DNA of 64,000 bases. Source: Candidatus Xenobia bacterium. Its GTDB lineage: Bacteria > Vulcanimicrobiota > Xenobia > Xenobiales > QWHO01. The position numbers and the translations under genes were made by a program. Below the pieces are notes generated by a model. It saw only the letters and a list, made by a program, of their open reading frames with translations. It was not told the origin of the DNA and made no database searches. The stretch spans positions 192,001-256,000 of the forward strand of contig BTUM01000001.1 in assembly GCA_045863235.1 (NCBI GenBank). Direction: 5' to 3'. Below are positions 1 through 64,000 of the stretch, piece after piece; position 1 is the stretch's first letter, and the number at the start of each line of letters is the position of its first letter.

Positions 1-1956
1 CAGGATAAGGGCCGTGGGCAGCGTGTAGGCGTTGAACCCGGCCCGGCCGATGCGGTCGGGCGCAACGTCTGGACCCAGCTCGTCGATGCCGTAGCTCTCT
101 TTGATGGCGTTGGCCACCACGTCGCTGGGTGGGGTGAACGGGAACTTGTCGACCATCACCAGCACCAGGGACGGACCGGGCACGTCGATGCCCTCCCAGA
201 AGGACTCGAGGCCCAGGAGCACGCGACCGGCTGGAACTACGTCCAGCTCTTTGCCAGCCAGCCAATCCCGGAGCGCACCCTTCGGAGCGTCGCCCTGCTT
301 CTTCATAGGCCAGGGCTGGCGCAGCCGACCGGACCCGTCTGGCACCGCGCGCGACAGGCGGCGGAACATCTCGTTCAGCATCGCGTTCGAGGTGAACAGC
401 AGCAGTGCGTTGCCCCCGGTGAGCGTCAGCATCTGACGATAGACCGGCTCGTAGGCGTCTGCGATCCTGCGGTTCTGCTCAGAGCGCGTCTCGAGACGAC
501 CGTTGAACCGCTTGCGGTCGAGCAGGTCGGCCGGGAGCTTGGGCACGTAGAACTGGAGGTTGCGCCGATAGTCAAAGGGCGACGCGACTTGCATCTCGTG
601 CGCAGCTTCGATCCCGAGCTCGGTCTTGAAGAAACTGAAGTCGTGCGGCCCGGCGGCCAGGGTCGCGCTCGCGAACACGCAGGTGCGCTTGAGCAGCGTC
701 TCGCGGAGGAACGGAGCCACGCGCACCATGGTCAGGCGCATCGCCGGCGCCATCAGTCCACCGTGCTTGTCCCGCTCCTGCTTGGCCCAGAGCACCTTGC
801 CGGGGTTGGGACGGATCAAGCTGCTGAGGTCGAGGCGGAACTGCTTCAGGCTCTTCGCCAGGGACTCGGCGCGCGGCTTGTCGGTCTTGCCGGCCAGGAC
901 GTCCTCGAGGCGCTCGAGCTCACGGACAAGAGCGTCGAGCGAACCGCCGGCGAAGTCTTCGCCCTGGAGGCGACAGGACGGCTCGTCGTCCGAGTCCTCG
1001 CGCGGAAGGCGCTCGACCACCAGGCGCTCGGCCTGGTCGAAGAAGATCTCGCCTGCCTGCTGGAGGCGGTCAGTCGAAAGGTTGAGCTTATCGGCCTTGC
1101 GGCGGAGGTAGGTCAACCGAGAGCGTGAGAGTTTGGCCTCGGTGGCGTCGCGTACCCACTTCGGAAGCTTGTGCGCCTCGTCGATGAGCACGGCGTCATG
1201 CTCGGGCAGCAGTTGGCCGTCGAGCAGCAGGTCGAGCGCCAGGATCATGTGATTGACGATGATCACGTCGGCATCCTCGGCTTTGCGCCGGGCGGCATAG
1301 TAGAAGCAGGAGTCGCCGCTCGGACACTTCATCTTGCCGGGGCAGTCCTCGGCCGTGGCGGTGATGGCTTGGCGCAGCGCTCGGTACCGGTCCTGGGTCA
1401 GGTCGAAGGGCAGCTCGGCCAGGTCGCCGGTCTCGGTGGTCTCGAGCCACTCGTTGATCTGGTCCAGCTCGGAGCACTGCGGCGCCTCCTCACCCTCGAA
1501 GCAGAAGAAGTTGCTGCGTCCCTTGCTCACGGCCCAGGTCTGTGCTCGCCCGTGACGTTGCTCAAAATAGGGACCGAGGACTTTGTCCAGGAACTCGAGG
1601 TCCCGCTGATACTGCTGCTGCAGGACGAGCGTGCCGGTGGCCACGACGATGCGCTTCTCGTGCTTGACCGCGCGCAGGAAGGCAGCGATCAGCAGGGCAA
1701 AAGACTTGCCCGTTCCGGTGCCGGCCTCGATGACGCCGTGTCTGCTCTGTTCCATGCAGCGGTACACGACCTGGGCCATGTCGCGCTGCTGGGGGCGGTC
1801 CTGGTAGCCAGGGATGGCCTCGGCCAGGACGGTTCGAAAGATGTAGTCGAGCTCGTCCTCCTGCTTGGCGAAGGCGTTGACCATGAGCGAGATCGGGACT
1901 TTGGGACGGTCGTCGACCCAGCTTGGCTTGCCGCCGCGGTGGTAGGGGGCGGTCAT
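1..1956 (-). CDS. DinG/YoaA-family SF2 Fe-S helicase (3' end beyond window)
   Basis: Manual translation from ATG 1956: Q motif RPQQ, EAGTGTGKS, VLIDEAH, FASAT, SFWEGIDVPG, Fe-S-type Cys residues; absent from ORF track because it runs off the edge. Confidence 0.9.
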   Translation of the reverse strand, partial: MTAPYHRGGKPSWVDDRPKVPISLMVNAFAKQEDELDYIFRTVLAEAIPGYQDRPQQRDMAQVVYRCMEQSRHGVIEAGTGTGKSFALLIAAFLRAVKHEKRIVVATGTLVLQQQYQRDLEFLDKVLGPYFEQRHGRAQTWAVSKGRSNFFCFEGEEAPQCSELDQINEWLETTETGDLAELPFDLTQDRYRALRQAITATAEDCPGKMKCPSGDSCFYYAARRKAEDADVIIVNHMILALDLLLDGQLLPEHDAVLIDEAHKLPKWVRDATEAKLSRSRLTYLRRKADKLNLSTDRLQQAGEIFFDQAERLVVERLPREDSDDEPSCRLQGEDFAGGSLDALVRELERLEDVLAGKTDKPRAESLAKSLKQFRLDLSSLIRPNPGKVLWAKQERDKHGGLMAPAMRLTMVRVAPFLRETLLKRTCVFASATLAAGPHDFSFFKTELGIEAAHEMQVASPFDYRRNLQFYVPKLPADLLDRKRFNGRLETRSEQNRRIADAYEPVYRQMLTLTGGNALLLFTSNAMLNEMFRRLSRAVPDGSGRLRQPWPMKKQGDAPKGALRDWLAGKELDVVPAGRVLLGLESFWEGIDVPGPSLVLVMVDKFPFTPPSDVVANAIKESYGIDELGPDVAPDRIGRAGFNAYTLPTALIL

Positions 1957-2291
1957 TGGGCGTGCTCCAGTGCAGCGAGGGCGGCACGGCATATCGCGAG
2001 CGGAAGAGTGTCGGCCCATATCGCTTCGGGCCGCAGGTTGCGCTCGAGATGCTGAAATGAGGCCGAATAGCGTCCATTTTCTTTCGTGAGAATCCACTCC
2101 CAGCCGCCACGCTGTTCCATGGCCTCAACGATGAGCCATGTCTGGCCTGGGTCAGTGCTCAGCAGAGGCAGGGGAGAAGTACCGAATCCGTGCGTACGCT
2201 GCTGGACGTAGCGAGGGTTCCACTCCAGCGCCCGCTCCGCAGCAAGCGCATCCAGTTCCGGCCCGGCCGGCATCTCGAGCCAGTTGCTCAT
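1953..2291 (-). CDS. Phage ABA-sandwich-like protein
   Basis: GPELDALAAE...STD...W.IVE.M...TLPLAICRAAL pattern. Confidence 0.6.
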   Translation of the reverse strand: MSNWLEMPAGPELDALAAERALEWNPRYVQQRTHGFGTSPLPLLSTDPGQTWLIVEAMEQRGGWEWILTKENGRYSASFQHLERNLRPEAIWADTLPLAICRAALAALEHAQ

Positions 2292-2656
2292 ACGGCGAGC
2301 CCTGCGCTCTTCTTGGCTGCATGTCGGATCGCGAACTCCTCCGGTGAGATCGCCTGGACCCGGGCGAACTCGCGCTCAAGCTCAGCCTGGGCGTCCACAC
2401 CGGCCGCCTCGGCCAGGGCCTCCAGGCACAGCAGCGCGGAGCCGATCTCCTGGGCGAGGTCGCCCTGCGGTCGCGAGTAGACCCGGTTGAGCATGGCGAG
2501 CGCCTGGACGTAGCCCAGCTCGCTGGCGTGTGCGGTCTCGAGCGCCTCCTCGAGGAAGCGCAGGGCGCGCTCCTCTTTGGACTGGATGTTGGCTTTGCCG
2601 AAGACCGGGCCGAAGGTGCGGACGGCCCACTCCAAGATGCGTTTCTGTCTTGTCAT
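2288..2656 (-). CDS. MazG-like all-alpha nucleotide pyrophosphohydrolase
   Basis: ERALRFLEEALE ... QEIG helical motifs; start re-assigned to ATG 2656. Confidence 0.5.
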   Translation of the reverse strand: MTRQKRILEWAVRTFGPVFGKANIQSKEERALRFLEEALETAHASELGYVQALAMLNRVYSRPQGDLAQEIGSALLCLEALAEAAGVDAQAELEREFARVQAISPEEFAIRHAAKKSAGLAV

Positions 2657-2696
2657 CGGGCACCTACCGCATCGAACTCGGCCGCGAGCTCCTGCA

Positions 2697-3647
2697 TCAG
2701 AACGGCACCTCGCCGCCGAACCCCATGCCGGAGACGTCTCCGCCATCCGCGTTGATGACCCGGCCCCCGCTGGAATCTGCAGCAGCATCGTAGCGCTGGA
2801 CGTCCGGTGCATCCTCGTCGTGCTCGATCGTCTCTTCGCTGGTGCGCACGAGCATCGGCATGAGCTCGGCGCGCAGCTTGCGGTAGACTTCGAACTCTTC
2901 TTGAGAGGCGGCCTGGCCAGCCTTTACGGTCAGCCGGAAGTACTCGTTGCCTTTGTCGGTGACCACCTCCCGGCCGAGCTGCCACACGTAGCCGTAGAGC
3001 GAGACCTTTCCGTTGCGTGTGATGTGGGCCACGAAGTCCTCGAGCGCCTTCACGGACTTGAACGCGATCAGTTGGAACACGACCGGCTCTCCGCGCTTGG
3101 CGTCCAGCCAGAGCATGGCTGTGCCGCGTTTGCAGGGTGAGCCGTCCAGCTCGGTGGAGTAGCGGGCCATCGGACAGCCCAGACAGGTCTTGCCGAGCGC
3201 TCCGTGGATGCCCAACTTCTTGGCCTCCGCTCGCTGCTCGTCGGAGAGCGCCGGGTTGAGCTGGGCAGGTTGGCGTGTGTCGGGGGCTCGACACACCGTC
3301 TTGTGCTCACCGAGGAGCAGCGTGTTGAAGCCGATGCGCTTGTAGCCCTCGACCTTAGCCGGGTCTGTAGCTCGGAACAGCGCGGCCGTCTGGAGTCGAG
3401 CGAGCGCTACCCCGGTCATCTCCTTGGGGCCGGCGTCCTTCTCCTCGACGGCGTTCAGGTAGTAGGTGCCGTACTTGCCGTTGAACTTTACCAGCGGGAT
3501 TGCCGGCGCGATGCCCTGCAAGTCGCCTTGCTCGTCTTCCGCGGCGAGCAGATAGGCTGGGACATCGCTGGGCAAGAATCCGGAGCCGGTCATCGCGCGC
3601 GCGAGGGCGCTGTCGTTGGCGGGGACCAGGGCGAGAGCTTCAGACAT
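2697..3647 (-). CDS. Phage protein, probable ssDNA-binding protein
   Basis: 316 aa, CxxC...C, acidic Gly-rich tail ending GGEVPF; position in replication operon. Confidence 0.5.
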   Translation of the reverse strand: MSEALALVPANDSALARAMTGSGFLPSDVPAYLLAAEDEQGDLQGIAPAIPLVKFNGKYGTYYLNAVEEKDAGPKEMTGVALARLQTAALFRATDPAKVEGYKRIGFNTLLLGEHKTVCRAPDTRQPAQLNPALSDEQRAEAKKLGIHGALGKTCLGCPMARYSTELDGSPCKRGTAMLWLDAKRGEPVVFQLIAFKSVKALEDFVAHITRNGKVSLYGYVWQLGREVVTDKGNEYFRLTVKAGQAASQEEFEVYRKLRAELMPMLVRTSEETIEHDEDAPDVQRYDAAADSSGGRVINADGGDVSGMGFGGEVPF

Positions 3648-3771
3648 GATTGGGTTCCTCCGTGTCGTTGGTGATGTCCTGGAGATCCAGGAGAAGACAG
3701 AACAGCTCGGTGTCGCGCAGCGCCTTAAGGCGGAGGCCGAATGCCTCGACCTGTTCAGGCGCCCAGTTCAC
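3640..3771 (-). CDS. 43-aa small protein
   Basis: GTG overlapping upstream TGA; MNWAPEQVEAFGLRLKALRDTELFCLLLDLQDITNDTEEPNHV fills the gap in the operon. Confidence 0.55.
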   Translation of the reverse strand: MNWAPEQVEAFGLRLKALRDTELFCLLLDLQDITNDTEEPNHV

Positions 3772-4259
3772 TCGATGTGGCCGCCGAAGTAGAGCTGAAC
3801 CTGGGCTTGCAAGGCCGCGAGTCGGCGCCGGCGCACGCCCATCTCGTTCTCGGCTTTGCGCACATCGATGTTGGCCTGTTCCAGTGCAGCCTTAGCCTGG
3901 CGGTGCAAAACGTCGGCTTCCTTGTAGGGCTGGGAGTCAGAGCGCAGCTTTTTTAGGGCCAGCTTGCGTTTGCTGTCGTTGCTGGCTTTTTGATAGAGGT
4001 CGTCCTCGTAGAGCTCGGCGTCGACCATCTCGAGCTGGCTCTTGGCGTCCTCGAGCTGCTGCTTTGCCTGCCAGACCTTGGTCTCGGCCTGGGCGATGCG
4101 CTCGGGGTCCTGGTCGTGCGCCTCGCAGGTCGTTGCGATGAGCTTGTGCAGCTCGTTTCGTCGGGTCAGGATTTCGGGCGGCACGATGGATCGACGGATG
4201 AGATCAAGCGCGGCTTTGGTCTGCTCGAGTACTGCCAGAGAGTCGATAGGTGCTGTCAT
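3768..4259 (-). CDS. Coiled-coil phage protein
   Basis: Heptad-like K/E/Q/A/L composition; ATGA overlap with upstream gene. Confidence 0.65.
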   Translation of the reverse strand: MTAPIDSLAVLEQTKAALDLIRRSIVPPEILTRRNELHKLIATTCEAHDQDPERIAQAETKVWQAKQQLEDAKSQLEMVDAELYEDDLYQKASNDSKRKLALKKLRSDSQPYKEADVLHRQAKAALEQANIDVRKAENEMGVRRRRLAALQAQVQLYFGGHIE

Positions 4260-4546
4260 TCTGCGGGTGTCTCCTTGCTGGTCTCCATCCAGGCCACGTC
4301 GGCCTCGACGATGGGGCTTGCCCACTTGGCCTTGCCCGGCGCGTAGATCGGATCCCAGCTGTCGCAGCCGAGCCCGTCGGCGATCGGGAAGGTGCCGTCT
4401 TTGGTGCGGCGACCGCCTGCCCGGCAGGTCCCGTCAGGCCAGAGCTTGGTGCAGGAGTGGCAGCCGCGGAGCTCGTGGCGCCTGGCGTGCTCATGGCGTG
4501 CGTGCTCGAGCGCCTCCAGCGTAGCGGGTGTGATGGGGGCGCTCAC
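4256..4546 (-). CDS. Small Cys-containing hypothetical protein
   Basis: CHSC...C...C; GTGA overlap. Confidence 0.5.
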   Translation of the reverse strand: MSAPITPATLEALEHARHEHARRHELRGCHSCTKLWPDGTCRAGGRRTKDGTFPIADGLGCDSWDPIYAPGKAKWASPIVEADVAWMETSKETPAE

Positions 4547-5406
4547 CGTTCCCACCTCGCTGGCCACTCCCGGATGCGCAGGTCCTCGGCCCACTCGCTG
4601 GGGTCCTCGCCCTTCGGGTTGGTTGCGCGGTTCCGCCTGGCCCAAACCGAACCGAGCTGCTTGACGAAAACGGCCACACCCTGGCGCCGGCACTGCTCGA
4701 TGAGCGAGCGCACCCAGTCCAACTCCAGAGGTCGTGCGCCTCGCCCACTCTCGCCGCCAATGATGGCCCAGTGGATGCCGGTCAGGTCTGCTTCGACTGG
4801 GCCCAGCAGTGGCTCAAAGCTGATGAACTTGATGTATGCGGGCACGCGCACCAGGCTGTCGATGCGACTGGCTCGACGCTGGTCCTCGACACTGACGCCC
4901 AGCCAGATGTTGCGGATCGGCCAGTTGCCAACTTCCTGATTGAGCGACAGGCACTCGCCCAGAGCCTCTTGCGAGTCCAGCCACTGGAAGAATGCCAGCG
5001 CACGCTCGGGACGTTTGGTCAAGACCTGATACTGGTGCACTGCGACATCCCGATAGCAGGCATCCAGATCCTCGTGTTCACAGCCCTTCTTGCGGCACAC
5101 CAACTTCGCGCCCGTGGCCATCGTCTCGAACACGTCGCGGATGAACTCGAACGGGATCTCCTTGTGCCACAGGTCGCTCATCGAGTTGACGAACACGAGC
5201 TGTGGCTTGCTCCACCTCAGCGGGTCGTCGAGGCGCTCCGGATGCAACGTGACGTCGAAGCCGTTTGGGAAGGCCTTCTGTCCGCGAAACCGCTCGGCCA
5301 GAGTCCTGGCGTAGCAGTTGTCGCAGCCGGGGCTGACCTCGGTGCATCCGGTGACCGGGTTCCAGGTCTTCTCGCTCCAGGCGATGGTCGTGTTGGCACT
5401 CAACAC
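4543..5406 (-). CDS. DUF5131 / phage Gp37-Gp68 family protein
   Basis: TWNPVTGCTEVSPGCDNCYA, FVNSMSDL, LTKRPER, WLGVSVE, SFEPLL, GGESG, FVKQLG. Confidence 0.92.
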   Translation of the reverse strand: MLSANTTIAWSEKTWNPVTGCTEVSPGCDNCYARTLAERFRGQKAFPNGFDVTLHPERLDDPLRWSKPQLVFVNSMSDLWHKEIPFEFIRDVFETMATGAKLVCRKKGCEHEDLDACYRDVAVHQYQVLTKRPERALAFFQWLDSQEALGECLSLNQEVGNWPIRNIWLGVSVEDQRRASRIDSLVRVPAYIKFISFEPLLGPVEADLTGIHWAIIGGESGRGARPLELDWVRSLIEQCRRQGVAVFVKQLGSVWARRNRATNPKGEDPSEWAEDLRIREWPARWER

Positions 5407-5729
5407 GTCACCTCTGGACGAAGCTCAGCCCGGAAGCTACAGCCCGTGCACCGCTGAACCGCATAGCGCAAGCCGTTGACCAGCAGCTCAGGCTCGGCAT
5501 AGACAATCCCGCCGCACGGGCAGAGGTCAGGCTGCAGGCTCTGGTCGGCCAGACGCTGCATTGCACGCTCGCCGTCGGTGGGAGCTCGCTTGTAGACCCC
5601 ATTCTGCGTCGAATGGACGAAGGCAGAGATTCTCTTCGGCCGCCACCAGGGCTGCGTGAGGTATCCTGACTTGCCGTTGTCCTGCTCCTGGCTGAGGCGA
5701 GTGCGCTTGGAGATGTAAGGATGTCTCAC
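5400..5729 (-). CDS. Hypothetical protein with Zn-ribbon-like Cys pairs
   Basis: CPCGG ... CTGC; overlaps neighbours. Confidence 0.55.
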   Translation of the reverse strand: MRHPYISKRTRLSQEQDNGKSGYLTQPWWRPKRISAFVHSTQNGVYKRAPTDGERAMQRLADQSLQPDLCPCGGIVYAEPELLVNGLRYAVQRCTGCSFRAELRPEVTC

Positions 5730-5890
5730 TGTGGCCTCCCGTATTGATGCTGGGCGCGCTCAAGCACGCGGTTGCGATAGGCAGTGACGGCCTCGTCCAG
5801 GGTGCGCTGTGCGAGCACGACCTGGACTCTGGCAGACTCCTCCGAAGCACGGAGCTGCTCGAGACGAACGTCGGGTGGCGGCGCCGTCAT
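5726..5890 (-). CDS. 54-aa hypothetical protein
   Basis: Manual translation MTAPPPDVRLEQLR...; start/stop overlaps on both sides. Confidence 0.5.
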   Translation of the reverse strand: MTAPPPDVRLEQLRASEESARVQVVLAQRTLDEAVTAYRNRVLERAQHQYGRPQ

Positions 5891-6240
5891 GACGCGGCGA
5901 ACTCTCGGAGCACTCCAGCCAGCTCCATCTGGTCGATGCCAGCCTCAAGTGCGGAGCGGATGGAGCGCGCGAGCTTGCGCTCGAGACGGTTGAGCGTGTC
6001 GGGCTCATCCGGGGTAAACCCGGCCAGGAGCAGCAGTTCTTGAGGGCAGCCCAGCGCGTTGCCGATGCGTCGAATAGTCAAGCTGAAGGTGGTCTTGACG
6101 TTGTCGGAGATGCGCTCTTGTTCGATAGCCGAGACCATGTTGTTGCCCCGGCATACCGTCAGGCCGGCGCGCCGGCACAGCTCCTTCTGACTCCACCCGC
6201 GCTCGCGTCGCTTGTCGCGGAGAAAGGTCGATAGCCTCAT
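5887..6240 (-). CDS. XRE-family HTH protein
   Basis: LRDKRRERGWSQKELCRRAGL...VSAIE; start ATG 6240. Confidence 0.8.
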   Translation of the reverse strand: MRLSTFLRDKRRERGWSQKELCRRAGLTVCRGNNMVSAIEQERISDNVKTTFSLTIRRIGNALGCPQELLLLAGFTPDEPDTLNRLERKLARSIRSALEAGIDQMELAGVLREFAAS

Positions 6241-6548
6241 CGTGGCGGTCCCCAGATCTCGAGCGCGAGAGCCAGGATGTTCCTGGCGTGCCTGACGGCG
6301 ACGTCCAATACGCGGCAGCCCTCCGCGGTGATGATGGCCCGCTCGATGGCGGCCTCGTCCACCAGGGCCTGCGCATGCGGGACTACCTGCCGCAGCGAGT
6401 CCAGGTCGTGCACGTACGCGCCCATCTCGCGGATCGTCAGGCTCGGAGCGGCGCGGCATATCCGGATGTTCCAGGCCAAGTCGTCCAGGAAGGTCGCGAA
6501 GAAGGCCGGGTGCTTGCTGCGCCAGCGCGCGAGTTCCTCGGCCGTCAT
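6237..6548 (-). CDS. Hypothetical phage protein
   Basis: MTAEELARW...; ATGA overlaps. Confidence 0.55.
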   Translation of the reverse strand: MTAEELARWRSKHPAFFATFLDDLAWNIRICRAAPSLTIREMGAYVHDLDSLRQVVPHAQALVDEAAIERAIITAEGCRVLDVAVRHARNILALALEIWGPPR

Positions 6549-6703
6549 CGCGCACGCTCCTCGGCCAGCGTCAGGTATGACCTGGCGCCGTGCTTGAGCC
6601 GACGGAGCGCGGCCTGCCCTGGCGTTTCTGCCAGCTTGCGACGGAGGCGACGGCGCTTCGCCGGAGGTGCCGGCGGTGGGGTGGCCGGGCGCGGCGCGCT
6701 CAT
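6545..6703 (-). CDS. Small basic hypothetical protein
   Basis: ATG 6703 preceded by GAGG; Arg/Pro-rich. Confidence 0.4.
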   Translation of the reverse strand: MSAPRPATPPPAPPAKRRRLRRKLAETPGQAALRRLKHGARSYLTLAEERAR

Positions 6704-6855
6704 TCTGCCACCTCGATGGTGTTGGGGAGATCGGGCTCCGCGGGGGGAGCAACCAGATTCACCTGCGGGAACAACGGAGCGCGCCAAAAGTCAGCGGCGC
6801 GCGTCCAATCAGGAAACGCGTTCATCGACGTTCACCAAACCTTCCGTGGATTGTT

Positions 6856-7073
6856 GCGCACGGATCCTCATCGGATCCGTGCGCTGCCCTATCGGAATTG
6901 GAACGCCCACCCCTCAGCGGGCGCACAAAGGGACCAGAGCCCAGTCTGTGTGGGCTCTCCGGTAAGGCGCCGGGACTTGAGACCCGGCCCAGCTCGGCGC
7001 TGTTGCATCGACCTGGGGGCCTTCCAGGCGCTCCCCGATCCTGGCTCAGGTCGGTGGGGAGACGGAGCGCCTG
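6856..7073 (-). ncRNA. Candidate structured RNA (four hairpins) within early operon
   Basis: Inverted repeats 6856-6884 (12 bp), 6936-6958 (8 bp), 6969-6988 (6 bp), 7025-7073 (10 bp outer stem) in a non-coding gap. Confidence 0.4.
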
Positions 7074-7089
7074 CTCTCGGTGATTGTGG

Positions 7090-7359
7090 TTACGCGGCCG
7101 GCTTGGCCTGCGCTACCAGGGCCTGCAGTGTCGGGCGCTCAGGACGCGGGTTGCTCCAATACCAGGCCTTCATCCCATGAAAGATGGCGTGCTTGACCGG
7201 GTCGTTGGCAGCCGCGCGTTCGAGGCCGTCGACCTCGGCTTTGCCGCGCCGCCACATCGCGCCATCGTCGCTGTAGTCGTAAGCCCAGTCGGCGCTGATG
7301 CAGCGTTGGTAGTAAGTCTCGAGTTCCGGGTTCGTGTCATGACTCATCGTTGCTGTCAT
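7090..7359 (-). CDS. Small phage hypothetical protein
   Basis: DWAYDYSDD..WRRG motif; AGGAG SD upstream. Confidence 0.7.
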   Translation of the reverse strand: MTATMSHDTNPELETYYQRCISADWAYDYSDDGAMWRRGKAEVDGLERAAANDPVKHAIFHGMKAWYWSNPRPERPTLQALVAQAKPAA

Positions 7360-7487
7360 TATGCTTGACTCCTGACTTGAGGGATTTTATTCGAACAAAA
7401 ACCGAACAGCGTTCAACCTGGTGCCCGAAAATTTGGCCCGGTTTTATGCCGGGCCGCAGGGCCCCATGGTTTAGTGAACTCTTTAGA

Positions 7488-7787
7488 TCAGCCGGTCTTG
7501 CGTCGCCCGCGGCTCAGCTCGAGGGTGCGCTGGTAGACCTCCTGCGGGGTTGGTGGGACAATCAGTGGCGAGCTCGGGCACCGTCGTCGGGGTCGCGGAG
7601 CGGGTGGCTGACCGAGCTCGTGGTCCAGCTTCCACTGCTCCACCACGGAGCGTCGGATGCGCAGGCGTCCCCGAGTCCCGCGCCTGACGGCGGTCAGCTC
7701 GCCGCGTCGGATCATTGTCCTGACGGTGCTCCGCCCGTAACCGAGCTCGGCGCACACCTGGGTTATGGAGAGCAACTGGTCAGTCAC
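7488..7787 (-). CDS. Excisionase-like HTH (HTH_17/Xis)
   Basis: LLSITQVCAELGYGRSTVRTMIRRGEL.A...G.LRI; start GTG 7787. Confidence 0.85.
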   Translation of the reverse strand: MTDQLLSITQVCAELGYGRSTVRTMIRRGELTAVRRGTRGRLRIRRSVVEQWKLDHELGQPPAPRPRRRCPSSPLIVPPTPQEVYQRTLELSRGRRKTG

Positions 7788-7984
7788 GACAGCCACCCCA
7801 TCTTGCGCAGCGCGAGCTCGAGCATCTCCGGGGGCACGCCGCTGGCCAGTTGCTGGTCGACGGCGTCGACCTGGTCGACTGTCAGGCTCGAGCACCAGGT
7901 CGGGCGGGAGCGGTTGGTGACGCAGAGGGGCTCAGGCTTCTGGTCGCAGAGCGGGCGGCCGGTCAGGATGTCCAGAAACAGCAT
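7784..7984 (-). CDS. Hypothetical protein
   Basis: 66 aa, overlaps Xis start. Confidence 0.45.
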   Translation of the reverse strand: MLFLDILTGRPLCDQKPEPLCVTNRSRPTWCSSLTVDQVDAVDQQLASGVPPEMLELALRKMGWLS

Positions 7985-8024
7985 CAGGCTTGAATTCCTT
8001 TCTGCAGGGTGGGCTGTACGCTCA

Positions 8025-8246
8025 TCACGAAGCCTGCGCCGTAGTATCTGCGTGCCAGAGGGTGGCTACAGGGATGCCGGTTACCTCGCTGATGAGCCTC
8101 ACGGTGCTCTCGCGCGGGACGCCGACACCTCGCATCGCCCGGTTGACGGTGGCTGCCCCGAGTCCCGCTGCTTGAGCGAGCCACTCCTGGGTCTTGTCGT
8201 GCTCGGCAAGCCAGACGCGGATTGCTCGTGCGTTTATTTTAATCAC
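8025..8246 (-). CDS. Cro-like HTH regulator 1
   Basis: TQEWLAQAAGLGAATVNRAMRG; AGGAGG SD before GTG 8246; divergent from CI-like gene. Confidence 0.85.
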   Translation of the reverse strand: MIKINARAIRVWLAEHDKTQEWLAQAAGLGAATVNRAMRGVGVPRESTVRLISEVTGIPVATLWHADTTAQAS

Positions 8247-8274
8247 GGAGCTATCGCCTCCTGTCAGAGAATCT

Positions 8275-8284
8275 ATCATATGAT
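8275..8284. promoter_or_regulatory. Palindrome ATCATATGAT, candidate operator of switch 1
   Basis: Perfect 10-bp palindrome between divergent HTH genes. Confidence 0.35.
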
Positions 8285-8320
8285 GATAAGTCGGTCAGGG
8301 GGATCGCTCACGCTGTCCGG

Positions 8321-8770
8321 GTGCTCCGCGCGGAGCGGGGCATGTCGCAAAAGGACCTGGCTGATGCTGCGGGTGTCGGCATAGCCACGGTCACGCGGCT
8401 CGAGGCCGGGAATCAGGTTACTCGTTCCACGCTGGAGAACGTCGCCCGGGCGCTTGGCACGACCGTGCAGGACCTGGACAGCTTCAGTTTCGTCCAGAAG
8501 GCCAGGGCCATTCTGCCGGGTGAAGTCCTCGTCGATTCGGTTGACGAGCGTCTCCGACGCATCGAGCGCAAGATCGACCTCATCATCGACCAGGTCCAGG
8601 ACGACTGGCGGGCGGTCCTGCCCTTTGCCTGGCGGTACTGCCGAGCGATGGGCGAGGACCCGGTGGAAAAGCCCCGCTACCGGCTTCAGGCCGAGGAACT
8701 GGCGCAGCGCATCTGGTACCTGCTCGAGGACGACGAGGCCATTGCTCGCCTGCTGGGTTCCGATCACTGA
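8321..8770 (+). CDS. XRE/CI-like repressor 1
   Basis: LRAERGMSQKDLADAAGVGIATVTRLEAG; no S24 peptidase domain. Confidence 0.85.
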   Translation: MLRAERGMSQKDLADAAGVGIATVTRLEAGNQVTRSTLENVARALGTTVQDLDSFSFVQKARAILPGEVLVDSVDERLRRIERKIDLIIDQVQDDWRAVLPFAWRYCRAMGEDPVEKPRYRLQAEELAQRIWYLLEDDEAIARLLGSDH

Positions 8771-8967
8771 CATTTCCCTTTCCGACTTCAGCCCCCGAGT
8801 GGGCTCTCGCGGCGTGGGGGGGGTCCACCGAGAATGCGGGTGAAGGCTGAGTAATCTTTCCATGCTCTGTCCGGTGACGGCGGGCATAGACCGGGCCACG
8901 GTCGCAGGAGCAACCTCCAGGCCACATAGCACCCCCAGGCTTACCGCGATGACCCAGAATGGCGTTC

Positions 8968-9303
8968 TCACGCTGCACCTTCCCGGAAGGCCCTCAGTCG
9001 CTCTCTGACCTCAAGCACCTTTCGACGCATGAACACTGTTCTGCGCGTTCTGCGCCTCTGTTCCAGCCGGGAGAGCGCCCATTCCAGGTCGTTGGCGACC
9101 TCGCGGGCGAGTTCCAGTTGCGCCCGCAGCCGTTCGACTGTGATATCCGGAATTTTCAGTTCAACCTCGGCGAGCAGTCCGATATACACGTAATTGCCGT
9201 GTGAAGGGTGGCCTATATTGCAGGCAAAAGCTATCGCCACAGAGCCTCCTCTTGGTTGAATTTCTTTGGACGGGACGGGTACGGGGGTCGGGTCGAAGGT
9301 CAA
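8968..9303 (-). CDS. Hypothetical protein
   Basis: ORF downstream of Cro-like 2; start uncertain. Confidence 0.45.
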   Translation of the reverse strand: MTFDPTPVPVPSKEIQPRGGSVAIAFACNIGHPSHGNYVYIGLLAEVELKIPDITVERLRAQLELAREVANDLEWALSRLEQRRRTRRTVFMRRKVLEVRERLRAFREGAA

Positions 9304-9351
9304 CCGGAATCAATGGAGAGTCTTATGGCTGCAGTCGAAAACTCGAACACC

Positions 9352-9570
9352 TCAGGCCACCGCTCCTTCTTGAGTTGCATCGGACATCAGAGCTTCCTCT
9401 GCTATTCCGGTTATATGGCTCAGCATGCGAATGGTTGCCAGGCGAGGACGAGCACTGCCTTGCATGGCACGGCTCAAAGTTGCCAGGCCTATGCCGGCTT
9501 TTCTCGCCAGCCAGGCCTGGCTTTGATTCTGTTCAGCCAACCACACGCGAATCAGTCTTGCATTCAGCAA
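9352..9570 (-). CDS. Cro-like HTH regulator 2 (paralog of 8025-8246)
   Basis: NARLIRVWLAE...SQAWLARKAGIGLATLSRAMQG. Confidence 0.85.
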   Translation of the reverse strand: MLNARLIRVWLAEQNQSQAWLARKAGIGLATLSRAMQGSARPRLATIRMLSHITGIAEEALMSDATQEGAVA

Positions 9571-9601
9571 CGTCGTCCGACTCCGCTCGATTCAAGTGAG
9601 T

Positions 9602-9613
9602 CGAGTATACTCG
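9602..9613. promoter_or_regulatory. Palindrome CGAGTATACTCG, candidate operator overlapping a TATACT -10
   Basis: Perfect 12-bp palindrome in the 44-bp gap between divergent HTH genes. Confidence 0.45.
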
Positions 9614-9614
9614 G

Positions 9615-10154
9615 TTGAGTATTCCTGTGTCAAGCGATCTGATCGAGGCCTTCGGAAAGCGTCTAGAAGCGCTAAGGAAGGCGCGTGGACTTGAGCGAGC
9701 TCAGTTGGCAGAAGCTGCCGGCATGCTGCCTTCAGTCATCTCTAACTGGGAGAATGGCTTACGGACTAATGTGCAGCTTCCATCTTTGCTCAGGCTTGCT
9801 GACGCTCTGAATGTTACTCTGGATGAACTTGTTGGACGTAGCGCTCTGCAGCGAGATTCTCCAGGTTCTATCGGTGAAGCACTTCTTCAGGTGGATAAGG
9901 CAAGAATTGCTTTAGATGAAGCGCATCGGCAACTGAAGCTTGTTTGTGAGCGAGCCGTAAAACAGACACATTTACCAGAATTCTACCGTGGAGCAAGAGA
10001 ATATGCGCCTCTCCCAGTCGGGCAGGCGGCGAGTCAGGACGCGCCAGAGGTCACCGAGGCTGAGCGGAAGACGGCTCTGCGCCGGGCCGCGCGAGATAAG
10101 AAGCGGGATGCGGAGGCCGTCGAGAAGAACCCGGACCCGTTTAAGGGGCTTTGA
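9615..10154 (+). CDS. XRE/CI-like repressor 2
   Basis: FGKRLEALRKARGL...LAEAAGM...ISNWENG...LADALNVTLDELVGR. Confidence 0.9.
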   Translation: MSIPVSSDLIEAFGKRLEALRKARGLERAQLAEAAGMLPSVISNWENGLRTNVQLPSLLRLADALNVTLDELVGRSALQRDSPGSIGEALLQVDKARIALDEAHRQLKLVCERAVKQTHLPEFYRGAREYAPLPVGQAASQDAPEVTEAERKTALRRAARDKKRDAEAVEKNPDPFKGL

Positions 10155-10390
10155 GCAAGCGGTTCAAGTCGATGCGCGGGCGGAGTTTCCTGGCCGTGCT
10201 GGAGAGAGCGCCGCTCTGCTATGAGGTGGAGCGACAGAAGGGGTCACATATGCTGATGAAATCGGCGGCTGGCTATCCCGACCTCCTCTTTGCTTTCCAC
10301 GGCAACGCAAACATTCCGGGCGGCCTGGTAAAGAGGATCCTCGTCGGCCATATCGGACTTTCAGAGGAGGAGGCACTCGGTCTGCTATGA
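10151..10390 (+). CDS. hicA: HicA-family toxin
   Basis: RQKGSH motif, 79 aa, directly upstream of HicB-like gene. Confidence 0.8.
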   Translation: MSKRFKSMRGRSFLAVLERAPLCYEVERQKGSHMLMKSAAGYPDLLFAFHGNANIPGGLVKRILVGHIGLSEEEALGLL

Positions 10391-10635
10391 CTCTTGCGGA
10401 GATTCAACTGGTTTACCACGAGGAGCCGGACGGCTGGTGGGCGGAATCGCCGGATGTGCCGGGCCTGTTCATTGCCGGCAAGGATGTCTACGAGGTCAAT
10501 GGTCTGCTGCTCGAGACCCTGTCTTCGGCCTATGCTGAGGGCTACACGGTCGGCAAGGTCAAGTTCGAGAGCCATCGGCGGCGAGGCCGGCGTCCGTCCT
10601 TCGGGGCCCGAAGGAGAGCTGGAGGAGGAGTCTAG
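10387..10635 (+). CDS. hicB: HicB-like antitoxin (short)
   Basis: EEPDGWWAESPDVPGLFIAG.D..E. Confidence 0.75.
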   Translation: MTLAEIQLVYHEEPDGWWAESPDVPGLFIAGKDVYEVNGLLLETLSSAYAEGYTVGKVKFESHRRRGRRPSFGARRRAGGGV

Positions 10636-10640
10636 TCGAA

Positions 10641-11255
10641 ATGGTGGGGGCAAATGTTGAGAGTCCGTTGAACGGGGTCTGGCATACTCGGTCGATGGAC
10701 TTCAGTCGATGGGCTGACATTCGGGACGAGCTGCTCGAGCGGGTTGCCCGGCAGCACTGCGTCAACCCTTTCCCGCCAGCGAGGGTGCTCGGCCTGGTGG
10801 TCGAGTTGCTCGGCTACCAGCTGGTCACCGACCCCGAGCTCGGGGAGGGGTTGCGGGCGGTGGTGGACGTGGTGGCTCGGACTATCCGGCAGAACCCGCG
10901 CTGGTCGCCTGACCCGAGGCGGTGCACCCCGGCCCGGCTCCGCCAGGCGGTAGCCCACGAGATTGGCCACGTCGTGCTGCACACCCACGAGCTGCTGGCC
11001 GGCGTGCGGTCGGAGCGCCAGGAGATCGAGGCCGAGGCCTTTGCCCGCGTGTTCCTGGTGCCTCGCCAATTGGTGCTCAGGTCGCGGCGCCTTCGGGCTA
11101 TCGAGCAGAGCACCGGCCGCCAGCGCAGCAACCAGGTCGCCGGACTGGCGGACGAGCTCTGGGTCACGCCCGAGCTGGTGTGGGTCAGGCTGCGGGAGGC
11201 CGGCCTGGTCGAGCCGGCGTCGCGGGTGAACATCCGGAAGGGGGTGGTGGGGTAA
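10641..11255 (+). CDS. ImmA/IrrE-family metallo-endopeptidase
   Basis: R.AVAHEIGHVVLH and E.EA..FA..FLVP. Confidence 0.88.
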   Translation: MVGANVESPLNGVWHTRSMDFSRWADIRDELLERVARQHCVNPFPPARVLGLVVELLGYQLVTDPELGEGLRAVVDVVARTIRQNPRWSPDPRRCTPARLRQAVAHEIGHVVLHTHELLAGVRSERQEIEAEAFARVFLVPRQLVLRSRRLRAIEQSTGRQRSNQVAGLADELWVTPELVWVRLREAGLVEPASRVNIRKGVVG

Positions 11256-11779
11256 TGTTTTGTCCAGCGTGCGGCAAAGAGAACCAGAACGGTGCCAAGT
11301 TCTGCCAGTCCTGCGGAAAGAATGTCGTTGAGGCTGCTGGCGGCGTATTTCCGCCCGCAGTCGTATCGGTCTCTAAGACTGTGGTCGCATTCGAGAAACC
11401 GCATTGGACAAAGCAGAGCATTGGTTGTTCCGGATGTTTGAAATTCTTTATGATAGGGGGCCTGATTCTCTTTATCGTTGGCTTGTTCCAAGCTGGTCCC
11501 CCTCCTGACAGACCGTATACTGGTGAGGACGGACATACAGCGTCGGCTGCTTTTGTTGGAGTAGACAGTACGAGCTTTGGTGAATTGCGCAAAGCGAAAC
11601 TCGCGAATGACGACCATGGTGTGCGGGAGTTAATCTTGCGCGATAAGGTCTTTGCAATTGAGAAGGGCACGAAGATAAAAGTCCTGGAAGTGGGATTTGA
11701 GACCAGCACAATCCGTATTCTCGATGGACCATATGCTGGACGGAAGGGTATAGTCCAGAATAAGGCGGTTGGCCGATGA
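11255..11779 (+). CDS. Zinc-ribbon membrane protein
   Basis: MFCPACGKEN...FCQSCG, one TM segment, C-terminal extracytoplasmic domain; start re-assigned to ATG 11255. Confidence 0.8.
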   Translation: MFCPACGKENQNGAKFCQSCGKNVVEAAGGVFPPAVVSVSKTVVAFEKPHWTKQSIGCSGCLKFFMIGGLILFIVGLFQAGPPPDRPYTGEDGHTASAAFVGVDSTSFGELRKAKLANDDHGVRELILRDKVFAIEKGTKIKVLEVGFETSTIRILDGPYAGRKGIVQNKAVGR

Positions 11780-11894
11780 CCAACTGAGCCACGACCAGGT
11801 GGCGAGCTTGGAGACCACCCTGCCAGGCCAGCCTGCTCTATAACGCACTGTGATGACTGCGGCGCGGCACTGACATATGGGTGCCGGAGCCGGA

Positions 11895-12050
11895 ATGACT
11901 CGCCGCCCCGGCTTGGCCATCTTCACCCTCGGCGTTCTGCTGGCGCTGATCGCCCCCGAGCTGGGCCACGACGACGTGGCGAGCTGGGGGTACCGGGTGG
12001 CGGAGCTGGGGTTGGTGGTGCTGTTGGTGGTGGAGGTCCGGAGAATTTGA
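11895..12050 (+). CDS. 51-aa two-TM small membrane protein
   Basis: MTRRPGLAIFTLGVLLALIAPELG...LGLVVLLVVEVRRI. Confidence 0.45.
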   Translation: MTRRPGLAIFTLGVLLALIAPELGHDDVASWGYRVAELGLVVLLVVEVRRI

Positions 12051-12113
12051 TCCGGGGCAGAACACGGTGACACTACTTGTCACATTGATTGATAGAGTAA
12101 GGGGGATGGTTGT

Positions 12114-13112
12114 TTGCCGGAAAACGACAACATGGTTCCGAGGAAGGTTCGGTTCTACCAGATGGACGCCGGGGAGCGAAATGGACAACCGGTTCCGTTT
12201 CCCATCGGCGATCTACTGGGGCATATCAGCCAACTTACAGAGGAGCAGCGTTTACGCCGCTACGCCGTAGCAGGGCAAGCGACTGACACGTTCTGCTGGG
12301 TTGACCGGGCACAAACCGAGCCTCCTTACAGGGCTAGATTCGCCGTGATCAGGATGGCGGGGTTACCGGCCAAGTTTCAACTAGGAAACCTCGAAGACCT
12401 GGATATGGCCGCTGGCGAGGGTTTAGCGGAAATCTGCCACGTTCTGTTTTTTCAGGACGCGGGTAACACGGTCGCTAAACTATACAACCATCACGGTCCA
12501 CGAATCGGCCGCATTTTGACGTACCTTCAGGACCTCGCTCCAGACAGCTTCAGGGCCAATCATCCACTGTTGGACTTCGACCGCCTCGTGAGACGGGACG
12601 CCTGGGAGCGGTGTCAGCGAGTCGCCGCGATCAAGTTGCTTAGCTTGAGGGTCAGACCATCGACAGGCGCTCGTCGGGAAGATGCGAATAACAAATTTGC
12701 GCGGGCACTCCGTGTCCTCTTTGAAGGTACGGGCGCTCGAGACATCGAAATAACGCTAAACACTGGATCTCGCAGCCGGACTGAGCCAGATTCCCTGAGC
12801 ACGGAACTGGTTGAGGAGATCCGAGAGGTCATTTTGGGGGATGAGTTTGCTACGGAGTCGGCTGAACTGTCGGGCTTCGTAACGAACCTCCAGCTCCCGA
12901 ACCGAGCAAATGGACGCCCTCACCTCGACAGCTTCGGGGTTGACCTGGTGGACGACAGTATGCTTGACGGAGTCGAGGTTCGTAAGCGCGCTGACGCCAC
13001 CAACCTGATTGAAGATTCATCAGCGTATGCCGCACTCCTGAGGTCCTATCATGACAACTACGAAACAATCCAGCAGTGCGTCCGGATCAGCCGCCACCCA
13101 AGACGCGCCTGA
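12114..13112 (+). CDS. Cargo protein, DUF6731/DUF4747-like
   Basis: 332 aa, lower GC, YNHHGPR motif recalled from this class of prophage cargo. Confidence 0.55.
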   Translation: MPENDNMVPRKVRFYQMDAGERNGQPVPFPIGDLLGHISQLTEEQRLRRYAVAGQATDTFCWVDRAQTEPPYRARFAVIRMAGLPAKFQLGNLEDLDMAAGEGLAEICHVLFFQDAGNTVAKLYNHHGPRIGRILTYLQDLAPDSFRANHPLLDFDRLVRRDAWERCQRVAAIKLLSLRVRPSTGARREDANNKFARALRVLFEGTGARDIEITLNTGSRSRTEPDSLSTELVEEIREVILGDEFATESAELSGFVTNLQLPNRANGRPHLDSFGVDLVDDSMLDGVEVRKRADATNLIEDSSAYAALLRSYHDNYETIQQCVRISRHPRRA

Positions 13113-13113
13113 T

Positions 13114-13743
13114 ATGCTAAAGGTAAGTTGGCTCGTTGAGACTATCGTTGACGCGCACTGGATAAAGCTGTTGATCTTGTCCGCGTTAATTGCGACACCG
13201 TGGTGCTACGTCGAGCGTGCACACCTCTGGGACGACCAGACTCTGAGCTCGACGGGCCCAACGGTGTATGGATCGGTGGCAAGTACCGCGGCCTCAGTTC
13301 TAGGCTTTCTCATCACCGCCCTCACGATCGTGCTGGGCTACTTGAGATCTCGAGAACTCCGTTTCTTGCGGAAAGAAAAAGTCTTCAAGTCGCTCACTGG
13401 CTCGTTCGTCGTCTCAATTTGGAGTGTGTGCTTCTTGATGGCAGCGGGCTTAGCTGGCTGCTTCCTGTATCGCGAGCCCATTCTGGCTTGCATATTGCTA
13501 TTCCTCATGATCTACACGGCATTGACCATCCTCCAGTCCACTCTGACGCTCGGGCTGCTGTCGGCTTACGTGTTGCACCAGATTGACCAGGACCTGGAAA
13601 AAGCCGAGAAAAAGAAAGCAGATCATGAGAAGCAACGAGCCTTAAAGGCCCTTCACGAGGAAGAGAAGAAGCGGCAAGAAGCGGTCAAAGCTCTCGCCGC
13701 GCCGCAGGAAGGCATTGCCCCTCCCCCCGAATCTACCACGTGA
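13114..13743 (+). CDS. Four-TM membrane protein with charged C-terminal helix
   Basis: Four hydrophobic segments; ATG 1 nt after upstream stop. Confidence 0.75.
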   Translation: MLKVSWLVETIVDAHWIKLLILSALIATPWCYVERAHLWDDQTLSSTGPTVYGSVASTAASVLGFLITALTIVLGYLRSRELRFLRKEKVFKSLTGSFVVSIWSVCFLMAAGLAGCFLYREPILACILLFLMIYTALTILQSTLTLGLLSAYVLHQIDQDLEKAEKKKADHEKQRALKALHEEEKKRQEAVKALAAPQEGIAPPPESTT

Positions 13744-13837
13744 AAAAGAATCAGCCCGGCCCCGAGGGGACCAGGCCGAAGCTCCAACAGCCGTGTTTTC
13801 TCCCCTCCCCGGCCGCGCACCTGTCGTGAGGTGACCC

Positions 13838-14980
13838 ATGGCCAAAGCCAACAACCGCGACCGAGGCCTCATCCAGTATCCTGACGGAACCTGGGGCGTG
13901 CTGTGCGTCCTGGGTGGCAGCCGACATAAGCGCAAGGTTGGCACGAAGGACCAGGCCCGCGCCTACTACACGTGGTGCCAGCAGCAGAATCGTGAGCGGG
14001 CTCGGGGCGACTGGGTGGAGCCAGAGCCCGAGCTCGAGCTCCCGACGGTGGAGGCAGCGGTCGAGGAGTTCCTGGAGATTCGCCGGGCCCGGGGCAGCGA
14101 GTCGTCGCTGGCTGGTTACCGGGGCAACGGCCGGCTCTTCAATGAGCTTTACGGGGGACTGAGACTGGACCAGCTGACCCCCCGCCTGGTGGAGGCCTTC
14201 GTTCGGGGGCGGCTCGAGGCGGGGGTGTCGCCGGCGACGGTCAACCGCCAGCTCGCCTTCCTGAAGGGCGTGTACCGGGAGGCTGCCAGGAACCTGCCCG
14301 CCGACTGGCAGAACCCGATGGCCCGGGTGAAGATGCTGCGGGAGGACACGCACCGGGAGTCCTTCCTGACGCCGGAGCAGCAGGAGCGGCTCCGGGATCA
14401 CCTGCCGAGGTGGTGCTGGCTCCTGGTGGTGGTGGCGGTGCTGACCGGGGTCCGCCAGGGGAACTTGCTGCGGCTCCGGCGCGGCGACGTCGATCGGGAG
14501 CGCAAGATGGCCAGGCTGCCCCGGACGAAGGACGGGAAGCACTTCTGGGTCCACTTGTCCGACCAGGCCCTGGCCGCGCTGCTCGAGCAGATGGGGGAGC
14601 GTGAGGATGAGGAGTCCTGCCGGGACGAGCTGGTCTGGGCGACGTCAGCCGGCACGCCCATCAACCCGGCCAATCTGCACAACCGCGTCTGGAAGCCGGC
14701 TCTGAAGGCGGCGGGCATCGAGGGGTTCCGTTGGCACGACCTCCGTCACACGACGGCCCAGCGGCTGATCGAGCTGGCGGGCTACGACCTTTACACCGTG
14801 CAGAAGCTGCTGGGGCACAAGCACCCCAAGACGACCCAGCGCTATGCTCAGTTGAGCGAAGCTCACCTGCGGAAGGCTGCAGAAGCGCTTTCAACAGTCG
14901 GGCCGGCACTCGTTCAAGTGCCCCCGGTGGGATTACCACGAAATGACCACCCGGCCGATCGAACATTCTCGGACAACTAG
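13838..14980 (+). CDS. Tyrosine integrase (prophage)
   Basis: TGVR, K, HDLRH, LLGH, TQRY; ends 34 bp before att repeat. Confidence 0.95.
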   Translation: MAKANNRDRGLIQYPDGTWGVLCVLGGSRHKRKVGTKDQARAYYTWCQQQNRERARGDWVEPEPELELPTVEAAVEEFLEIRRARGSESSLAGYRGNGRLFNELYGGLRLDQLTPRLVEAFVRGRLEAGVSPATVNRQLAFLKGVYREAARNLPADWQNPMARVKMLREDTHRESFLTPEQQERLRDHLPRWCWLLVVVAVLTGVRQGNLLRLRRGDVDRERKMARLPRTKDGKHFWVHLSDQALAALLEQMGEREDEESCRDELVWATSAGTPINPANLHNRVWKPALKAAGIEGFRWHDLRHTTAQRLIELAGYDLYTVQKLLGHKHPKTTQRYAQLSEAHLRKAAEALSTVGPALVQVPPVGLPRNDHPADRTFSDN

Positions 14981-15014
14981 ATCCTGAGCCATTCTGTCGG
15001 GCTGTGACCATCCC

Positions 15015-15091
15015 ACTGAAAATCGCAGTGTCGCCAGTTCAATTCTGGCCCTCGGCACCAACGATAAGCCCGCTCCAGAGCGGGCTTTCGT
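15015..15091 (+). repeat. att repeat copy 1: tRNA-Phe(GAA) 3' half (15015-15060, ends CCA) plus terminator
   Basis: ACTGAAAATCGCAG...GTTCAATTC...CTCGGCACCA; identical over 77 bp to 23228-23304; no tRNA 5' half. Confidence 0.93.
15066..15088 (+). terminator. Hairpin terminator after tRNA fragment
   Basis: AAGCCCGCTC-CA-GAGCGGGCTTT. Confidence 0.7.
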
Positions 15092-15151
15092 GTTTGTCGG
15101 GCAGCTGATAGGACTGTCAAACACAGTCCTAAACAGGCAAATTCAGGGAAG

Positions 15152-15172
15152 TAACTGCCACTGAAACTGCCA
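15152..15172 (+). promoter_or_regulatory. Candidate integrase arm-type site (left)
   Basis: TAACTGCCACTGAAACTGCCA matches 23144-23164 at 18/21. Confidence 0.55.
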
Positions 15173-15251
15173 GCAGTTCAGCAGGGTTTTGCCTCTGGCC
15201 AGGGGCGGAAACCGTTCCGTCGAAGTTGCCCTGACAACGTGGGGGTGAACC

Positions 15252-15536
15252 GTGAAAGCCATCGCGCTCGTTCTCGCCTTTATGCTCTGCTGGCTGCCCG
15301 CGCTGGCGGGCAGGTGCACTGGCTCCGGTCCTTGCAACGCTTGCAGCACGTGTAGCAGTTGCGCTCACTGCAAAGCCGGGGGAACCTGTGGGGTCTGTGC
15401 GCCGTCCAAGCCTCGCGCTCAGCCGACCAGGCAGCCCGGGCAGACCGTACAGCGCTGCCAGGCGACCACTAAGAAGGGTACCCAGTGCAAGCGGTCGGCC
15501 AAGCCCGGCTCGAGCGCCTGTTGGCAGCACCAGTAA
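15252..15536 (+). CDS. Secreted Cys-rich small protein
   Basis: Signal peptide, 8-Cys module, C-terminal CQATTKKGTQC...CWQH module. Confidence 0.8.
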   Translation: MKAIALVLAFMLCWLPALAGRCTGSGPCNACSTCSSCAHCKAGGTCGVCAPSKPRAQPTRQPGQTVQRCQATTKKGTQCKRSAKPGSSACWQHQ

Positions 15537-15580
15537 ACAGTAGCCAGCCAAGCAGCCATTGACCTATGTCAGCTGGAAGG

Positions 15581-15859
15581 TTAGTGTTGAGGTTCAAAAC
15601 GTACCAGCCTTCCAATCAGGAACTTCACGGCCGAGAGTTCTCCCTTGATCTCGTTCCTAAGATCACCGACCATCCGAATAGAAACCGCTCTCGAGGCTTC
15701 TGCGGAAGAGAACCCGTGCTCGACTGTCTTCTGGAGCTCTGCCATCTGATTGGCCTGACGCTCCGTTGTAGAGCGTAGTGCTGAAACTTGTATGGATTGC
15801 CAAAGGCTTAAAGCCAGCATGGCTACAACCAGCACGAGCAAAAGCCAGTCACGTTTCAC
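15581..15859 (-). CDS. Small N-anchored membrane/coiled-coil protein
   Basis: N-terminal hydrophobic helix; GGAGG SD. Confidence 0.6.
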   Translation of the reverse strand: MKRDWLLLVLVVAMLALSLWQSIQVSALRSTTERQANQMAELQKTVEHGFSSAEASRAVSIRMVGDLRNEIKGELSAVKFLIGRLVRFEPQH

Positions 15860-16131
15860 ATTCCCTCCAACCTGCCGCTTGAGATTACTGCCGAATTACT
15901 TCTGCGATGTCTATTTACCTTTTGGCTAAAGCTGGCCCGCGCGGCGAGCTGAGCGGTTTGCCCGGGGGCACCTTGCCTCGGGCTTTGGGCGGGAATCGGG
16001 AATCGAGCGACTTTCGACTTCTCGTCTTTCGTCTTTCGTCTCGCTGATGGCCCAGAAGCAAGCCCTGGCCGCTCTCTCTGGACTCTGTCCTCTGTCAACG
16101 AATGTGCGTCTCGTTGACAAAACGGAAACTG

Positions 16132-16548
16132 TTAGGGACCGTCCGGCAGGGCGTCAATCCACTTAATGAGGTCCTCAGCTCGCTTCAACTCATTTTTCCA
16201 TCGGCTTAGCCAGTTGAAACTCACCGCAAGCTCATAGTCGGCTTGGCCCCTCGTAAGGAAGAAATCAAAGCCCCCCATGCCGATTTCCCAGTACTGTTTC
16301 GCAAAGGCCTTTTTGACGACCTTAACATCCTTATATAACTGCCATAGCGGCGAATGGTTGACGTTCCTCTTATTGACGGTGGGATTCAGAATGCTTTTGC
16401 CTCGTCCATAGGCATAGTCGCGGGCTTTGTGGTAGATTGCATAGTACGCTCGACTGATGGCAGACCGGAGTCCACATTCCGTGCCGCCCTGTGCGAGGGT
16501 CTTTGCCTGATCTAGGAACTCGTCAAAACTAAACTTCGACTGTTTCAC
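16132..16548 (-). CDS. HEPN-domain protein
   Basis: RSAISRAYYAIYH ... H ... RGQADY. Confidence 0.8.
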   Translation of the reverse strand: MKQSKFSFDEFLDQAKTLAQGGTECGLRSAISRAYYAIYHKARDYAYGRGKSILNPTVNKRNVNHSPLWQLYKDVKVVKKAFAKQYWEIGMGGFDFFLTRGQADYELAVSFNWLSRWKNELKRAEDLIKWIDALPDGP

Positions 16549-17032
16549 AACGGACGTGGAGGAAGGCGCGAACCAACGCGTTCTGGTTCAGCCACCAGTC
16601 GGTTACAAACTGGCGATATAGCTCCCAGTTCGCGATGGCATCTCCTTCGGGCAATGCTGTTAGTACAACGATGGGCTCTGCCGAGTCATCGGACCACAGC
16701 AGTTCCTCTCTAAACACGAGATTTAGTGCGTTGAACTTGGTTACGAGGGTTTCCTTGGCTTCTTGTATTCCCTGGACCAAAGAAGGATGGCGCTCCAGGA
16801 GGTCGCTCACGCTTTCGACTTTCAGAGTCGTGGGCTGCGGCGCTGTGGGGCGACGAAGAAGAAGCAAATAGCCTACTGTGGGGTTGGCTGCAACGGAGGT
16901 AGAACTACCACCACCGTAACCAGTGCTATAGGTGCTTAGGGCGTTCACGTCTCTAATTATTGCAGGTCTAGCCGGGATTCCCCCAGTTGGAGCGGTACTG
17001 GAGCCAGATGTCTCACACGTCACTGGCATCAT
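16529..17032 (-). CDS. Putative HEPN partner/antitoxin with low-complexity N-terminus
   Basis: Overlaps HEPN gene; S/T/G/P-rich N-terminus, compact C-domain ending F..DWWL. Confidence 0.55.
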   Translation of the reverse strand: MMPVTCETSGSSTAPTGGIPARPAIIRDVNALSTYSTGYGGGSSTSVAANPTVGYLLLLRRPTAPQPTTLKVESVSDLLERHPSLVQGIQEAKETLVTKFNALNLVFREELLWSDDSAEPIVVLTALPEGDAIANWELYRQFVTDWWLNQNALVRAFLHVRCETVEV

Positions 17033-17622
17033 AGCTTATCCTCTAACTCCTTCGCCATCTGCTCAAACTCGTCTAGGTTCTGAGCGTGCTTACACACTAC
17101 CACGGGATCGATTGTATCCCTATGAAAGTTTGTATCTAAAGTTCTTTGCCCGGCCGACCAGGTGACCTTCAAGTTCAGTTTGACACCATCGGAGAGCTGA
17201 TAGGTTCGCCCCTCACTTGCTTGGAGCAGTGGCTTTTCTAGAGCTTTCGAAAGCGTCTTGGCACGAACGTCCAGCTTTGCTTTCACGTTCTTACTAGACT
17301 GAAAGTTCACGCCAATCGCCGTCACCGGAGTATGCGGGAGTTCTGTTAGTACACTCTTCAGAAAGACCGGCGCCTCGCTCCGGTTGCCGAAGATAAGCAG
17401 TTTATCGTCTTGGAGCAGCCAACAGAGTCCGCTGCTTGTTCTGAATATGGGCTGGACTCCCCCAATAGGAAGAAAGGCGAGACAGGGTTCCGGAGAGATA
17501 ATAGAGCGCTTTCGGGCCCACTCGGGCTCTAGGATGTGGCGATTAAACCGTCCAACGACAGTTATGTTGAAGGAGGTCATGTCCAGGTCCACCTGGATTT
17601 CCTCCGGAGTTAGTTGCTCCAT
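17029..17622 (-). CDS. TIGR04255-like hypothetical protein
   Basis: ITVVGRFNRHILEPEW ... HTPVTAIGVNF ... DTNFH pattern. Confidence 0.5.
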   Translation of the reverse strand: MEQLTPEEIQVDLDMTSFNITVVGRFNRHILEPEWARKRSIISPEPCLAFLPIGGVQPIFRTSSGLCWLLQDDKLLIFGNRSEAPVFLKSVLTELPHTPVTAIGVNFQSSKNVKAKLDVRAKTLSKALEKPLLQASEGRTYQLSDGVKLNLKVTWSAGQRTLDTNFHRDTIDPVVVCKHAQNLDEFEQMAKELEDKL

Positions 17623-17870
17623 GACACCTGCCAGTTTGTTCCTTGGGGGTTGAACCCCTTTTAGGCCTCAGATGTCTGTCGTCCGTGTGCGGATCCGATT
17701 TTATGTCGAGCCAGGGGGAGATTCTTCCAGAGGTAGGCTGTTCCTCTAGTCGTTAATCTGCGCGCTATTGCTCATGGTGTGCAATTGCTTAGAGTGCGCA
17801 TAGCGGCTTGAGACCCAACCGACTGCGGCTCGGGCAACAATGGCTCTGGAACAGGCTTCTGGCCCTGCCG

Positions 17871-17980
17871 CCCCCCCGGGGGGGATTGTATTTCAGAGAG
17901 ACCGTCCGGTAAGGACGGTGGCTGGCGCCCCGCGCGCGCACCGGGGCGACCCCCCACCCCCCCGGGGAGGGGCCCCCATC
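17871..17980. other. G/C-run palindromic region, candidate packaging (cos-like) site
   Basis: C7G7 palindrome 17871-17884, hairpin 17901-17919, further C/G runs, at the end of the replication operon. Confidence 0.3.
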
Positions 17981-18019
17981 CGATCCTGGCGCGCGCTCGG
18001 CTCGCTCGCCGGTCGAGGT

Positions 18020-18334
18020 TCATTCGGCCAGGGCCCGGTAGAGTTCTCTCCAGGCTCGCCGGCGAGACCGGCGGGGATGGCGCGGGGCCGGCAAAGGCGG
18101 GCGGGTTTGGGGAGAATCCGCTCGGCAGGGCTGGACTCTGAATCCGGCCAAGAACCGCCGGTTCCTCTCCCAATCCTCTGGCGTTTCGTAGTGCCAGGAC
18201 GAATAGCAGTTCTCGCCGATACACCAGCAAGTTCCGTGGCGCTCGCAGTAACACCAGTGTTCGCGACCGATGTTTCGGTAGGGGAAGAGTTCCTCGTCGT
18301 AGAGGTTTGGGTTTGGCGGGCAATCGGGGCACAT
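18020..18334 (-). CDS. Cys/His/Trp-rich hypothetical protein
   Basis: CPDC...HWCYCERH..WCIG; AGGAGG SD. Confidence 0.7.
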   Translation of the reverse strand: MCPDCPPNPNLYDEELFPYRNIGREHWCYCERHGTCWCIGENCYSSWHYETPEDWERNRRFLAGFRVQPCRADSPQTRPPLPAPRHPRRSRRRAWRELYRALAE

Positions 18335-18421
18335 GGGGTTATCCTCCTTTTCTTGGGTCGGGGCGTGGCTAACAAGGTCGGGGCATGGCTGACAAGGCTC
18401 GAGCGCAAGGGCTCCTCCCCG

Positions 18422-19111
18422 TCAGCCACGGGCGGGCCTACCGTTCAGGGCAGCGCGGCGTTTCTCGCGCTCGGCCTCCAGGTAGGCAGGGGTAAAGAGC
18501 CCGGGGTTTTGGGCGGCCAGGTCGGCCAGCTCGGCCTCGAATTCCTCCTCCGTCTGGTAGCCCCCGACAGGGGGGCTGCCAGCACCGGAACGGATCGTCA
18601 GAGACGTTCCTTTCTTTAATCTTTCTTTAGGGGCGCTGGAAGCCGCATGGTTGCTTGCTCCCAGGGCCGTAGGGGTTACCGATTCGGTAACGGGGGGGTT
18701 ACCGATTTGGTAACGGGTACCGATTCGGTAACGGGGGGGGGTTACCGATTCGGTAACGGGGTCACCCGTCGGTTCTGGCTTCGGGTCGCCATTCCAGCGC
18801 TCTGGCCGGGGTTCAAAAAAGTACTCGGTGGCGGTACATTTTTGAGCATTTGGGGGGGTGACCCGGCTGATAATGCCCCTCTCTTCGAGCCCCCGGATGG
18901 CCAGACTGACATGGGTCTTGGCCAGGCCGGTAGCTTCAGCCAGTTCGGCCAGGCCGACCGAGACCCGGCAGCTCTTGCGGCGGTCTCGCCAGCCCAGGAT
19001 TCTGCGCTGCACCAGGGCGAGCCAGACTCGCAGTTCGCGGGCGGTGAGGTCGGCCCGGGCAATTGCGTCGGTGATATGGTTGGGCACCCGAGCGAAGCCC
19101 TGCCGCCTCAC
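18422..19111 (-). CDS. Lambda O-like replication initiator
   Basis: GFARVPN..DAIARADLT.RELRV...GW, wHTH, internal iterons, KERLKK. Confidence 0.8.
   Translation of the reverse strand: MRRQGFARVPNHITDAIARADLTARELRVWLALVQRRILGWRDRRKSCRVSVGLAELAEATGLAKTHVSLAIRGLEERGIISRVTPPNAQKCTATEYFFEPRPERWNGDPKPEPTGDPVTESVTPPRYRIGTRYQIGNPPVTESVTPTALGASNHAASSAPKERLKKGTSLTIRSGAGSPPVGGYQTEEEFEAELADLAAQNPGLFTPAYLEAEREKRRAALNGRPARG
18675..18757. repeat. Replication origin: four 17-bp palindromic iterons
   Basis: GTTACCGATTCGGTAAC consensus at 18675, 18698, 18716, 18741; AT-rich tract near 18607-18630. Confidence 0.85.
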
Positions 19112-20787
19112 GGGAGCAGCTCCTCGTATCGCCGGGGCTCGGGCTCGCGGGGTTCGATGGTGTGCAAACTGAGGGTCGCTGGCTGCCAGTGCAGCTCTAT
19201 GCTGCCCGTTGCGCCCTCGCGGTTCTTGGCCAGGGTGATCACGACGGTGCGCGGGGCCTCGCCCTCGGTCACGGTGCCGGGGCGCCGGTGCAACAACACC
19301 ACCTTGTTGGCCGCTTGCTCCAGCTCGCCAGAGTCTCGCAGGTCCGTCAGCCCGGGCGGGTCGTCGGGCCGGGCGGGCCGCTTGAGCTGCACCAGGGCCA
19401 GCAGCGGCAGTTCGAGCCGCTGAGCCAGGATTTTCAGTTCCCTCGCCACCAGCGACACTCGCTCGTAGCTCGAGCTTATGCTGCCTCGGGGGCGCACCAG
19501 GCCAAGATAGTCGAGCACCACCAGGGCGGCGTCAGGGTGCTGACGCCGGAAGGTATCGGCCAGGCCTTGCACTTCCTCCAGGGCGGCGCCCGTGTCGCAC
19601 AGATACAGCCGGGGGTACTCGCCCCGGACTCGCTCGATGCGGTCGGCGGTCACTTCGTCGTGGCCGATCTGCAAATGCTGTTGCACCAGGCGCCCGGCTA
19701 CCTCCAAGGCGCTCATCTCGAGCGTGATGAGCAGCACGGGGCCATGGGCCCGGCTGACATTGGCGGCCACCTGCAAGCCGAAGGCGCTCTTGCCTTCGCC
19801 GGGGCGTCCACCGAGCAGCACCAGTTGACCGGGCCCGAGCCCCTGGGTCAGGGCGTCAACGCGGCGCAGGCCGGTGCTGACGTAGCCTTCCCTTTGGCGC
19901 CCCTGGCGGTACCGTTCGGCCAGCTCGCCGAGCACGTCCGGCATGGGTGACCAGGGCGCTCGAGCAGCTTCAGGCTCGGGCTCGATGGCGGCCAGCTCGG
20001 GCTCGGGAGCCCCGGCGGCCAGGGCGAGGAGTCGCTCTCGTTGCCCCCCGGCATCGAGCCAGTCTGACAGGTCCGCGCCCTTGCCAGGGCTCGAGCCCGG
20101 CGGCCAATGCTCGGCCAGGTCGAGGAGGCGGACGGTGGCTCCGGCCTGCCTGAGCCGGGTGGCGATGGTCGAGGCATACTTGCGGCCCGGGTCGTCGTGG
20201 TCGGGGATGATGACGACCTGTCGGCCCCGGAGTAGCTCCAGGGCATCCTGGCCCAGCTTGCCGGCGGTACCCGAGCCTCCGGGGGAGGTCGTGGCCACCA
20301 GCCCGAGCCGGGCGGCCCGGTCGGCGTCTTTCTCGCCCTCGCACCACACGATCGGGGCGGTCGGGTCAGCAGCCAGCAGCTCGGGCAAGCGGTAGGGCAG
20401 GGTTGTGGCGGGAGCCCGGTGCTCCCATTCGAGCCCAGCCCAGCGAGCCTGGAAGAACTGCTTCCCGGGCCGCCGGGTCACCCGATGGTAGGGCTCACCG
20501 GCCGCGTCGCGGTAAACGTAGGTCGCCTCGGGCTCGGTGCGCTGGTGGCGCTCATGGCCAGGCCGGTCGGGTGGCGCCGGGAGCCCGGCCAGGTCGGCCA
20601 GGCCCCAGACGGTGGTGGGGGCGCACCCGGCCATGCACCGACAGCCACCAGTCTCGAAGTTGACCCTTAAGCTTGGGCGGCTGTCCCGGTGCATCGGGCA
20701 AATGGCGCTGAGCCAGGGGCCCTCGGCGTCGGGTCGAGCCCGATGAAGGTGGGTCAGGGCCCACGCGGCCAGGGGCCCCGCGCTCAA
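19108..20787 (-). CDS. Primase-helicase fusion (Zn finger, TOPRIM, DnaB-like SF4 helicase)
   Basis: CPMH..C...C; CEGEKD and DHD; GGRPGEGKS, LEM, DYL, LRDSGELEQ, KNREG. Confidence 0.92.
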   Translation of the reverse strand: MSAGPLAAWALTHLHRARPDAEGPWLSAICPMHRDSRPSLRVNFETGGCRCMAGCAPTTVWGLADLAGLPAPPDRPGHERHQRTEPEATYVYRDAAGEPYHRVTRRPGKQFFQARWAGLEWEHRAPATTLPYRLPELLAADPTAPIVWCEGEKDADRAARLGLVATTSPGGSGTAGKLGQDALELLRGRQVVIIPDHDDPGRKYASTIATRLRQAGATVRLLDLAEHWPPGSSPGKGADLSDWLDAGGQRERLLALAAGAPEPELAAIEPEPEAARAPWSPMPDVLGELAERYRQGRQREGYVSTGLRRVDALTQGLGPGQLVLLGGRPGEGKSAFGLQVAANVSRAHGPVLLITLEMSALEVAGRLVQQHLQIGHDEVTADRIERVRGEYPRLYLCDTGAALEEVQGLADTFRRQHPDAALVVLDYLGLVRPRGSISSSYERVSLVARELKILAQRLELPLLALVQLKRPARPDDPPGLTDLRDSGELEQAANKVVLLHRRPGTVTEGEAPRTVVITLAKNREGATGSIELHWQPATLSLHTIEPREPEPRRYEELLP

Positions 20788-21077
20788 AAGACTACGCGTC
20801 CAGATTGGAGCTTGTTGGTGGCCTCGGCGGCCAGCGCAGGCAGTATCGTCCGCTGCAGCTCCAGCGCGTGGAGCTGCACAGTGAGCGGGGTGGTGTCGCC
20901 CCGCGACACGGTGAGGCGCAGGTACTGGTTGCGGTCATCGAGCGGCGCCACGACACGGACGTGAGAGCCATCCCAGGTCCTGGTGTCAAGCAATACTCGG
21001 CCTTCGTCATCGAGGGGGGCCTGCATCCTCATTGCAGCAGAGGTTTTTGCGCGGCGTGCGCAAAAAATGTCAGTCAT
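20784..21077 (-). CDS. Hypothetical protein
   Basis: ORF with AAGGA SD, overlapping primase start. Confidence 0.55.
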   Translation of the reverse strand: MTDIFCARRAKTSAAMRMQAPLDDEGRVLLDTRTWDGSHVRVVAPLDDRNQYLRLTVSRGDTTPLTVQLHALELQRTILPALAAEATNKLQSGRVVF

Positions 21078-21093
21078 AGCTTGTTCCTTTCAG

Positions 21094-21119
21094 GCCCGCC
21101 CCAGCGGGCTTGTTTTTTT
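21094..21119 (+). terminator. Hairpin plus T-tract, oriented against the leftward operon
   Basis: GCCCGC-CCCA-GCGGGC-TTGTTTTTTT. Confidence 0.5.
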
Positions 21120-21127
21120 GTGGGGGT

Positions 21128-21325
21128 TCAGTCGCCAGAGGATCGGCGGGCTGGAACAACGCGCAGCCAGCGGTCTATGGCCTCGGTCGTAAAGCGCAGG
21201 TGGCCACGAGGGCCACGGCGGGCGTGGGCCAGCTCTCGGATGCGAGCAGCCTCGCGGATTGTCTCGGGATGGCAGTTCGCGTAGTGGGCGGCCTCAGCTG
21301 TGTTAAGCCAGCGGCGCTCAGACAT
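21128..21325 (-). CDS. Excisionase/AlpA-like HTH
   Basis: WLNTAEAAHYANCHPETIR...LRF...IDRWL; start ATG 21325. Confidence 0.85.
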   Translation of the reverse strand: MSERRWLNTAEAAHYANCHPETIREAARIRELAHARRGPRGHLRFTTEAIDRWLRVVPARRSSGD

Positions 21326-21539
21326 TGCGGACCTCCCGTGGCCATCCGCTATTGTCAAAGAGCTCGCCCTCGGGAATTGCGAGCGCTGCAGCAAGCCTTG
21401 CCCGCACTGAAGGGCCTGCCTTGTTCTTTCCGGTTTCGAGGCGGGATAGGTTGCTGTCCGTCAGGTTGGCCGCGCGAGCCAAAGCTGCCATCTGTATCCC
21501 TCGCTCTTGGCGGGCCCACCGAATCACGGTATCTACCAC
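21318..21539 (-). CDS. Cro-like XRE HTH
   Basis: RQERGI..AALARAANLTDSNLSRLETG. Confidence 0.85.
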   Translation of the reverse strand: MVDTVIRWARQERGIQMAALARAANLTDSNLSRLETGKNKAGPSVRARLAAALAIPEGELFDNSGWPREVRNV

Positions 21540-21649
21540 GTCGTTAACTCCCTTCGGCTGCTCTGTTGAGGGGGATTCAACCTCTCTTCGAGAATATAGA
21601 ACAGAAGAAGAAAGTGAATCCCAAGTTTCCTTGGGTTCTTGGAGGGTGA

Positions 21650-22096
21650 ATGGAACCGAGTAATCGACTAGAGGAAATCCTCAACGCCTTGCGCTGGCAA
21701 GCTATGAGGTATCCGAACCGTTACCCCAATCTTACATTGAGCCAGATCGCGGGCAGACTCGGCGTCTCTGACGAGCAACTTCGGCTCTATAGACAGGGAA
21801 AGCACAGCATCTGCCGCATTCAAGGGCCGCTGGCCATCCTCTGCGCTGAGTATGGGCTGGGGCAAAGCCTGGATATGCCAAACTCCACGCTCACTACCGT
21901 CGCATGCCGGGAGGACGACCAGGCCAAGCATGATTGGCTCCCGATAAGTCGCCGCTTTTGGGAGTTGGCTCCCCGTCGGAGCCGTAAGACCGAATTAGTT
22001 CGAACGCTGGAAGACTTATCTCACGCTAAAGCAACTTCGCCACCGCCGCGTGCTGGTGCTGGGGCTGAAGATGGGCGTACCGCATCACCATCGTGA
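21650..22096 (+). CDS. Divergent HTH regulator (candidate repressor)
   Basis: LTLSQIAGRLGVSDEQLRLYRQG. Confidence 0.6.
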   Translation: MEPSNRLEEILNALRWQAMRYPNRYPNLTLSQIAGRLGVSDEQLRLYRQGKHSICRIQGPLAILCAEYGLGQSLDMPNSTLTTVACREDDQAKHDWLPISRRFWELAPRRSRKTELVRTLEDLSHAKATSPPPRAGAGAEDGRTASPS

Positions 22097-23099
22097 GGGT
22101 TCGGTGCCCGAGCAGTTCCTTCAACGTGAGTAGGTCCACCCCGGCCATCGCCAGCTTCGAGGCGAAGCAATGCCGCAGGTCGTGCCAGTGGAAGTCCTCG
22201 ATGCCTGCCTGGTCGAGCGCTGGCTTGAAGCGCCGCCGGCAGAAGTTGTTGGCTGCCAGGTGCGTCTCGGGCAGCGACTTGCCATCGGGGCCGAAGCGCC
22301 CATGATTCTTGGACGGGAAGACCCACTGTGACCCAGCGGCGTCTTCCTTCAGGTCGCGCAAAATCTCCACGGCCCGATCGTTCAGTGGCACGTTGCGCTT
22401 CAGCCCGTGCTTCGAACGCGGGATGGTTAGGAAGCGCGTGGTAAAGTTCACGCTGGCCCAGCGCAGCGTGAACTGCTCTTCCTGGCGCAGGCCGGTCAGG
22501 ATGGCCAATTCCACCAGCAGCCAGGCCTTCGGGTCCATCTTCTCGCGCAGGGAGGCCAACTCTTTATCGTCCAGGTAACGGCAGCGAGCGTTGTTCTCCA
22601 CCAGGAGCTTGACTTTCCCCCTGGTGAACGGGGAGCTCTCGAGCAGCCCATCGCGTAGAGCCAGTGAGAACAGGCGCCGCAGAAAGGCCAGGTGCCGGTT
22701 GCAGGTGGCGGGGGCGTAGCTCCTGGCTGCCTCGAGCTTCCAGCGCTCGAGGTCGCGAGGCTGGATCTGATCGAGCCGCGCCCCGGGGAGCGCAGCCTCC
22801 CAGCAGCGCACGTGCTCTTCATCCCGTTTCCAGGTGCGTTTCGCCTTCAGCTCAGCTTCAAATTCATGGTAGGCCTCGCGGATCGTGGGGGCGAGCTTCT
22901 CTCTCCGGTTGCGCTCCGGCAGAATCTTTCCTTCAAGCTTTTCGGCTTGGCGTTTGGCATAGAGGAGTCTGGCATTCGCCTTCGTTCCAGCCTTCTGCCG
23001 GTTCCGCTTGCCATCTTTGTCAAACCAGCAGACCCACCAGATAGCGCTGCCCTTTGGGTGCTCATAGAGCCCGCGATCCTTACCGCCTGGTCGTGCCAA
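22026..23099 (-). CDS. Tyrosine integrase (satellite)
   Basis: TGLR, K, HDLRH, LLGH, MRYAH. Confidence 0.95.
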   Translation of the reverse strand: MARPGGKDRGLYEHPKGSAIWWVCWFDKDGKRNRQKAGTKANARLLYAKRQAEKLEGKILPERNRREKLAPTIREAYHEFEAELKAKRTWKRDEEHVRCWEAALPGARLDQIQPRDLERWKLEAARSYAPATCNRHLAFLRRLFSLALRDGLLESSPFTRGKVKLLVENNARCRYLDDKELASLREKMDPKAWLLVELAILTGLRQEEQFTLRWASVNFTTRFLTIPRSKHGLKRNVPLNDRAVEILRDLKEDAAGSQWVFPSKNHGRFGPDGKSLPETHLAANNFCRRRFKPALDQAGIEDFHWHDLRHCFASKLAMAGVDLLTLKELLGHRTLTMVMRYAHLQPQHQHAAVAKLL

Positions 23100-23143
23100 A
23101 TTGGCCTCCGGGAACTATCGTCTTCTCCTGGCGACTTCTGGGC

Positions 23144-23164
23144 TAACTGCCCCTGGAAGTGCCA
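23144..23164 (+). promoter_or_regulatory. Candidate integrase arm-type site (right)
   Basis: TAACTGCCCCTGGAAGTGCCA, 18/21 to 15152-15172. Confidence 0.55.
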
Positions 23165-23227
23165 CCGCCAAAAGAGTCTGAGGTTAAGTTCTATACAGAA
23201 TATGGTGTTCCTGTTCTTGGTTGAGCG

Positions 23228-23304
23228 ACTGAAAATCGCAGTGTCGCCAGTTCAATTCTGGCCCTCGGCACCAACGATAAGCCCGCTCCAGAGCGGGCTT
23301 TCGT
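23228..23304 (+). repeat. att repeat copy 2: tRNA-Phe 3' half (to CCA at 23273) plus terminator
   Basis: Identical to 15015-15091; no acceptor-stem 5' strand upstream. Confidence 0.93.
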
Positions 23305-23721
23305 ATTTGTAGTCCATGTTCCCGGAGCGCTTCATCCCGGACTGCCAGCCTCAGGGGGCGGCCCGCTACCGCGCCGCTCCCGATAGTGCCCCGTTTGGAA
23401 CTCCTCCGTGATAGTCTGGTCGGTCTTTAGCGCGGGGCTAAGACCGCAGAACGTTGTTACGCACGCAGTCGAACCCGCTTTCTTCGCTCAATAGAAGGAC
23501 CCGACGCAACTGCTGTCCTGTTGACGACAGGTGCGACTGCAGTTGCGCCAGGTCAGTCCCCATTCTACGCTGCCTCGTTCAACGGATTATCAACGGTCGA
23601 TCTCCCGCCGGCTGCCAACAGGCTGATGCGCTCACGATCGGGTCTTCCGACTCCCCGCAACAGCTATGCCCAGTCCGAGGCGGCCGACAGGTGAGCCCAG
23701 CCGGGACCCGAATCCCTCTCC

Positions 23722-24021
23722 ATGGACCAGCAACAACGCCGACGTCTCACCGACATCCTCTACCTGGGAGGCGCCACCATCGCAGCCGTTTCGGTGGGCC
23801 TGCTCATGCGTGGCTCGCCCGAGCCGCTGGCGGCCAGCACCCACAGCCCCAGCCCGACTCCGTCGGCCACCGCCTCGCACACCCCGGTGCCCTCGCCGGT
23901 GCAGATCGCGCCCGAGCCTGACAACTGCCCGGCCTGCGGCATGGCTGTGCGGGTCCATCGCGATCAAGACTTCATTGAGCGCACCCAGAAGATCCAACAA
24001 GAGAAACCTTCCAAGCCGTGA
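23722..24021 (+). CDS. Putative MNIO substrate/RiPP precursor with CPACGM motif
   Basis: N-terminal hydrophobic segment, P/S/T linker, DNCPACGMA; GTGA overlap with DUF692 gene. Confidence 0.75.
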   Translation: MDQQQRRRLTDILYLGGATIAAVSVGLLMRGSPEPLAASTHSPSPTPSATASHTPVPSPVQIAPEPDNCPACGMAVRVHRDQDFIERTQKIQQEKPSKP

Positions 24022-24911
24022 AACCGGGCTGTCCCGGCGTGGGGTTGGCCCTGTCGGGCCATCCCAGCCACGTCGAGCTGCTCAGGCCGCTGGCCGAGCT
24101 GGTCGACTTCCTTGAGGTCTGTCCCGAGCAGCTTTGGAACAGTCAGACCGAGCTCAGCTCACGGGTCGAGCTCTATGAGCAGCTCAAGGACGAAACCGGC
24201 AAGCCGTTCGTGGCTCACGGGCTGGGCCTGTCACTGGGCACCCCCCTGTCCACTCCCGAGGAGGTATCGCGCACCGAGCGCTGGCTGAGCCAGATCGCCC
24301 GCCTGCACGAGCGGCTCGAGCTGGAGTGGTACACCGACCACCTGGGCAGCTCCCACACCGCCGGGGGACTGGTCACCGGCCTGCACCTGCCCTTGCCCCA
24401 CACGGACGAAGCCGTTCAGGCGGTGAAGGAGCGATTGGAGCGGCTCCGCCGCATCGTGCCCCTGGTGGGCTTCGAGAACACGGTCTTCTACTTCACCCTG
24501 GAGGACCCGATGCAGGAGGCGAGCTTCTACAACCGCCTCTGCCGAGAAACGGGCGCCCGCCTGCTGCTCGATCTGCACAACGTCTATGCCCACTGCCGGA
24601 ACTTCGGCCTGGACCCGCTGGCCTTCGTGGGCAAGATCGACCTTGCCAACGTGCTCGAGCTGCACCTGAGCGGGGGCAGCGAGAGCGACCCCTCCTGGTT
24701 GGACGGTCCCGTGCTGCGACTCGATTCGCATGACGGCCCGGTGCCCGAGCCGGTCTGGGAGCTGCTCGACGAGGTGTTGCCCCGCTGCCCCGCGGTGCGG
24801 GGCGTGACCCTGGAGCGCATCGAGGGGACCATCGAGCCCCAGGACGTGCCGCTGCTGCGCCAGGAGCTAGAGCGAATCCGCCTGGCGGTGGCGCAGAAAG
24901 CTCTCCCATAG
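24018..24911 (+). CDS. DUF692 multinuclear non-heme iron oxidative enzyme (MNIO)
   Basis: EVCPE, HGLGLSLG, TDHL, EN, LLLDLHNVY, ELHLSG, DSHDGPVPEPVW, LER. Confidence 0.93.
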   Translation: MKPGCPGVGLALSGHPSHVELLRPLAELVDFLEVCPEQLWNSQTELSSRVELYEQLKDETGKPFVAHGLGLSLGTPLSTPEEVSRTERWLSQIARLHERLELEWYTDHLGSSHTAGGLVTGLHLPLPHTDEAVQAVKERLERLRRIVPLVGFENTVFYFTLEDPMQEASFYNRLCRETGARLLLDLHNVYAHCRNFGLDPLAFVGKIDLANVLELHLSGGSESDPSWLDGPVLRLDSHDGPVPEPVWELLDEVLPRCPAVRGVTLERIEGTIEPQDVPLLRQELERIRLAVAQKALP

Positions 24912-25178
24912 AGCCGCTTCCTCGGCCGGAAAGTAGGCCTGCGGGGGCACTTCCCGGTGGTAAGCCAGGAAGTCGCGCGTGAAGCCGTCCGGGTCTCGGT
25001 CGTAGAGCTCGCGGTAGCGGGCTTCGGCCCGCATGACCCGGTCGAAGCGGAGCTTGAGGATGATGGTGGCGGCAAGTCGCAAGCCCTGGGGGTCCAGGCC
25101 AAGATCGCTCAACTCGCGCTCGGGCTCGGCCGAGACCAGCGCCCGGGCCAGCCGCTCCTGCAGATCGGCCAGCCTCAC
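24867..25178 (-). CDS. DUF692-associated partner-like helical protein
   Basis: LADLQ..LARALV...GLD..GL.LAA..I.KLR...F...FLAY resembles small MNIO partner domains. Confidence 0.55.
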   Translation of the reverse strand: MRLADLQERLARALVSAEPERELSDLGLDPQGLRLAATIILKLRFDRVMRAEARYRELYDRDPDGFTRDFLAYHREVPPQAYFPAEEAALWESFLRHRQADSL

Positions 25179-25630
25179 GAGCGGCGTTTGACCGCCACGC
25201 CGCCCAGCACTACGCGTTGCTCGTCTTCCTGCACCGCCCTGGTCGAGCCGGTTTCGAGCCCCGTGGCCACCCGCACCGCGTCCAGCTCGTTCTCGAGCGT
25301 CTCGCGGCGGGCCTCGCGTCGCTGGCTCAGGGAATCCGAGAGGGCCCTGGTCACCATGACCACCGGGATGGCCACCACCGGAGCGAGCAAGGCCGTCACG
25401 CCGCCGATCAGGAGCCAGGGGGACGGGTGGATGAGGTTTGCCCCCATCAACAGTGCGCCCACCCCCAGAGCCTTCAAGTAATGCTTCTGCACGACCGGCA
25501 GGACCTGGCTCAGGCCCGATTCGGCCCGGCCGGGACGGCGGGAGAGCTCGACTTCGTCGCGTAGCTCTTCAGCGCGCTCGACCGAGCGCGCGGGGGGAGT
25601 GACAGCACAGGCCAGTGGACGGATCTGCAT
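25175..25630 (-). CDS. Membrane protein with C-terminal VVLGGVAVKRR motif
   Basis: Two hydrophobic segments; start ATG 25630 after TATCCT-N7. Confidence 0.75.
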   Translation of the reverse strand: MQIRPLACAVTPPARSVERAEELRDEVELSRRPGRAESGLSQVLPVVQKHYLKALGVGALLMGANLIHPSPWLLIGGVTALLAPVVAIPVVMVTRALSDSLSQRREARRETLENELDAVRVATGLETGSTRAVQEDEQRVVLGGVAVKRRS

Positions 25631-25665
25631 GCTTGAGAGGATAAACCCGAGAGCTGAAACAGACC

Positions 25666-25920
25666 TCAAGAACGCGGCGGAAGCCCCTTTTTCTTGCGCA
25701 GGGCATTGATCTCGTCCAGCAATTCAGCCCGCTGCTCCTTGAGCCTCTTGACACGGGCGTGCCGCTCTTCGATGACCGGCAGGACGGCCTCGAGCTCCTT
25801 CAGCTGGCTCTCGAGTTGAACGACTTGCTGGCGCGTCTGCTCAATCTCTTGCTCTACCCGGGGGCTGGCGCAGCCCGGGCCAAGTACGAGCAGCAGCAAC
25901 AGGAGAGTCGCTTCTCTCAT
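25666..25920 (-). CDS. Small coiled-coil lipoprotein
   Basis: Hydrophobic leader, GPGC lipobox-like site, heptads. Confidence 0.7.
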   Translation of the reverse strand: MREATLLLLLLVLGPGCASPRVEQEIEQTRQQVVQLESQLKELEAVLPVIEERHARVKRLKEQRAELLDEINALRKKKGLPPRS

Positions 25921-26159
25921 TTGCCCGCCTTCAGGTCCTCGAGCTCTTGCTGGAGGATGACGAGCTCGCGCTCGAGCGCCTGCAACTCCTCGGTCAGGCG
26001 GGGCAGGTCCTGGATCTCTCGCTTGGACGCCTCGATGGTTTTCTCCAGGAAAGCGACCTGTTGCGTGAGCTGAGCCAGCTCCTTCTGCTGCTCGCTCGTC
26101 CCGGAGCAGCCGAAAGTCGTGACCGACAACAGGAGCAGAAAGGCAAGAATCCCCCGCAT
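25917..26159 (-). CDS. Small coiled-coil lipoprotein
   Basis: Hydrophobic leader, TFGC, heptads. Confidence 0.7.
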   Translation of the reverse strand: MRGILAFLLLLSVTTFGCSGTSEQQKELAQLTQQVAFLEKTIEASKREIQDLPRLTEELQALERELVILQQELEDLKAGK

Positions 26160-26198
26160 GAGCCCGGGAGTTCGCCAGATCCGCGCCTCAGCCCTGGT

Positions 26199-27533
26199 TC
26201 AACGCGCCCGGGCCGAACCCGCCCCGAGCCGCTCCAGCAGCCCCGCCAGGGCCTCAGGCTCGCGAGGCTCGAGGTTGTAGCGCACCCGTACCGAGGGCCG
26301 CTCGAGCTTGAGCACCGCACCCAGGTCGATGGGCGTACCTACCACGACCACCTCGGCCGGCGAGGCCAGAATGGTCTGGCGCAGCTCCTCGCGCTGGGCC
26401 GGGCTGTAGCCCATGGCCGGCAGCACCTGGCCGAGATTGGGCCAGGCCTGGTAGACGGGCTTGAGCGATCCCACCGCATAGGGACGCGGATCGAGTATCT
26501 CGCTGGCACCGCCCGCTCGAGCTGCCAGCCAGCCCGCCCCGAAGGCCATCTCTCCGTGGGTCAGGGTGGGCCCATCCTCCACCACCAGCACGCGTTTGCC
26601 GCGCACCGCTTCGGGCTCGTCCAGGCGCGGGGGCGAGGCGGCCTCCACCACGGTGGCGGCCGGGTTCACCCGCGCGATGGCCTCCCGCACGCTGGCCAGC
26701 TGCTCCGGGGTGGCCGTGTCCACCTTGTTGACGATGACCGCGTGGCAGCGGCGCAGGTTGACCTCGCCCGGGTAGTAGCCGGTTTCGTGACCGGCCCGAA
26801 GCGGGTCGACCAGGGTGATGTGCAGGTCGCTCACCAGGAAGGGCAGGTCGTTGTTGCCGCCGTCCCACAAGATCACGTCCGCCTCGCGCTCGGCTGCCTC
26901 CAGGATGCGGGCGTAGTCCACCCCGGCGAAGACCAGGTGGCCCTCCTCCAGGTGGGGAGCGTATTCTTCACGCTCTTCCAGGGTGCAACCGTGGCGATCC
27001 AGGTCGGTCGCTTGCTCGAAACGCTGCACGGCCTGAGCGGCCAGGTCGCCGTAGGGCATCGGGTGGCGCAGGATGGCAACTTTCCTGCCGCGAGAGCGCA
27101 GGGCCGAGGCCAGATAGCGGGTGGTCTGGCTCTTGCCCACCCCGGTGCGCACCGCGCACACTGCCAGCACCGGCTTTGCTGAGCGCAGCATGGTGCGCTC
27201 GGGCCCGAGCAGGGTGAAGTCGGCCCCTGCCGCCAGGGCCCGACTGGCCCGCCCCATCACGTAGGGGTAGCTCACGTCCGAGTAGGCGAACACGACCTCC
27301 TCGACCTTGAGCCTGGCGATAACCGACTCCAACTCTTCCTCGGGGAAGATGTCGATGCCCTGAGGATAGAGCTTGCCGGCCAGCTCGGCCGGGTAGCGCC
27401 GGCCGGCGATGTCGGGGATCTGGGTGGCCGTGAAGGCCACCACCTCGAACTCGCTCTTGTCGCGGTAGGCGACGTTGAAGTTGTGGAAGTCGCGCCCTGC
27501 GGCGCCCATGATGAGAATGCGTCGATAAGCCAT
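26199..27533 (-). CDS. Cyclic 2,3-diphosphoglycerate synthase-like P-loop protein (COG2403)
   Basis: IMGAAGRDFHNFN, AVRTGVGKS, RHPMPYG, DGGNND, VEDGPTLTHG. Confidence 0.88.
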   Translation of the reverse strand: MAYRRILIMGAAGRDFHNFNVAYRDKSEFEVVAFTATQIPDIAGRRYPAELAGKLYPQGIDIFPEEELESVIARLKVEEVVFAYSDVSYPYVMGRASRALAAGADFTLLGPERTMLRSAKPVLAVCAVRTGVGKSQTTRYLASALRSRGRKVAILRHPMPYGDLAAQAVQRFEQATDLDRHGCTLEEREEYAPHLEEGHLVFAGVDYARILEAAEREADVILWDGGNNDLPFLVSDLHITLVDPLRAGHETGYYPGEVNLRRCHAVIVNKVDTATPEQLASVREAIARVNPAATVVEAASPPRLDEPEAVRGKRVLVVEDGPTLTHGEMAFGAGWLAARAGGASEILDPRPYAVGSLKPVYQAWPNLGQVLPAMGYSPAQREELRQTILASPAEVVVVGTPIDLGAVLKLERPSVRVRYNLEPREPEALAGLLERLGAGSARAR

Positions 27534-27576
27534 GCCCCTATTGTAACCCCGAGAACCGGAAAGCGGATGATCGAGA

Positions 27577-27936
27577 TCAGCGCCAGGGATTGTGCTTGGG
27601 GATCAGGTAGCCGCCCCAGAGCTCGGCGCTCGTCAGAGGGCCCTCCATCTCGCCGGCTTTCATGTCCAGGCGCGCATCCTGCAGCATGCCGGTCGAGCTA
27701 TGACCGCGCTGGGGCACGGACGCCTCGGAAGCCTCCTCGACCAGAGGGGGAAGCTGGCCCGAGCCTCGCTGCATCTCGAAGTTGATGTGGGCGAGCAGGA
27801 TGCGTGCCTGGAGGTCGCGGGTCAACTCCTCGTCCCCCCGGGGCTTGAAGCCATCTTGCTCGGACTCAGACGGGGAGCCGCTCGAGCGCAGGGGGGCGGA
27901 GAAGCCGGGCTGGCCGGGGGACAGGGGCGCGATCAT
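27577..27936 (-). CDS. Hypothetical protein
   Basis: ATG preceded by TGCTAAAGT-N6. Confidence 0.65.
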   Translation of the reverse strand: MIAPLSPGQPGFSAPLRSSGSPSESEQDGFKPRGDEELTRDLQARILLAHINFEMQRGSGQLPPLVEEASEASVPQRGHSSTGMLQDARLDMKAGEMEGPLTSAELWGGYLIPKHNPWR

Positions 27937-27982
27937 AGACCTACTTTAGCAGAGATTTTTCAGCCGTCCAGGGCATGCTGTC

Positions 27983-29260
27983 ATGGCCATGCAAATCGGA
28001 CCCCACCTGCGCCTGCCCCCTACCGCCGCGATTTCGAGCGAGGAAGCTCGAATCGCCCTGTTCGGCAACAAAGACCGGGTCGAGCCCGACCGCTGCTGGG
28101 ACCTGGATACGCCCGAGCTGGGCATCAAGTGTATCGGTCGAGACGGCCTGTTGCCTTACGGACAGGGCACCCTGACGCGGGTCAACTTGAGCACCGGAGA
28201 GCGCGACTGGGAGCGCCAGACGCAAGAAGAGCCGGGCCTCGCTGTCACTGCCGACGGCGGGGTCACCGTGGTCGCCTTCCGCGACGGCGAGGTGAGGGGG
28301 ATCGGTCCCGACGGTCAGGACTGCTGGAACTTCCAGGTTTCCCAACCGGTGTTCAACATGGTGCCGGGAGGCGGCGAGGTCACCACCCTGACGCTGGAAA
28401 AGCAGCCCGACCACCAGGTCTTCCACGTCGCCCTGGCGCCGGGGACGGGCGAGGTGCTGTGGCGCCAGCCGGGAGCCAACTACGAGCTGCCCATTCCGGT
28501 CGGCAACGGCCTCAAGTTACTCAAAGCCAGCAACGACCTGCTCTGCGTCGATCCGGGCACGGGCCAGGTGCGCGACCGCCAGCGCTTTCGTGGTTACGGC
28601 CGCGACCTGATCGGCCAGGGCGACCAGGTCTGGTTCCTGGACGCCCAGGAGGTGCGCCAGGTGCGGGTGCAGGACGGCAAGCTGCAGGAGGGCTGGAGCC
28701 AGCCGGTGGAGGCGGCCCTGTGCACCCTCAAGGCCCCGCAAGACTTTTCGGTGCTTTACGTGAGCGCCAAAGACAAGATCCTCGGGCTCGACCCGGCCAC
28801 CGGTCGCGAGCTCTGGCAGCAGCCCGTGGAAGGCGAGCATCACCAGTATTCGGTTATGGTGACCGAGCAGGGCGACCTGGTGGTCAGCGGGCGGAGCAAG
28901 GTCACCTGCATCAGCCCCCGGGGCGAGCGGCGTTGGGATGCCTCCCACGAGGGCCTGACCAGCCTGAAGGTCACCCCGCGCGGCCTGATGGCCCTGACCG
29001 ATCCTGCATCCCCCGGCCCTTACCGGCTGGCCCAGCTGCACCCGGACACCGGCCAGGCCATCCTGTGGGCCGAGGTGCCCCGCGGCCGCAGCACCCCCTG
29101 GCTCGACCAGGAGGGGCGCGTGCTGGTCACCCACTCCAACCGGGCCGAGCTGCTGCAGCTGCCCGACCCCGCCACGGTCAGGACCACCGGCCAGGTGATG
29201 CTGGAGACCTCCGATTCGGTGCGGGTGGGCGGCGTGGTGGTGCGCAAGCGAGGCGAGTAG
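27983..29260 (+). CDS. PQQ-like beta-propeller protein with C-terminal VRVGGVVVRKR motif
   Basis: Repeated (L)D..TG...W blades. Confidence 0.8.
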   Translation: MAMQIGPHLRLPPTAAISSEEARIALFGNKDRVEPDRCWDLDTPELGIKCIGRDGLLPYGQGTLTRVNLSTGERDWERQTQEEPGLAVTADGGVTVVAFRDGEVRGIGPDGQDCWNFQVSQPVFNMVPGGGEVTTLTLEKQPDHQVFHVALAPGTGEVLWRQPGANYELPIPVGNGLKLLKASNDLLCVDPGTGQVRDRQRFRGYGRDLIGQGDQVWFLDAQEVRQVRVQDGKLQEGWSQPVEAALCTLKAPQDFSVLYVSAKDKILGLDPATGRELWQQPVEGEHHQYSVMVTEQGDLVVSGRSKVTCISPRGERRWDASHEGLTSLKVTPRGLMALTDPASPGPYRLAQLHPDTGQAILWAEVPRGRSTPWLDQEGRVLVTHSNRAELLQLPDPATVRTTGQVMLETSDSVRVGGVVVRKRGE

Positions 29261-29261
29261 C

Positions 29262-29708
29262 GTGGGCCCGCGAACCTGGCCCATCGACGCGCGGCTGGCC
29301 ATTGTCTCCCGGCCACGCCAGCGAGAGGACGTGGCGGAGATGGGGGTACGTACTCTGGTTTGCTTACTCACTCGGGAGGAGCGCGAGGAGCTTGGCCTTC
29401 TCTCGGAGCGGTCCTGGTGCGAGTCGGCCGGGATCGGCTATCTCGAGCTTCCGATTGCGGATCGTGGACTCCCCTCACGGCAGGCATTGCTGGAGCTGGC
29501 CGGACAGATCCTGGCTCGGGAAGCCCCGGTGGGGATCCACTGTCGGGCCGGCATCGGCCGCTCCGCCGTGGTGGCCGCGGCGGTGCTCATCCTGGAGGGG
29601 GTTGCGCCACGCCGGGCCCTGGAGCTGATCGAGCAGGCTCGCGGCTGCTCGGTGCCCGACACCGACGAGCAGCGAGACCTGGTGTTGAGCCTGCGTCCTC
29701 CCGGCTGA
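29262..29708 (+). CDS. Protein-tyrosine/dual-specificity phosphatase
   Basis: HCRAGIGRS, PIAD, PDT.EQ. Confidence 0.9.
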   Translation: MGPRTWPIDARLAIVSRPRQREDVAEMGVRTLVCLLTREEREELGLLSERSWCESAGIGYLELPIADRGLPSRQALLELAGQILAREAPVGIHCRAGIGRSAVVAAAVLILEGVAPRRALELIEQARGCSVPDTDEQRDLVLSLRPPG

Positions 29709-30199
29709 TGGAGGATCGACTTTTCGTCGAGCTTGAGCTCCCCCACCACGGCTGGATGCGTCTGACTCTGCGCCAGGGGAGCAACGAGTTCAGCGAGCAT
29801 GCCTCCTGCGTCGGGCAGGATTTCCCCTGCCAGCTGGTCGAGGCACTGATCCGCTTGCTTGCGCTTGGCCCGCCGCAAGTGGCCTGGATGTTTCTGGAGC
29901 CTGTCTGGCTCGGTCTTCATTTCCACTCGGAAGGCCTGACTGTCTGCACACACAGCGACCAGTGGCACCAGCCGCCCACGATCCCTGAAGCGGGCGAGCT
30001 ACTGTTTCAGGTTACCGGGTCTCCAGCCCGCGTAGCGCGGCGCTTTTACCTGGCTCTCACGCGTCTTGGGGCGAAAGCCCGAGAGCAGCCGCACACCTGG
30101 ATGCAGCACTGGGATACACCCTTCCCTGAAAAGAGGCTCGTTCAGCTTCACAGTAGCCTTCGCGGCCCTTTCAACGCCCCTGATAAGGCAGAGTCTTGA
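29708..30199 (+). CDS. Hypothetical protein
   Basis: ATG 29708 overlapping upstream TGA. Confidence 0.65.
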   Translation: MEDRLFVELELPHHGWMRLTLRQGSNEFSEHASCVGQDFPCQLVEALIRLLALGPPQVAWMFLEPVWLGLHFHSEGLTVCTHSDQWHQPPTIPEAGELLFQVTGSPARVARRFYLALTRLGAKAREQPHTWMQHWDTPFPEKRLVQLHSSLRGPFNAPDKAES

Positions 30200-31475
30200 C
30201 CTTCTCCCCCTCGGGCAGGGTGGCTTCCGGCAGAGCCACCAGCACGTCCCCCTCGCTCACCCCCTCCAGCACCTCCAACTCGGTCTCGCCGCGCATGCCC
30301 AGCTTCACCTTCTGCCAGCGCAAGACATCCCCCACCACTTTGAGCACCGCGTAGCTGCCATCGGCGTGCTGCAGCACCGTGTAGCGGGGCACGGTCAGGG
30401 CCTTCTCCTGGCGGGCGATCAAGAAGCGTGCCCGCAGCCGATAGCCCGCCCCCAGGTGGCCGGCCGGCTCGGTGAAGCGCAAGATGACGTTCACGCGCTG
30501 CTGCTCCACTCCCAGCGAAGAGAGCTTGGTGAATCCGGCCGGCTCGATGTGGTCCACCTTGCCGCGCAGGCTCTTTCCGGGCGCACTTTCCAGCTCGACC
30601 AGGGTACCGCTCTTGAGGCGCAGGGAGTCCTCGGTCAACACCTCCGAGACCGCCTCCAGGTCTTTGAGGTTGCCCAGCAAGAGCAGCTGGGTGCCGCCGC
30701 TCAGCTGGGCCGGGCCCTGCTCGTTGCGCTCGAGCACCACGCCGTCGATGGGCGAGACCACCTGCTGCTGGCCGCTCTCGTGGCGGGCTTTCTCCAGCTC
30801 GGCCCGGGCGCCGGCCACCTCGGCCGCCAGGGCGGGGGCATCCTGAGTCCGTCGCGAGAGGGTCTCTTCCTCCACTCGGATGGCCTGAGCGGCCGTGTCC
30901 AGCTCGCGCCGGGCCTGGGCCAGGCGGGCCTGGACCTGACGTACCGACTGCTCGGCCGTGCTCGCCTCCAGCCGGGTTCGCTCGGCGTCCTGGCTCGAGA
31001 TCCAGCCCTGCTCGAAGAGCTGCTGGTTGCGCCGGGCCTCGCGCCGGGCCTGCTCGGCCCGCGAGCGCAGCGAGGCCAGCTCGGCCTCGATACTGGCCAG
31101 CCCCTGGCGCTGAGAGGCCAGCCGGGCGCGGGCCTGCTCCAGGCTGGCCTGCTCCACCCCCACGTCCTGTCCGGCGGCCAGTCGCGCCTCGGCCTGGCGC
31201 AGGCGAGCCATCGCCTGCTCCACGTCGGCCTGTCCGGGAATGCGGTCGAAGCTCACCAGCACCTGTCCCCGTCGCACGCGGTCGCCGGGCTCGAGATCGA
31301 TGCGCCCGATGCGACCGCCGAGCGGCATGCGCACCGGATAGGTGCGACCCAGCCGAGTGCGGGCCTCTTCTGCAAACGACTCCACCAGCTCGCCGCGCCG
31401 CGGCGAGAGCACCTCCACCTCGCGGGGCGGGGCGCAGGCCACCAGGAGCAAGAGCAACCACACAAAGCGTCTCAT
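30171..31475 (-). CDS. Efflux periplasmic adaptor (HlyD/RND MFP) lipoprotein
   Basis: LVAC lipobox, coiled coil, SPIDGVV, GVEQQRV; start ATG 31475. Confidence 0.88.
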   Translation of the reverse strand: MRRFVWLLLLLVACAPPREVEVLSPRRGELVESFAEEARTRLGRTYPVRMPLGGRIGRIDLEPGDRVRRGQVLVSFDRIPGQADVEQAMARLRQAEARLAAGQDVGVEQASLEQARARLASQRQGLASIEAELASLRSRAEQARREARRNQQLFEQGWISSQDAERTRLEASTAEQSVRQVQARLAQARRELDTAAQAIRVEEETLSRRTQDAPALAAEVAGARAELEKARHESGQQQVVSPIDGVVLERNEQGPAQLSGGTQLLLLGNLKDLEAVSEVLTEDSLRLKSGTLVELESAPGKSLRGKVDHIEPAGFTKLSSLGVEQQRVNVILRFTEPAGHLGAGYRLRARFLIARQEKALTVPRYTVLQHADGSYAVLKVVGDVLRWQKVKLGMRGETELEVLEGVSEGDVLVALPEATLPEGEKVKTLPYQGR

Positions 31476-33856
31476 TCGCGCGTCTTGAAGACCTCCAGCC
31501 AGCGGGTTCGGGCCAGCACACCGTAGACCACCAGCATGGCCAGGCTGATGAACACCATCATGAGCAGGCCCGAGCGGATCAACACGTGGGGCTCGATCAG
31601 CTCGGGCAGGCGAAAGAGCTCGGTGGAGTAGAGGTTCACCACCGAGCGGGTGAAGACCACCCCGCCCCAGATGCCAAAAAGCACTCCGAGCGTGTTGATC
31701 AGGTAGCTCTCGCCGGCGAAGATCCCCATGATCTCGGTCTTGGTGTAGCCCAGCACGCGGAAGGTTCCGATCTCGCGCTCGCGCTCGGCCAACGAGACCA
31801 GGGCGGTGTTGAGCACGCCGCCGAAAGCCAGACCCCCGGTGAACAGCACCAGAATGCCGAAGAAGACGCCCAGGTTGCGACCGATGGTGTCCTGCAGGAG
31901 GGTCAGGGCGCGCACCCGGCGTTCGGCGCCCAGCACGTAGGGGCGCCGGTTCAGCTCCTGCAACAGGGAAGCGCCCGGGTCGCGGTGATAGGTGGAGAGC
32001 AGCACCGAGTTGGCCACCCACTCCTCGCCCAGCAGGCGGCTGAGGTACTCGATGCGGGCGTAGGCCGCCAGGCCCACGTAGGTATCGGCCAGTGCGGCCA
32101 CGGGAGCCTCCACCTCCTGGCGGCGACCGATCAGGGGTCGCATCCGCACGCGATCACCGGGCTGAACGTGCAGCACCTCGGCCAGTTTGCGCGAGAGCAC
32201 CAGGCCTTCTTCGGGCAGGGGCACCTCCTCTCCCCGGCTGTCCACCGGTCGGTAGAGCACGTGCCCGGCCGTCATCCCCGTGACCCCGACACGTTTTTCG
32301 TAGGGCCCGTTGGAGAGCGTGCAGCTGACCCCCAGCTGGGGCTCGACTCGGGCCACCTGGGGCAGGCTGACGATCTCTTGCAGAATGCCCCGGCCGGCCG
32401 GCTCGCGCAGGCCCACGCTCACGTCCTGGCGCGAGGAGATGGAGAACTCGTGCGCGATCATGGCATCCACCGCCCGCAGCATGCAAAGCGACTCCACCAT
32501 CAGCGCGGTGGCCACGAAGGTGGTGGCGAAGGTGACCAGCGAGCGGTACGGGTTGCGCAGCACAGCCCGCAAGATCAGCTTGATCGAGAAGGGAAAGTGT
32601 TTCCAGATTCCGGGGATCAGCCACTCGAGGAAGACCCGGCCGCCCCGCTCGGGAGGCGGGGGACGCATGGCCGAGGCGGGGGCCAGGCTGGAGGCCGTCC
32701 AGGCCTCGCGCAGCGTGCCCAGCAGCGGGGCCAGTACTCCGGCCAGGGCGCTCTTGAGCATCACCTGCGGGTAGGGATGAGGGGTCAGGCCGGGCAGCTC
32801 ATAGAAGTTGCGGTACATCCCGATCATGGCCCCCTGAATCCAGTAGCCGAACGAAAGCCCGACGATCACGGTGGCCATCCCCACCGCCAGCGCATAGCCG
32901 AGATAGTGCCCCATGACCTGCCAGCGGCTGTAGCCCAGAGCTCGAACGGTTCCGATGAAGGTCCTCTGCGAAGCCACGATGCGCCCCAGCACCACGTGCA
33001 GCACGAAGGCCACCACCGCCAGGCAGATGACCGGCAGGATGGTGGCGCTGCGCTGCAGCTCCTGCAGCTCGTTCTCCAGGAACTGTACCGAGGGGGCGTC
33101 GCTCATGGGGATGGAGATCACCACCCCGTAAGGGTCGAGCCTGTCCTCCAGCAGGCTCAGGGTGGCCTTGAGAGGGGCTTTGCGCGGGTCGTGCACCCGG
33201 CCCAGGATCTCGTTGCAGGCGCCGTCCAGGTCGGCCCACTGCTGCAGGGCCCGGTGGGGCAGAAAGATCACCGCCGTGCGCGAGGGGTCGGGCACGATGC
33301 CCCCGGCCGGGGGCAACACGTAGACGAACTCGGGAGCCATGACCGTGCCGGCGACCACCAGCTCGTGCTGCTCGCCCATGATCACGGCTCGGAAGCGGTC
33401 GCCGGGGCGCAGCTTGTGGGCCCGGGCGAAGGCGTCGTTGATCAGGGCCTGACGACCGGAGGAGTCCTCGAACCAGCCTCCTTTCACCAGGAAGACGTCG
33501 TTGAAGACCGGCCGTGGGGGCGAGGGCAGCGAGATGGCGGTGGCCTGCACCGGCTCGTCCACGCCGGTCAACTCCAGTCGGGCCGGAATGCGGACTCTCC
33601 CCTCGACGGCCGCCACCGGCTCGAGCCGGGCCAGCTCGGACAGCACCTGCTCGGGGGCGCGCTTGAGGCTGATCGAGAAGTCCGCCAGCCGATAGTCTGA
33701 GTAGAACCGATTGCGGGCCACCTCCAGGTCGCGGTAGACCGAGTCGAAGCCCACGAAGGACGCGACCCCCAGCGCTCCGATGAGCACCAGGGCCGCCAGC
33801 GAGCCGAGCCGGCCGCGCAGGTCACGCAGGAGCTTGAGGGTCAGGGGGCTTACCAC
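31472..33856 (-). CDS. FtsX/MacB-like ABC permease
   Basis: KLLRDL, IGTVRALGY, EREREIGTFRVLG, 8 TM. Confidence 0.9.
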   Translation of the reverse strand: MVSPLTLKLLRDLRGRLGSLAALVLIGALGVASFVGFDSVYRDLEVARNRFYSDYRLADFSISLKRAPEQVLSELARLEPVAAVEGRVRIPARLELTGVDEPVQATAISLPSPPRPVFNDVFLVKGGWFEDSSGRQALINDAFARAHKLRPGDRFRAVIMGEQHELVVAGTVMAPEFVYVLPPAGGIVPDPSRTAVIFLPHRALQQWADLDGACNEILGRVHDPRKAPLKATLSLLEDRLDPYGVVISIPMSDAPSVQFLENELQELQRSATILPVICLAVVAFVLHVVLGRIVASQRTFIGTVRALGYSRWQVMGHYLGYALAVGMATVIVGLSFGYWIQGAMIGMYRNFYELPGLTPHPYPQVMLKSALAGVLAPLLGTLREAWTASSLAPASAMRPPPPERGGRVFLEWLIPGIWKHFPFSIKLILRAVLRNPYRSLVTFATTFVATALMVESLCMLRAVDAMIAHEFSISSRQDVSVGLREPAGRGILQEIVSLPQVARVEPQLGVSCTLSNGPYEKRVGVTGMTAGHVLYRPVDSRGEEVPLPEEGLVLSRKLAEVLHVQPGDRVRMRPLIGRRQEVEAPVAALADTYVGLAAYARIEYLSRLLGEEWVANSVLLSTYHRDPGASLLQELNRRPYVLGAERRVRALTLLQDTIGRNLGVFFGILVLFTGGLAFGGVLNTALVSLAEREREIGTFRVLGYTKTEIMGIFAGESYLINTLGVLFGIWGGVVFTRSVVNLYSTELFRLPELIEPHVLIRSGLLMMVFISLAMLVVYGVLARTRWLEVFKTRE

Positions 33857-34551
33857 TCGATCTCCTCGGGCGGAATGGGCACGGCGTTCTCGGTCAGGCT
33901 CACGATGCGGCCATCGCGGAGGCTGGCCGCGCGGTGGCCCATGCGGGCCACGGGCTGGCTGTGAGTGATGATGATGACGGTCATGTTGAGCTTGCGGTTG
34001 ACATCCCACAGAAGCCGCAGCACCGCCCGGCCGGTCGTGGAATCGAGGTTGCCGGTGGGCTCGTCGCACAAGAGCAGGCGCGGGTTGGAGGCCAGGGCTC
34101 GAGCGATGGCTACCCGCTGCTGCTCGCCACCGCTGAGCTGGGAGGGGAAGTGCTCGGCGCGCTTGTCCAGGCCGACCATTCGCAGAGCCTGGAGAGGATC
34201 CATCGGATCGCGGGCGATCTGGGTGGCCACCTGCACGTTCTCCAGGGCCGTCAGCGTGGGCACCAGGTTGAAGAACTGGAACACGAAGCCCACGTTGTGG
34301 CGCCGAAAGCTGGTCAGCTGCGAGTCGGAGGCTCGGGTCAGGTCCTGATCCTGGAAGCGAATGCTGCCTCCTGAAGGTCGGTCCATCCCGCCCAGCAGGT
34401 TGAGTAGCGTGCTCTTTCCCGAGCCGGACGGCCCCAGGATGACCAGGAACTCCCCTTCGCGGACTTCCAGATCGGCGTCCTGCAGGGCGGGAACCTGCAC
34501 CTCCCCCATCTGGTAGACCTTGCTCACGTTCTTTACCTCGAGCAGAGCCAT
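33850..34551 (-). CDS. ABC ATP-binding protein (LolD/MacB type)
   Basis: GPSGSGKST, LSGGEQQR, DEPTGNLD. Confidence 0.95.
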   Translation of the reverse strand: MALLEVKNVSKVYQMGEVQVPALQDADLEVREGEFLVILGPSGSGKSTLLNLLGGMDRPSGGSIRFQDQDLTRASDSQLTSFRRHNVGFVFQFFNLVPTLTALENVQVATQIARDPMDPLQALRMVGLDKRAEHFPSQLSGGEQQRVAIARALASNPRLLLCDEPTGNLDSTTGRAVLRLLWDVNRKLNMTVIIITHSQPVARMGHRAASLRDGRIVSLTENAVPIPPEEIEW

Positions 34552-34651
34552 CAGGGCGCCTTTGTGCCTGGCGAGGGGCCTTCCTTCAAAGCTGGGCACG
34601 CGCGAGCGCGACCCGTGTTCACCGCGTCAGGTCAGCGCGCGCCGAGCAGTC

Positions 34652-35359
34652 TCACGGGAAGGACTTGGAGTCCTGAATGGGCAGGGTGCGCAGGTAGAAC
34701 ACCAGGGCTTGCATCTCGACGGCGTCCAGCGGACGCTCCCACCAGGCAGCCTCAGGCCGGGCCTGCAGGCCGGTGTGGGCCAGGCCTTTAGTGATGACCT
34801 CCATGATGCGAGTATCGCTGAAGTCGCGCAGCATCCCCGAGGCGAGGTTGGCGGCCTTGGCCTGCACATGCTGCATGAAGGGCCCGTCGCCGTGCCCTTC
34901 GGGGCCGTGACAGGCCAGACAGCGCAAGCCGTAGAGCACCCGCCCCCGGTCGAGCACGTCTTGAATGTTGAACGCACGGGCGCTGGCCTTGCGGTCGGGG
35001 TTGCGCAGCTCGCGCAGGTAGGCCACCAGATCGGTCATCTGGGCCGTCGAGAGGGTCAGTCCCCAGGCCGGCATGTAGCCGGTGCTGTGGGTCTTGCCGC
35101 CGGAGCGGATCAGATCGGCGAGCTGGGCGTCGGTGTGCCGGTCCTGGAACTGGGGATCGGACAGATCCATGGGACGAACCCCCGAGTCGCTGACCAGACG
35201 AGCGGCCATGGGGCCATCGCCCTGGCCGTCGAAGCCGTGGCAGCCGGCGCAGTAAGCCGAGTAGAGCGGCAGCCCGCGGTCGGGGTTGCCACCCGAGAGC
35301 TGGGGATTGGCCCACGTCGGGGACGCGAGCAGGAGAGCCAGAATCAGAAGTTTCTTCAT
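34652..35359 (-). CDS. Diheme c-type cytochrome
   Basis: Signal peptide, CAGCH and CLACH. Confidence 0.9.
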   Translation of the reverse strand: MKKLLILALLLASPTWANPQLSGGNPDRGLPLYSAYCAGCHGFDGQGDGPMAARLVSDSGVRPMDLSDPQFQDRHTDAQLADLIRSGGKTHSTGYMPAWGLTLSTAQMTDLVAYLRELRNPDRKASARAFNIQDVLDRGRVLYGLRCLACHGPEGHGDGPFMQHVQAKAANLASGMLRDFSDTRIMEVITKGLAHTGLQARPEAAWWERPLDAVEMQALVFYLRTLPIQDSKSFP

Positions 35360-36285
35360 GAGGACACCGCCTGATCGGTCAGCTGGCTGTTCGCTTCCAG
35401 CAGCGCACCTTGACCGCGCACCAGCAACACCGGGCACTCGGCCCGGTGCACAACGCGCTCGGCCACGCTGCCGAAGAAGCCGCCCCCCTGGCTGGCCATG
35501 ACGATCAAGTCCTGGTTTTGCTCCAGAATCCGGTCAGCGGGTGAGCCGTGGCGATACGTGGTCTTGACCTTGTAGCCCTGGATTTCCAGGTCCCTGGCCT
35601 TCTCATCGAGATAGCGCTGGTGCGACTCATCCAGATCGGCCCGAACCATGTCAGCCCAGGTGCTGGGGATCTCGGTGCTGGCGAAGGTCGGGTTGGGGAA
35701 GTCGAGCACGCGCATCAAGGTCAGCTCGCTCTGATCCTGCCGGGCCAGCCAGCAGGAGCCTCCCAGGCTCTGCTCGGAGCGTGCCGTGCCGTCCAGAGGC
35801 ACCAGGATTCTCGGGTAGCGAGGCCACTGGCCGGCCACGGCCTGCTCCACCTGCTCGCGGGCCTGGGCGGCGCTGATCTCGGGAGAGCGCACCAGCAGCA
35901 CCGGGCAGTGGGAGTGGCGCATCACTTTGTCGGCCACGCTGCCCACCAACCAGCGGCTCAGGCCCCGGCGTCCGTGGGTTCCCATGACCACCAGGTCCGG
36001 TCGCAGCGACTCGGTCCAGTTGACGATCTCCTGGGCCGGTTGCCCGGGGGTCATCTCCAGGCGCCCACCGACCTTCTCGCTCAGAGTGCTCAGATAGGCT
36101 CGGTAGAGCTCGGGCCAGCTGCTCTCGACCTCGGCCAGCAGGTGAGCGGGCACGGCCGAGGCCAGATCCTCGCGTACCGAGGCTAACACCAGCTCGGCTC
36201 CCGAGCGGCTGGCCAGGCCGATGGCGTGGGGCAGGGCGGCTTCCGCCAGAGGCGAGCCGTCCAGGGGAACCAGGATTCTCCTCAT
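35356..36285 (-). CDS. Tandem universal stress protein
   Basis: ILVPLDGS twice, GTHGR, GSVA. Confidence 0.92.
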   Translation of the reverse strand: MRRILVPLDGSPLAEAALPHAIGLASRSGAELVLASVREDLASAVPAHLLAEVESSWPELYRAYLSTLSEKVGGRLEMTPGQPAQEIVNWTESLRPDLVVMGTHGRRGLSRWLVGSVADKVMRHSHCPVLLVRSPEISAAQAREQVEQAVAGQWPRYPRILVPLDGTARSEQSLGGSCWLARQDQSELTLMRVLDFPNPTFASTEIPSTWADMVRADLDESHQRYLDEKARDLEIQGYKVKTTYRHGSPADRILEQNQDLIVMASQGGGFFGSVAERVVHRAECPVLLVRGQGALLEANSQLTDQAVSS

Positions 36286-36294
36286 GCGCTCCTC

Positions 36295-36696
36295 CTAAAA
36301 CTTGACCGATTCGTGCTCGCTCGGAGTCAGGCCCAGCAGGTCGATGGGGCTGACCAGACCCAGCACCTGGTTGTGGTAGGTGACCACCAGCCGGTGGATG
36401 CGGTGCTGGCGGAACAGGTCCACGGCGACCTTCACGCGCATTCCGGCTTCGACCGTATGCACGTGTCGGGTCATGATGGTTTGCACCCGCCCATCGTCCT
36501 CAGGGCGCGGGAAAGCCAGGGAGGCGGCCACGTCCGAGAGGGAGATCAAACCGACCAGCAACTGGTCCGAGTCGATCACGGGGGCTCCCGTGATCTTGCG
36601 CCGAACGCACTCGGCCACGAACTGCTTGACATCCATGTCGGGCGTCACGCAGAAGACGTCTCGTTCCATGACATCGCGAATTCGAAGGTCTTTCAT
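36295..36696 (-). CDS. CBS-pair protein
   Basis: DVM, GAPV.D...VGLIS..D, IHRLVV. Confidence 0.9.
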   Translation of the reverse strand: MKDLRIRDVMERDVFCVTPDMDVKQFVAECVRRKITGAPVIDSDQLLVGLISLSDVAASLAFPRPEDDGRVQTIMTRHVHTVEAGMRVKVAVDLFRQHRIHRLVVTYHNQVLGLVSPIDLLGLTPSEHESVKF

Positions 36697-36740
36697 AGCT
36701 CTACCTTAGTCGCTCCCCCAGGGCTCGAAAATGACCTGAA

Positions 36741-38432
36741 TCAGTTCTTCCTCGCCGCCAGCCAGACGACCCCCACGGGGGGCTCGGGCAACTCGATCCG
36801 GTGGGTGACTTCCGTCAGGTCAGGGGAGAGGTGAACGAGCAGGTGCGGGTCTTTCAACCCGATCCAGAATCCCCCCTGCCCATCGCGGGCGGCACAGGTG
36901 GGGGTGCCCGCAAGAGCCGCCGAGGAGGGGTGCTCGGGCAACTCCAGAGCCAGCACCCGGTCCTCCAGCAGGGCCAGGCCCGGGCTGAGCGTGCGAACCA
37001 TTCCACCGGTCTTCAGGCGCTCCACGGGAGCCAGGCTTGCATCCACCCGGACCAACTCTGTTCCCTGGGCCACCCACCAGCCTCTTTCCCCTGCCGCCTG
37101 GATGGGTCCCGACAGAGGGAGCAGGCTCTGGAGCACCAGCTGGTCCTCCTTCATCAGGATGAGGCTCAGGACCCCCATCTGAGGCTCGGATAGCAGAGCC
37201 AGCAGGTTCTCCGATCTTTGCACAGGCAGGGCATGGTTGACGTAGCGACTGACGGGAAGGAGATAGGTGGCCTGGTCGGGGCAGTGCACGGCCAGCAGGC
37301 TGCGCCGCTCTTTTTGCAGGACGAAGAGCCACTTCCCGTCCGGGCTCAGCTCCAACTGATCGGGGCTGCCGTCGGTGGTCAGGCGTCGGGCCCGAAAGGT
37401 ACTGTCGTCCAGGACCTCCAGCTGGGCTGCCTGCTCGCGGGCCAGGTAGAGATACCCACCGCCTCCGGTCAGGTTGGTGAGGGGGGAGGCAAAGGAGAGG
37501 TCGCGCAGACGCTGGCCGTTGTCCAGGTCGAGCACCAACAAGCGCGAACCCGCCGCCACGGCCAGGGCGGCCGATTGGCGGGGGGGGAGGGGACGGCTGA
37601 GCCAGCTCCAAACGGCCAGAATCGCGATCATGAACAAGCCCGCCGTCGTGAGCACGATGGGGGTAACCCGCTGGCGGCGCGCGTCCAGCCAGGGGATGCG
37701 AAATCCTTCCAGGGGAGGAGTGTGGCCGACCCTCCGCTCCGCCATCAGCACCCGGCCCCGCTCCTCCAGCGACTGACGCAAGCCGGCAAAGTCGGTGTAG
37801 TTCTGGTCGGACCGCTCCGACAGGCAGCGCCCGATGACCCAGGAGAAGGCCGTGGCTGCGGGCTGCGAGTTCCGTGTCCAGCTTTCCAGCAATCTCCCGT
37901 AAGCCTGGAATGAGGCCAGCAGGTTGGGGGGAACGTTTTCCCTCCAGATCAGCCGGTCCAGGCCCGGGTCGACCAGAACCAGCACGCCGTCTTCCCGCAA
38001 AATCCAGGCCTCAGGTTGGAGGCTATCGGAGGCCAGCGGATGGCCGGACTTCCAGAGGAGCTCGGCAATCGTCAGGGCCTGACCGGCCCACTGATGGACC
38101 TCCTGCTGCGTGGGCGGCTTGTCGCTCCAGCGCACCCGGGTCTGGAGCCAGAACCCGGGGGTCTCCAGCCAGAAGAGATACGCGTGCGACTCGGTCAACT
38201 CGAGTTGCAGGATGGGTGCCAGCGACGGATGTTGCAGAGTCTGCAAAGCCCGCACGGCGTCGCGCAGTTCGGCCTCGTCCTTGGGCGAGAAGCCGGGGGG
38301 CAGCTCGATCTCCTCGGCCCGCCCGCGCTCGCCCTGGTCTCCCACCACCTGATAGATCACCCCGTGGGGTTTGCGAGCCAGCAGCCGCTCTACCCTCCAG
38401 CGCCCCAGCCGGGTGCCGGGAGTCAGGCTCAT
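36741..38432 (-). CDS. Pseudokinase-TM-beta-propeller protein
   Basis: Hanks-kinase-like N-terminus lacking catalytic motifs, TM, YncE-like SPDG repeats. Confidence 0.65.
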   Translation of the reverse strand: MSLTPGTRLGRWRVERLLARKPHGVIYQVVGDQGERGRAEEIELPPGFSPKDEAELRDAVRALQTLQHPSLAPILQLELTESHAYLFWLETPGFWLQTRVRWSDKPPTQQEVHQWAGQALTIAELLWKSGHPLASDSLQPEAWILREDGVLVLVDPGLDRLIWRENVPPNLLASFQAYGRLLESWTRNSQPAATAFSWVIGRCLSERSDQNYTDFAGLRQSLEERGRVLMAERRVGHTPPLEGFRIPWLDARRQRVTPIVLTTAGLFMIAILAVWSWLSRPLPPRQSAALAVAAGSRLLVLDLDNGQRLRDLSFASPLTNLTGGGGYLYLAREQAAQLEVLDDSTFRARRLTTDGSPDQLELSPDGKWLFVLQKERRSLLAVHCPDQATYLLPVSRYVNHALPVQRSENLLALLSEPQMGVLSLILMKEDQLVLQSLLPLSGPIQAAGERGWWVAQGTELVRVDASLAPVERLKTGGMVRTLSPGLALLEDRVLALELPEHPSSAALAGTPTCAARDGQGGFWIGLKDPHLLVHLSPDLTEVTHRIELPEPPVGVVWLAARKN

Positions 38433-40516
38433 GGCTTGATCCGGGCCAGCAACTGGGCCGAGTCGACCGGCTTGCTCAGGTAGGTATCGGCCAGCGGGTC
38501 ATGACGCTCGGCCCGGTCGCTGAGGAAAACCAGACGGGTGCTGGCCATGCCCAGGCTGGAGCCAAGGCTGCGGCCCAGCTCTTGGAGGTCCAGGCTCTTG
38601 AGCGCAAGATCGGCCAGGATCACATCGGGTTTCTGACTCCAGATCAGGGCCAACGCTTCCCGGGGATCCGAGCTGACCAGCAACTGCCAGTTCTGACTTC
38701 CGACCACTCCGCTCACCTGCTCCACCAGCGGTCCATCCTGGCTGAGCAGCATGATGCGCCGGCGGTTGTCCGGCGGACCGGGTCGCGGCGAGCGACAGTG
38801 CGGGCAGATCAACCAGTCGGCCTCCACCTCCTGGTGACACATCGGGCAGTGCAGCTGCAGATCTGCACCGCAGAAGACGCAGACCCCGAGCTGGGTGGGC
38901 ACCGGCCGATGGCAGTGGGGACAGGAGCGGCCACCCGGGGAGCGCACCGTGATGGCCCGCAGGACTTCGCTGAGGCTGGTCAGGCCCTGGCTCACCTTGG
39001 CCAGTCCGTCCTCGAGCAAAGTGCGGGTGCCCTCTTCGCGGGCGGCCTGGCTGATCAGGATTTCCCGCGGGTCGGAGAGCAGGATCTCGCGGATGCGGTC
39101 GCTGACCAGAATCAGCTCGAACAGACCGATGCGGCCCTTGTAGCCGACGAAGTCGCAGGCCGGGCAGCCGTTGGCCACGAAATCGCTCCTGGGTACCGGC
39201 TGTCCGGCCAGCGAGAGCAGCCGGGCGGCAGCGGGCGTCACCGGGCGCTCCCAGCGGCAGGCCTGACAGAGCCGTCGAACCAGGCGCTGGGCCACCACGG
39301 CCAGCAGACTGGAGGCGACCATGTAGGGCGGAATGCCCATGAGGATGAGCCGGGTGACGGTGGAGACGGCATCATTGGTGTGCAGGGTGGAGAGCACCAG
39401 GTGACCGGTCTGGGCCGCCTGGACGGCGATCTCGGCCGTCTCCAGGTCTCGAATCTCCCCCACCATGATGGTGTCTGGATCCTGGCGCAGAATGGAGCGC
39501 AGGGACGAGGCGAAGGTCAGCCCCGCGCGCGGGTTCATCTGCACCTGGTTGATCCCCTCCAGGCGGTACTCGATCGGGTCCTCCACGGTCACCAGGTTGT
39601 CGGCTTCCACGTTTAGATAGCGCAGGGCCCCGTAGAGAGTCGAGGTCTTGCCCGAGCCGGTGGGGCCGGTGGCCAGTACCATTCCCTGCCCGGCCCCCAG
39701 CACTGACTGCAGGCGGGAAAAGTCTTCGGGCACCAGACCCAGGGCATCGAGATCGACCACGACCTTTTCCGGGTCCAGAATGCGCAGCACGATCTTCTCG
39801 CCGTGGTGGGTCGGCAGCGCGCTCACCCGCAGGTCCACCTCGCGCCCCTCCAGGCGCACGCGGGTGCGACCGTCCTGCGGTTTGCGCGATTCGGAGATGT
39901 CTATCCCTGAAATCAGCTTGAGACGCGAGATGGTGGGCCCTTGGATGCGTTTGGGGAGGGCAACCACCGTGCGCAGGTAGCCGTCGATGCGATAGCGCAC
40001 CCGGAGGTTCTCTTCCATGGGCTCGACGTGGATGTCCGAGGCGCGCATGCGGATGGCGTCGGAGATCAGCGAGTTCACCAGCTGGATGATGGGGGCGCTG
40101 GGGGTGATGTCCTCTTGCTTCTCCTCTTCCTCCTCGGGCTCGTGCAGCAGCTCGAGCTCGGAAGACTCGGGAATGCGGTGCAAGATGTTGCTGATCAGCG
40201 TATCGACCGGCCCCAGGCGCCCCTGCAAGGCATCCTCGATTTCGCCCGGGGGGGCGATGACCCGCTCCACGTGGCATCCGGTTTTGAATCGGACGGCGTC
40301 CTCCGCCATCACGTCCAGGGGGTCGGCCATGGCCAGGGTGATCTTGTCTTCGTGGCGGTCCAGGGGCAGGATGCGGTAGTTGCGCAGCACCTCCATCGGG
40401 AGCAGGGTCATGAGCTCGGAGTTGAGGTCCTCATAGGCGATGTGGCGGCAAGGCAGGCCCGTTTCTTTGGCGAGCCGCTGGCAGTCGGCCCATTGCTCTT
40501 CCGGCGTCCTGGTCAT
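38429..40516 (-). CDS. GspE/PilB secretion ATPase with zinc ribbon and receiver-like C-terminus
   Basis: ASDIHVEP, GPTGSGKT, EDPIE, RQDPD, GEIRD, TLHTN. Confidence 0.93.
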   Translation of the reverse strand: MTRTPEEQWADCQRLAKETGLPCRHIAYEDLNSELMTLLPMEVLRNYRILPLDRHEDKITLAMADPLDVMAEDAVRFKTGCHVERVIAPPGEIEDALQGRLGPVDTLISNILHRIPESSELELLHEPEEEEEKQEDITPSAPIIQLVNSLISDAIRMRASDIHVEPMEENLRVRYRIDGYLRTVVALPKRIQGPTISRLKLISGIDISESRKPQDGRTRVRLEGREVDLRVSALPTHHGEKIVLRILDPEKVVVDLDALGLVPEDFSRLQSVLGAGQGMVLATGPTGSGKTSTLYGALRYLNVEADNLVTVEDPIEYRLEGINQVQMNPRAGLTFASSLRSILRQDPDTIMVGEIRDLETAEIAVQAAQTGHLVLSTLHTNDAVSTVTRLILMGIPPYMVASSLLAVVAQRLVRRLCQACRWERPVTPAAARLLSLAGQPVPRSDFVANGCPACDFVGYKGRIGLFELILVSDRIREILLSDPREILISQAAREEGTRTLLEDGLAKVSQGLTSLSEVLRAITVRSPGGRSCPHCHRPVPTQLGVCVFCGADLQLHCPMCHQEVEADWLICPHCRSPRPGPPDNRRRIMLLSQDGPLVEQVSGVVGSQNWQLLVSSDPREALALIWSQKPDVILADLALKSLDLQELGRSLGSSLGMASTRLVFLSDRAERHDPLADTYLSKPVDSAQLLARIKP

Positions 40517-40559
40517 GGCTCAAGCCTATCGCTTTCACGGTCAGGGCCAATGAGCTTGA

Positions 40560-41396
40560 TCATCTCTGCTCCCGGATGGGAACGACCAGCACCGAGCTCT
40601 CGGCGTAACGGGCGACTTGCTCGGCCACGCTGCCCAGCAACCAGCGCTTGAGACCGGTGCGTCCGTGAGAGGTGATCACGATCAGATCGGCGCGTTCGGC
40701 CAGAATGGAGCCGGTCGCCTGGCCCTCGACCACTCGCCGGGTGGTCTGGGTTCCCGGCACGGTGATCGCTTCTAACTCGGCCCCGATGGCCTGCATGATC
40801 GTCTCGCGCTCTTGCAGGGAGAGGGGGATGCCCTCGAGCTCGGCGCAGCGCAAGAGCTCGACCTGGCTACCCGGCTCGGCCAGGGCAGAGGCAACGGGGA
40901 TCGCCTGGAGCGAGTTGGGAGAGCCGTCCAGGGGGACCAGGAGCCGCTGCCAGGCGGTCTCTTCACCGCGCACCAGCAAGACCGGGCAGGAGGCGTGACG
41001 CATCACCCCCTCGGCCACGCTGCCGAGCAGAAAGCGCCCGCCGCCGGTGCGTCCGTGGCTGCTCATGACGATCAGGTCGACCGCCTGCTCGGTCACGGTC
41101 TCGATGAGCTCGCTTCGGGCCCCGCCTTCCTTGAGCAGGGCTCGCACCGTAAGCCCTCTGGCCGCCAGCTCCGTCTGCCAGCGCTCCAGATAGGGGAGAG
41201 CGGCCTGATGAGAGGTCTCGGCCAGCCGGAAGGCCAGCATGGGCATGACCCCGGCCGGGGCCGGCATGTAGGGCTCCACCACCCGCAGCAGCAAGAGCTC
41301 GGCCCCGAATCGGCGGGCCAGTCGCTCGGCCGTGGGCAGGGCGCGCTCGGAGAGCTCCGAGCCATCCAGGGGACACATCAGTCGCTTGATTTGCAT
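40560..41396 (-). CDS. Tandem universal stress protein
   Basis: PLDGS twice, SHGRTG, LGSVAE. Confidence 0.92.
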
Positions 41397-41494
41397 GGCT
41401 GCAGCTTACTCTGATAAGCCAGCCGGGGAGAATGATCCTGCTCAGTCAGCCGGACTGATTTTCGTCATATCTGTCCCCCCTCCGGCGGACTAGC

Positions 41495-43153
41495 ATGGCC
41501 TCGAGGAAATCCACCGCAAAGGACGGTGTTGTTGTGAGTCGATACACGAGAGGTTTTGCACTGGCGGTGGCCCTGATCATCGTGGCCATCGTAACCATCG
41601 TCGTCTTCATGGCTGTCAACGTGGCCAACCTGGAATCGCGCGCGGTGAGGCAAGATGTCCAGGGGGCTCGGGCGCTCTATGCGGCCAGGGCCGGCCTGTC
41701 GATGGCCATGTCCAATCTGACCGGCCTGCGCGACCCTGACTGGGGGAATCCTGAGGTCACCATGGAGCTGTCTCCCGGGCTTTCTTTCCGCGTGAACATG
41801 GTGCCCCATCCGAACAACACCACTCCCCCGTTGCGCAGCCAGCTGGCCTGGATGGTGACCAGCACCGGGCTGGTCGGCTCTCCCCCGGCTCAGGTCCAGC
41901 GCACCCTGCAGGCTTTTGTTCAGCAGGAGCCCTTTTCCCGCTATGCCTATTTCACCGACGTGGAGCTGGGACAGGGCGGTCAGGTGATCCGCTTCGTCTC
42001 CAACGATGCCATTACCGGCCCGGTCCATACCAATGGCTTTTACACCTTCGCCGGTCACCCGCGCTTCTCGGAAACCGTCCGCTCGGCCAATCGGGCTCTG
42101 CCCTATGACTCCAACGGCCTGCTCCAGGGCTATGATCCCTACTATACTCCCCCAACCGACCCTCCGAACCCGCAGCCGGCTCACTACAATAGCCCGGGAA
42201 ATGCTGTCACCACCGACCCGGCCCTCTTTTACCACTGCGAGAACAACGGCTCCAACACGGTCAACGGACCGGTGGCCCTGGCTGGCAGCACTCAGTTTTC
42301 GATGGCCGGAGGCCAACAGATCGTGCCCCTGCCCATCGACAACCAGGCCATTTACTCGGTGGCTCAGGAGACCGGCCAGCTGATCAGCGCTCCGCTTCCC
42401 GCCAATCCGGGCGCTCAGCACTACTCGGTGGCGCCCGACAGTGTCGTCTACCGGGCCGAGTATGACGAGAACACCGGCCGCATGACCAGTTACACTCGCG
42501 ATGGCAGCGCCATCACGGCTCAGAATGCTCCCCCTGTCTTCAAGCTTACCTTCCGGGCTGATGCCACGGTAACCGGTGCCGAGGTCTACAAGTGGGACCC
42601 CAATACCTCCAGCTTCCGGGCATGGAATGTGGCCGCCCAGGATTACTCCGCCAACCCCAGCGCCCCGACGGTGATCGACACGACCGCCCAGACTCTCTAC
42701 GTGAACGGGACCTGTTTGCTGGAGGGCACGGTCAGCGGACGAACCACCATCGGCGTCCGCTATGACACCGGAATCATCGACAACCTGGTCTACCGTGAGC
42801 GGGCCAGCGACGTGCTCGGTATCGTGGCCAACCAGAGCATCATTCTCGAGAGCCGAATCAACGTGGTTCGCGACCGTTCCATTCACGCCACCATGATGGC
42901 TCTCAACGGCTCGTTCTACGTGGACAAATACAACCAGGGCTCCCCTCGGGGTATCCTCCACCTGTATGGAGGGATCATTCAGAGGGTGCGCGGAGCGGTC
43001 GGCACCGGCTCGGCCTCCACCATCGCTACCGGGTACGCCAAGGATTACATCTATGACGACAAGCTCGTCTTTCGCCCCCCACTCAACTTCCCCACCACGC
43101 CCAATGTCTACATCGTCAGTCTGCGAGATCAGGGGGCTGTAGGATCGTTATGA
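41495..43153 (+). CDS. PilX-like large minor pilin
   Basis: RG|FALAVAL prepilin-like site, A.YAA.AG, GPVHTNG, GY.K.Y.YD. Confidence 0.8.
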   Translation: MASRKSTAKDGVVVSRYTRGFALAVALIIVAIVTIVVFMAVNVANLESRAVRQDVQGARALYAARAGLSMAMSNLTGLRDPDWGNPEVTMELSPGLSFRVNMVPHPNNTTPPLRSQLAWMVTSTGLVGSPPAQVQRTLQAFVQQEPFSRYAYFTDVELGQGGQVIRFVSNDAITGPVHTNGFYTFAGHPRFSETVRSANRALPYDSNGLLQGYDPYYTPPTDPPNPQPAHYNSPGNAVTTDPALFYHCENNGSNTVNGPVALAGSTQFSMAGGQQIVPLPIDNQAIYSVAQETGQLISAPLPANPGAQHYSVAPDSVVYRAEYDENTGRMTSYTRDGSAITAQNAPPVFKLTFRADATVTGAEVYKWDPNTSSFRAWNVAAQDYSANPSAPTVIDTTAQTLYVNGTCLLEGTVSGRTTIGVRYDTGIIDNLVYRERASDVLGIVANQSIILESRINVVRDRSIHATMMALNGSFYVDKYNQGSPRGILHLYGGIIQRVRGAVGTGSASTIATGYAKDYIYDDKLVFRPPLNFPTTPNVYIVSLRDQGAVGSL

Positions 43154-43506
43154 GGTACGCAAGAGGTCTGTCTGTCCTGGAAGTTCAGCTCGCCTTTCTG
43201 GTGATGATCGTGGTCGTGCTCGCGCTGCTCGGCCTGGTGCCCGGCGCTGCACGCCAGAGCACCACCTCGAGTTCCTATACCCGGGCCCTCTACACGGCCA
43301 CGCAGGCCATGGAGGGGTGCCTGCAACGAAACACCGAGGGCGATACCGGCAGCGCGCCCGCTCCCGAGGTCGCTTCTACCGCCTTCGTCCGCTGGTCCAC
43401 CTCGGCCGGCCTCAATGCCAACACGCAGCGTGTTCTGGTCGAGGTCACCTGGATCGAGCAGAATCGACCCATGCGGGTCGAGCTTGTCAGCCTGATCTAT
43501 CAGTGA
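43150..43506 (+). CDS. PilV-like minor pilin
   Basis: RG|LSVLEV type III signal. Confidence 0.8.
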   Translation: MRYARGLSVLEVQLAFLVMIVVVLALLGLVPGAARQSTTSSSYTRALYTATQAMEGCLQRNTEGDTGSAPAPEVASTAFVRWSTSAGLNANTQRVLVEVTWIEQNRPMRVELVSLIYQ

Positions 43507-43521
43507 GGAAGGGGCATCATC

Positions 43522-44127
43522 ATGAGACGACAATCGGCAATCAGTCTGGCCGAGCTCTTGACGGCCATCTTCTTGTTCGGACTGTTTGGTTTGATGGTGC
43601 TCGCTTCGCTCCAACTGGCGTTGCGCCAGTGGACCTCGGTGTCGGGCCGGATGCGGGTCGCTCAGCAGGCCCGGTTCGTGCTCGGGGTCATGCAAGACGA
43701 GCTGCGGCAGGGGATTCCCTGGCGCGATGCCACCGATGGCTACCTGCGTCTGGGTGCCGGCACCGGACCCACGGCGCTGCTGATGCCCAACGAAACGACA
43801 CTGAACTCAGCCGTGCTCGAGTTCACTGAGCCTCACCCTCAGTACTACCTGCCCCTCAGCGGCGGCTGGAACCCTGAGGCTCCGGCCAACTTTCGCAACA
43901 TCACTTACCGGGTCAATGGCCTGGACGTCGTTCGCGAGGTGAGCTCGCACGACAAGGTTCCCCCTGACCCGCCGGAGATCGAGGTGATCTCCAGCGCTCG
44001 CCCCGGAGCCACGGTGGCTCTGGCTTTCACCTACCTCAGCCCCAACATGTGCGAGCTGGCGGTCACCAGCACTGCCGGGGACAACACCGAGACGGTTCGC
44101 ACCCGCTGCTTCATCGTGGGAAAGTAA
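43522..44127 (+). CDS. PilW/GspJ-like minor pilin
   Basis: SA|ISLAEL type III signal plus hydrophobic helix. Confidence 0.75.
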   Translation: MRRQSAISLAELLTAIFLFGLFGLMVLASLQLALRQWTSVSGRMRVAQQARFVLGVMQDELRQGIPWRDATDGYLRLGAGTGPTALLMPNETTLNSAVLEFTEPHPQYYLPLSGGWNPEAPANFRNITYRVNGLDVVREVSSHDKVPPDPPEIEVISSARPGATVALAFTYLSPNMCELAVTSTAGDNTETVRTRCFIVGK

Positions 44128-44163
44128 GGGGTCTTCAGGTCGGCCCGCGAATGCGCAAGCCCC

Positions 44164-46947
44164 ATGGGCCTGCGCATTCGTATGCTGGGTGGCTTTGAGG
44201 TCACCAGCGACGGTCGCCCGCTGGACACCGGGGCGGCTCCTCGCTGCTGCACCTTGCTCGCCTATCTGCTGCTCTTCCCACGGAGCCACTCCCGGGCCGA
44301 CTTGGCGGCCCGCTTCTGGCCCGAATCCGAAGAGTCGCAGGCCCGCACCAACCTGCGCCGCGAGCTGCACCACCTGCGCCACAGCCTCCCCCAGGTCGGG
44401 GCCCTGCTGCGCATGACCGCGCGCACGGTCGAGTGGGCGGGTGGGGCAGAGGTCGACCTGCACGAGCACCTGCAGGCCCTGGAGCGCTCTCGCCAGGCAG
44501 TCGACCCCGACGAGGAGGCCGCGGCTCTGGAGCAAGCTCTGCAGGCCTACGGAGGAGAGCTGTTGCCCGGGTGCTTTGAGGAGTGGGCCCTGGACGAGCG
44601 AGAGCGCCTCCAGGATGCGGTGACCGAAGCGCTCGAGCGCTTGATCGCACTCTATGAGGGTCGACAGCCGCGTCAGGCCCTCAGTGCCGCCCGCCGGCTG
44701 GTGCGTCACGATCGGCTGCGCGAGTCCGGCTATCGGGCCGTGATCCGTCTGTGCCAGCGGCTCGGCGAGCAGGCGGCTGCCCAGGCCGCCCTGCAAGAGT
44801 GCCAGCGGGTCTTTCGCCAGGAGCTGGGCGTGGAGCCGGACCTGGCCACCCCGGCTGTCGCGCCGCGAGCCCATCCCCCCCGCCTCTCTCCCCTCGTGGG
44901 GCGGGCCGCCGAGTGGCGCCAGATTCAAAGTTGGTGGAACTCGCCGCGGGTCTTGTTGCTGGTGGGAGAGTCAGGCATCGGCAAGAGCCGTCTGCTGGCC
45001 GAGCTGCAATCCTGGGCTCAAGAGCGCGGCAGCTCCGTGCTCTCGGCCCGGGCCTACGCGGCCGAGCGCAGTCGTCCTTACGGCTTGATCGTGGATGCGC
45101 TGCGGGGGACCGAAGCCTGGCTTGATTCGAGCCAGGGCCCTCGCCTGGACGACCTGGTGGCCCACCTGGTCCGCCCTGGAAGGCCCGATGCGCCCGTCCT
45201 GCTGCTGTTCGACGACCTGCAGTGGGCCGACGAGGCCTCTTTGTCGGTGCTGCACTACGCCTCTCGCCTGCTGACCCAGGCCCCGGTGGTCATGGCCTGG
45301 GCCGTGCGCTCGGGGGAGGAGCCGTCGATGCTCACCAGCCTGGTGCGCGAGGGTCGCCTGGAGCGGCTGGAAGTTGGTCCCCTGAGCCCTCAGGCGTCCG
45401 CCGAGCTGGCCCAGACCGTGGGCGCTCGGCCCGAGGACCCGGAGGCCTTCTGGCAGCGGTGTGGGGGCAATCCCCTGTATGCCACCGAGTTGGCCCGCCA
45501 GCCCGGCCTGGAGGGGCTGACCAACCTGGTTCGGGCCCGCCTCGATGACCTGGGTAAGCGCGAGCGCGAGCTGGTGTGCTGGCTGTCAGCGCTGGGAACA
45601 GGAGCCGACCTGGCCGTTCTCAGCCCCATTGCCGGGCTTTCCCTGCCGGAGCTCGCCCAGGCGGCCGAGAGCCTGGAGGCAGCCGGCCTGCTGCGCCCGG
45701 GAGCGGTGGGGTACGACTTCGCCCACGACCTGGTGCGCGAGATCGCCTACCAGAGCCTGACGCCGCCCCGGCGCCGCTTGCTGCATCTGCACATCGCCCG
45801 GGCCCTGACCGGGCCCAGCGAGGTGGCCCGCCACGCCTCGCTGGCTGGCGAGTCGGCCTGGGCCGCTCAGGCCTACCTGGAGGCCGCTCACCTTTCCATG
45901 CGCCTTCTGGCCTTTCGTGACGCGCGCCGTCAGGCTCGCCTGGGCTGGGAGGAGGTGAGCCGGCTCTCCCCGGTCGAGAGCCTGGAGCTGCGGCTCAGCC
46001 TTTTGCAGGCATGGATCACGACCGGTCCCAGCCCGGAGGAGGCGTCCGAGGTGGAAGGCCACCTGCGCGATCTGCTGCGCCTGGCGACCGAGCTGGGGCG
46101 GCGCGAGGAGCAGGCGGCCGTGCTCGGTTTGCTGGTGCTGGTGCAGTTCGACGAGGATGCCCTGGCGCAGGTGCAGGAGAGCTCGCGCCGGGTGGCCGAG
46201 CTGGTGCAGTCGGCCAGCCCGCGCTCGCGCGCCCAGGGACTGGCCCGCACCGGTTACTGCCTGGCCGCGATCGGTCGCGAGGTTTCCCGGGCGGAAGCTC
46301 TGCTCTATCAGGCTCAGGACCTGGAGCCTTCGCTCTATGAGGTGGACATCGGGCTGGGTCTGGTCTCGTGGCACCGCGGACAACTCGCTGACAGCGCCCA
46401 GCACCTGGGCCGGGCTCTGGAGCGTTGTCGTCAGGCCAGCGACGCGGCTCGCGCCTCCTTTTGCCTGGCCCGGCTGGCCTGGCTTGCCCTGGAGGCCGGG
46501 CAGGGAGATCAGGCCTGCGAGCACGCCCGAGAGCTGAGCCGGCTGGCCCGCCAGCGGGAGGACGCGGCCGACGAGGCGGGAGCTGAGGCGGTGCAGGCCC
46601 TGGTCGCCTACCTGGCCCGGCCCGACGACCCGAGCGAGCTGGAGCAAGCTCTGGAGCTGATGCGCAGTCTGGGCTCGCGGCGTTCTCTGGCTCAGCTCCT
46701 GCTGGTGGCCGCCCGAGACGAGCCCGCTCCCGAGCGTGGGCGGACCTGGGCCCGTCAGGCTCTGGGCCACGCGGCGGCCGTGGGAGACGCCGACCTGACC
46801 GTTCGGGCCCAGCTCCTGGCCGGAGAGCAGGCCATCTTGCCGGCTGGCGTGGAACTGAGCCATCAGACCAGAGAGTTGATGGGAGGAGCCGATGCAGTCC
46901 GAACCGATCATCCTGGCCGAGGTGCGGCACGATCCGCCCCTGGATGA
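44164..46947 (+). CDS. SARP/BTAD-AAA-TPR transcriptional regulator
   Basis: LGGF wHTH, BTAD (EW...ER.RL, RELGVEP), GESGIGKS, DDLQWAD, GGNP. Confidence 0.9.
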   Translation: MGLRIRMLGGFEVTSDGRPLDTGAAPRCCTLLAYLLLFPRSHSRADLAARFWPESEESQARTNLRRELHHLRHSLPQVGALLRMTARTVEWAGGAEVDLHEHLQALERSRQAVDPDEEAAALEQALQAYGGELLPGCFEEWALDERERLQDAVTEALERLIALYEGRQPRQALSAARRLVRHDRLRESGYRAVIRLCQRLGEQAAAQAALQECQRVFRQELGVEPDLATPAVAPRAHPPRLSPLVGRAAEWRQIQSWWNSPRVLLLVGESGIGKSRLLAELQSWAQERGSSVLSARAYAAERSRPYGLIVDALRGTEAWLDSSQGPRLDDLVAHLVRPGRPDAPVLLLFDDLQWADEASLSVLHYASRLLTQAPVVMAWAVRSGEEPSMLTSLVREGRLERLEVGPLSPQASAELAQTVGARPEDPEAFWQRCGGNPLYATELARQPGLEGLTNLVRARLDDLGKRERELVCWLSALGTGADLAVLSPIAGLSLPELAQAAESLEAAGLLRPGAVGYDFAHDLVREIAYQSLTPPRRRLLHLHIARALTGPSEVARHASLAGESAWAAQAYLEAAHLSMRLLAFRDARRQARLGWEEVSRLSPVESLELRLSLLQAWITTGPSPEEASEVEGHLRDLLRLATELGRREEQAAVLGLLVLVQFDEDALAQVQESSRRVAELVQSASPRSRAQGLARTGYCLAAIGREVSRAEALLYQAQDLEPSLYEVDIGLGLVSWHRGQLADSAQHLGRALERCRQASDAARASFCLARLAWLALEAGQGDQACEHARELSRLARQREDAADEAGAEAVQALVAYLARPDDPSELEQALELMRSLGSRRSLAQLLLVAARDEPAPERGRTWARQALGHAAAVGDADLTVRAQLLAGEQAILPAGVELSHQTRELMGGADAVRTDHPGRGAARSAPG

Positions 46948-47158
46948 GGCCCGCAAGCAGGAAGTTTTCCCTCGGCTGGATGCTTGTCTTGCAGCCCGGT
47001 CGCTGCAGTGGCTCGGAAGCTTCATTTCGGCGGATGGAAGGCTGACCATCTGCCAGTTTGCCGGGACGGACGTGGACAGCGTTCGGGAAGCCTATGAGAC
47101 GGCGGGAATTCCGGCCACCCGGGTTTTCGTGGCCCACCCCATCATGCCGCCGCCCTGA
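46892..47158 (+). CDS. DUF4242-like small protein
   Basis: W..S..S.DG..TIC.F...D..SVREA...AG. Confidence 0.7.
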   Translation: MQSEPIILAEVRHDPPLDEARKQEVFPRLDACLAARSLQWLGSFISADGRLTICQFAGTDVDSVREAYETAGIPATRVFVAHPIMPPP

Positions 47159-47176
47159 TTCTGGATCAACGCGCCG

Positions 47177-47219
47177 GAACGCTCTCGGAACGCTTCGCGA
47201 ACGGTTGATCCTCTAAGCT
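47177..47219 (+). promoter_or_regulatory. SARP-type box: three heptamers at 11-bp period, 8 nt upstream of a -10
   Basis: GAACGCT 47177, GAACGCT 47188, GAACGGT 47199, TAAGCT 47214. Confidence 0.65.
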
Positions 47220-47262
47220 GCTCTTGTGGGTGGACGACCACCCCCCAAAGGAGACAGCGACG

Positions 47263-47685
47263 ATGTCCATACCCCTTCTGGTGCTGCTCGCCTTCGCCGG
47301 CTGGACGCTGGCGGTGCTGCTGGGCTTCATCGGAACCTACCGCTGGAGCCGCATCCTGACCGGACGGGCCCAGCTCACCGACTTCCGCCCCGACGTGCCC
47401 CACGGCAGCGACCTGTATCGACGGGCCATGCGCGCCCACGCCAATTGCCTGGAGAGCCTGCCGGTCTACGCCGCCATCGTGGTGGTCCTCACCGCCACCG
47501 GGCTCTCGAGTCCCTGGCTCGACGCCCTGGCTGTGACGTTCCTGGTGGCGCGCGTGTTCCAGAGCCTGACCCACATCCTGCTGCCCGAGACCAACCGGGC
47601 GGTGGCCCTGCGCTTCTCGTTCTTCTTGCTCCAGCTCGTGTGCATGGGCTGGATGGGCCTGACGGCCCTGACTCAAACGGCTTAA
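47263..47685 (+). CDS. MAPEG-family membrane protein
   Basis: RAMRAHANCLESLP, AR..Q...H; AAGGAG SD. Confidence 0.88.
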   Translation: MSIPLLVLLAFAGWTLAVLLGFIGTYRWSRILTGRAQLTDFRPDVPHGSDLYRRAMRAHANCLESLPVYAAIVVVLTATGLSSPWLDALAVTFLVARVFQSLTHILLPETNRAVALRFSFFLLQLVCMGWMGLTALTQTA

Positions 47686-47696
47686 GGAGGCTTCCG

Positions 47697-48452
47697 ATGA
47701 TCAACCGAATCCCGGGTTTTCTCTACGGTGTGGCCAGCTATCTGGTCTTCTTCCTCACCTTCCTCTACGCGGCGGGCTTTGTCAGCAACGTGGGAGTGCC
47801 CAAGTCGATCGACTCCCCCCGCCCCGGTCCGCTCTGGGAGGCGCTGCTGGTGGATGCCCTCTTGCTGGCGCTTTTCGCGGTGCAGCACAGCGGCATGGCT
47901 CGCCCTGCCTTCAAGAAATGGTGGACCCGCTACGTGCCTGTGGAGCTCGAGCGCAGCACCTACGTCCTCTTCTCCAGCCTGGCCCTGATCGCTTTGTTCG
48001 TCCTGTGGCAGCCGCTGGGCGGCGCGCTGTGGAGCTTCGAGGGCCCTCTCGGTGCGCTCCTGGCCGGCCTCGGCCTGCTGGGCTGGGCCCTGGTGCTGAC
48101 CTCGACCTTCCTGATCAACCACTTCGACCTGTTCGGCCTGCGCCAGGTGTGGCTTTATCTTCTCGACCGACCTTACACCCAGCTCAGCTTCAAGCTGGTC
48201 GGCCCTTACCGCTACGTGCGGCATCCCCTCTACGTGGGCTGGCTCTTCGCCTTCTGGGGGACCCCCACGATGACCGTGACCCACCTCTTTTTCTCGCTGG
48301 TCACCACGGCTTACATCCTGATGGCCATCGGCTGGGAGGAGCGCGACCTGATGGCGGCTCATCGCGAGTATGCCGAGTATCGTAAGAACGTGCCCGCTCT
48401 CTGCCCCCACCTGCGCCGCCAGGACGCCGCCGCTCTGGCCGTCTCGGCCTGA
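47697..48452 (+). CDS. mddA: Methanethiol S-methyltransferase-like (ICMT/NnrU family)
   Basis: FAVQHSGMARP.FK.WW, ERSTYV, INHFDLFGLRQ, VRHPLY, EERDL. Confidence 0.8.
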   Translation: MINRIPGFLYGVASYLVFFLTFLYAAGFVSNVGVPKSIDSPRPGPLWEALLVDALLLALFAVQHSGMARPAFKKWWTRYVPVELERSTYVLFSSLALIALFVLWQPLGGALWSFEGPLGALLAGLGLLGWALVLTSTFLINHFDLFGLRQVWLYLLDRPYTQLSFKLVGPYRYVRHPLYVGWLFAFWGTPTMTVTHLFFSLVTTAYILMAIGWEERDLMAAHREYAEYRKNVPALCPHLRRQDAAALAVSA

Positions 48453-48455
48453 GCT

Positions 48456-49310
48456 CTACGGTTTCGTCACTGGCTCGAGGCGCTCTACAATCCACGCGAA
48501 GGTCTCCTCCAGAGCCTGTCGGCCCAGGGGATTGCGAAAGTCGTGCCCCAGCCCCGGGATACGCCGTACCTGCAGGTTCGATCCCATCGCCGCCTGCAAC
48601 TCGGCCACGCTGACCGGAGAGCACTGCGGGTCGTCCTCACCTTGCACGAGCAAAACCGGGATGTCGGGGCCCAGGCTGACCAGGCTGGGCCCGGGCGAGA
48701 GCGGCAGGGCGCTGGCCCACCAGCGGTAAGTGTTTCGAGCCAGCTGTCCGTCCGAGCCCCACTCCAGCTGCCAGGTGGGGTTCTTCTTCATGGTCTCCAA
48801 CTCGGCCCGGATCTGTTCCAGAGGGGCTCCCTGCTTGGCCATCTCGGCCAGCAGCTCGCGCTCGAAGGGCCAGGCGCCACCGCTGGCGATCAGCACCACG
48901 GCACGCGTCTCCTCCACCAGCGGAGCTACCAGGGCGGCTACCAGGCCGCCCTCCGAGCCCCCGACGACCACCAGCCGTCTGTCCCAGTCGCTCTCGCATC
49001 GGCGCAGATGGGCCAGCACCTGCAGGCAGTCCAGGACCCGATTGGGCACGGTGTTTTCGCGCAGGTACTCCTCGGGGCAGCCGGTGGCCGAGGGCGTCAA
49101 TCCGCGTTTCTCGATGCGCAGCACGGCGATGCCCTGCACGGTCAGGCTGCGGGCATAGTCGTCGTAGGGTGGTCGTTGCACCGAGGCGCACTCCGAGCCC
49201 TGCAGCAGCAGAACCAGCGGGTAGGGCCGCGCATCCGGGCGGTCAAGGCGGTAATGCAGCTCGGAGCCGTCGGGCCGGGGTAACAGGAGCAGAAACAGTA
49301 GGTACAGCAC
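48456..49310 (-). CDS. Alpha/beta hydrolase
   Basis: GGSEGG nucleophile elbow, QGEDD, GH. Confidence 0.85.
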   Translation of the reverse strand: MLYLLFLLLLPRPDGSELHYRLDRPDARPYPLVLLLQGSECASVQRPPYDDYARSLTVQGIAVLRIEKRGLTPSATGCPEEYLRENTVPNRVLDCLQVLAHLRRCESDWDRRLVVVGGSEGGLVAALVAPLVEETRAVVLIASGGAWPFERELLAEMAKQGAPLEQIRAELETMKKNPTWQLEWGSDGQLARNTYRWWASALPLSPGPSLVSLGPDIPVLLVQGEDDPQCSPVSVAELQAAMGSNLQVRRIPGLGHDFRNPLGRQALEETFAWIVERLEPVTKP

Positions 49311-49374
49311 GCCTCAGTTTACTCGACCACCCCTGACAGGGGAAGGTGGGTCGGTCGACCGAATCATCGCCTCG

Positions 49375-50598
49375 ATGCTGTTGATGCCTCGAGCCGTGTG
49401 CCTGGTGGTGGACGCGCTCGAAGACGGGATCCCCCTGGAGGCTTGTGAGCTCGAAGCCTGCACTCACGAGCTCGAGCGGTTGCGAGCCTGGCTCGGCGAG
49501 CAGGGTGACTTCTCCCTCGACGAAGCCGAGGAGGTCGAGTTTGCCAACCTCGCGGTCATCCTGGACGAGGTCCAGCACGCCTCCACCACCGAGGGTTTCA
49601 CCGACCGCGCGGTCGAGCTCTATGACCGCGCTCGCAAGCTGCGCCTGCGACGAGAGGCCCGGGCACTCAGTCCCCATCCGGCTGTCAACGAGTTCTTGCA
49701 GGCCGGCTGGGCCTTTTTGCGACGTCGGGCGGCCCCCGCCGCCGTGCAGCGACGCATGCCGGCTGTCCGCGCTTACCTGGATGAGGCCGCCCGGCGCCTG
49801 GAGCGCTATCGTCCCCATCTCCCGCCCGAGGTGGGGCGAGCGCTGGAGATAGGGTGGAGCCAGGCGGATCGTTCTTATGCTGCCCTGTTGCAGCCCTCGG
49901 ACCAGCTCGAGTCGCTGCTCGGCCGTCTTCAGGAGGGAACCGAGCTCTTGCAGCACCTCTACGCCTGCGAGCGAAAGGTTGAGCGCCAGGTGCTGTCGGG
50001 CTATCAAAGCTATCGATTTCCCCTGGGGGACGAGTTCGAGATGGCTCTCCAGAGCGCTCCCGCTTCGTACGCCTACCTGGCCGGGGAGGCCCTCCCTCGC
50101 CTGCGTCAAGAGTGGGAGGATCTGCGCGCCGAGCTGGTCTTGCCGCCCGAGCTGGGCGTGGAGCTGCCTTACCGATTCGAGATGCTGCTCGACTCGCTTG
50201 AGCGGTGCCTGCTCGGCCAACAGGACCCGCTGCCTCTGCTGCGGGAACTGTCCGAGCTGTATGAGGCGATGCAGTCGGCTCGCCTCAAGAACCCCGAGCC
50301 CGGGACTCAGGCTGGCCAGCTCTGGGAGCTGGCTGCGGCTGTGCTGGCCGGACGCCTGCCGCGGGCTTATCTGCGACTGTGTCTGGAACGGTGCCAGGCC
50401 ATTGATGACGCTTTTGGTGAATTTCTGCAAACCGGCCAGGAAGCTGACCTGATGGCCGCTCTGCAGCTGATGCTCCAGCGTGTTCCAGGTCCGAGCGATG
50501 CCCCCGTGAACTGGACCTGTCCCACCTGCCAGCGGGAAAACTTCTTTGCCGCCCCGCGCTGCGCGGGTTGCTCGGGTCTACGCCCTCAGAAGGCCTGA
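49375..50598 (+). CDS. Helical protein with C-terminal RanBP2-like Zn finger
   Basis: WTCPTC..EN.....RC..C. Confidence 0.7.
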   Translation: MLLMPRAVCLVVDALEDGIPLEACELEACTHELERLRAWLGEQGDFSLDEAEEVEFANLAVILDEVQHASTTEGFTDRAVELYDRARKLRLRREARALSPHPAVNEFLQAGWAFLRRRAAPAAVQRRMPAVRAYLDEAARRLERYRPHLPPEVGRALEIGWSQADRSYAALLQPSDQLESLLGRLQEGTELLQHLYACERKVERQVLSGYQSYRFPLGDEFEMALQSAPASYAYLAGEALPRLRQEWEDLRAELVLPPELGVELPYRFEMLLDSLERCLLGQQDPLPLLRELSELYEAMQSARLKNPEPGTQAGQLWELAAAVLAGRLPRAYLRLCLERCQAIDDAFGEFLQTGQEADLMAALQLMLQRVPGPSDAPVNWTCPTCQRENFFAAPRCAGCSGLRPQKA

Positions 50599-51227
50599 GC
50601 GGGCTGTTGGGCCGCGTAGGCTCCCGCCGCCCCGATGACGGGGCCGGTTGACAGTCCGACCTGACCGTTGCTGCCGATCCCGGTCAGGGCCGCCCGATTG
50701 GGACCGAACGGGGTGTTCACCTGGATGTTATTGGCGGTGTAGACTTCGTTCTGGGAAAAGCGCCCGTCCCCGTTGGTGTCGGAAAGGACCCGCGCGCCCC
50801 CCTGCATCAGCTCGTTCTGGCCCAGCTGGCCATTGCCGTCCAGGTCATACTTTTCGCCGAACTTCTCGCGCATCTTCTGGGCCACCATTCCCTCGAGCCC
50901 GGCCACCTTGCCGTCTCCGTTGAGATCGTTGTCGCCCGAGAACACCTTGAGCATGGCCCGGGACTCTTCGATCTCCTTGCCGGTCATCTTGCCGTCCTTG
51001 TTCATGTCGAAGGCCAGCACCCCGTCATTTCTATCGAAGGTCCCGTTGTTGTTGAAGTCGAGCGCGTAGCCCTGCTTGTTCTGGCCGGCAACATTGGCGT
51101 AAGTCGCGTTGGGGATGGCCTGGGTGACACCCGACTGCACCGGAGGGGCCTGGACCCCCTCGCCCGCCACCTTGTGGTCGACGTTGGTGATGGGAAGGAA
51201 CTGGGCCAGTTGGCTGGGTCCGAGCAT
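50586..51227 (-). CDS. Dx[DN]xDG Ca-binding repeat protein
   Basis: DFNNNG, DMNKDG, DLNGDG, DLDGNG, DTNGDG; GAGGAGG SD before ATG 51227. Confidence 0.8.
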   Translation of the reverse strand: MLGPSQLAQFLPITNVDHKVAGEGVQAPPVQSGVTQAIPNATYANVAGQNKQGYALDFNNNGTFDRNDGVLAFDMNKDGKMTGKEIEESRAMLKVFSGDNDLNGDGKVAGLEGMVAQKMREKFGEKYDLDGNGQLGQNELMQGGARVLSDTNGDGRFSQNEVYTANNIQVNTPFGPNRAALTGIGSNGQVGLSTGPVIGAAGAYAAQQPAQAF

Positions 51228-51510
51228 TTGTGCAGGCCTCCTCGCGTTCGCTTTGGATGCCTTGATTATCCGGTCTGGGCATGGACCAATGCTATGCACT
51301 TTTCCGTGAACTGGATGAACTTATTGTTTCCGAGTGTTGCCAATTGAAACACCAGCGTTCCGGACCCGAACAGGAGCGTCCTTATGCTGCGTAATATCCT
51401 CTAGCCCGACGCTGGGCGTTCAGGGAAGCCAATCCAGCGACTCCTCAGTTGGTGGACAGTTAACAAACGTACCCCAGACCCCCCCGGGTCCCCTGACTAT
51501 AGTGGGCGCC

Positions 51511-51972
51511 ATGAACACGATGAATTTCAGCGAAAGCTACACCTACCGACCGGGCCAGGTCCCGCCCAAAGAGGATTGGAGCGCCAGCGTTTCCTACCAG
51601 CGCGCCGAAGCGATGCACCAGACGGCTGAGCGCACGGCCGACTTCTTCCAGCGCTCTGACAACGGTGAGTTCGACGTCGATCCTCGCGAGGGGTATGTCC
51701 GACTGAAGAACGCGCCCGCCCCCGAGTTGCTCGAGCGCACCACGACCACGGTGACCGGCTTGCGGACCCCGGACGGCGACCTGCAGGTGACCGGCGAGAA
51801 CTCCGACGCGGCCCACCAGGCCAACTACGCGCCCACCACGCTGGCCATCCAGGGCCAGGAGGTCATCATGGACAGGCCTGTCTATCTCAACGACCGCTAC
51901 ATGAGCACGATCGAGAGCCTGAAGGACAACCCGGACGGCACCCGCACCTTCTCGATGAGCTACTACCAATAG
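51511..51972 (+). CDS. Hypothetical protein
   Basis: ATG 51511 after TATAGT-N7. Confidence 0.7.
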   Translation: MNTMNFSESYTYRPGQVPPKEDWSASVSYQRAEAMHQTAERTADFFQRSDNGEFDVDPREGYVRLKNAPAPELLERTTTTVTGLRTPDGDLQVTGENSDAAHQANYAPTTLAIQGQEVIMDRPVYLNDRYMSTIESLKDNPDGTRTFSMSYYQ

Positions 51973-52496
51973 TTACTCCGCTCTACTACGACTGTCAGGA
52001 GCTCGAGCAGCGCCTCCAGGCAGGGCCGAAGTCCGTTTTTCTGGCGGGACCGACCTCCCGCGGCGGGCGTACACCCTGGCGCCGAGAGGCGCTGCGTCTT
52101 TTCGAGCGGGCTGGTTTCGAGGGGATTGTGGTGCTGCCGGAGTTCCAGGACCGATTCTTCGAGGAGGCTGCTCCGGTCGTCTTCGGCCCGGGGGAGAGCT
52201 CGGTCCCCGGCATGCGCACAGTGAGCTACAACATCTTGCGCTGGGAAACCACCGGGATCGAGAGCTCCACGCGGGTGCTGTTCTGGATGCCCTTCAGCAT
52301 GGAGGATTCGCTCCCGGGCTTCACCACTCGCGCCGAGGTCTCGCGCGAAATCGCCCGGGCACCCCACCGCATCGTCGTTGGGATGCCTGCGGGAACGCTC
52401 TCAGGGGGACACATCCGCTATCACGCCCACCAGGCCGGGCTGACCATGCACCCGAGCCTCGAGGAGACCGTCCGGGCGGTCCTGGATAGACTGTAG
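51969..52496 (+). CDS. Nucleoside 2-deoxyribosyltransferase-like protein, start codon atypical
   Basis: Frame upstream of 52128 reads SVFLAGPT...WR..A; later WE...FW...LPGFTT..E. Confidence 0.6.
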   Translation: MVTPLYYDCQELEQRLQAGPKSVFLAGPTSRGGRTPWRREALRLFERAGFEGIVVLPEFQDRFFEEAAPVVFGPGESSVPGMRTVSYNILRWETTGIESSTRVLFWMPFSMEDSLPGFTTRAEVSREIARAPHRIVVGMPAGTLSGGHIRYHAHQAGLTMHPSLEETVRAVLDRL

Positions 52497-52631
52497 CTGT
52501 TCTACTCCCTCGCATCGACTGTGGGATGAATTCTCAACAGGTTGAACTTCGTCGCATCGCCCGTGCCACAACACTTGGAAGCGGTTCGAAACGAGTTTCT
52601 CACCGCACGTTTCGTGGCCCGGCGACGAAGT

Positions 52632-54164
52632 TTAGTAAGCCACCGAGAACAGCACCTGCTCGCTGGTCTCCTCCCCGGTCACCACGCATTTGCCGCTGCC
52701 CGACTGGGCGAAGGGGATGACCCGTACGGTGCCCTTGGTCTCTTCCTTGATGCGGGCCTCCACCTCGCGGCTCTCCTTGAACCAGCAGCGCACGAAGCCC
52801 TTGCGCTCTTGCAGGGCGGCCTTCAGTTCGTCGTAGCTGGCGGCCTCGACGGTGTTCTGCTCGCGGTGGGCCAGGGCCCGGTCGAGCATGGCCTGCTGCA
52901 CCCGGGTCACTTCGCCCTGAAGCCAGGCGGCCGTGGCCTGATTCAGGTCGAAGAAATTCTTGGCCCCGTCAAAGCGGGTCTTGAGCACGAACGAGCTCTT
53001 GTCCACGTCCCGGGGACCGATCTCGAAGCGGAAGGGAACGCCCCGCTGCTCCCAGTGGAAGTGCTTCTCCACCGCCCGCATGTCGCGCAGGTCGAGCACC
53101 ACCTTCTGCTGGGCCCGCTCGTCGCAGAACACCGAGACCAGCTCGCGACCGTGATCGCGCTTGAGGGCCGCGTCCAGGCGCTCCTGGCCGCACACCCGGG
53201 CGATCAGCTGGTGGCAGAAGGCGACCACCTTCTCCTTCTCTTCGTCGTTCTTGTAGATGGGCACCACCGCGCCCAGAGTGGGGGCCACCCGGGGAGGCAG
53301 GATCAACCCTTCGTCATCCGAGTGCGTCATGATGAGCGCTCCGATGAGCCGGGTGCTCATGCCCCAGGAAGTGGTCCAGCAGTAGGAGAGCTGGTTGTCG
53401 CGCCCGAGGTACTTCATCTCGAAGGCCTTGGAGAAGTTCTGGCCCAGGTTATGGGAGGTGCCCGCCTGCAGGGCCTTGTTGTCTTGCATCAGGGCTTCCA
53501 CGCAGTAGGTGGTGACCGCCCCCGGAAACTTCTCCGATTCGGTCTTGCGGCCCTTGATGACGGGGATGGCCAGGAATTCGTGGGCGAAGTCGGAGTAGAC
53601 GTCCAGCATCCGGAGCGTCTCTTCCTCGGCCTCCTGAGCCGTCTCATGGGCGGTGTGCCCTTCCTGCCAGAGAAATTCTGCCGTGCGCAGGAACAATCGG
53701 GTGCGCATCTCCCAGCGCATCACGTTGGCCCACTGGTTGAGCAGCATGGGCAGGTCGCGGTAGCTCTGGATCCACTGGGCGTACATGTGGCCAAATAGGG
53801 TCTCGGAGGTGGGCCGGATGATCAGCGGCTCGGGCAGGGCTCCGGTGGGCTCGAGCCCGTTGTCCCCCTTTTGAAGCCCTCCATGGGTGACCACGGCGCA
53901 CTCCATGGCGAAGCCCTCGACGTGGTCGGCCTCCTTTTGCAGGAAGCTCACGGGAATCAGCACCGGGAAGTAAGCGTTGACGTGGCCCGTCTCCTTGAAG
54001 CGGAAGTCGAGGTCGCGCTGGATGGCCTCCCAGAGCGCGTAGCCGTTGGGGCGGATCACCATGCAGCCTCGCACGGGAGAATAGTCGGCCAGCTCAGCCG
54101 CCTTGATGACGTCGAGATACCATTCAGGGTAGTCCTTGGCGCGGGGGGTGATGTTGCGAGCCAC
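52632..54164 (-). CDS. proS: Proline--tRNA ligase (archaeal/eukaryotic type)
   Basis: VRGCMVIRP, RPTSE, QWANVMRWE, GTSHNLGQNFS, C-terminal AY. Confidence 0.97.
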   Translation of the reverse strand: MARNITPRAKDYPEWYLDVIKAAELADYSPVRGCMVIRPNGYALWEAIQRDLDFRFKETGHVNAYFPVLIPVSFLQKEADHVEGFAMECAVVTHGGLQKGDNGLEPTGALPEPLIIRPTSETLFGHMYAQWIQSYRDLPMLLNQWANVMRWEMRTRLFLRTAEFLWQEGHTAHETAQEAEEETLRMLDVYSDFAHEFLAIPVIKGRKTESEKFPGAVTTYCVEALMQDNKALQAGTSHNLGQNFSKAFEMKYLGRDNQLSYCWTTSWGMSTRLIGALIMTHSDDEGLILPPRVAPTLGAVVPIYKNDEEKEKVVAFCHQLIARVCGQERLDAALKRDHGRELVSVFCDERAQQKVVLDLRDMRAVEKHFHWEQRGVPFRFEIGPRDVDKSSFVLKTRFDGAKNFFDLNQATAAWLQGEVTRVQQAMLDRALAHREQNTVEAASYDELKAALQERKGFVRCWFKESREVEARIKEETKGTVRVIPFAQSGSGKCVVTGEETSEQVLFSVAY

Positions 54165-54962
54165 TCAGGATCCTCGTTTCTGCAGGTGGGTGCGCACTTC
54201 CCAGAGATACGGGAAGCAGCGTTTGGAGAGGGTCGTCTCCAGGTAGCGAACCCCGGCCGAGCCTCCGGTGCCCCGTCGAAAGCCGATCACCCGCTCCACC
54301 ATCAGGACGTGGGTGTGGCGCCACTGGGCCAGGGCCTCGTCGAAGTCCATCATCGCTTCGCTGAGAAGGTACATCCTCAGGTTGCCGTCAGGGTGTTCGT
54401 AGAGTCGCACCAGGGCTTCCTGCAAACCTTCGCCGTCTTGCGCCAGGGAGCGCATGAGCAGGTCCTGGAAGGCCTGGTTGAGGTCGCGCTGCTCCATGCG
54501 ACGCTCGAGGATCTCACGAAACTCGGGGCGGTTCTTGAAGACCTCGAGGTACTGGGGGTCTTTCAAGCCGGCCATGGATTCGATCTCTCGAAATTGGATG
54601 GATTGAAAGCCGCTGGCCGGGTTGAGCCGGTCGCGAAAGAGCAGGAACTCGGCCGTGGCCATGGTCTCGATGATGCCGATCTGCTGCACGAGCAGGCGCA
54701 TGATCTTGCCGACCCGGGCCAGGTGGTGCTGGGCGCGCAACACGCGATCCACATCCATGGCTCGAATGGCCGATTCCATCTCGTGCAAGAGCTGCTTGAA
54801 CCAGAGCTCGAAGGCCTGGTGGATAATGATGAAGAGCAACTCGTCGTGGGCCGGCGGGTCGGCCCGGGGAGTCTGCAGCTCGAGCAGCTCGGGAATGCGG
54901 AGATAATCCTGGTAGGTGAGCTCGTTGGTTGCCAGGACGGGGGGGGCGTGAGGCTCTGCCAT
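54165..54962 (-). CDS. kynA: Tryptophan 2,3-dioxygenase
   Basis: Y.DYL, HDELLFIIIHQ, ASGFQS.QFR, GTGGS.G. Confidence 0.95.
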   Translation of the reverse strand: MAEPHAPPVLATNELTYQDYLRIPELLELQTPRADPPAHDELLFIIIHQAFELWFKQLLHEMESAIRAMDVDRVLRAQHHLARVGKIMRLLVQQIGIIETMATAEFLLFRDRLNPASGFQSIQFREIESMAGLKDPQYLEVFKNRPEFREILERRMEQRDLNQAFQDLLMRSLAQDGEGLQEALVRLYEHPDGNLRMYLLSEAMMDFDEALAQWRHTHVLMVERVIGFRRGTGGSAGVRYLETTLSKRCFPYLWEVRTHLQKRGS

Positions 54963-54999
54963 AGCGCGGGTGCTGTTCTGGTCTTCAGGGTGAATCCCT

Positions 55000-55512
55000 T
55001 CACAGGTAGGGGTTGGGAGCCACCACCCGGTTGTAGATCTGAAAGCCCACTTTCTGGTAGACGGGCAGGGCGCTGGGGTGGTCGAGGCTGCAGGTGTGGA
55101 CCCACAGTCGCCTCAGTCCGGGCCGCCAGGCCTGGCGCACGGTCCAGTCCAGGAACCAGATTCCCAGGCCGTGGCCGATGAACTCGGGGAAAAGTCCAAA
55201 GTACTCCAACTTGGCCTGACCGCGCTGGCTGAAGTTCAGCTCGCTGTAGCCGGCCGGCGTGCCCCTGCTGTAGAGCACGTAGATCTCCACGCCCGGCGAC
55301 CGAATCGCGGCCAGAAGCTCGGGATCGGCCAGCTTGCGCCGGTCGTGCCATTGCCACGCCCCGCCGACTCCCTGGTAGAGGTAGCGATAGAAGGCAGCTG
55401 TCGGCTGCTCGCAGCGCATGACGAGCGTCGCTGGCGGCGCCTCGCGCGGGCTCGAGCGCGGCGGCGCCAGCATCTCCAGGTAGGTGGTGGTGACCTCGGC
55501 AGGCTGCGACAT
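55000..55512 (-). CDS. GNAT N-acetyltransferase
   Basis: YFGL.PEFIG.GLG, HTCSLDHP.A...Y. Confidence 0.88.
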   Translation of the reverse strand: MSQPAEVTTTYLEMLAPPRSSPREAPPATLVMRCEQPTAAFYRYLYQGVGGAWQWHDRRKLADPELLAAIRSPGVEIYVLYSRGTPAGYSELNFSQRGQAKLEYFGLFPEFIGHGLGIWFLDWTVRQAWRPGLRRLWVHTCSLDHPSALPVYQKVGFQIYNRVVAPNPYL

Positions 55513-55637
55513 GGCCAGGATCAGTATACACCCGGCGGCAGGCGATGAGTTCTGTTTCATGGATTAACATCCTGGCAATAATCCTGTTACAAAGCTTTAA
55601 CCTGGAGCACCGGGACTCGGGCCAGGAGCGCGGTAAC

Positions 55638-56093
55638 ATGACCATGCAGGAGGCTTTGATGCACGAATTCTCTGATCGAAAGCCGCGCCGACGGCGCCAC
55701 CCGCGGGTCGAATCTTCGGTCCCTCTCTTTTTTCAGGGAAAGCAGGCCTCAGGCCGCAGTCATACTTGCGACCTCAGCCTTACAGGGGCACGCCTGATCG
55801 TCTATGGCGAGGTGGAGCCCGACGAGGAGATTCAGGTGACTTTGAACCTGGCTGACCATGCCAGCGTCACTTTGACCGCCCGGGCGGTGTGGCGCGAGCA
55901 GAACGGCACGGTCAACACGGTTGGAGTGGAGTTCATCAATACCGGGGTGGGAGGGCGCGCCGCCCTGACTCAGTTCCTGGCTCAAAGAACCCCGCCCGAG
56001 CAGGAGCCCGTCTCGCCCCCCTGGGCCCACCGCGATCACTGGTTGACAGGCACCGGAAGTTGTGGGGGGCCCAAAGGGGCCGCTCTCAACTGA
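55638..56093 (+). CDS. PilZ-domain protein
   Basis: RRRHPR, DLSLTG, GVEF. Confidence 0.85.
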   Translation: MTMQEALMHEFSDRKPRRRRHPRVESSVPLFFQGKQASGRSHTCDLSLTGARLIVYGEVEPDEEIQVTLNLADHASVTLTARAVWREQNGTVNTVGVEFINTGVGGRAALTQFLAQRTPPEQEPVSPPWAHRDHWLTGTGSCGGPKGAALN

Positions 56094-57552
56094 GGTCGAG
56101 CACCGAGTTCAAGTTCCCGAATGCGTCCGGCTCTCTGCGCAAGTTGGCCGGGTCTGGCAGCCATCTCCCATCCACGACCAGCTTGTAGCGGAAGGGGCCC
56201 TTGCCCGCGAACTGAATCCGGCAGCGCCAGATATCCTCGGCGATCTTTGCGTAGGGGTTGCGGGTATACTGCCAGTCGTTGAACTCACCGGCCAGGAACA
56301 CTTCTCGCGCCTGCGGGTTCTGGTAGGTGAAGACCAGCTCTCGCCCTTCCACCCGGGGAGCCTGGTGGGCGGGTGCCTCGGGCTGGTGGGCGTGGCGCGC
56401 CAGGGTTACCGCCCGGCGTGCGTTGACGACCCCGAAGCCCTGCATCAGGTTGGGCGTCCCGGCGATCCGATCGGCGGTGGAGATCAGAATGTGCCGGATC
56501 GCTGCCGGAGAGAGGCTGGGATTGACCTGGAGCATCTGGGCGATGATCGAGCTGACGATGGGGGCCGCGAACGAGGTCCCGTCCACGTGCCGATAATGGG
56601 GGTTGACGAACTTCTCCTGCTCGGCCAGTTGCTCGAGGGCGGCCCGAATCTCTCGGGGGGACAGGCCGCTGAGCCAGGACGGGAGCTCGGCCTGTTGGCG
56701 CAGGTTCTCCACCAGTCGCGGCAAGCTCTGGTCGTTGGCCCGGGCTAACCGAAAGACCGCGTCCGAGCGCCGATCGACCGGCATGCCCGGCAGAATCGGC
56801 GCGGCCACGTAGGCGGCCGGGCCGATGACCTCCGGCTTGATGAAACCATCGGCGTCGATGCCGTAGTGGTGGGCGTAGATCTCGATCCCTTCCTCGTCGG
56901 GCTGGCCCAGGTCGCTATATCCTCCTACGGTAAGCACGCCGGGGCTGTTGCAAGGAGGCACGTTGCTGTGGCTGTCGGGCTCGAAGGCATTGCCAGCTGC
57001 AGCCACCACCGCGATCCCTTGCCGGAAGCACTCCTCGGCAGCCTGCTCGACCGGATCATGCTGGTAGGCAACGTCATCTCCGTCTCCGAGCGAGATGTTC
57101 AGGACCCTGATGTTGTAACGCTCGCGGTTGGCCAGAACCCACTCCAGGCCTCGCAGGATGTCGTCTTCCGCCACGTCCACTTTGATCAGCACCAGCTCGG
57201 CTTCCGGGGCGATGGAACGGTAGATGCCCCCTGACAGGTAGCCATTGCCGGCCGCCACGACGGTCGTCATGGTGCCGTGCCACTGATCCGAGCCCCGGGG
57301 ATCCAGGGGGGCGTTCTCTCCGGTCAGGTCCACGTAGCTCAGAATGCGGTTGCGGGCTCGAGTGAGATCGGGATGGCTGGAGAAACCCGTGTCCAGGAAG
57401 GCGATGGTGACTCCCTTGCCGGTCAGGTCGGGGTCGGCATGCTCGCGCAGGGGGGTGGGCAGCACCCCGAAACGGCTGGTGAATCGGTCCGGGCGGCGAT
57501 GACGTAACAAGTCTTCCTCCTTCAGGAGCGGAGCCGGAACCCCCCCTGACAC
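56086..57552 (-). CDS. S8 subtilase with C-terminal AMPK/isoamylase-type carbohydrate-binding module
   Basis: LDTG, HGT, GTSFAAP; V.LAGEFNDW, YK..VDG.W..DP.N; start approximate. Confidence 0.85.
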   Translation of the reverse strand: MSGGVPAPLLKEEDLLRHRRPDRFTSRFGVLPTPLREHADPDLTGKGVTIAFLDTGFSSHPDLTRARNRILSYVDLTGENAPLDPRGSDQWHGTMTTVVAAGNGYLSGGIYRSIAPEAELVLIKVDVAEDDILRGLEWVLANRERYNIRVLNISLGDGDDVAYQHDPVEQAAEECFRQGIAVVAAAGNAFEPDSHSNVPPCNSPGVLTVGGYSDLGQPDEEGIEIYAHHYGIDADGFIKPEVIGPAAYVAAPILPGMPVDRRSDAVFRLARANDQSLPRLVENLRQQAELPSWLSGLSPREIRAALEQLAEQEKFVNPHYRHVDGTSFAAPIVSSIIAQMLQVNPSLSPAAIRHILISTADRIAGTPNLMQGFGVVNARRAVTLARHAHQPEAPAHQAPRVEGRELVFTYQNPQAREVFLAGEFNDWQYTRNPYAKIAEDIWRCRIQFAGKGPFRYKLVVDGRWLPDPANLRREPDAFGNLNSVLDLS

Positions 57553-57696
57553 GGTTTTCCGGCTGCGCGACGCCCCGACATTTTGTGCCGGGCTCCTGGC
57601 GCTGCGGCCATTTCTGCCCGGTCGCGTCGGATTCCTCGGGAGGAGCCGCGAAAAGGCAGCGAGAATCCCGTGCTTCTCACGGTGCCGCGTAGCTGA

Positions 57697-60600
57697 ATGT
57701 CCTCCGGATACTATCAAAAACCAACTCTGCACGAAGACAGCGTCGTCTTCGTTTCTGAAGATGACCTCTGGTCGGTTCCGATCAAGGGAGGCGTGGCCCG
57801 CCGCCTGACCGCCAACCCGGGGCGTTCCTCCGAGCCGCATTTCTCGCCCGACGGCGCTTACCTGGCCTTCACCAATCGCGATGAGGGCCATCCCGAGGTG
57901 CACCTGATGGATGCGCGCGGGGGGGAGAGCCGCCGACTCACCTACCTGGGGGCCGATACGGTCGTGGTGGGCTGGAGCGGGGAGCACGTCTACTTCGCCA
58001 CCAATCGGGCTCTGCCGTTTCGCCGCATGTACGCGCTCGGGCGGGTTCACATTCATGGAGGACTGCCCGAGATCATGCCCTGGGGCCCCGCCAACGCGGT
58101 GGCCTTCGGACCCCGGGGGCAGGTGGTGGTGGGCCGACACACCTGGGACCCGGCCCGCTGGAAGCGCTACCGCGGTGGCACCGTAGGGCAACTCTGGATC
58201 GCCGATGCGGAAGAGGCTCCCTTTCGCAGCCTGATCCAGCTCGACGGCAACGTCACCCGACCGGTCTGGGTGGGGGAGCGCGTCTACTTTGGCTCTGACC
58301 ACGAGGGGGTTTGCAACCTCTACAGCTGCCGCCCCAACGGGCGCGATCTTCGCCGTCACACCGATCTCGAGTCCTACTACCTGCGCCATCCGGCCACGGA
58401 CGGGCGGCGCATCGTGTACCAGGCCGGGGCCGACCTTCATCTTTACGACCCGGCGAGCGACAAGAGCCGCAAGATCCCGATCGAGTACCGCAGCCCCCGT
58501 CCCCATCGCCAGCGGCGCTTCGTCAACCCTTACACCTACCTGGAGGATTCCGAGCTGCACCCGAAGGGCACCGGCATTCTCGCGGTGGTGCGCGGTCGGC
58601 CTTTTGCCTTCGCCCACTGGGAGGAAGGCGTCATCCAACTCGGCGAGCGGGACGGCGTTCGCTATCGCCTGTCCCGCTGGCTCAACGACTGCGAGCGCAT
58701 CCTCACCATCTCGGATCGGGGCGGCGAGGAGCACCTCGAGCTGCACTGGTTGGACGGGCGCAAACCGCCCGAGGCCCTCGCGCCTGACTTTGATCTGGGC
58801 CGGGCCCTCACGATGGAGATCTCGCCCACCCGCGATCAGGCTTTCCTCACCAACCATCGTCACGAGCTGTTGCTGGCCGACCTGAAGGAGAAGACCGTGC
58901 GCGTTCTGGACCGGTCACCCTATGACCGGATCCACGGCGCTTGCTGGTCTCCCAGTGGGCTGTCCATCGCTTACAGCTTCACCACCAGCCTGCATGTGAG
59001 CCAGCTCCGGCTCTACCTTTTGAACGAGGACCGCTGGTACGAGCTGACCCGCCCCCAGTTTCGCGACGTGGCCCCCAACTTCGATCCCGAAGGGCGTTAC
59101 CTGTACTTCCTGTCATACCGGGAGTTTGATCCCGTCTACGACAACCACTACTTCGACGCCGGCTTCCCCAAGGGGATGCGCCCTTACTGCATCACCATGC
59201 GCGCCGACCTTCCCTCGCCCTTTCTGGCCGAGCCCCGGGCTCCGGGCGAGAACGGCAAGTCCGGCAAGTCCAAGGACGAGAACGGCGAGGACAAGAAGAA
59301 GCGAAAGAAGGACGAGCCCGAGCCGCTCCCGGTCGACCTGGAGGGCATTCAAGACCGGGTGATCGCTTTGCCGGTTACCGAAGGCATCTATGGCCGGGTG
59401 GTGGGCCTGTCGGATCAGATCCTGTTCACCTCCTTCCCGGTGGAGGGCAGCCTGGGCAGCCACTGGTCCAACTCGCGCGAGCCCGCCGCCCGGGGCACCC
59501 TCTGGTCGTACGAGTTCAAGAGCCAGGAAACCAAGGAGCTGGCCACCAAGGTCACCGACTTCAAGCTCTCGCGCGATCGCAAGACCCTGGCCTACCGCTC
59601 GGGCTGGCGCCTGCGGGTGTTGCAGGCCGGCAAGAAGGCCGAAAGCACCGACACCACTCCCAGCCGCAAGACGGGCTGGCTGGCCCTCAGCCGGGTGCGC
59701 GTCTCGGTGAACCCGGTGCTGGAGTGGCGCCAGATGTTCCGCGAAGCCTGGCGCTTGATGCGCGAGCACTTCTGGACGGCCGACCTGTCGGGCGTGGACT
59801 GGGACGGCGTCTACCAGGAGTATCTGCCTCTGCTCAAGCGGATCAGCACCCGCAGCGAGCTGAGCGATCTGCTCTGGGAGATGCAGGGCGAGCTGGGCAC
59901 CTCCCACGCCTACGAGATGGGCGGCGACTATCCCAGCGAGCCCGGCTATCACATCGGCCACCTCGGAGCCGACCTTCGCTGGGATGACAAGCGCCAGGCC
60001 TATCGCGTCGACCACGTCTTGCGGGGCGACTCGTGGGACCCGACGCAGGACTCCCCGCTCAATCGGGTGGGGCTGGACATTCGCAAAGGCGACTTCCTGC
60101 TGGCCATCGACGGAGTGCCGCTCACGCGCCAGCTGACCCCCGAGCAGCTGCTGGTCAACCAGGCCGGCATGGAGGTGCAGCTCACCCTGCGCCGGGGCCG
60201 CTCCAAGCCCCGCCGGGTCTTCGTCAAGACGCTGCGCGACGAGACTCTGGCCCGCTACCGCGAATGGGTGGAGACCAATCGGAACAAGGTCCACCAGGCC
60301 AGCGGCGGGCGGGTGGGTTACATCCATATCCCCAACATGGGCCCCTGGGGGTTCTCCGAATTTCACCGCAGCTATTTCAGCGAGGTCGACCGCGAGGGGC
60401 TGGTGGTGGATGTGCGCTACAACGGGGGCGGCAACGTCTCGCAGATGCTGCTCGAGAAGCTGAGCCGGCGCCGCATTGGCTACGACTTCCAGCGCTGGGG
60501 CCAACCGGCTCCCTACCCGGCCGATTCACCCGGAGGGCCGCTGGTGGCCATCACCAACGAGCTGGCTGGCTCGGACGGAGACATCTTCAGCCACTGCTTC

Positions 60601-60933
60601 AAGCTGCTCAAGCTGGGCCCGCTGGTGGGTAAGCGCACCTGGGGAGGCGTCATCGGCATCTGGCCTCGCCATCGCCTGGTGGACGGCACCATCACCACCC
60701 AGCCCGAGTTCGCCTTCTGGTTCGAAGATGTGGGCTGGGCGCTGGAGAACTACGGCACCGACCCCGATGTGGAGGTGGAGCTGACCCCCCAGGACTGGGC
60801 CCGGGGGCGCGATCCTCAGCTGGACAAAGCTCTGGAGCTGATCCTGCAGGCTCTGGAGCGGCAGCCTCCCGCCCATCCAGGTGACCCCCCGCGTCCGCTG
60901 CGCACCCGGCCGCGGTTGCCGCGGAGGAAGTAG
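57697..60933 (+). CDS. Tricorn protease (S41)
   Basis: EDDLW, WKRYRGG, GELGTSH, PDZ, DVRYNGGG, GSDGD, RTWGG. Confidence 0.95.
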   Translation: MSSGYYQKPTLHEDSVVFVSEDDLWSVPIKGGVARRLTANPGRSSEPHFSPDGAYLAFTNRDEGHPEVHLMDARGGESRRLTYLGADTVVVGWSGEHVYFATNRALPFRRMYALGRVHIHGGLPEIMPWGPANAVAFGPRGQVVVGRHTWDPARWKRYRGGTVGQLWIADAEEAPFRSLIQLDGNVTRPVWVGERVYFGSDHEGVCNLYSCRPNGRDLRRHTDLESYYLRHPATDGRRIVYQAGADLHLYDPASDKSRKIPIEYRSPRPHRQRRFVNPYTYLEDSELHPKGTGILAVVRGRPFAFAHWEEGVIQLGERDGVRYRLSRWLNDCERILTISDRGGEEHLELHWLDGRKPPEALAPDFDLGRALTMEISPTRDQAFLTNHRHELLLADLKEKTVRVLDRSPYDRIHGACWSPSGLSIAYSFTTSLHVSQLRLYLLNEDRWYELTRPQFRDVAPNFDPEGRYLYFLSYREFDPVYDNHYFDAGFPKGMRPYCITMRADLPSPFLAEPRAPGENGKSGKSKDENGEDKKKRKKDEPEPLPVDLEGIQDRVIALPVTEGIYGRVVGLSDQILFTSFPVEGSLGSHWSNSREPAARGTLWSYEFKSQETKELATKVTDFKLSRDRKTLAYRSGWRLRVLQAGKKAESTDTTPSRKTGWLALSRVRVSVNPVLEWRQMFREAWRLMREHFWTADLSGVDWDGVYQEYLPLLKRISTRSELSDLLWEMQGELGTSHAYEMGGDYPSEPGYHIGHLGADLRWDDKRQAYRVDHVLRGDSWDPTQDSPLNRVGLDIRKGDFLLAIDGVPLTRQLTPEQLLVNQAGMEVQLTLRRGRSKPRRVFVKTLRDETLARYREWVETNRNKVHQASGGRVGYIHIPNMGPWGFSEFHRSYFSEVDREGLVVDVRYNGGGNVSQMLLEKLSRRRIGYDFQRWGQPAPYPADSPGGPLVAITNELAGSDGDIFSHCFKLLKLGPLVGKRTWGGVIGIWPRHRLVDGTITTQPEFAFWFEDVGWALENYGTDPDVEVELTPQDWARGRDPQLDKALELILQALERQPPAHPGDPPRPLRTRPRLPRRK

Positions 60934-60963
60934 GAGCCGCCCGGGCTATTATCTCCCAGAGCC

Positions 60964-63900
60964 TTATTTCGGGAGCGGCAGGTGGGTGATTTTTGTCGTA
61001 ACCAGGCCACCCGACTGGCCATCGGAGTAGCTGGCCTGCACCTCGAAGATGGCGACCTGTCCTCCCGGTGGATCCGACTCCGCGGTCACGACCCCGGTGC
61101 GGCTGATGCTGACCGAGGTATCCTGTCTGGCCACGTCGTTCACCGGGGACAGTTTCCAGGTGATGAAAGGCTGGGCGGCCGGATCGAGCGCGAGGTTGTG
61201 ATAACTGAACAGGGGGGGCCTTCGCGAGCCTGACAAGTTGAACGAGTTGACGTGCACGGCGCAGAGCTCGAGCTCGAGCCGGGCCGTTTGGCGGGCGTTG
61301 GCCGGGCCCGGACCATAGATCTTGCCGCCATAGGGGCGAAGGATCTGGATGTCCACGCCATTGAGAAACTTCGGAAGGGTGGCTCTCGGAGGGGCAGGCG
61401 GCCCCCCTCCGGCAATGGGCGGGTCGGTCACGGACGCATCCAGGACCACGTCGATGGTATCTCGATAGACCATCTGGACCCCGTCCAGGTTGGTCGTGAT
61501 CACCGCGGTCAGCGTTCCTTGGGTCGCGCCCCCGGACAGCAGCGAAGTGGCGGTCACGCTGAACTCCCCGTTCCCGAGCGGCACGACGCGGATGGCATTG
61601 TCGCTGGGGAACCAGCGGACATCATCGCTGGCGCTCGCGTTGGCCAGGGGGATGGTCTCGGCGGCATTTCTCGCGGGCACATCGACGTTCAAGTCTTCGA
61701 AATTGGCGTCCGTGGAGACAGCCGGATCGCCCCCTTTGGCCCGCATCGAAATTCTGTGCCGGCGGGCTACCTGCACGAAGAGGCTGGTCCCCTGGCTCTT
61801 CTTGACGACGATTCTGCGAGGATAGATCTGCAGCCCGGACACATGAGGCTCGCTGTCAGCCCAGAGCCAGTCAAGACTTACCTTGCTCGCCTTGTCACCC
61901 GGAGTGAAATCGGCCGTCAGGGTCGCTCCATCGGGGTGAATCAAGGTTGGCCGCAGGGTGGCGCCGAGCTTGGGGGTGGGCTGTCCCTGCCCGGTCGAGC
62001 GACGCAGGATGGTCCCGGACCGCAGCAACGGCTCGGATTGCCCCGGATTTCCCTGCATGGCGGTTCTTCGCGAGTGGCTGACCCCGACCAGCTCGGTCGA
62101 GGAGTTCCAGCGGACCAGATGGGAGACATCGACATACTGCTGTCCGACCAGGGCCACCGCCTTCACTCCCGAGAGCCCGCTGGCCTTGTCGGCGTTGTTG
62201 GGCAAGATCTGCATTGAGCCGCCGCTCTTGCGGGCCAACAACTGCACCGACGGAACGAAGTTCTTGGGCACTTCCGCCACCAGCATGAAGGGCTCGGAGC
62301 GCCCGCTGACCTTCCACTTGTTCGCGCGGTCTCTCGAATCGTAGGCCCCCGGGAACTCTCCCGGGCTGTAGGTGCGAGTACGATTGTCGAAGTTGCTTTT
62401 GTAGCTGACGGGAAAGAACGCATAGTAGCGCGCCAGACGGGTGGGCTCTCCGGCCACGACCGTATTGTCGTCATCCTCGGTGGCCACGTAGCCGCCCTCA
62501 AAATCGAAGTTGTGGCGAGACTGCCAGTCCCTGCGGTCGAGCGAGCCGAAGGTTGCCTTCAGGTCCTTGATGCGGGCAAGTCTCCAGGCGTACACGCCGG
62601 AGTAACGGAAGTTGGTGGCGAACGAGGTGGCCTGGTCGAAGGTCATCGGGCCCTGCACCTGGGTGTAGTAGAGCAGGTTCTGGCTCTTGTCGTAGACCAG
62701 GTTGGGACCGGGTAACTCGGGGATCATGGCGTCGATCTCGTTGAGCTGAGCGTCCATCTCATCGAGCAGGGCCACGAGCTGCACCTGAACCGGTTGCGTC
62801 GTGTCGGCCGTGGCCAGCTCGAGCAGGACGTCGCCCAGGTTGAAGAGCCGGAGGGCATGGAACTCGGCGAAGGCATTCAGAGATTCCTGAATCGGCCAGG
62901 AGTAAACCGTTTCATCCCCATTCAGGAGCTTGTAGTAGGTGGTCAGAACGCCATCGCCTGACACTCCGACCAGGATGTCGAAGTAATCCTTGTGCATGGT
63001 CCGCAGGGTGACCTGGTCTCCGAAGACGCCCTCCACCTTGCCGCCCTGGCGAAGCGTCTTGAGAGCGGCCTGGATGCTATCGATGCGGTTCCCATACTGC
63101 TGCAGGGTCAGCGAGCCGCCTGCGAGCCGGCTCTCCAGTTGCTGCTGTTTGACCAGAGCCTCCACGTCCTTGAGGATTGTGTGGATATGGTCGCCTGTGT
63201 GAGTGTAGAGCGAGGCCGCGAGGCTGTAGATGGCAGCCGCCCCGGCCAGAATATCGAATGCGTTGAAAACCCACGCTTTGCAGTCCCAGGCCCTCAGCTC
63301 TTTGAGGTACTTCTGGCCCTCAGCACCCTCAAAGCGCAGGACCTTCGCGTGGGCATCGATCTCATTGAGAATGGCGGTGTGGCTGGTCAGGGTCTTGTTG
63401 ATGCCCCTGGCTTCCGTTCGGATCTCTTTTGAGATAACCAGGTTGTCTTTACTGGTTTTCAAGATTTCGGCGATTTCTTTCTCTGCTTGAATCGATTCGG
63501 CCGTCGTGCGGGGAGTGATTCCGGCCCGGGCCTGCGGGCCATCACCCGGGCCGTCGCCAGCAAGATTCAGGGTCATGCCCTCGTCGATAAAGGCCACGAA
63601 GTCCGTCACGCCCTCCCCGGGCGTTCCGGAAACCGAGGAGAACCCGCCGTGAGCGCGGACGAACTGCCGGTAGGTCAGGGAGGAGAACTCGTCTCCCTCC
63701 CAATCGACGTCGGCATGGGGATTGAACGAGGGGGGTAATTCCAGGAAACTGCCCACCCTTCGAGCGGACTCAACCAGGTCGACGTCGGGATGGGCATCGT
63801 GGTAGGCCGCGATCAGGTCCGTCAGGGGATTGGTGGAGACCAGAGCCCCGTCCCAGCCCACCACCTGGCTGCGCATGATCTCCGTCACTCCGCTCGAGGT

Positions 63901-64000
63901 CCGGGTGGTGGCCACGATCTGGAACGAGTCCGGCAAGGCGCCCTGGAACTGAAAGAAACCGTCGTCATCCACTGTCACCTCTGGCGTCTCGAGGACGGCT
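60964..64000 (-). CDS. Large (>1000 aa) multidomain protein, 5' end beyond window
   Basis: Open frame to window edge; helical region, DUF1566/Lcl-like segment, Ig-like beta-rich C-terminus. Confidence 0.75.
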   Translation of the reverse strand, partial: AVLETPEVTVDDDGFFQFQGALPDSFQIVATTRTSSGVTEIMRSQVVGWDGALVSTNPLTDLIAAYHDAHPDVDLVESARRVGSFLELPPSFNPHADVDWEGDEFSSLTYRQFVRAHGGFSSVSGTPGEGVTDFVAFIDEGMTLNLAGDGPGDGPQARAGITPRTTAESIQAEKEIAEILKTSKDNLVISKEIRTEARGINKTLTSHTAILNEIDAHAKVLRFEGAEGQKYLKELRAWDCKAWVFNAFDILAGAAAIYSLAASLYTHTGDHIHTILKDVEALVKQQQLESRLAGGSLTLQQYGNRIDSIQAALKTLRQGGKVEGVFGDQVTLRTMHKDYFDILVGVSGDGVLTTYYKLLNGDETVYSWPIQESLNAFAEFHALRLFNLGDVLLELATADTTQPVQVQLVALLDEMDAQLNEIDAMIPELPGPNLVYDKSQNLLYYTQVQGPMTFDQATSFATNFRYSGVYAWRLARIKDLKATFGSLDRRDWQSRHNFDFEGGYVATEDDDNTVVAGEPTRLARYYAFFPVSYKSNFDNRTRTYSPGEFPGAYDSRDRANKWKVSGRSEPFMLVAEVPKNFVPSVQLLARKSGGSMQILPNNADKASGLSGVKAVALVGQQYVDVSHLVRWNSSTELVGVSHSRRTAMQGNPGQSEPLLRSGTILRRSTGQGQPTPKLGATLRPTLIHPDGATLTADFTPGDKASKVSLDWLWADSEPHVSGLQIYPRRIVVKKSQGTSLFVQVARRHRISMRAKGGDPAVSTDANFEDLNVDVPARNAAETIPLANASASDDVRWFPSDNAIRVVPLGNGEFSVTATSLLSGGATQGTLTAVITTNLDGVQMVYRDTIDVVLDASVTDPPIAGGGPPAPPRATLPKFLNGVDIQILRPYGGKIYGPGPANARQTARLELELCAVHVNSFNLSGSRRPPLFSYHNLALDPAAQPFITWKLSPVNDVARQDTSVSISRTGVVTAESDPPGGQVAIFEVQASYSDGQSGGLVTTKITHLPLPK

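Follow-up and report, generated by a model that had tools for sequence, protein, structure and literature searches.

Gene Content of the Locus

The locus lies in a window of 64,000 nucleotides, which is the whole stretch of DNA analysed, and it consists of three genes, not two. These are a putative precursor A of 99 residues (23722..24021, + strand), an MNIO (DUF692) enzyme H of 297 residues without a C-terminal helical bundle (24018..24911, + strand), and Hc, an all-helical protein of 103 residues (24867..25178, − strand) that is the helical partner of H. The initial annotation had described a 99-residue ORF translationally coupled to a DUF692 enzyme, and this was confirmed: the stop codon of A overlaps the GTG start of H (GTGA), and H matched PF05114 with E=2e-45 and 155 bits (gathering score 25). 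Hc is convergent with H and overlaps its 3′ end by 45 nt. It had also been stated that no ChrI-like membrane partner is adjacent, which is literally correct, but the adjoining nonmembrane partner was missed; the annotated span ended at the start codon of the Hc gene.

The start of Hc overlaps the stop of an unrelated gene of 164 residues, and Hc is the last in a chain of overlapping minus-strand ORFs, so it is probably transcribed apart from A and H, in a convergent transcript. This hydrophobic 164-residue ORF was considered as a ChrI-like membrane partner and rejected. It was left out of the system because it matched no Pfam or NCBIfam model and, together with its two neighbours, was present only in the same-genus loci among the 91 loci. 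Contigs from 4 RNA runs covered parts of the locus at a low, flat depth (about 4–6 in X1), intergenic DNA included, and gave no sign of transcription or strand. The search for sigma-70-like promoters returned 0, against 0.3 expected.

All three ORFs were intact, with third-position-biased changes, in three genomes, namely, the window's genome and two same-genus relatives; the DNA of one relative was 89% identical. The orthologs of A in L001 and L002 were 91–93% identical. When the two same-genus relatives were compared, synonymous and nonsynonymous changes were 12:7 and 27:9 in A and 13:7 and 22:12 in Hc. Enzyme and partner co-occurred in the same 5 genomes of the order (5/40), and the cluster was not found in 2 of the 4 other genomes of the genus (97% and 65% complete).

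The Putative Precursor

Residues 1–30 of A (23722..23811, +) contain a triple Arg together with a hydrophobic stretch and probably act as a signal-anchor or a degenerate Tat signal. The Kyte-Doolittle mean over 19 residues peaks at 1.57, which is borderline for a transmembrane helix. The three Arg are followed by Leu-Thr and do not match the strict Tat motif; however, the same-order ortholog in L006 has a canonical RRDF motif and TatC is encoded in the window's genome, and on these grounds we read the “anchor” as, most probably, a Tat signal that has degenerated. The peptide had been proposed to be membrane-tethered; the hydrophobic stretch is there, while the tethering itself is uncertain. 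The P/S/T spacer already described was found at residues 32–66 (23815..23919, +), with 21 P/S/T among its 35 residues, and is the most variable part. The core CPACGMA (residues 69–75; 23926..23946, +) contains Cys69 and Cys72, the only cysteines of A, which has no lipobox Cys. The follower (residues 76–99; 23947..24018, +) keeps Phe84 and Ile85 and is otherwise diverged. It amounts to 24 residues after CPACGMA; the 25 reported before are those that follow CPACGM.

In the same two relatives, residues 1–30 of A had synonymous to nonsynonymous ratios of 9:1 and 10:1, residues 31–67 had 4 and 5 nonsynonymous changes with respect to L001 and L002, and residues 68–75 had none. Against the model NF050125 (ChrA_rel_RiPP) the match was weak, with 17 bits and a cut-off of 40, and residues 61–75 gave a weak match to HMBD (E=0.02, below the cut-off).

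Sites were also ranked with a matrix whose training set comprised 16 CxxC tags and left out the Eremiobacterota loci. The tag of A was rank 1 of the 20,431 CG sites in the six frames of the genome, and it drops to 3rd-4th when all tags are in the training. Scored alone, the follower took rank 867–2054 of 22,155 CG sites, and this low rank indicates that the follower of A is diverged. A holds the only clear tag in the window's genome, and no convincing further substrate in trans was found in its 135,929 frames.

The Enzyme and Its Clade

Residues H67, H108, E153, D185, N188, H216, D236, H238, and E266 of H were invariant in 39 homologs, and among them H67, H108, D185, H216, D236, and H238 correspond, by spacing alone, to H65, H102, D179, H210, D228, and H230 of DybH. 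With the ChrH model NF050165, H reached 112 bits (cut-off 600) over model positions 59–265 of 363, and 13 further members of its clade gave 97–125 bits, below the same cut-off. With the BufB and HvfB models it reached 124 bits each, where the cut-offs are 310 and 360. H is not a ChrH equivalog, and the locus is neither a DAG-RiPP nor a bufferin locus. Over the 14 clade members the scores on ChrH (97–125 bits) were close to those on BufB (99–139 bits), while three MNIOs outside the clade gave 40–53 bits on ChrH and 140–345 bits on BufB. These profile score ratios suggest that the clade of H is a neighbour of ChrH. The Atlas clusters nearest to H and Hc were mostly from Myxococcota and Planctomycetota.

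The window's genome carries a second MNIO, which is of bufferin type (L093; G000:C3:9149-9835) and scores 345 bits on BufB, above the cut-off. A DUF2063-like frame comes after it, with no identifiable precursor.

The Partner Hc

Hc matched the C-terminal extension of 7 long fused homologs, with E from 4e-17 to 1e-5, among the 120 homologs listed. The Hc domain was then located in 76 distinct loci, which are the 91 fetched minus duplicates and more distant MNIOs: it was a separate gene on the same strand as the enzyme in 57 and fused to it in 7; 3 loci had it on the opposite strand, and it was not detected in the remaining 9, of which 8 had no room for it on the contig. The three opposite-strand loci all belong to the window's genus. 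A quick tree, built without ChrH references, grouped them together (support 100) beside the same-strand loci L006 and L015 (91), which suggests that the convergent arrangement is derived. The three-gene system is real and conserved, and the locus is a minimal member of the clade neighbouring ChrH; its new contributions are a convergent partner gene and, in Eremiobacterota, the short-peptide form.

No Pfam or NCBIfam model matched Hc, PF09836 included. Its structural model was all-helical, with a pLDDT of 96. The search against 48,161 solved chains gave as top folds 3dee (NGO1945), with Z 6.5 (rmsd 3.4, 67 aligned residues), and MbnC, with Z 6.3 (rmsd 3.6, 81 aligned), both below the level at which the tool is reliable for helical proteins; TglI appeared at rank 14 (Z 4.3). 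Foldseek returned nothing for Hc at E<=0.001. In the Atlas its neighbours were SCO6045_C and MbnC-like, with a TM of 0.71 to a DUF2063 cluster. The family is bounded, with 334 clusters at 50% identity, 294 of them at E<=1e-10, and most homologs are longer than Hc by about 18 residues. Its profile was unrelated to that of the carriers described below. The fused C-terminal domain of the 7 proteins gave no alignment to positions 293–363 of the ChrH model, and among the 35 longer matches to the Hc profile there was no fusion named ChrH, which is weak evidence.

Homologs of Hc are present in cultured Sorangium strains, which may offer a native host. In one protein of 291 residues (P0128) the Hc-domain homolog is fused to a GNAT acetyltransferase domain, which hints at an extra acylation step in some clusters.

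The Tag and Its Carriers in Related Loci

An unfiltered six-frame search of 89 loci, keeping duplicates and leaving out L010 and L011 as other MNIO types, gave 34 CxxCG[MLR][GA] motifs. All of them sit 15–40 residues before the stop and none is terminal (0/34). The extension is thus conserved in the homologous precursors, and the possibility that A is a read-through mutant of a terminal motif is ruled out. A Phe occurs 8-9 residues past the motif in 32/34, and in the family alignment A3 the Phe at +12 from the second Cys, which in A is Phe84, is nearly invariant. Searching with a profile of these tails brought up many more carriers. The consensus of the 84 unique tags was CG[M75,R5,L4][G52,A30]-x8-F[L/I], where the last column is partly circular since the tags were chosen with a filter requiring the Phe-Leu segment. 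The tail past the motif comprises 15–39 residues, and its length beyond the Phe-Leu segment varies.

CxxC was present in only 23 of the 84 tags, and the other 61 had no Cys at −3; the previous Cys was located 14–20 residues upstream in 52/84, and a first Cys was found within 29 residues in every tag (84/84). Ala after CGM is common in the clade, occurring in 30/84 tags and in 13 of the 23 CxxC tags.

The strict Tat motif M-x0-10-RRxF[LIMFV] was found in 46 of 65 assessable carriers against 44 of 11,465 control frames, and most carriers with this motif have 230–330 residues. The 50 large carriers formed one connected family, and none of them (0/50) was named by Pfam. The model of one (pLDDT 92) showed a thioredoxin-like N-terminal domain (best Z 5.8, with consistent top hits), and Foldseek gave nothing for it at E<=0.001. 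In this model the Phe-Leu segment of the tag (RFLxF) is a confidently placed β-strand, which does not support the idea of a helical follower. Considering this strand, the segment may be a structural rather than a recognition element. Short unstructured carriers like A were found in L006, L008, L009, L034, and L079. The relatives of the locus probably single out exported peptides and proteins, by means of a short C-terminal tag, as targets of cysteine modification.

The tag profile matched 7 of 401 genomes of the phylum, the same 7 that hold the enzyme of the clade. Since these 7 were in the training of the profile, and the scoring took in no more than 19 candidates from each genome, only the lack of matches in the other 394 is informative. 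A second weak match in G046 (E=4e-4) was not C-terminal and looks like chance. None of 17 viral CPACGMG matches was beside an MNIO.

Several loci (L022, L025, L031, L035, L053, L072, L086, L087, and others) contain two or three paralogous tagged Tat proteins of about 300 residues, sometimes with one CxxC form and one long-spacing form per operon. One carrier, located beside a fused enzyme in L007 (2384-2926, −), shows as many as three CGMA repeats ahead of its final CxxC tag.

Comparison with Known Systems

The chemistry of the related enzymes has been described in bioRxiv 10.64898/2026.10.27.762324: a thioaldehyde forms at the second Cys, the hydantoin is made from the following Gly and Met, the ring closes last, by the first Cys or an outside thiol, and methylation is spontaneous. 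According to PMC13056109, the substrates of ChrH, DybH, and MelH are CPxCGxG motifs, usually C-terminal, with embedded variants allowed, and they include secreted proteins above 30 kDa and lipoproteins. The same paper reports that DybH and ChrH are active without ChrI, which is dispensable, that MelH requires a separately encoded helical MelHc, that Archangium ArlA, with an embedded CPACGMMM, is converted to a −4 Da and a methylated form, and that small Myxococcota and Planctomycetota clusters belong to the ChrH subfamily.

In the light of these reports, several of the grounds on which the locus had been presented as novel were lost. A nonterminal motif is already published and modified in ArlA (PMC13056109), and the missing ChrI is no distinction, given that ChrI is dispensable. 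The Ala ending is frequent in the clade tags and falls at none of the reacting residues of DybA, and the thiomethyl step lost its weight, as S-methylation appears to be nonenzymatic. A chryseobasin-related MNIO locus in another lineage was nonetheless borne out, one same-genus relative being assigned to Candidatus Eremiobacteraeota, and it is a distinct variant on other grounds: a separate enzyme clade, a follower tag in fixed register, and Tat export.

The closest likenesses are the following. ArlA/ArlH resembles A/H in its embedded CPACGM, a seventh residue other than Gly, and the lack of ChrI; ArlA, compared by description only, differs in having about 6.5 kDa with its tag and in reading CPACGMMM. 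MelA1/MelH/MelHc of Ca. Melainabacteria shares an MNIO without the bundle and a small separate partner, and also exported large-protein substrates, as in the clade described here. However, MelA1 ends in CPACGMG and has an SPI signal and TPRs, whereas here the motif is internal, the signals are of Tat type, and the large carriers are thioredoxin-like; the partner is on the opposite strand, unlike MelHc. ChrA/ChrH(I) and DybA/DybH (PMC10214503, PMC13056109, bioRxiv 10.64898/2026.10.27.762324) have in common with A/H the CPACGM core, the iron-ligand pattern, and an export signal instead of a leader. Chryseobasin and DAG-RiPP systems as described have a terminal CPxCGxG, a fused bundle, and a model of 363 positions, on which H falls far below the cut-off, and the DybA type of DAG-RiPP bears a lipobox Cys after the signal peptide that A lacks.

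Hc recalls the DUF2063-like PME-type 2 partners, MbnC, the N-domain of TglI, and SCO6045_C in being a short helical domain encoded beside an MNIO. PMC12452194 defines the PME-type 2 partners and ties them to precursors without Sec signals; from these Hc differs in matching no Pfam or NCBIfam model, in forming its own bounded family, and in having no RRE part. The bufferin and oxazolin systems (BufABC, HvfABC) have a DUF2063 partner, and neither the lack of a PF09836 match in Hc nor the scores of H agree with them. The main text of PMC12452194, as far as it was accessible, does not mention Tat, Myxococcota, or Planctomycetota. In the literature searched, neither a description of the follower tag, the Tat link, or the long Cys spacing nor any experiment on the clade was found; supplementary tables could hold members of the clade.

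Proposed Mechanism and Its Alternatives

Taking into account the same CGM site and the architecture of enzyme plus helical domain, H most likely works like DybH and MelH. H and Hc would form a cytoplasmic heterodimer, as MelH and MelHc do, that finds its substrate by the C-terminal tag CG[M/R][G/A]-x8-F[L/I] and not by a leader, so that the N-terminus would be free to serve as the export signal. The iron centre would oxidise Cys72 to a thioaldehyde, Gly73 and Met74 would rearrange into a hydantoin, and Cys69 would close a thioether macrocycle. As in DybA, the net change would be −4 Da, one thiol would stay free, and no methylation by an enzyme would be involved. This DybH-type hydantoin and macrocycle is the likeliest chemistry by analogy, and it is borrowed from the neighbouring family because H scores far below the ChrH cut-off and the fused domain does not align. 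The follower would be retained, considering that no gene for a dedicated protease was seen next to the cluster. The product would be exported via Tat and either remain tethered by the signal-anchor on the P/S/T stalk or be freed by signal peptidase I. Because it is a thioredoxin-like domain that bears this tag in the large relatives, the product may be guessed to serve as a thiol- or metal-reactive group outside the cytoplasm, although this is doubtful. Altogether, a three-gene MNIO modification system of an uncharacterised clade neighbouring ChrH, DybH, and MelH, operating by this mechanism, seems to us probable, though by no means assured.

The wider reading would be a portable form of protein tagging, in which an MNIO and its partner read a C-terminal tag of about 17 residues and install a hydantoin and a thioether cross-link on Tat substrates of varied size, the window showing its minimal form, in which the partner has passed to a transcript convergent with the other two genes. 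We put this forward tentatively, as possible rather than probable. If it is true, the substrates would range from peptides of about 100 residues with a 4-residue ring to thioredoxin-like proteins of about 300, the partner Cys, mostly 14–20 residues upstream, would produce macrocycles far larger than the chryseobasins described in the available parts of the literature, and MNIO modification would be tied to Tat export, which the accessible text of two surveys does not mention. If the proposed mechanism holds, the locus would be a compact test case (a substrate of 99 residues, an enzyme of 297, and a partner of 103) of a widespread MNIO clade. It would probe ChrH-type chemistry with variable ring size and action inside a chain, useful for enzymatic macrocyclisation. 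With Hc on the opposite strand, operon-based mining would miss it here, and coexpression without Hc would probably fail, as with MelH.

The same genes and tag might instead serve another chemistry, with Cys72 or both cysteines converted to a thiooxazole or an oxazolone-thioamide, as in bufferins and oxazolins, to give an exported metal chelator. The scores of H on BufB and HvfB, as high as on ChrH, agree with this, as do the weak HMBD match of A and the 61 tags without a Cys at −3, in which a ring of ChrA size is impossible. We consider it unlikely, however, since 124 bits is far under what a true member attains (345 for the bufferin-type MNIO of the same genome), the tags conserve CG and Met like DybA, whose hydantoin arises from Gly and Met, every tag has a first Cys within 29 residues and DybH can take another thiol once the first Cys is removed, and the neighbours scanned included no recognisable metal-homeostasis gene. 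It is also conceivable, if rather improbable, that the locus is a plain member of the ChrH subfamily, akin to ArlAH, MelH/Hc, and the Myxococcota and Planctomycetota clusters, and that only host and gene order are new. The small clusters, embedded motif, and split helical domain in PMC13056109 speak for it, and so do the Atlas clusters closest to H and Hc. What separates the clade is the complete lack of terminal motifs, the Tat signals, the thioredoxin-like carriers, and the long Cys spacing, to which the missing ChrH-named fusions add little.

Removal of the follower is common RiPP logic, and cleavage after modification would leave a ChrA-like product with a near-terminal core. The variable length of the tail past the Phe-Leu segment would fit such a cut, but scanning of the neighbouring ORFs revealed no recognisable peptidase, the large-carrier model places the tail with confidence as a strand, and ArlA is modified with its motif embedded; we therefore take cleavage to be quite unlikely. 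Lastly, A could be no substrate at all, or the cluster could be decaying in the genus after the rearrangement of the partner. The diverged follower and signal of A, the shorter Hc, and the failure to find the cluster in two of the other genus genomes point this way, yet three genomes have all the ORFs intact, with changes biased to third positions, and A is the best tag match of its genome, which makes this reading very improbable.

Surroundings of the Locus

Upstream of the locus, an 83-nt direct repeat, 99% identical, occupies positions 15015-15097 and 23228-23310 of the window. Its sequence corresponds to the 3′ portion of a gene for tRNA-Phe together with a terminator-like hairpin; ARAGORN detected no tRNA anywhere in the window. 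The MNIO cluster of L001 comes directly after an intact tRNA-Val/Asp/Phe array. Between the repeats lies a satellite-like element of 8.2 kb. It encodes a tyrosine integrase (22026-23099), a primase-helicase (19108-20787), and an HTH protein, and it has a RepO-like gene in which there are iteron-like repeats of 30 nt. To the left of the first att-like repeat, positions ~14500-14900 look by eye like the final part of another tyrosine integrase, which suggests that elements lie in tandem at the same tRNA site. An ORF of 94 residues (15252-15536, +) at the edge of the element has a signal-like N-terminus and about 11 Cys, with a CxxCxxCxxCxxC run; it could be a small metal-binding or RiPP-like protein. 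On the other side of the locus, at 25666-26159 (−), there are two overlapping short coiled-coil ORFs of 84 and 80 residues, which bear signals and a lipobox-like Cys and have a paralogous pair on contig C145.
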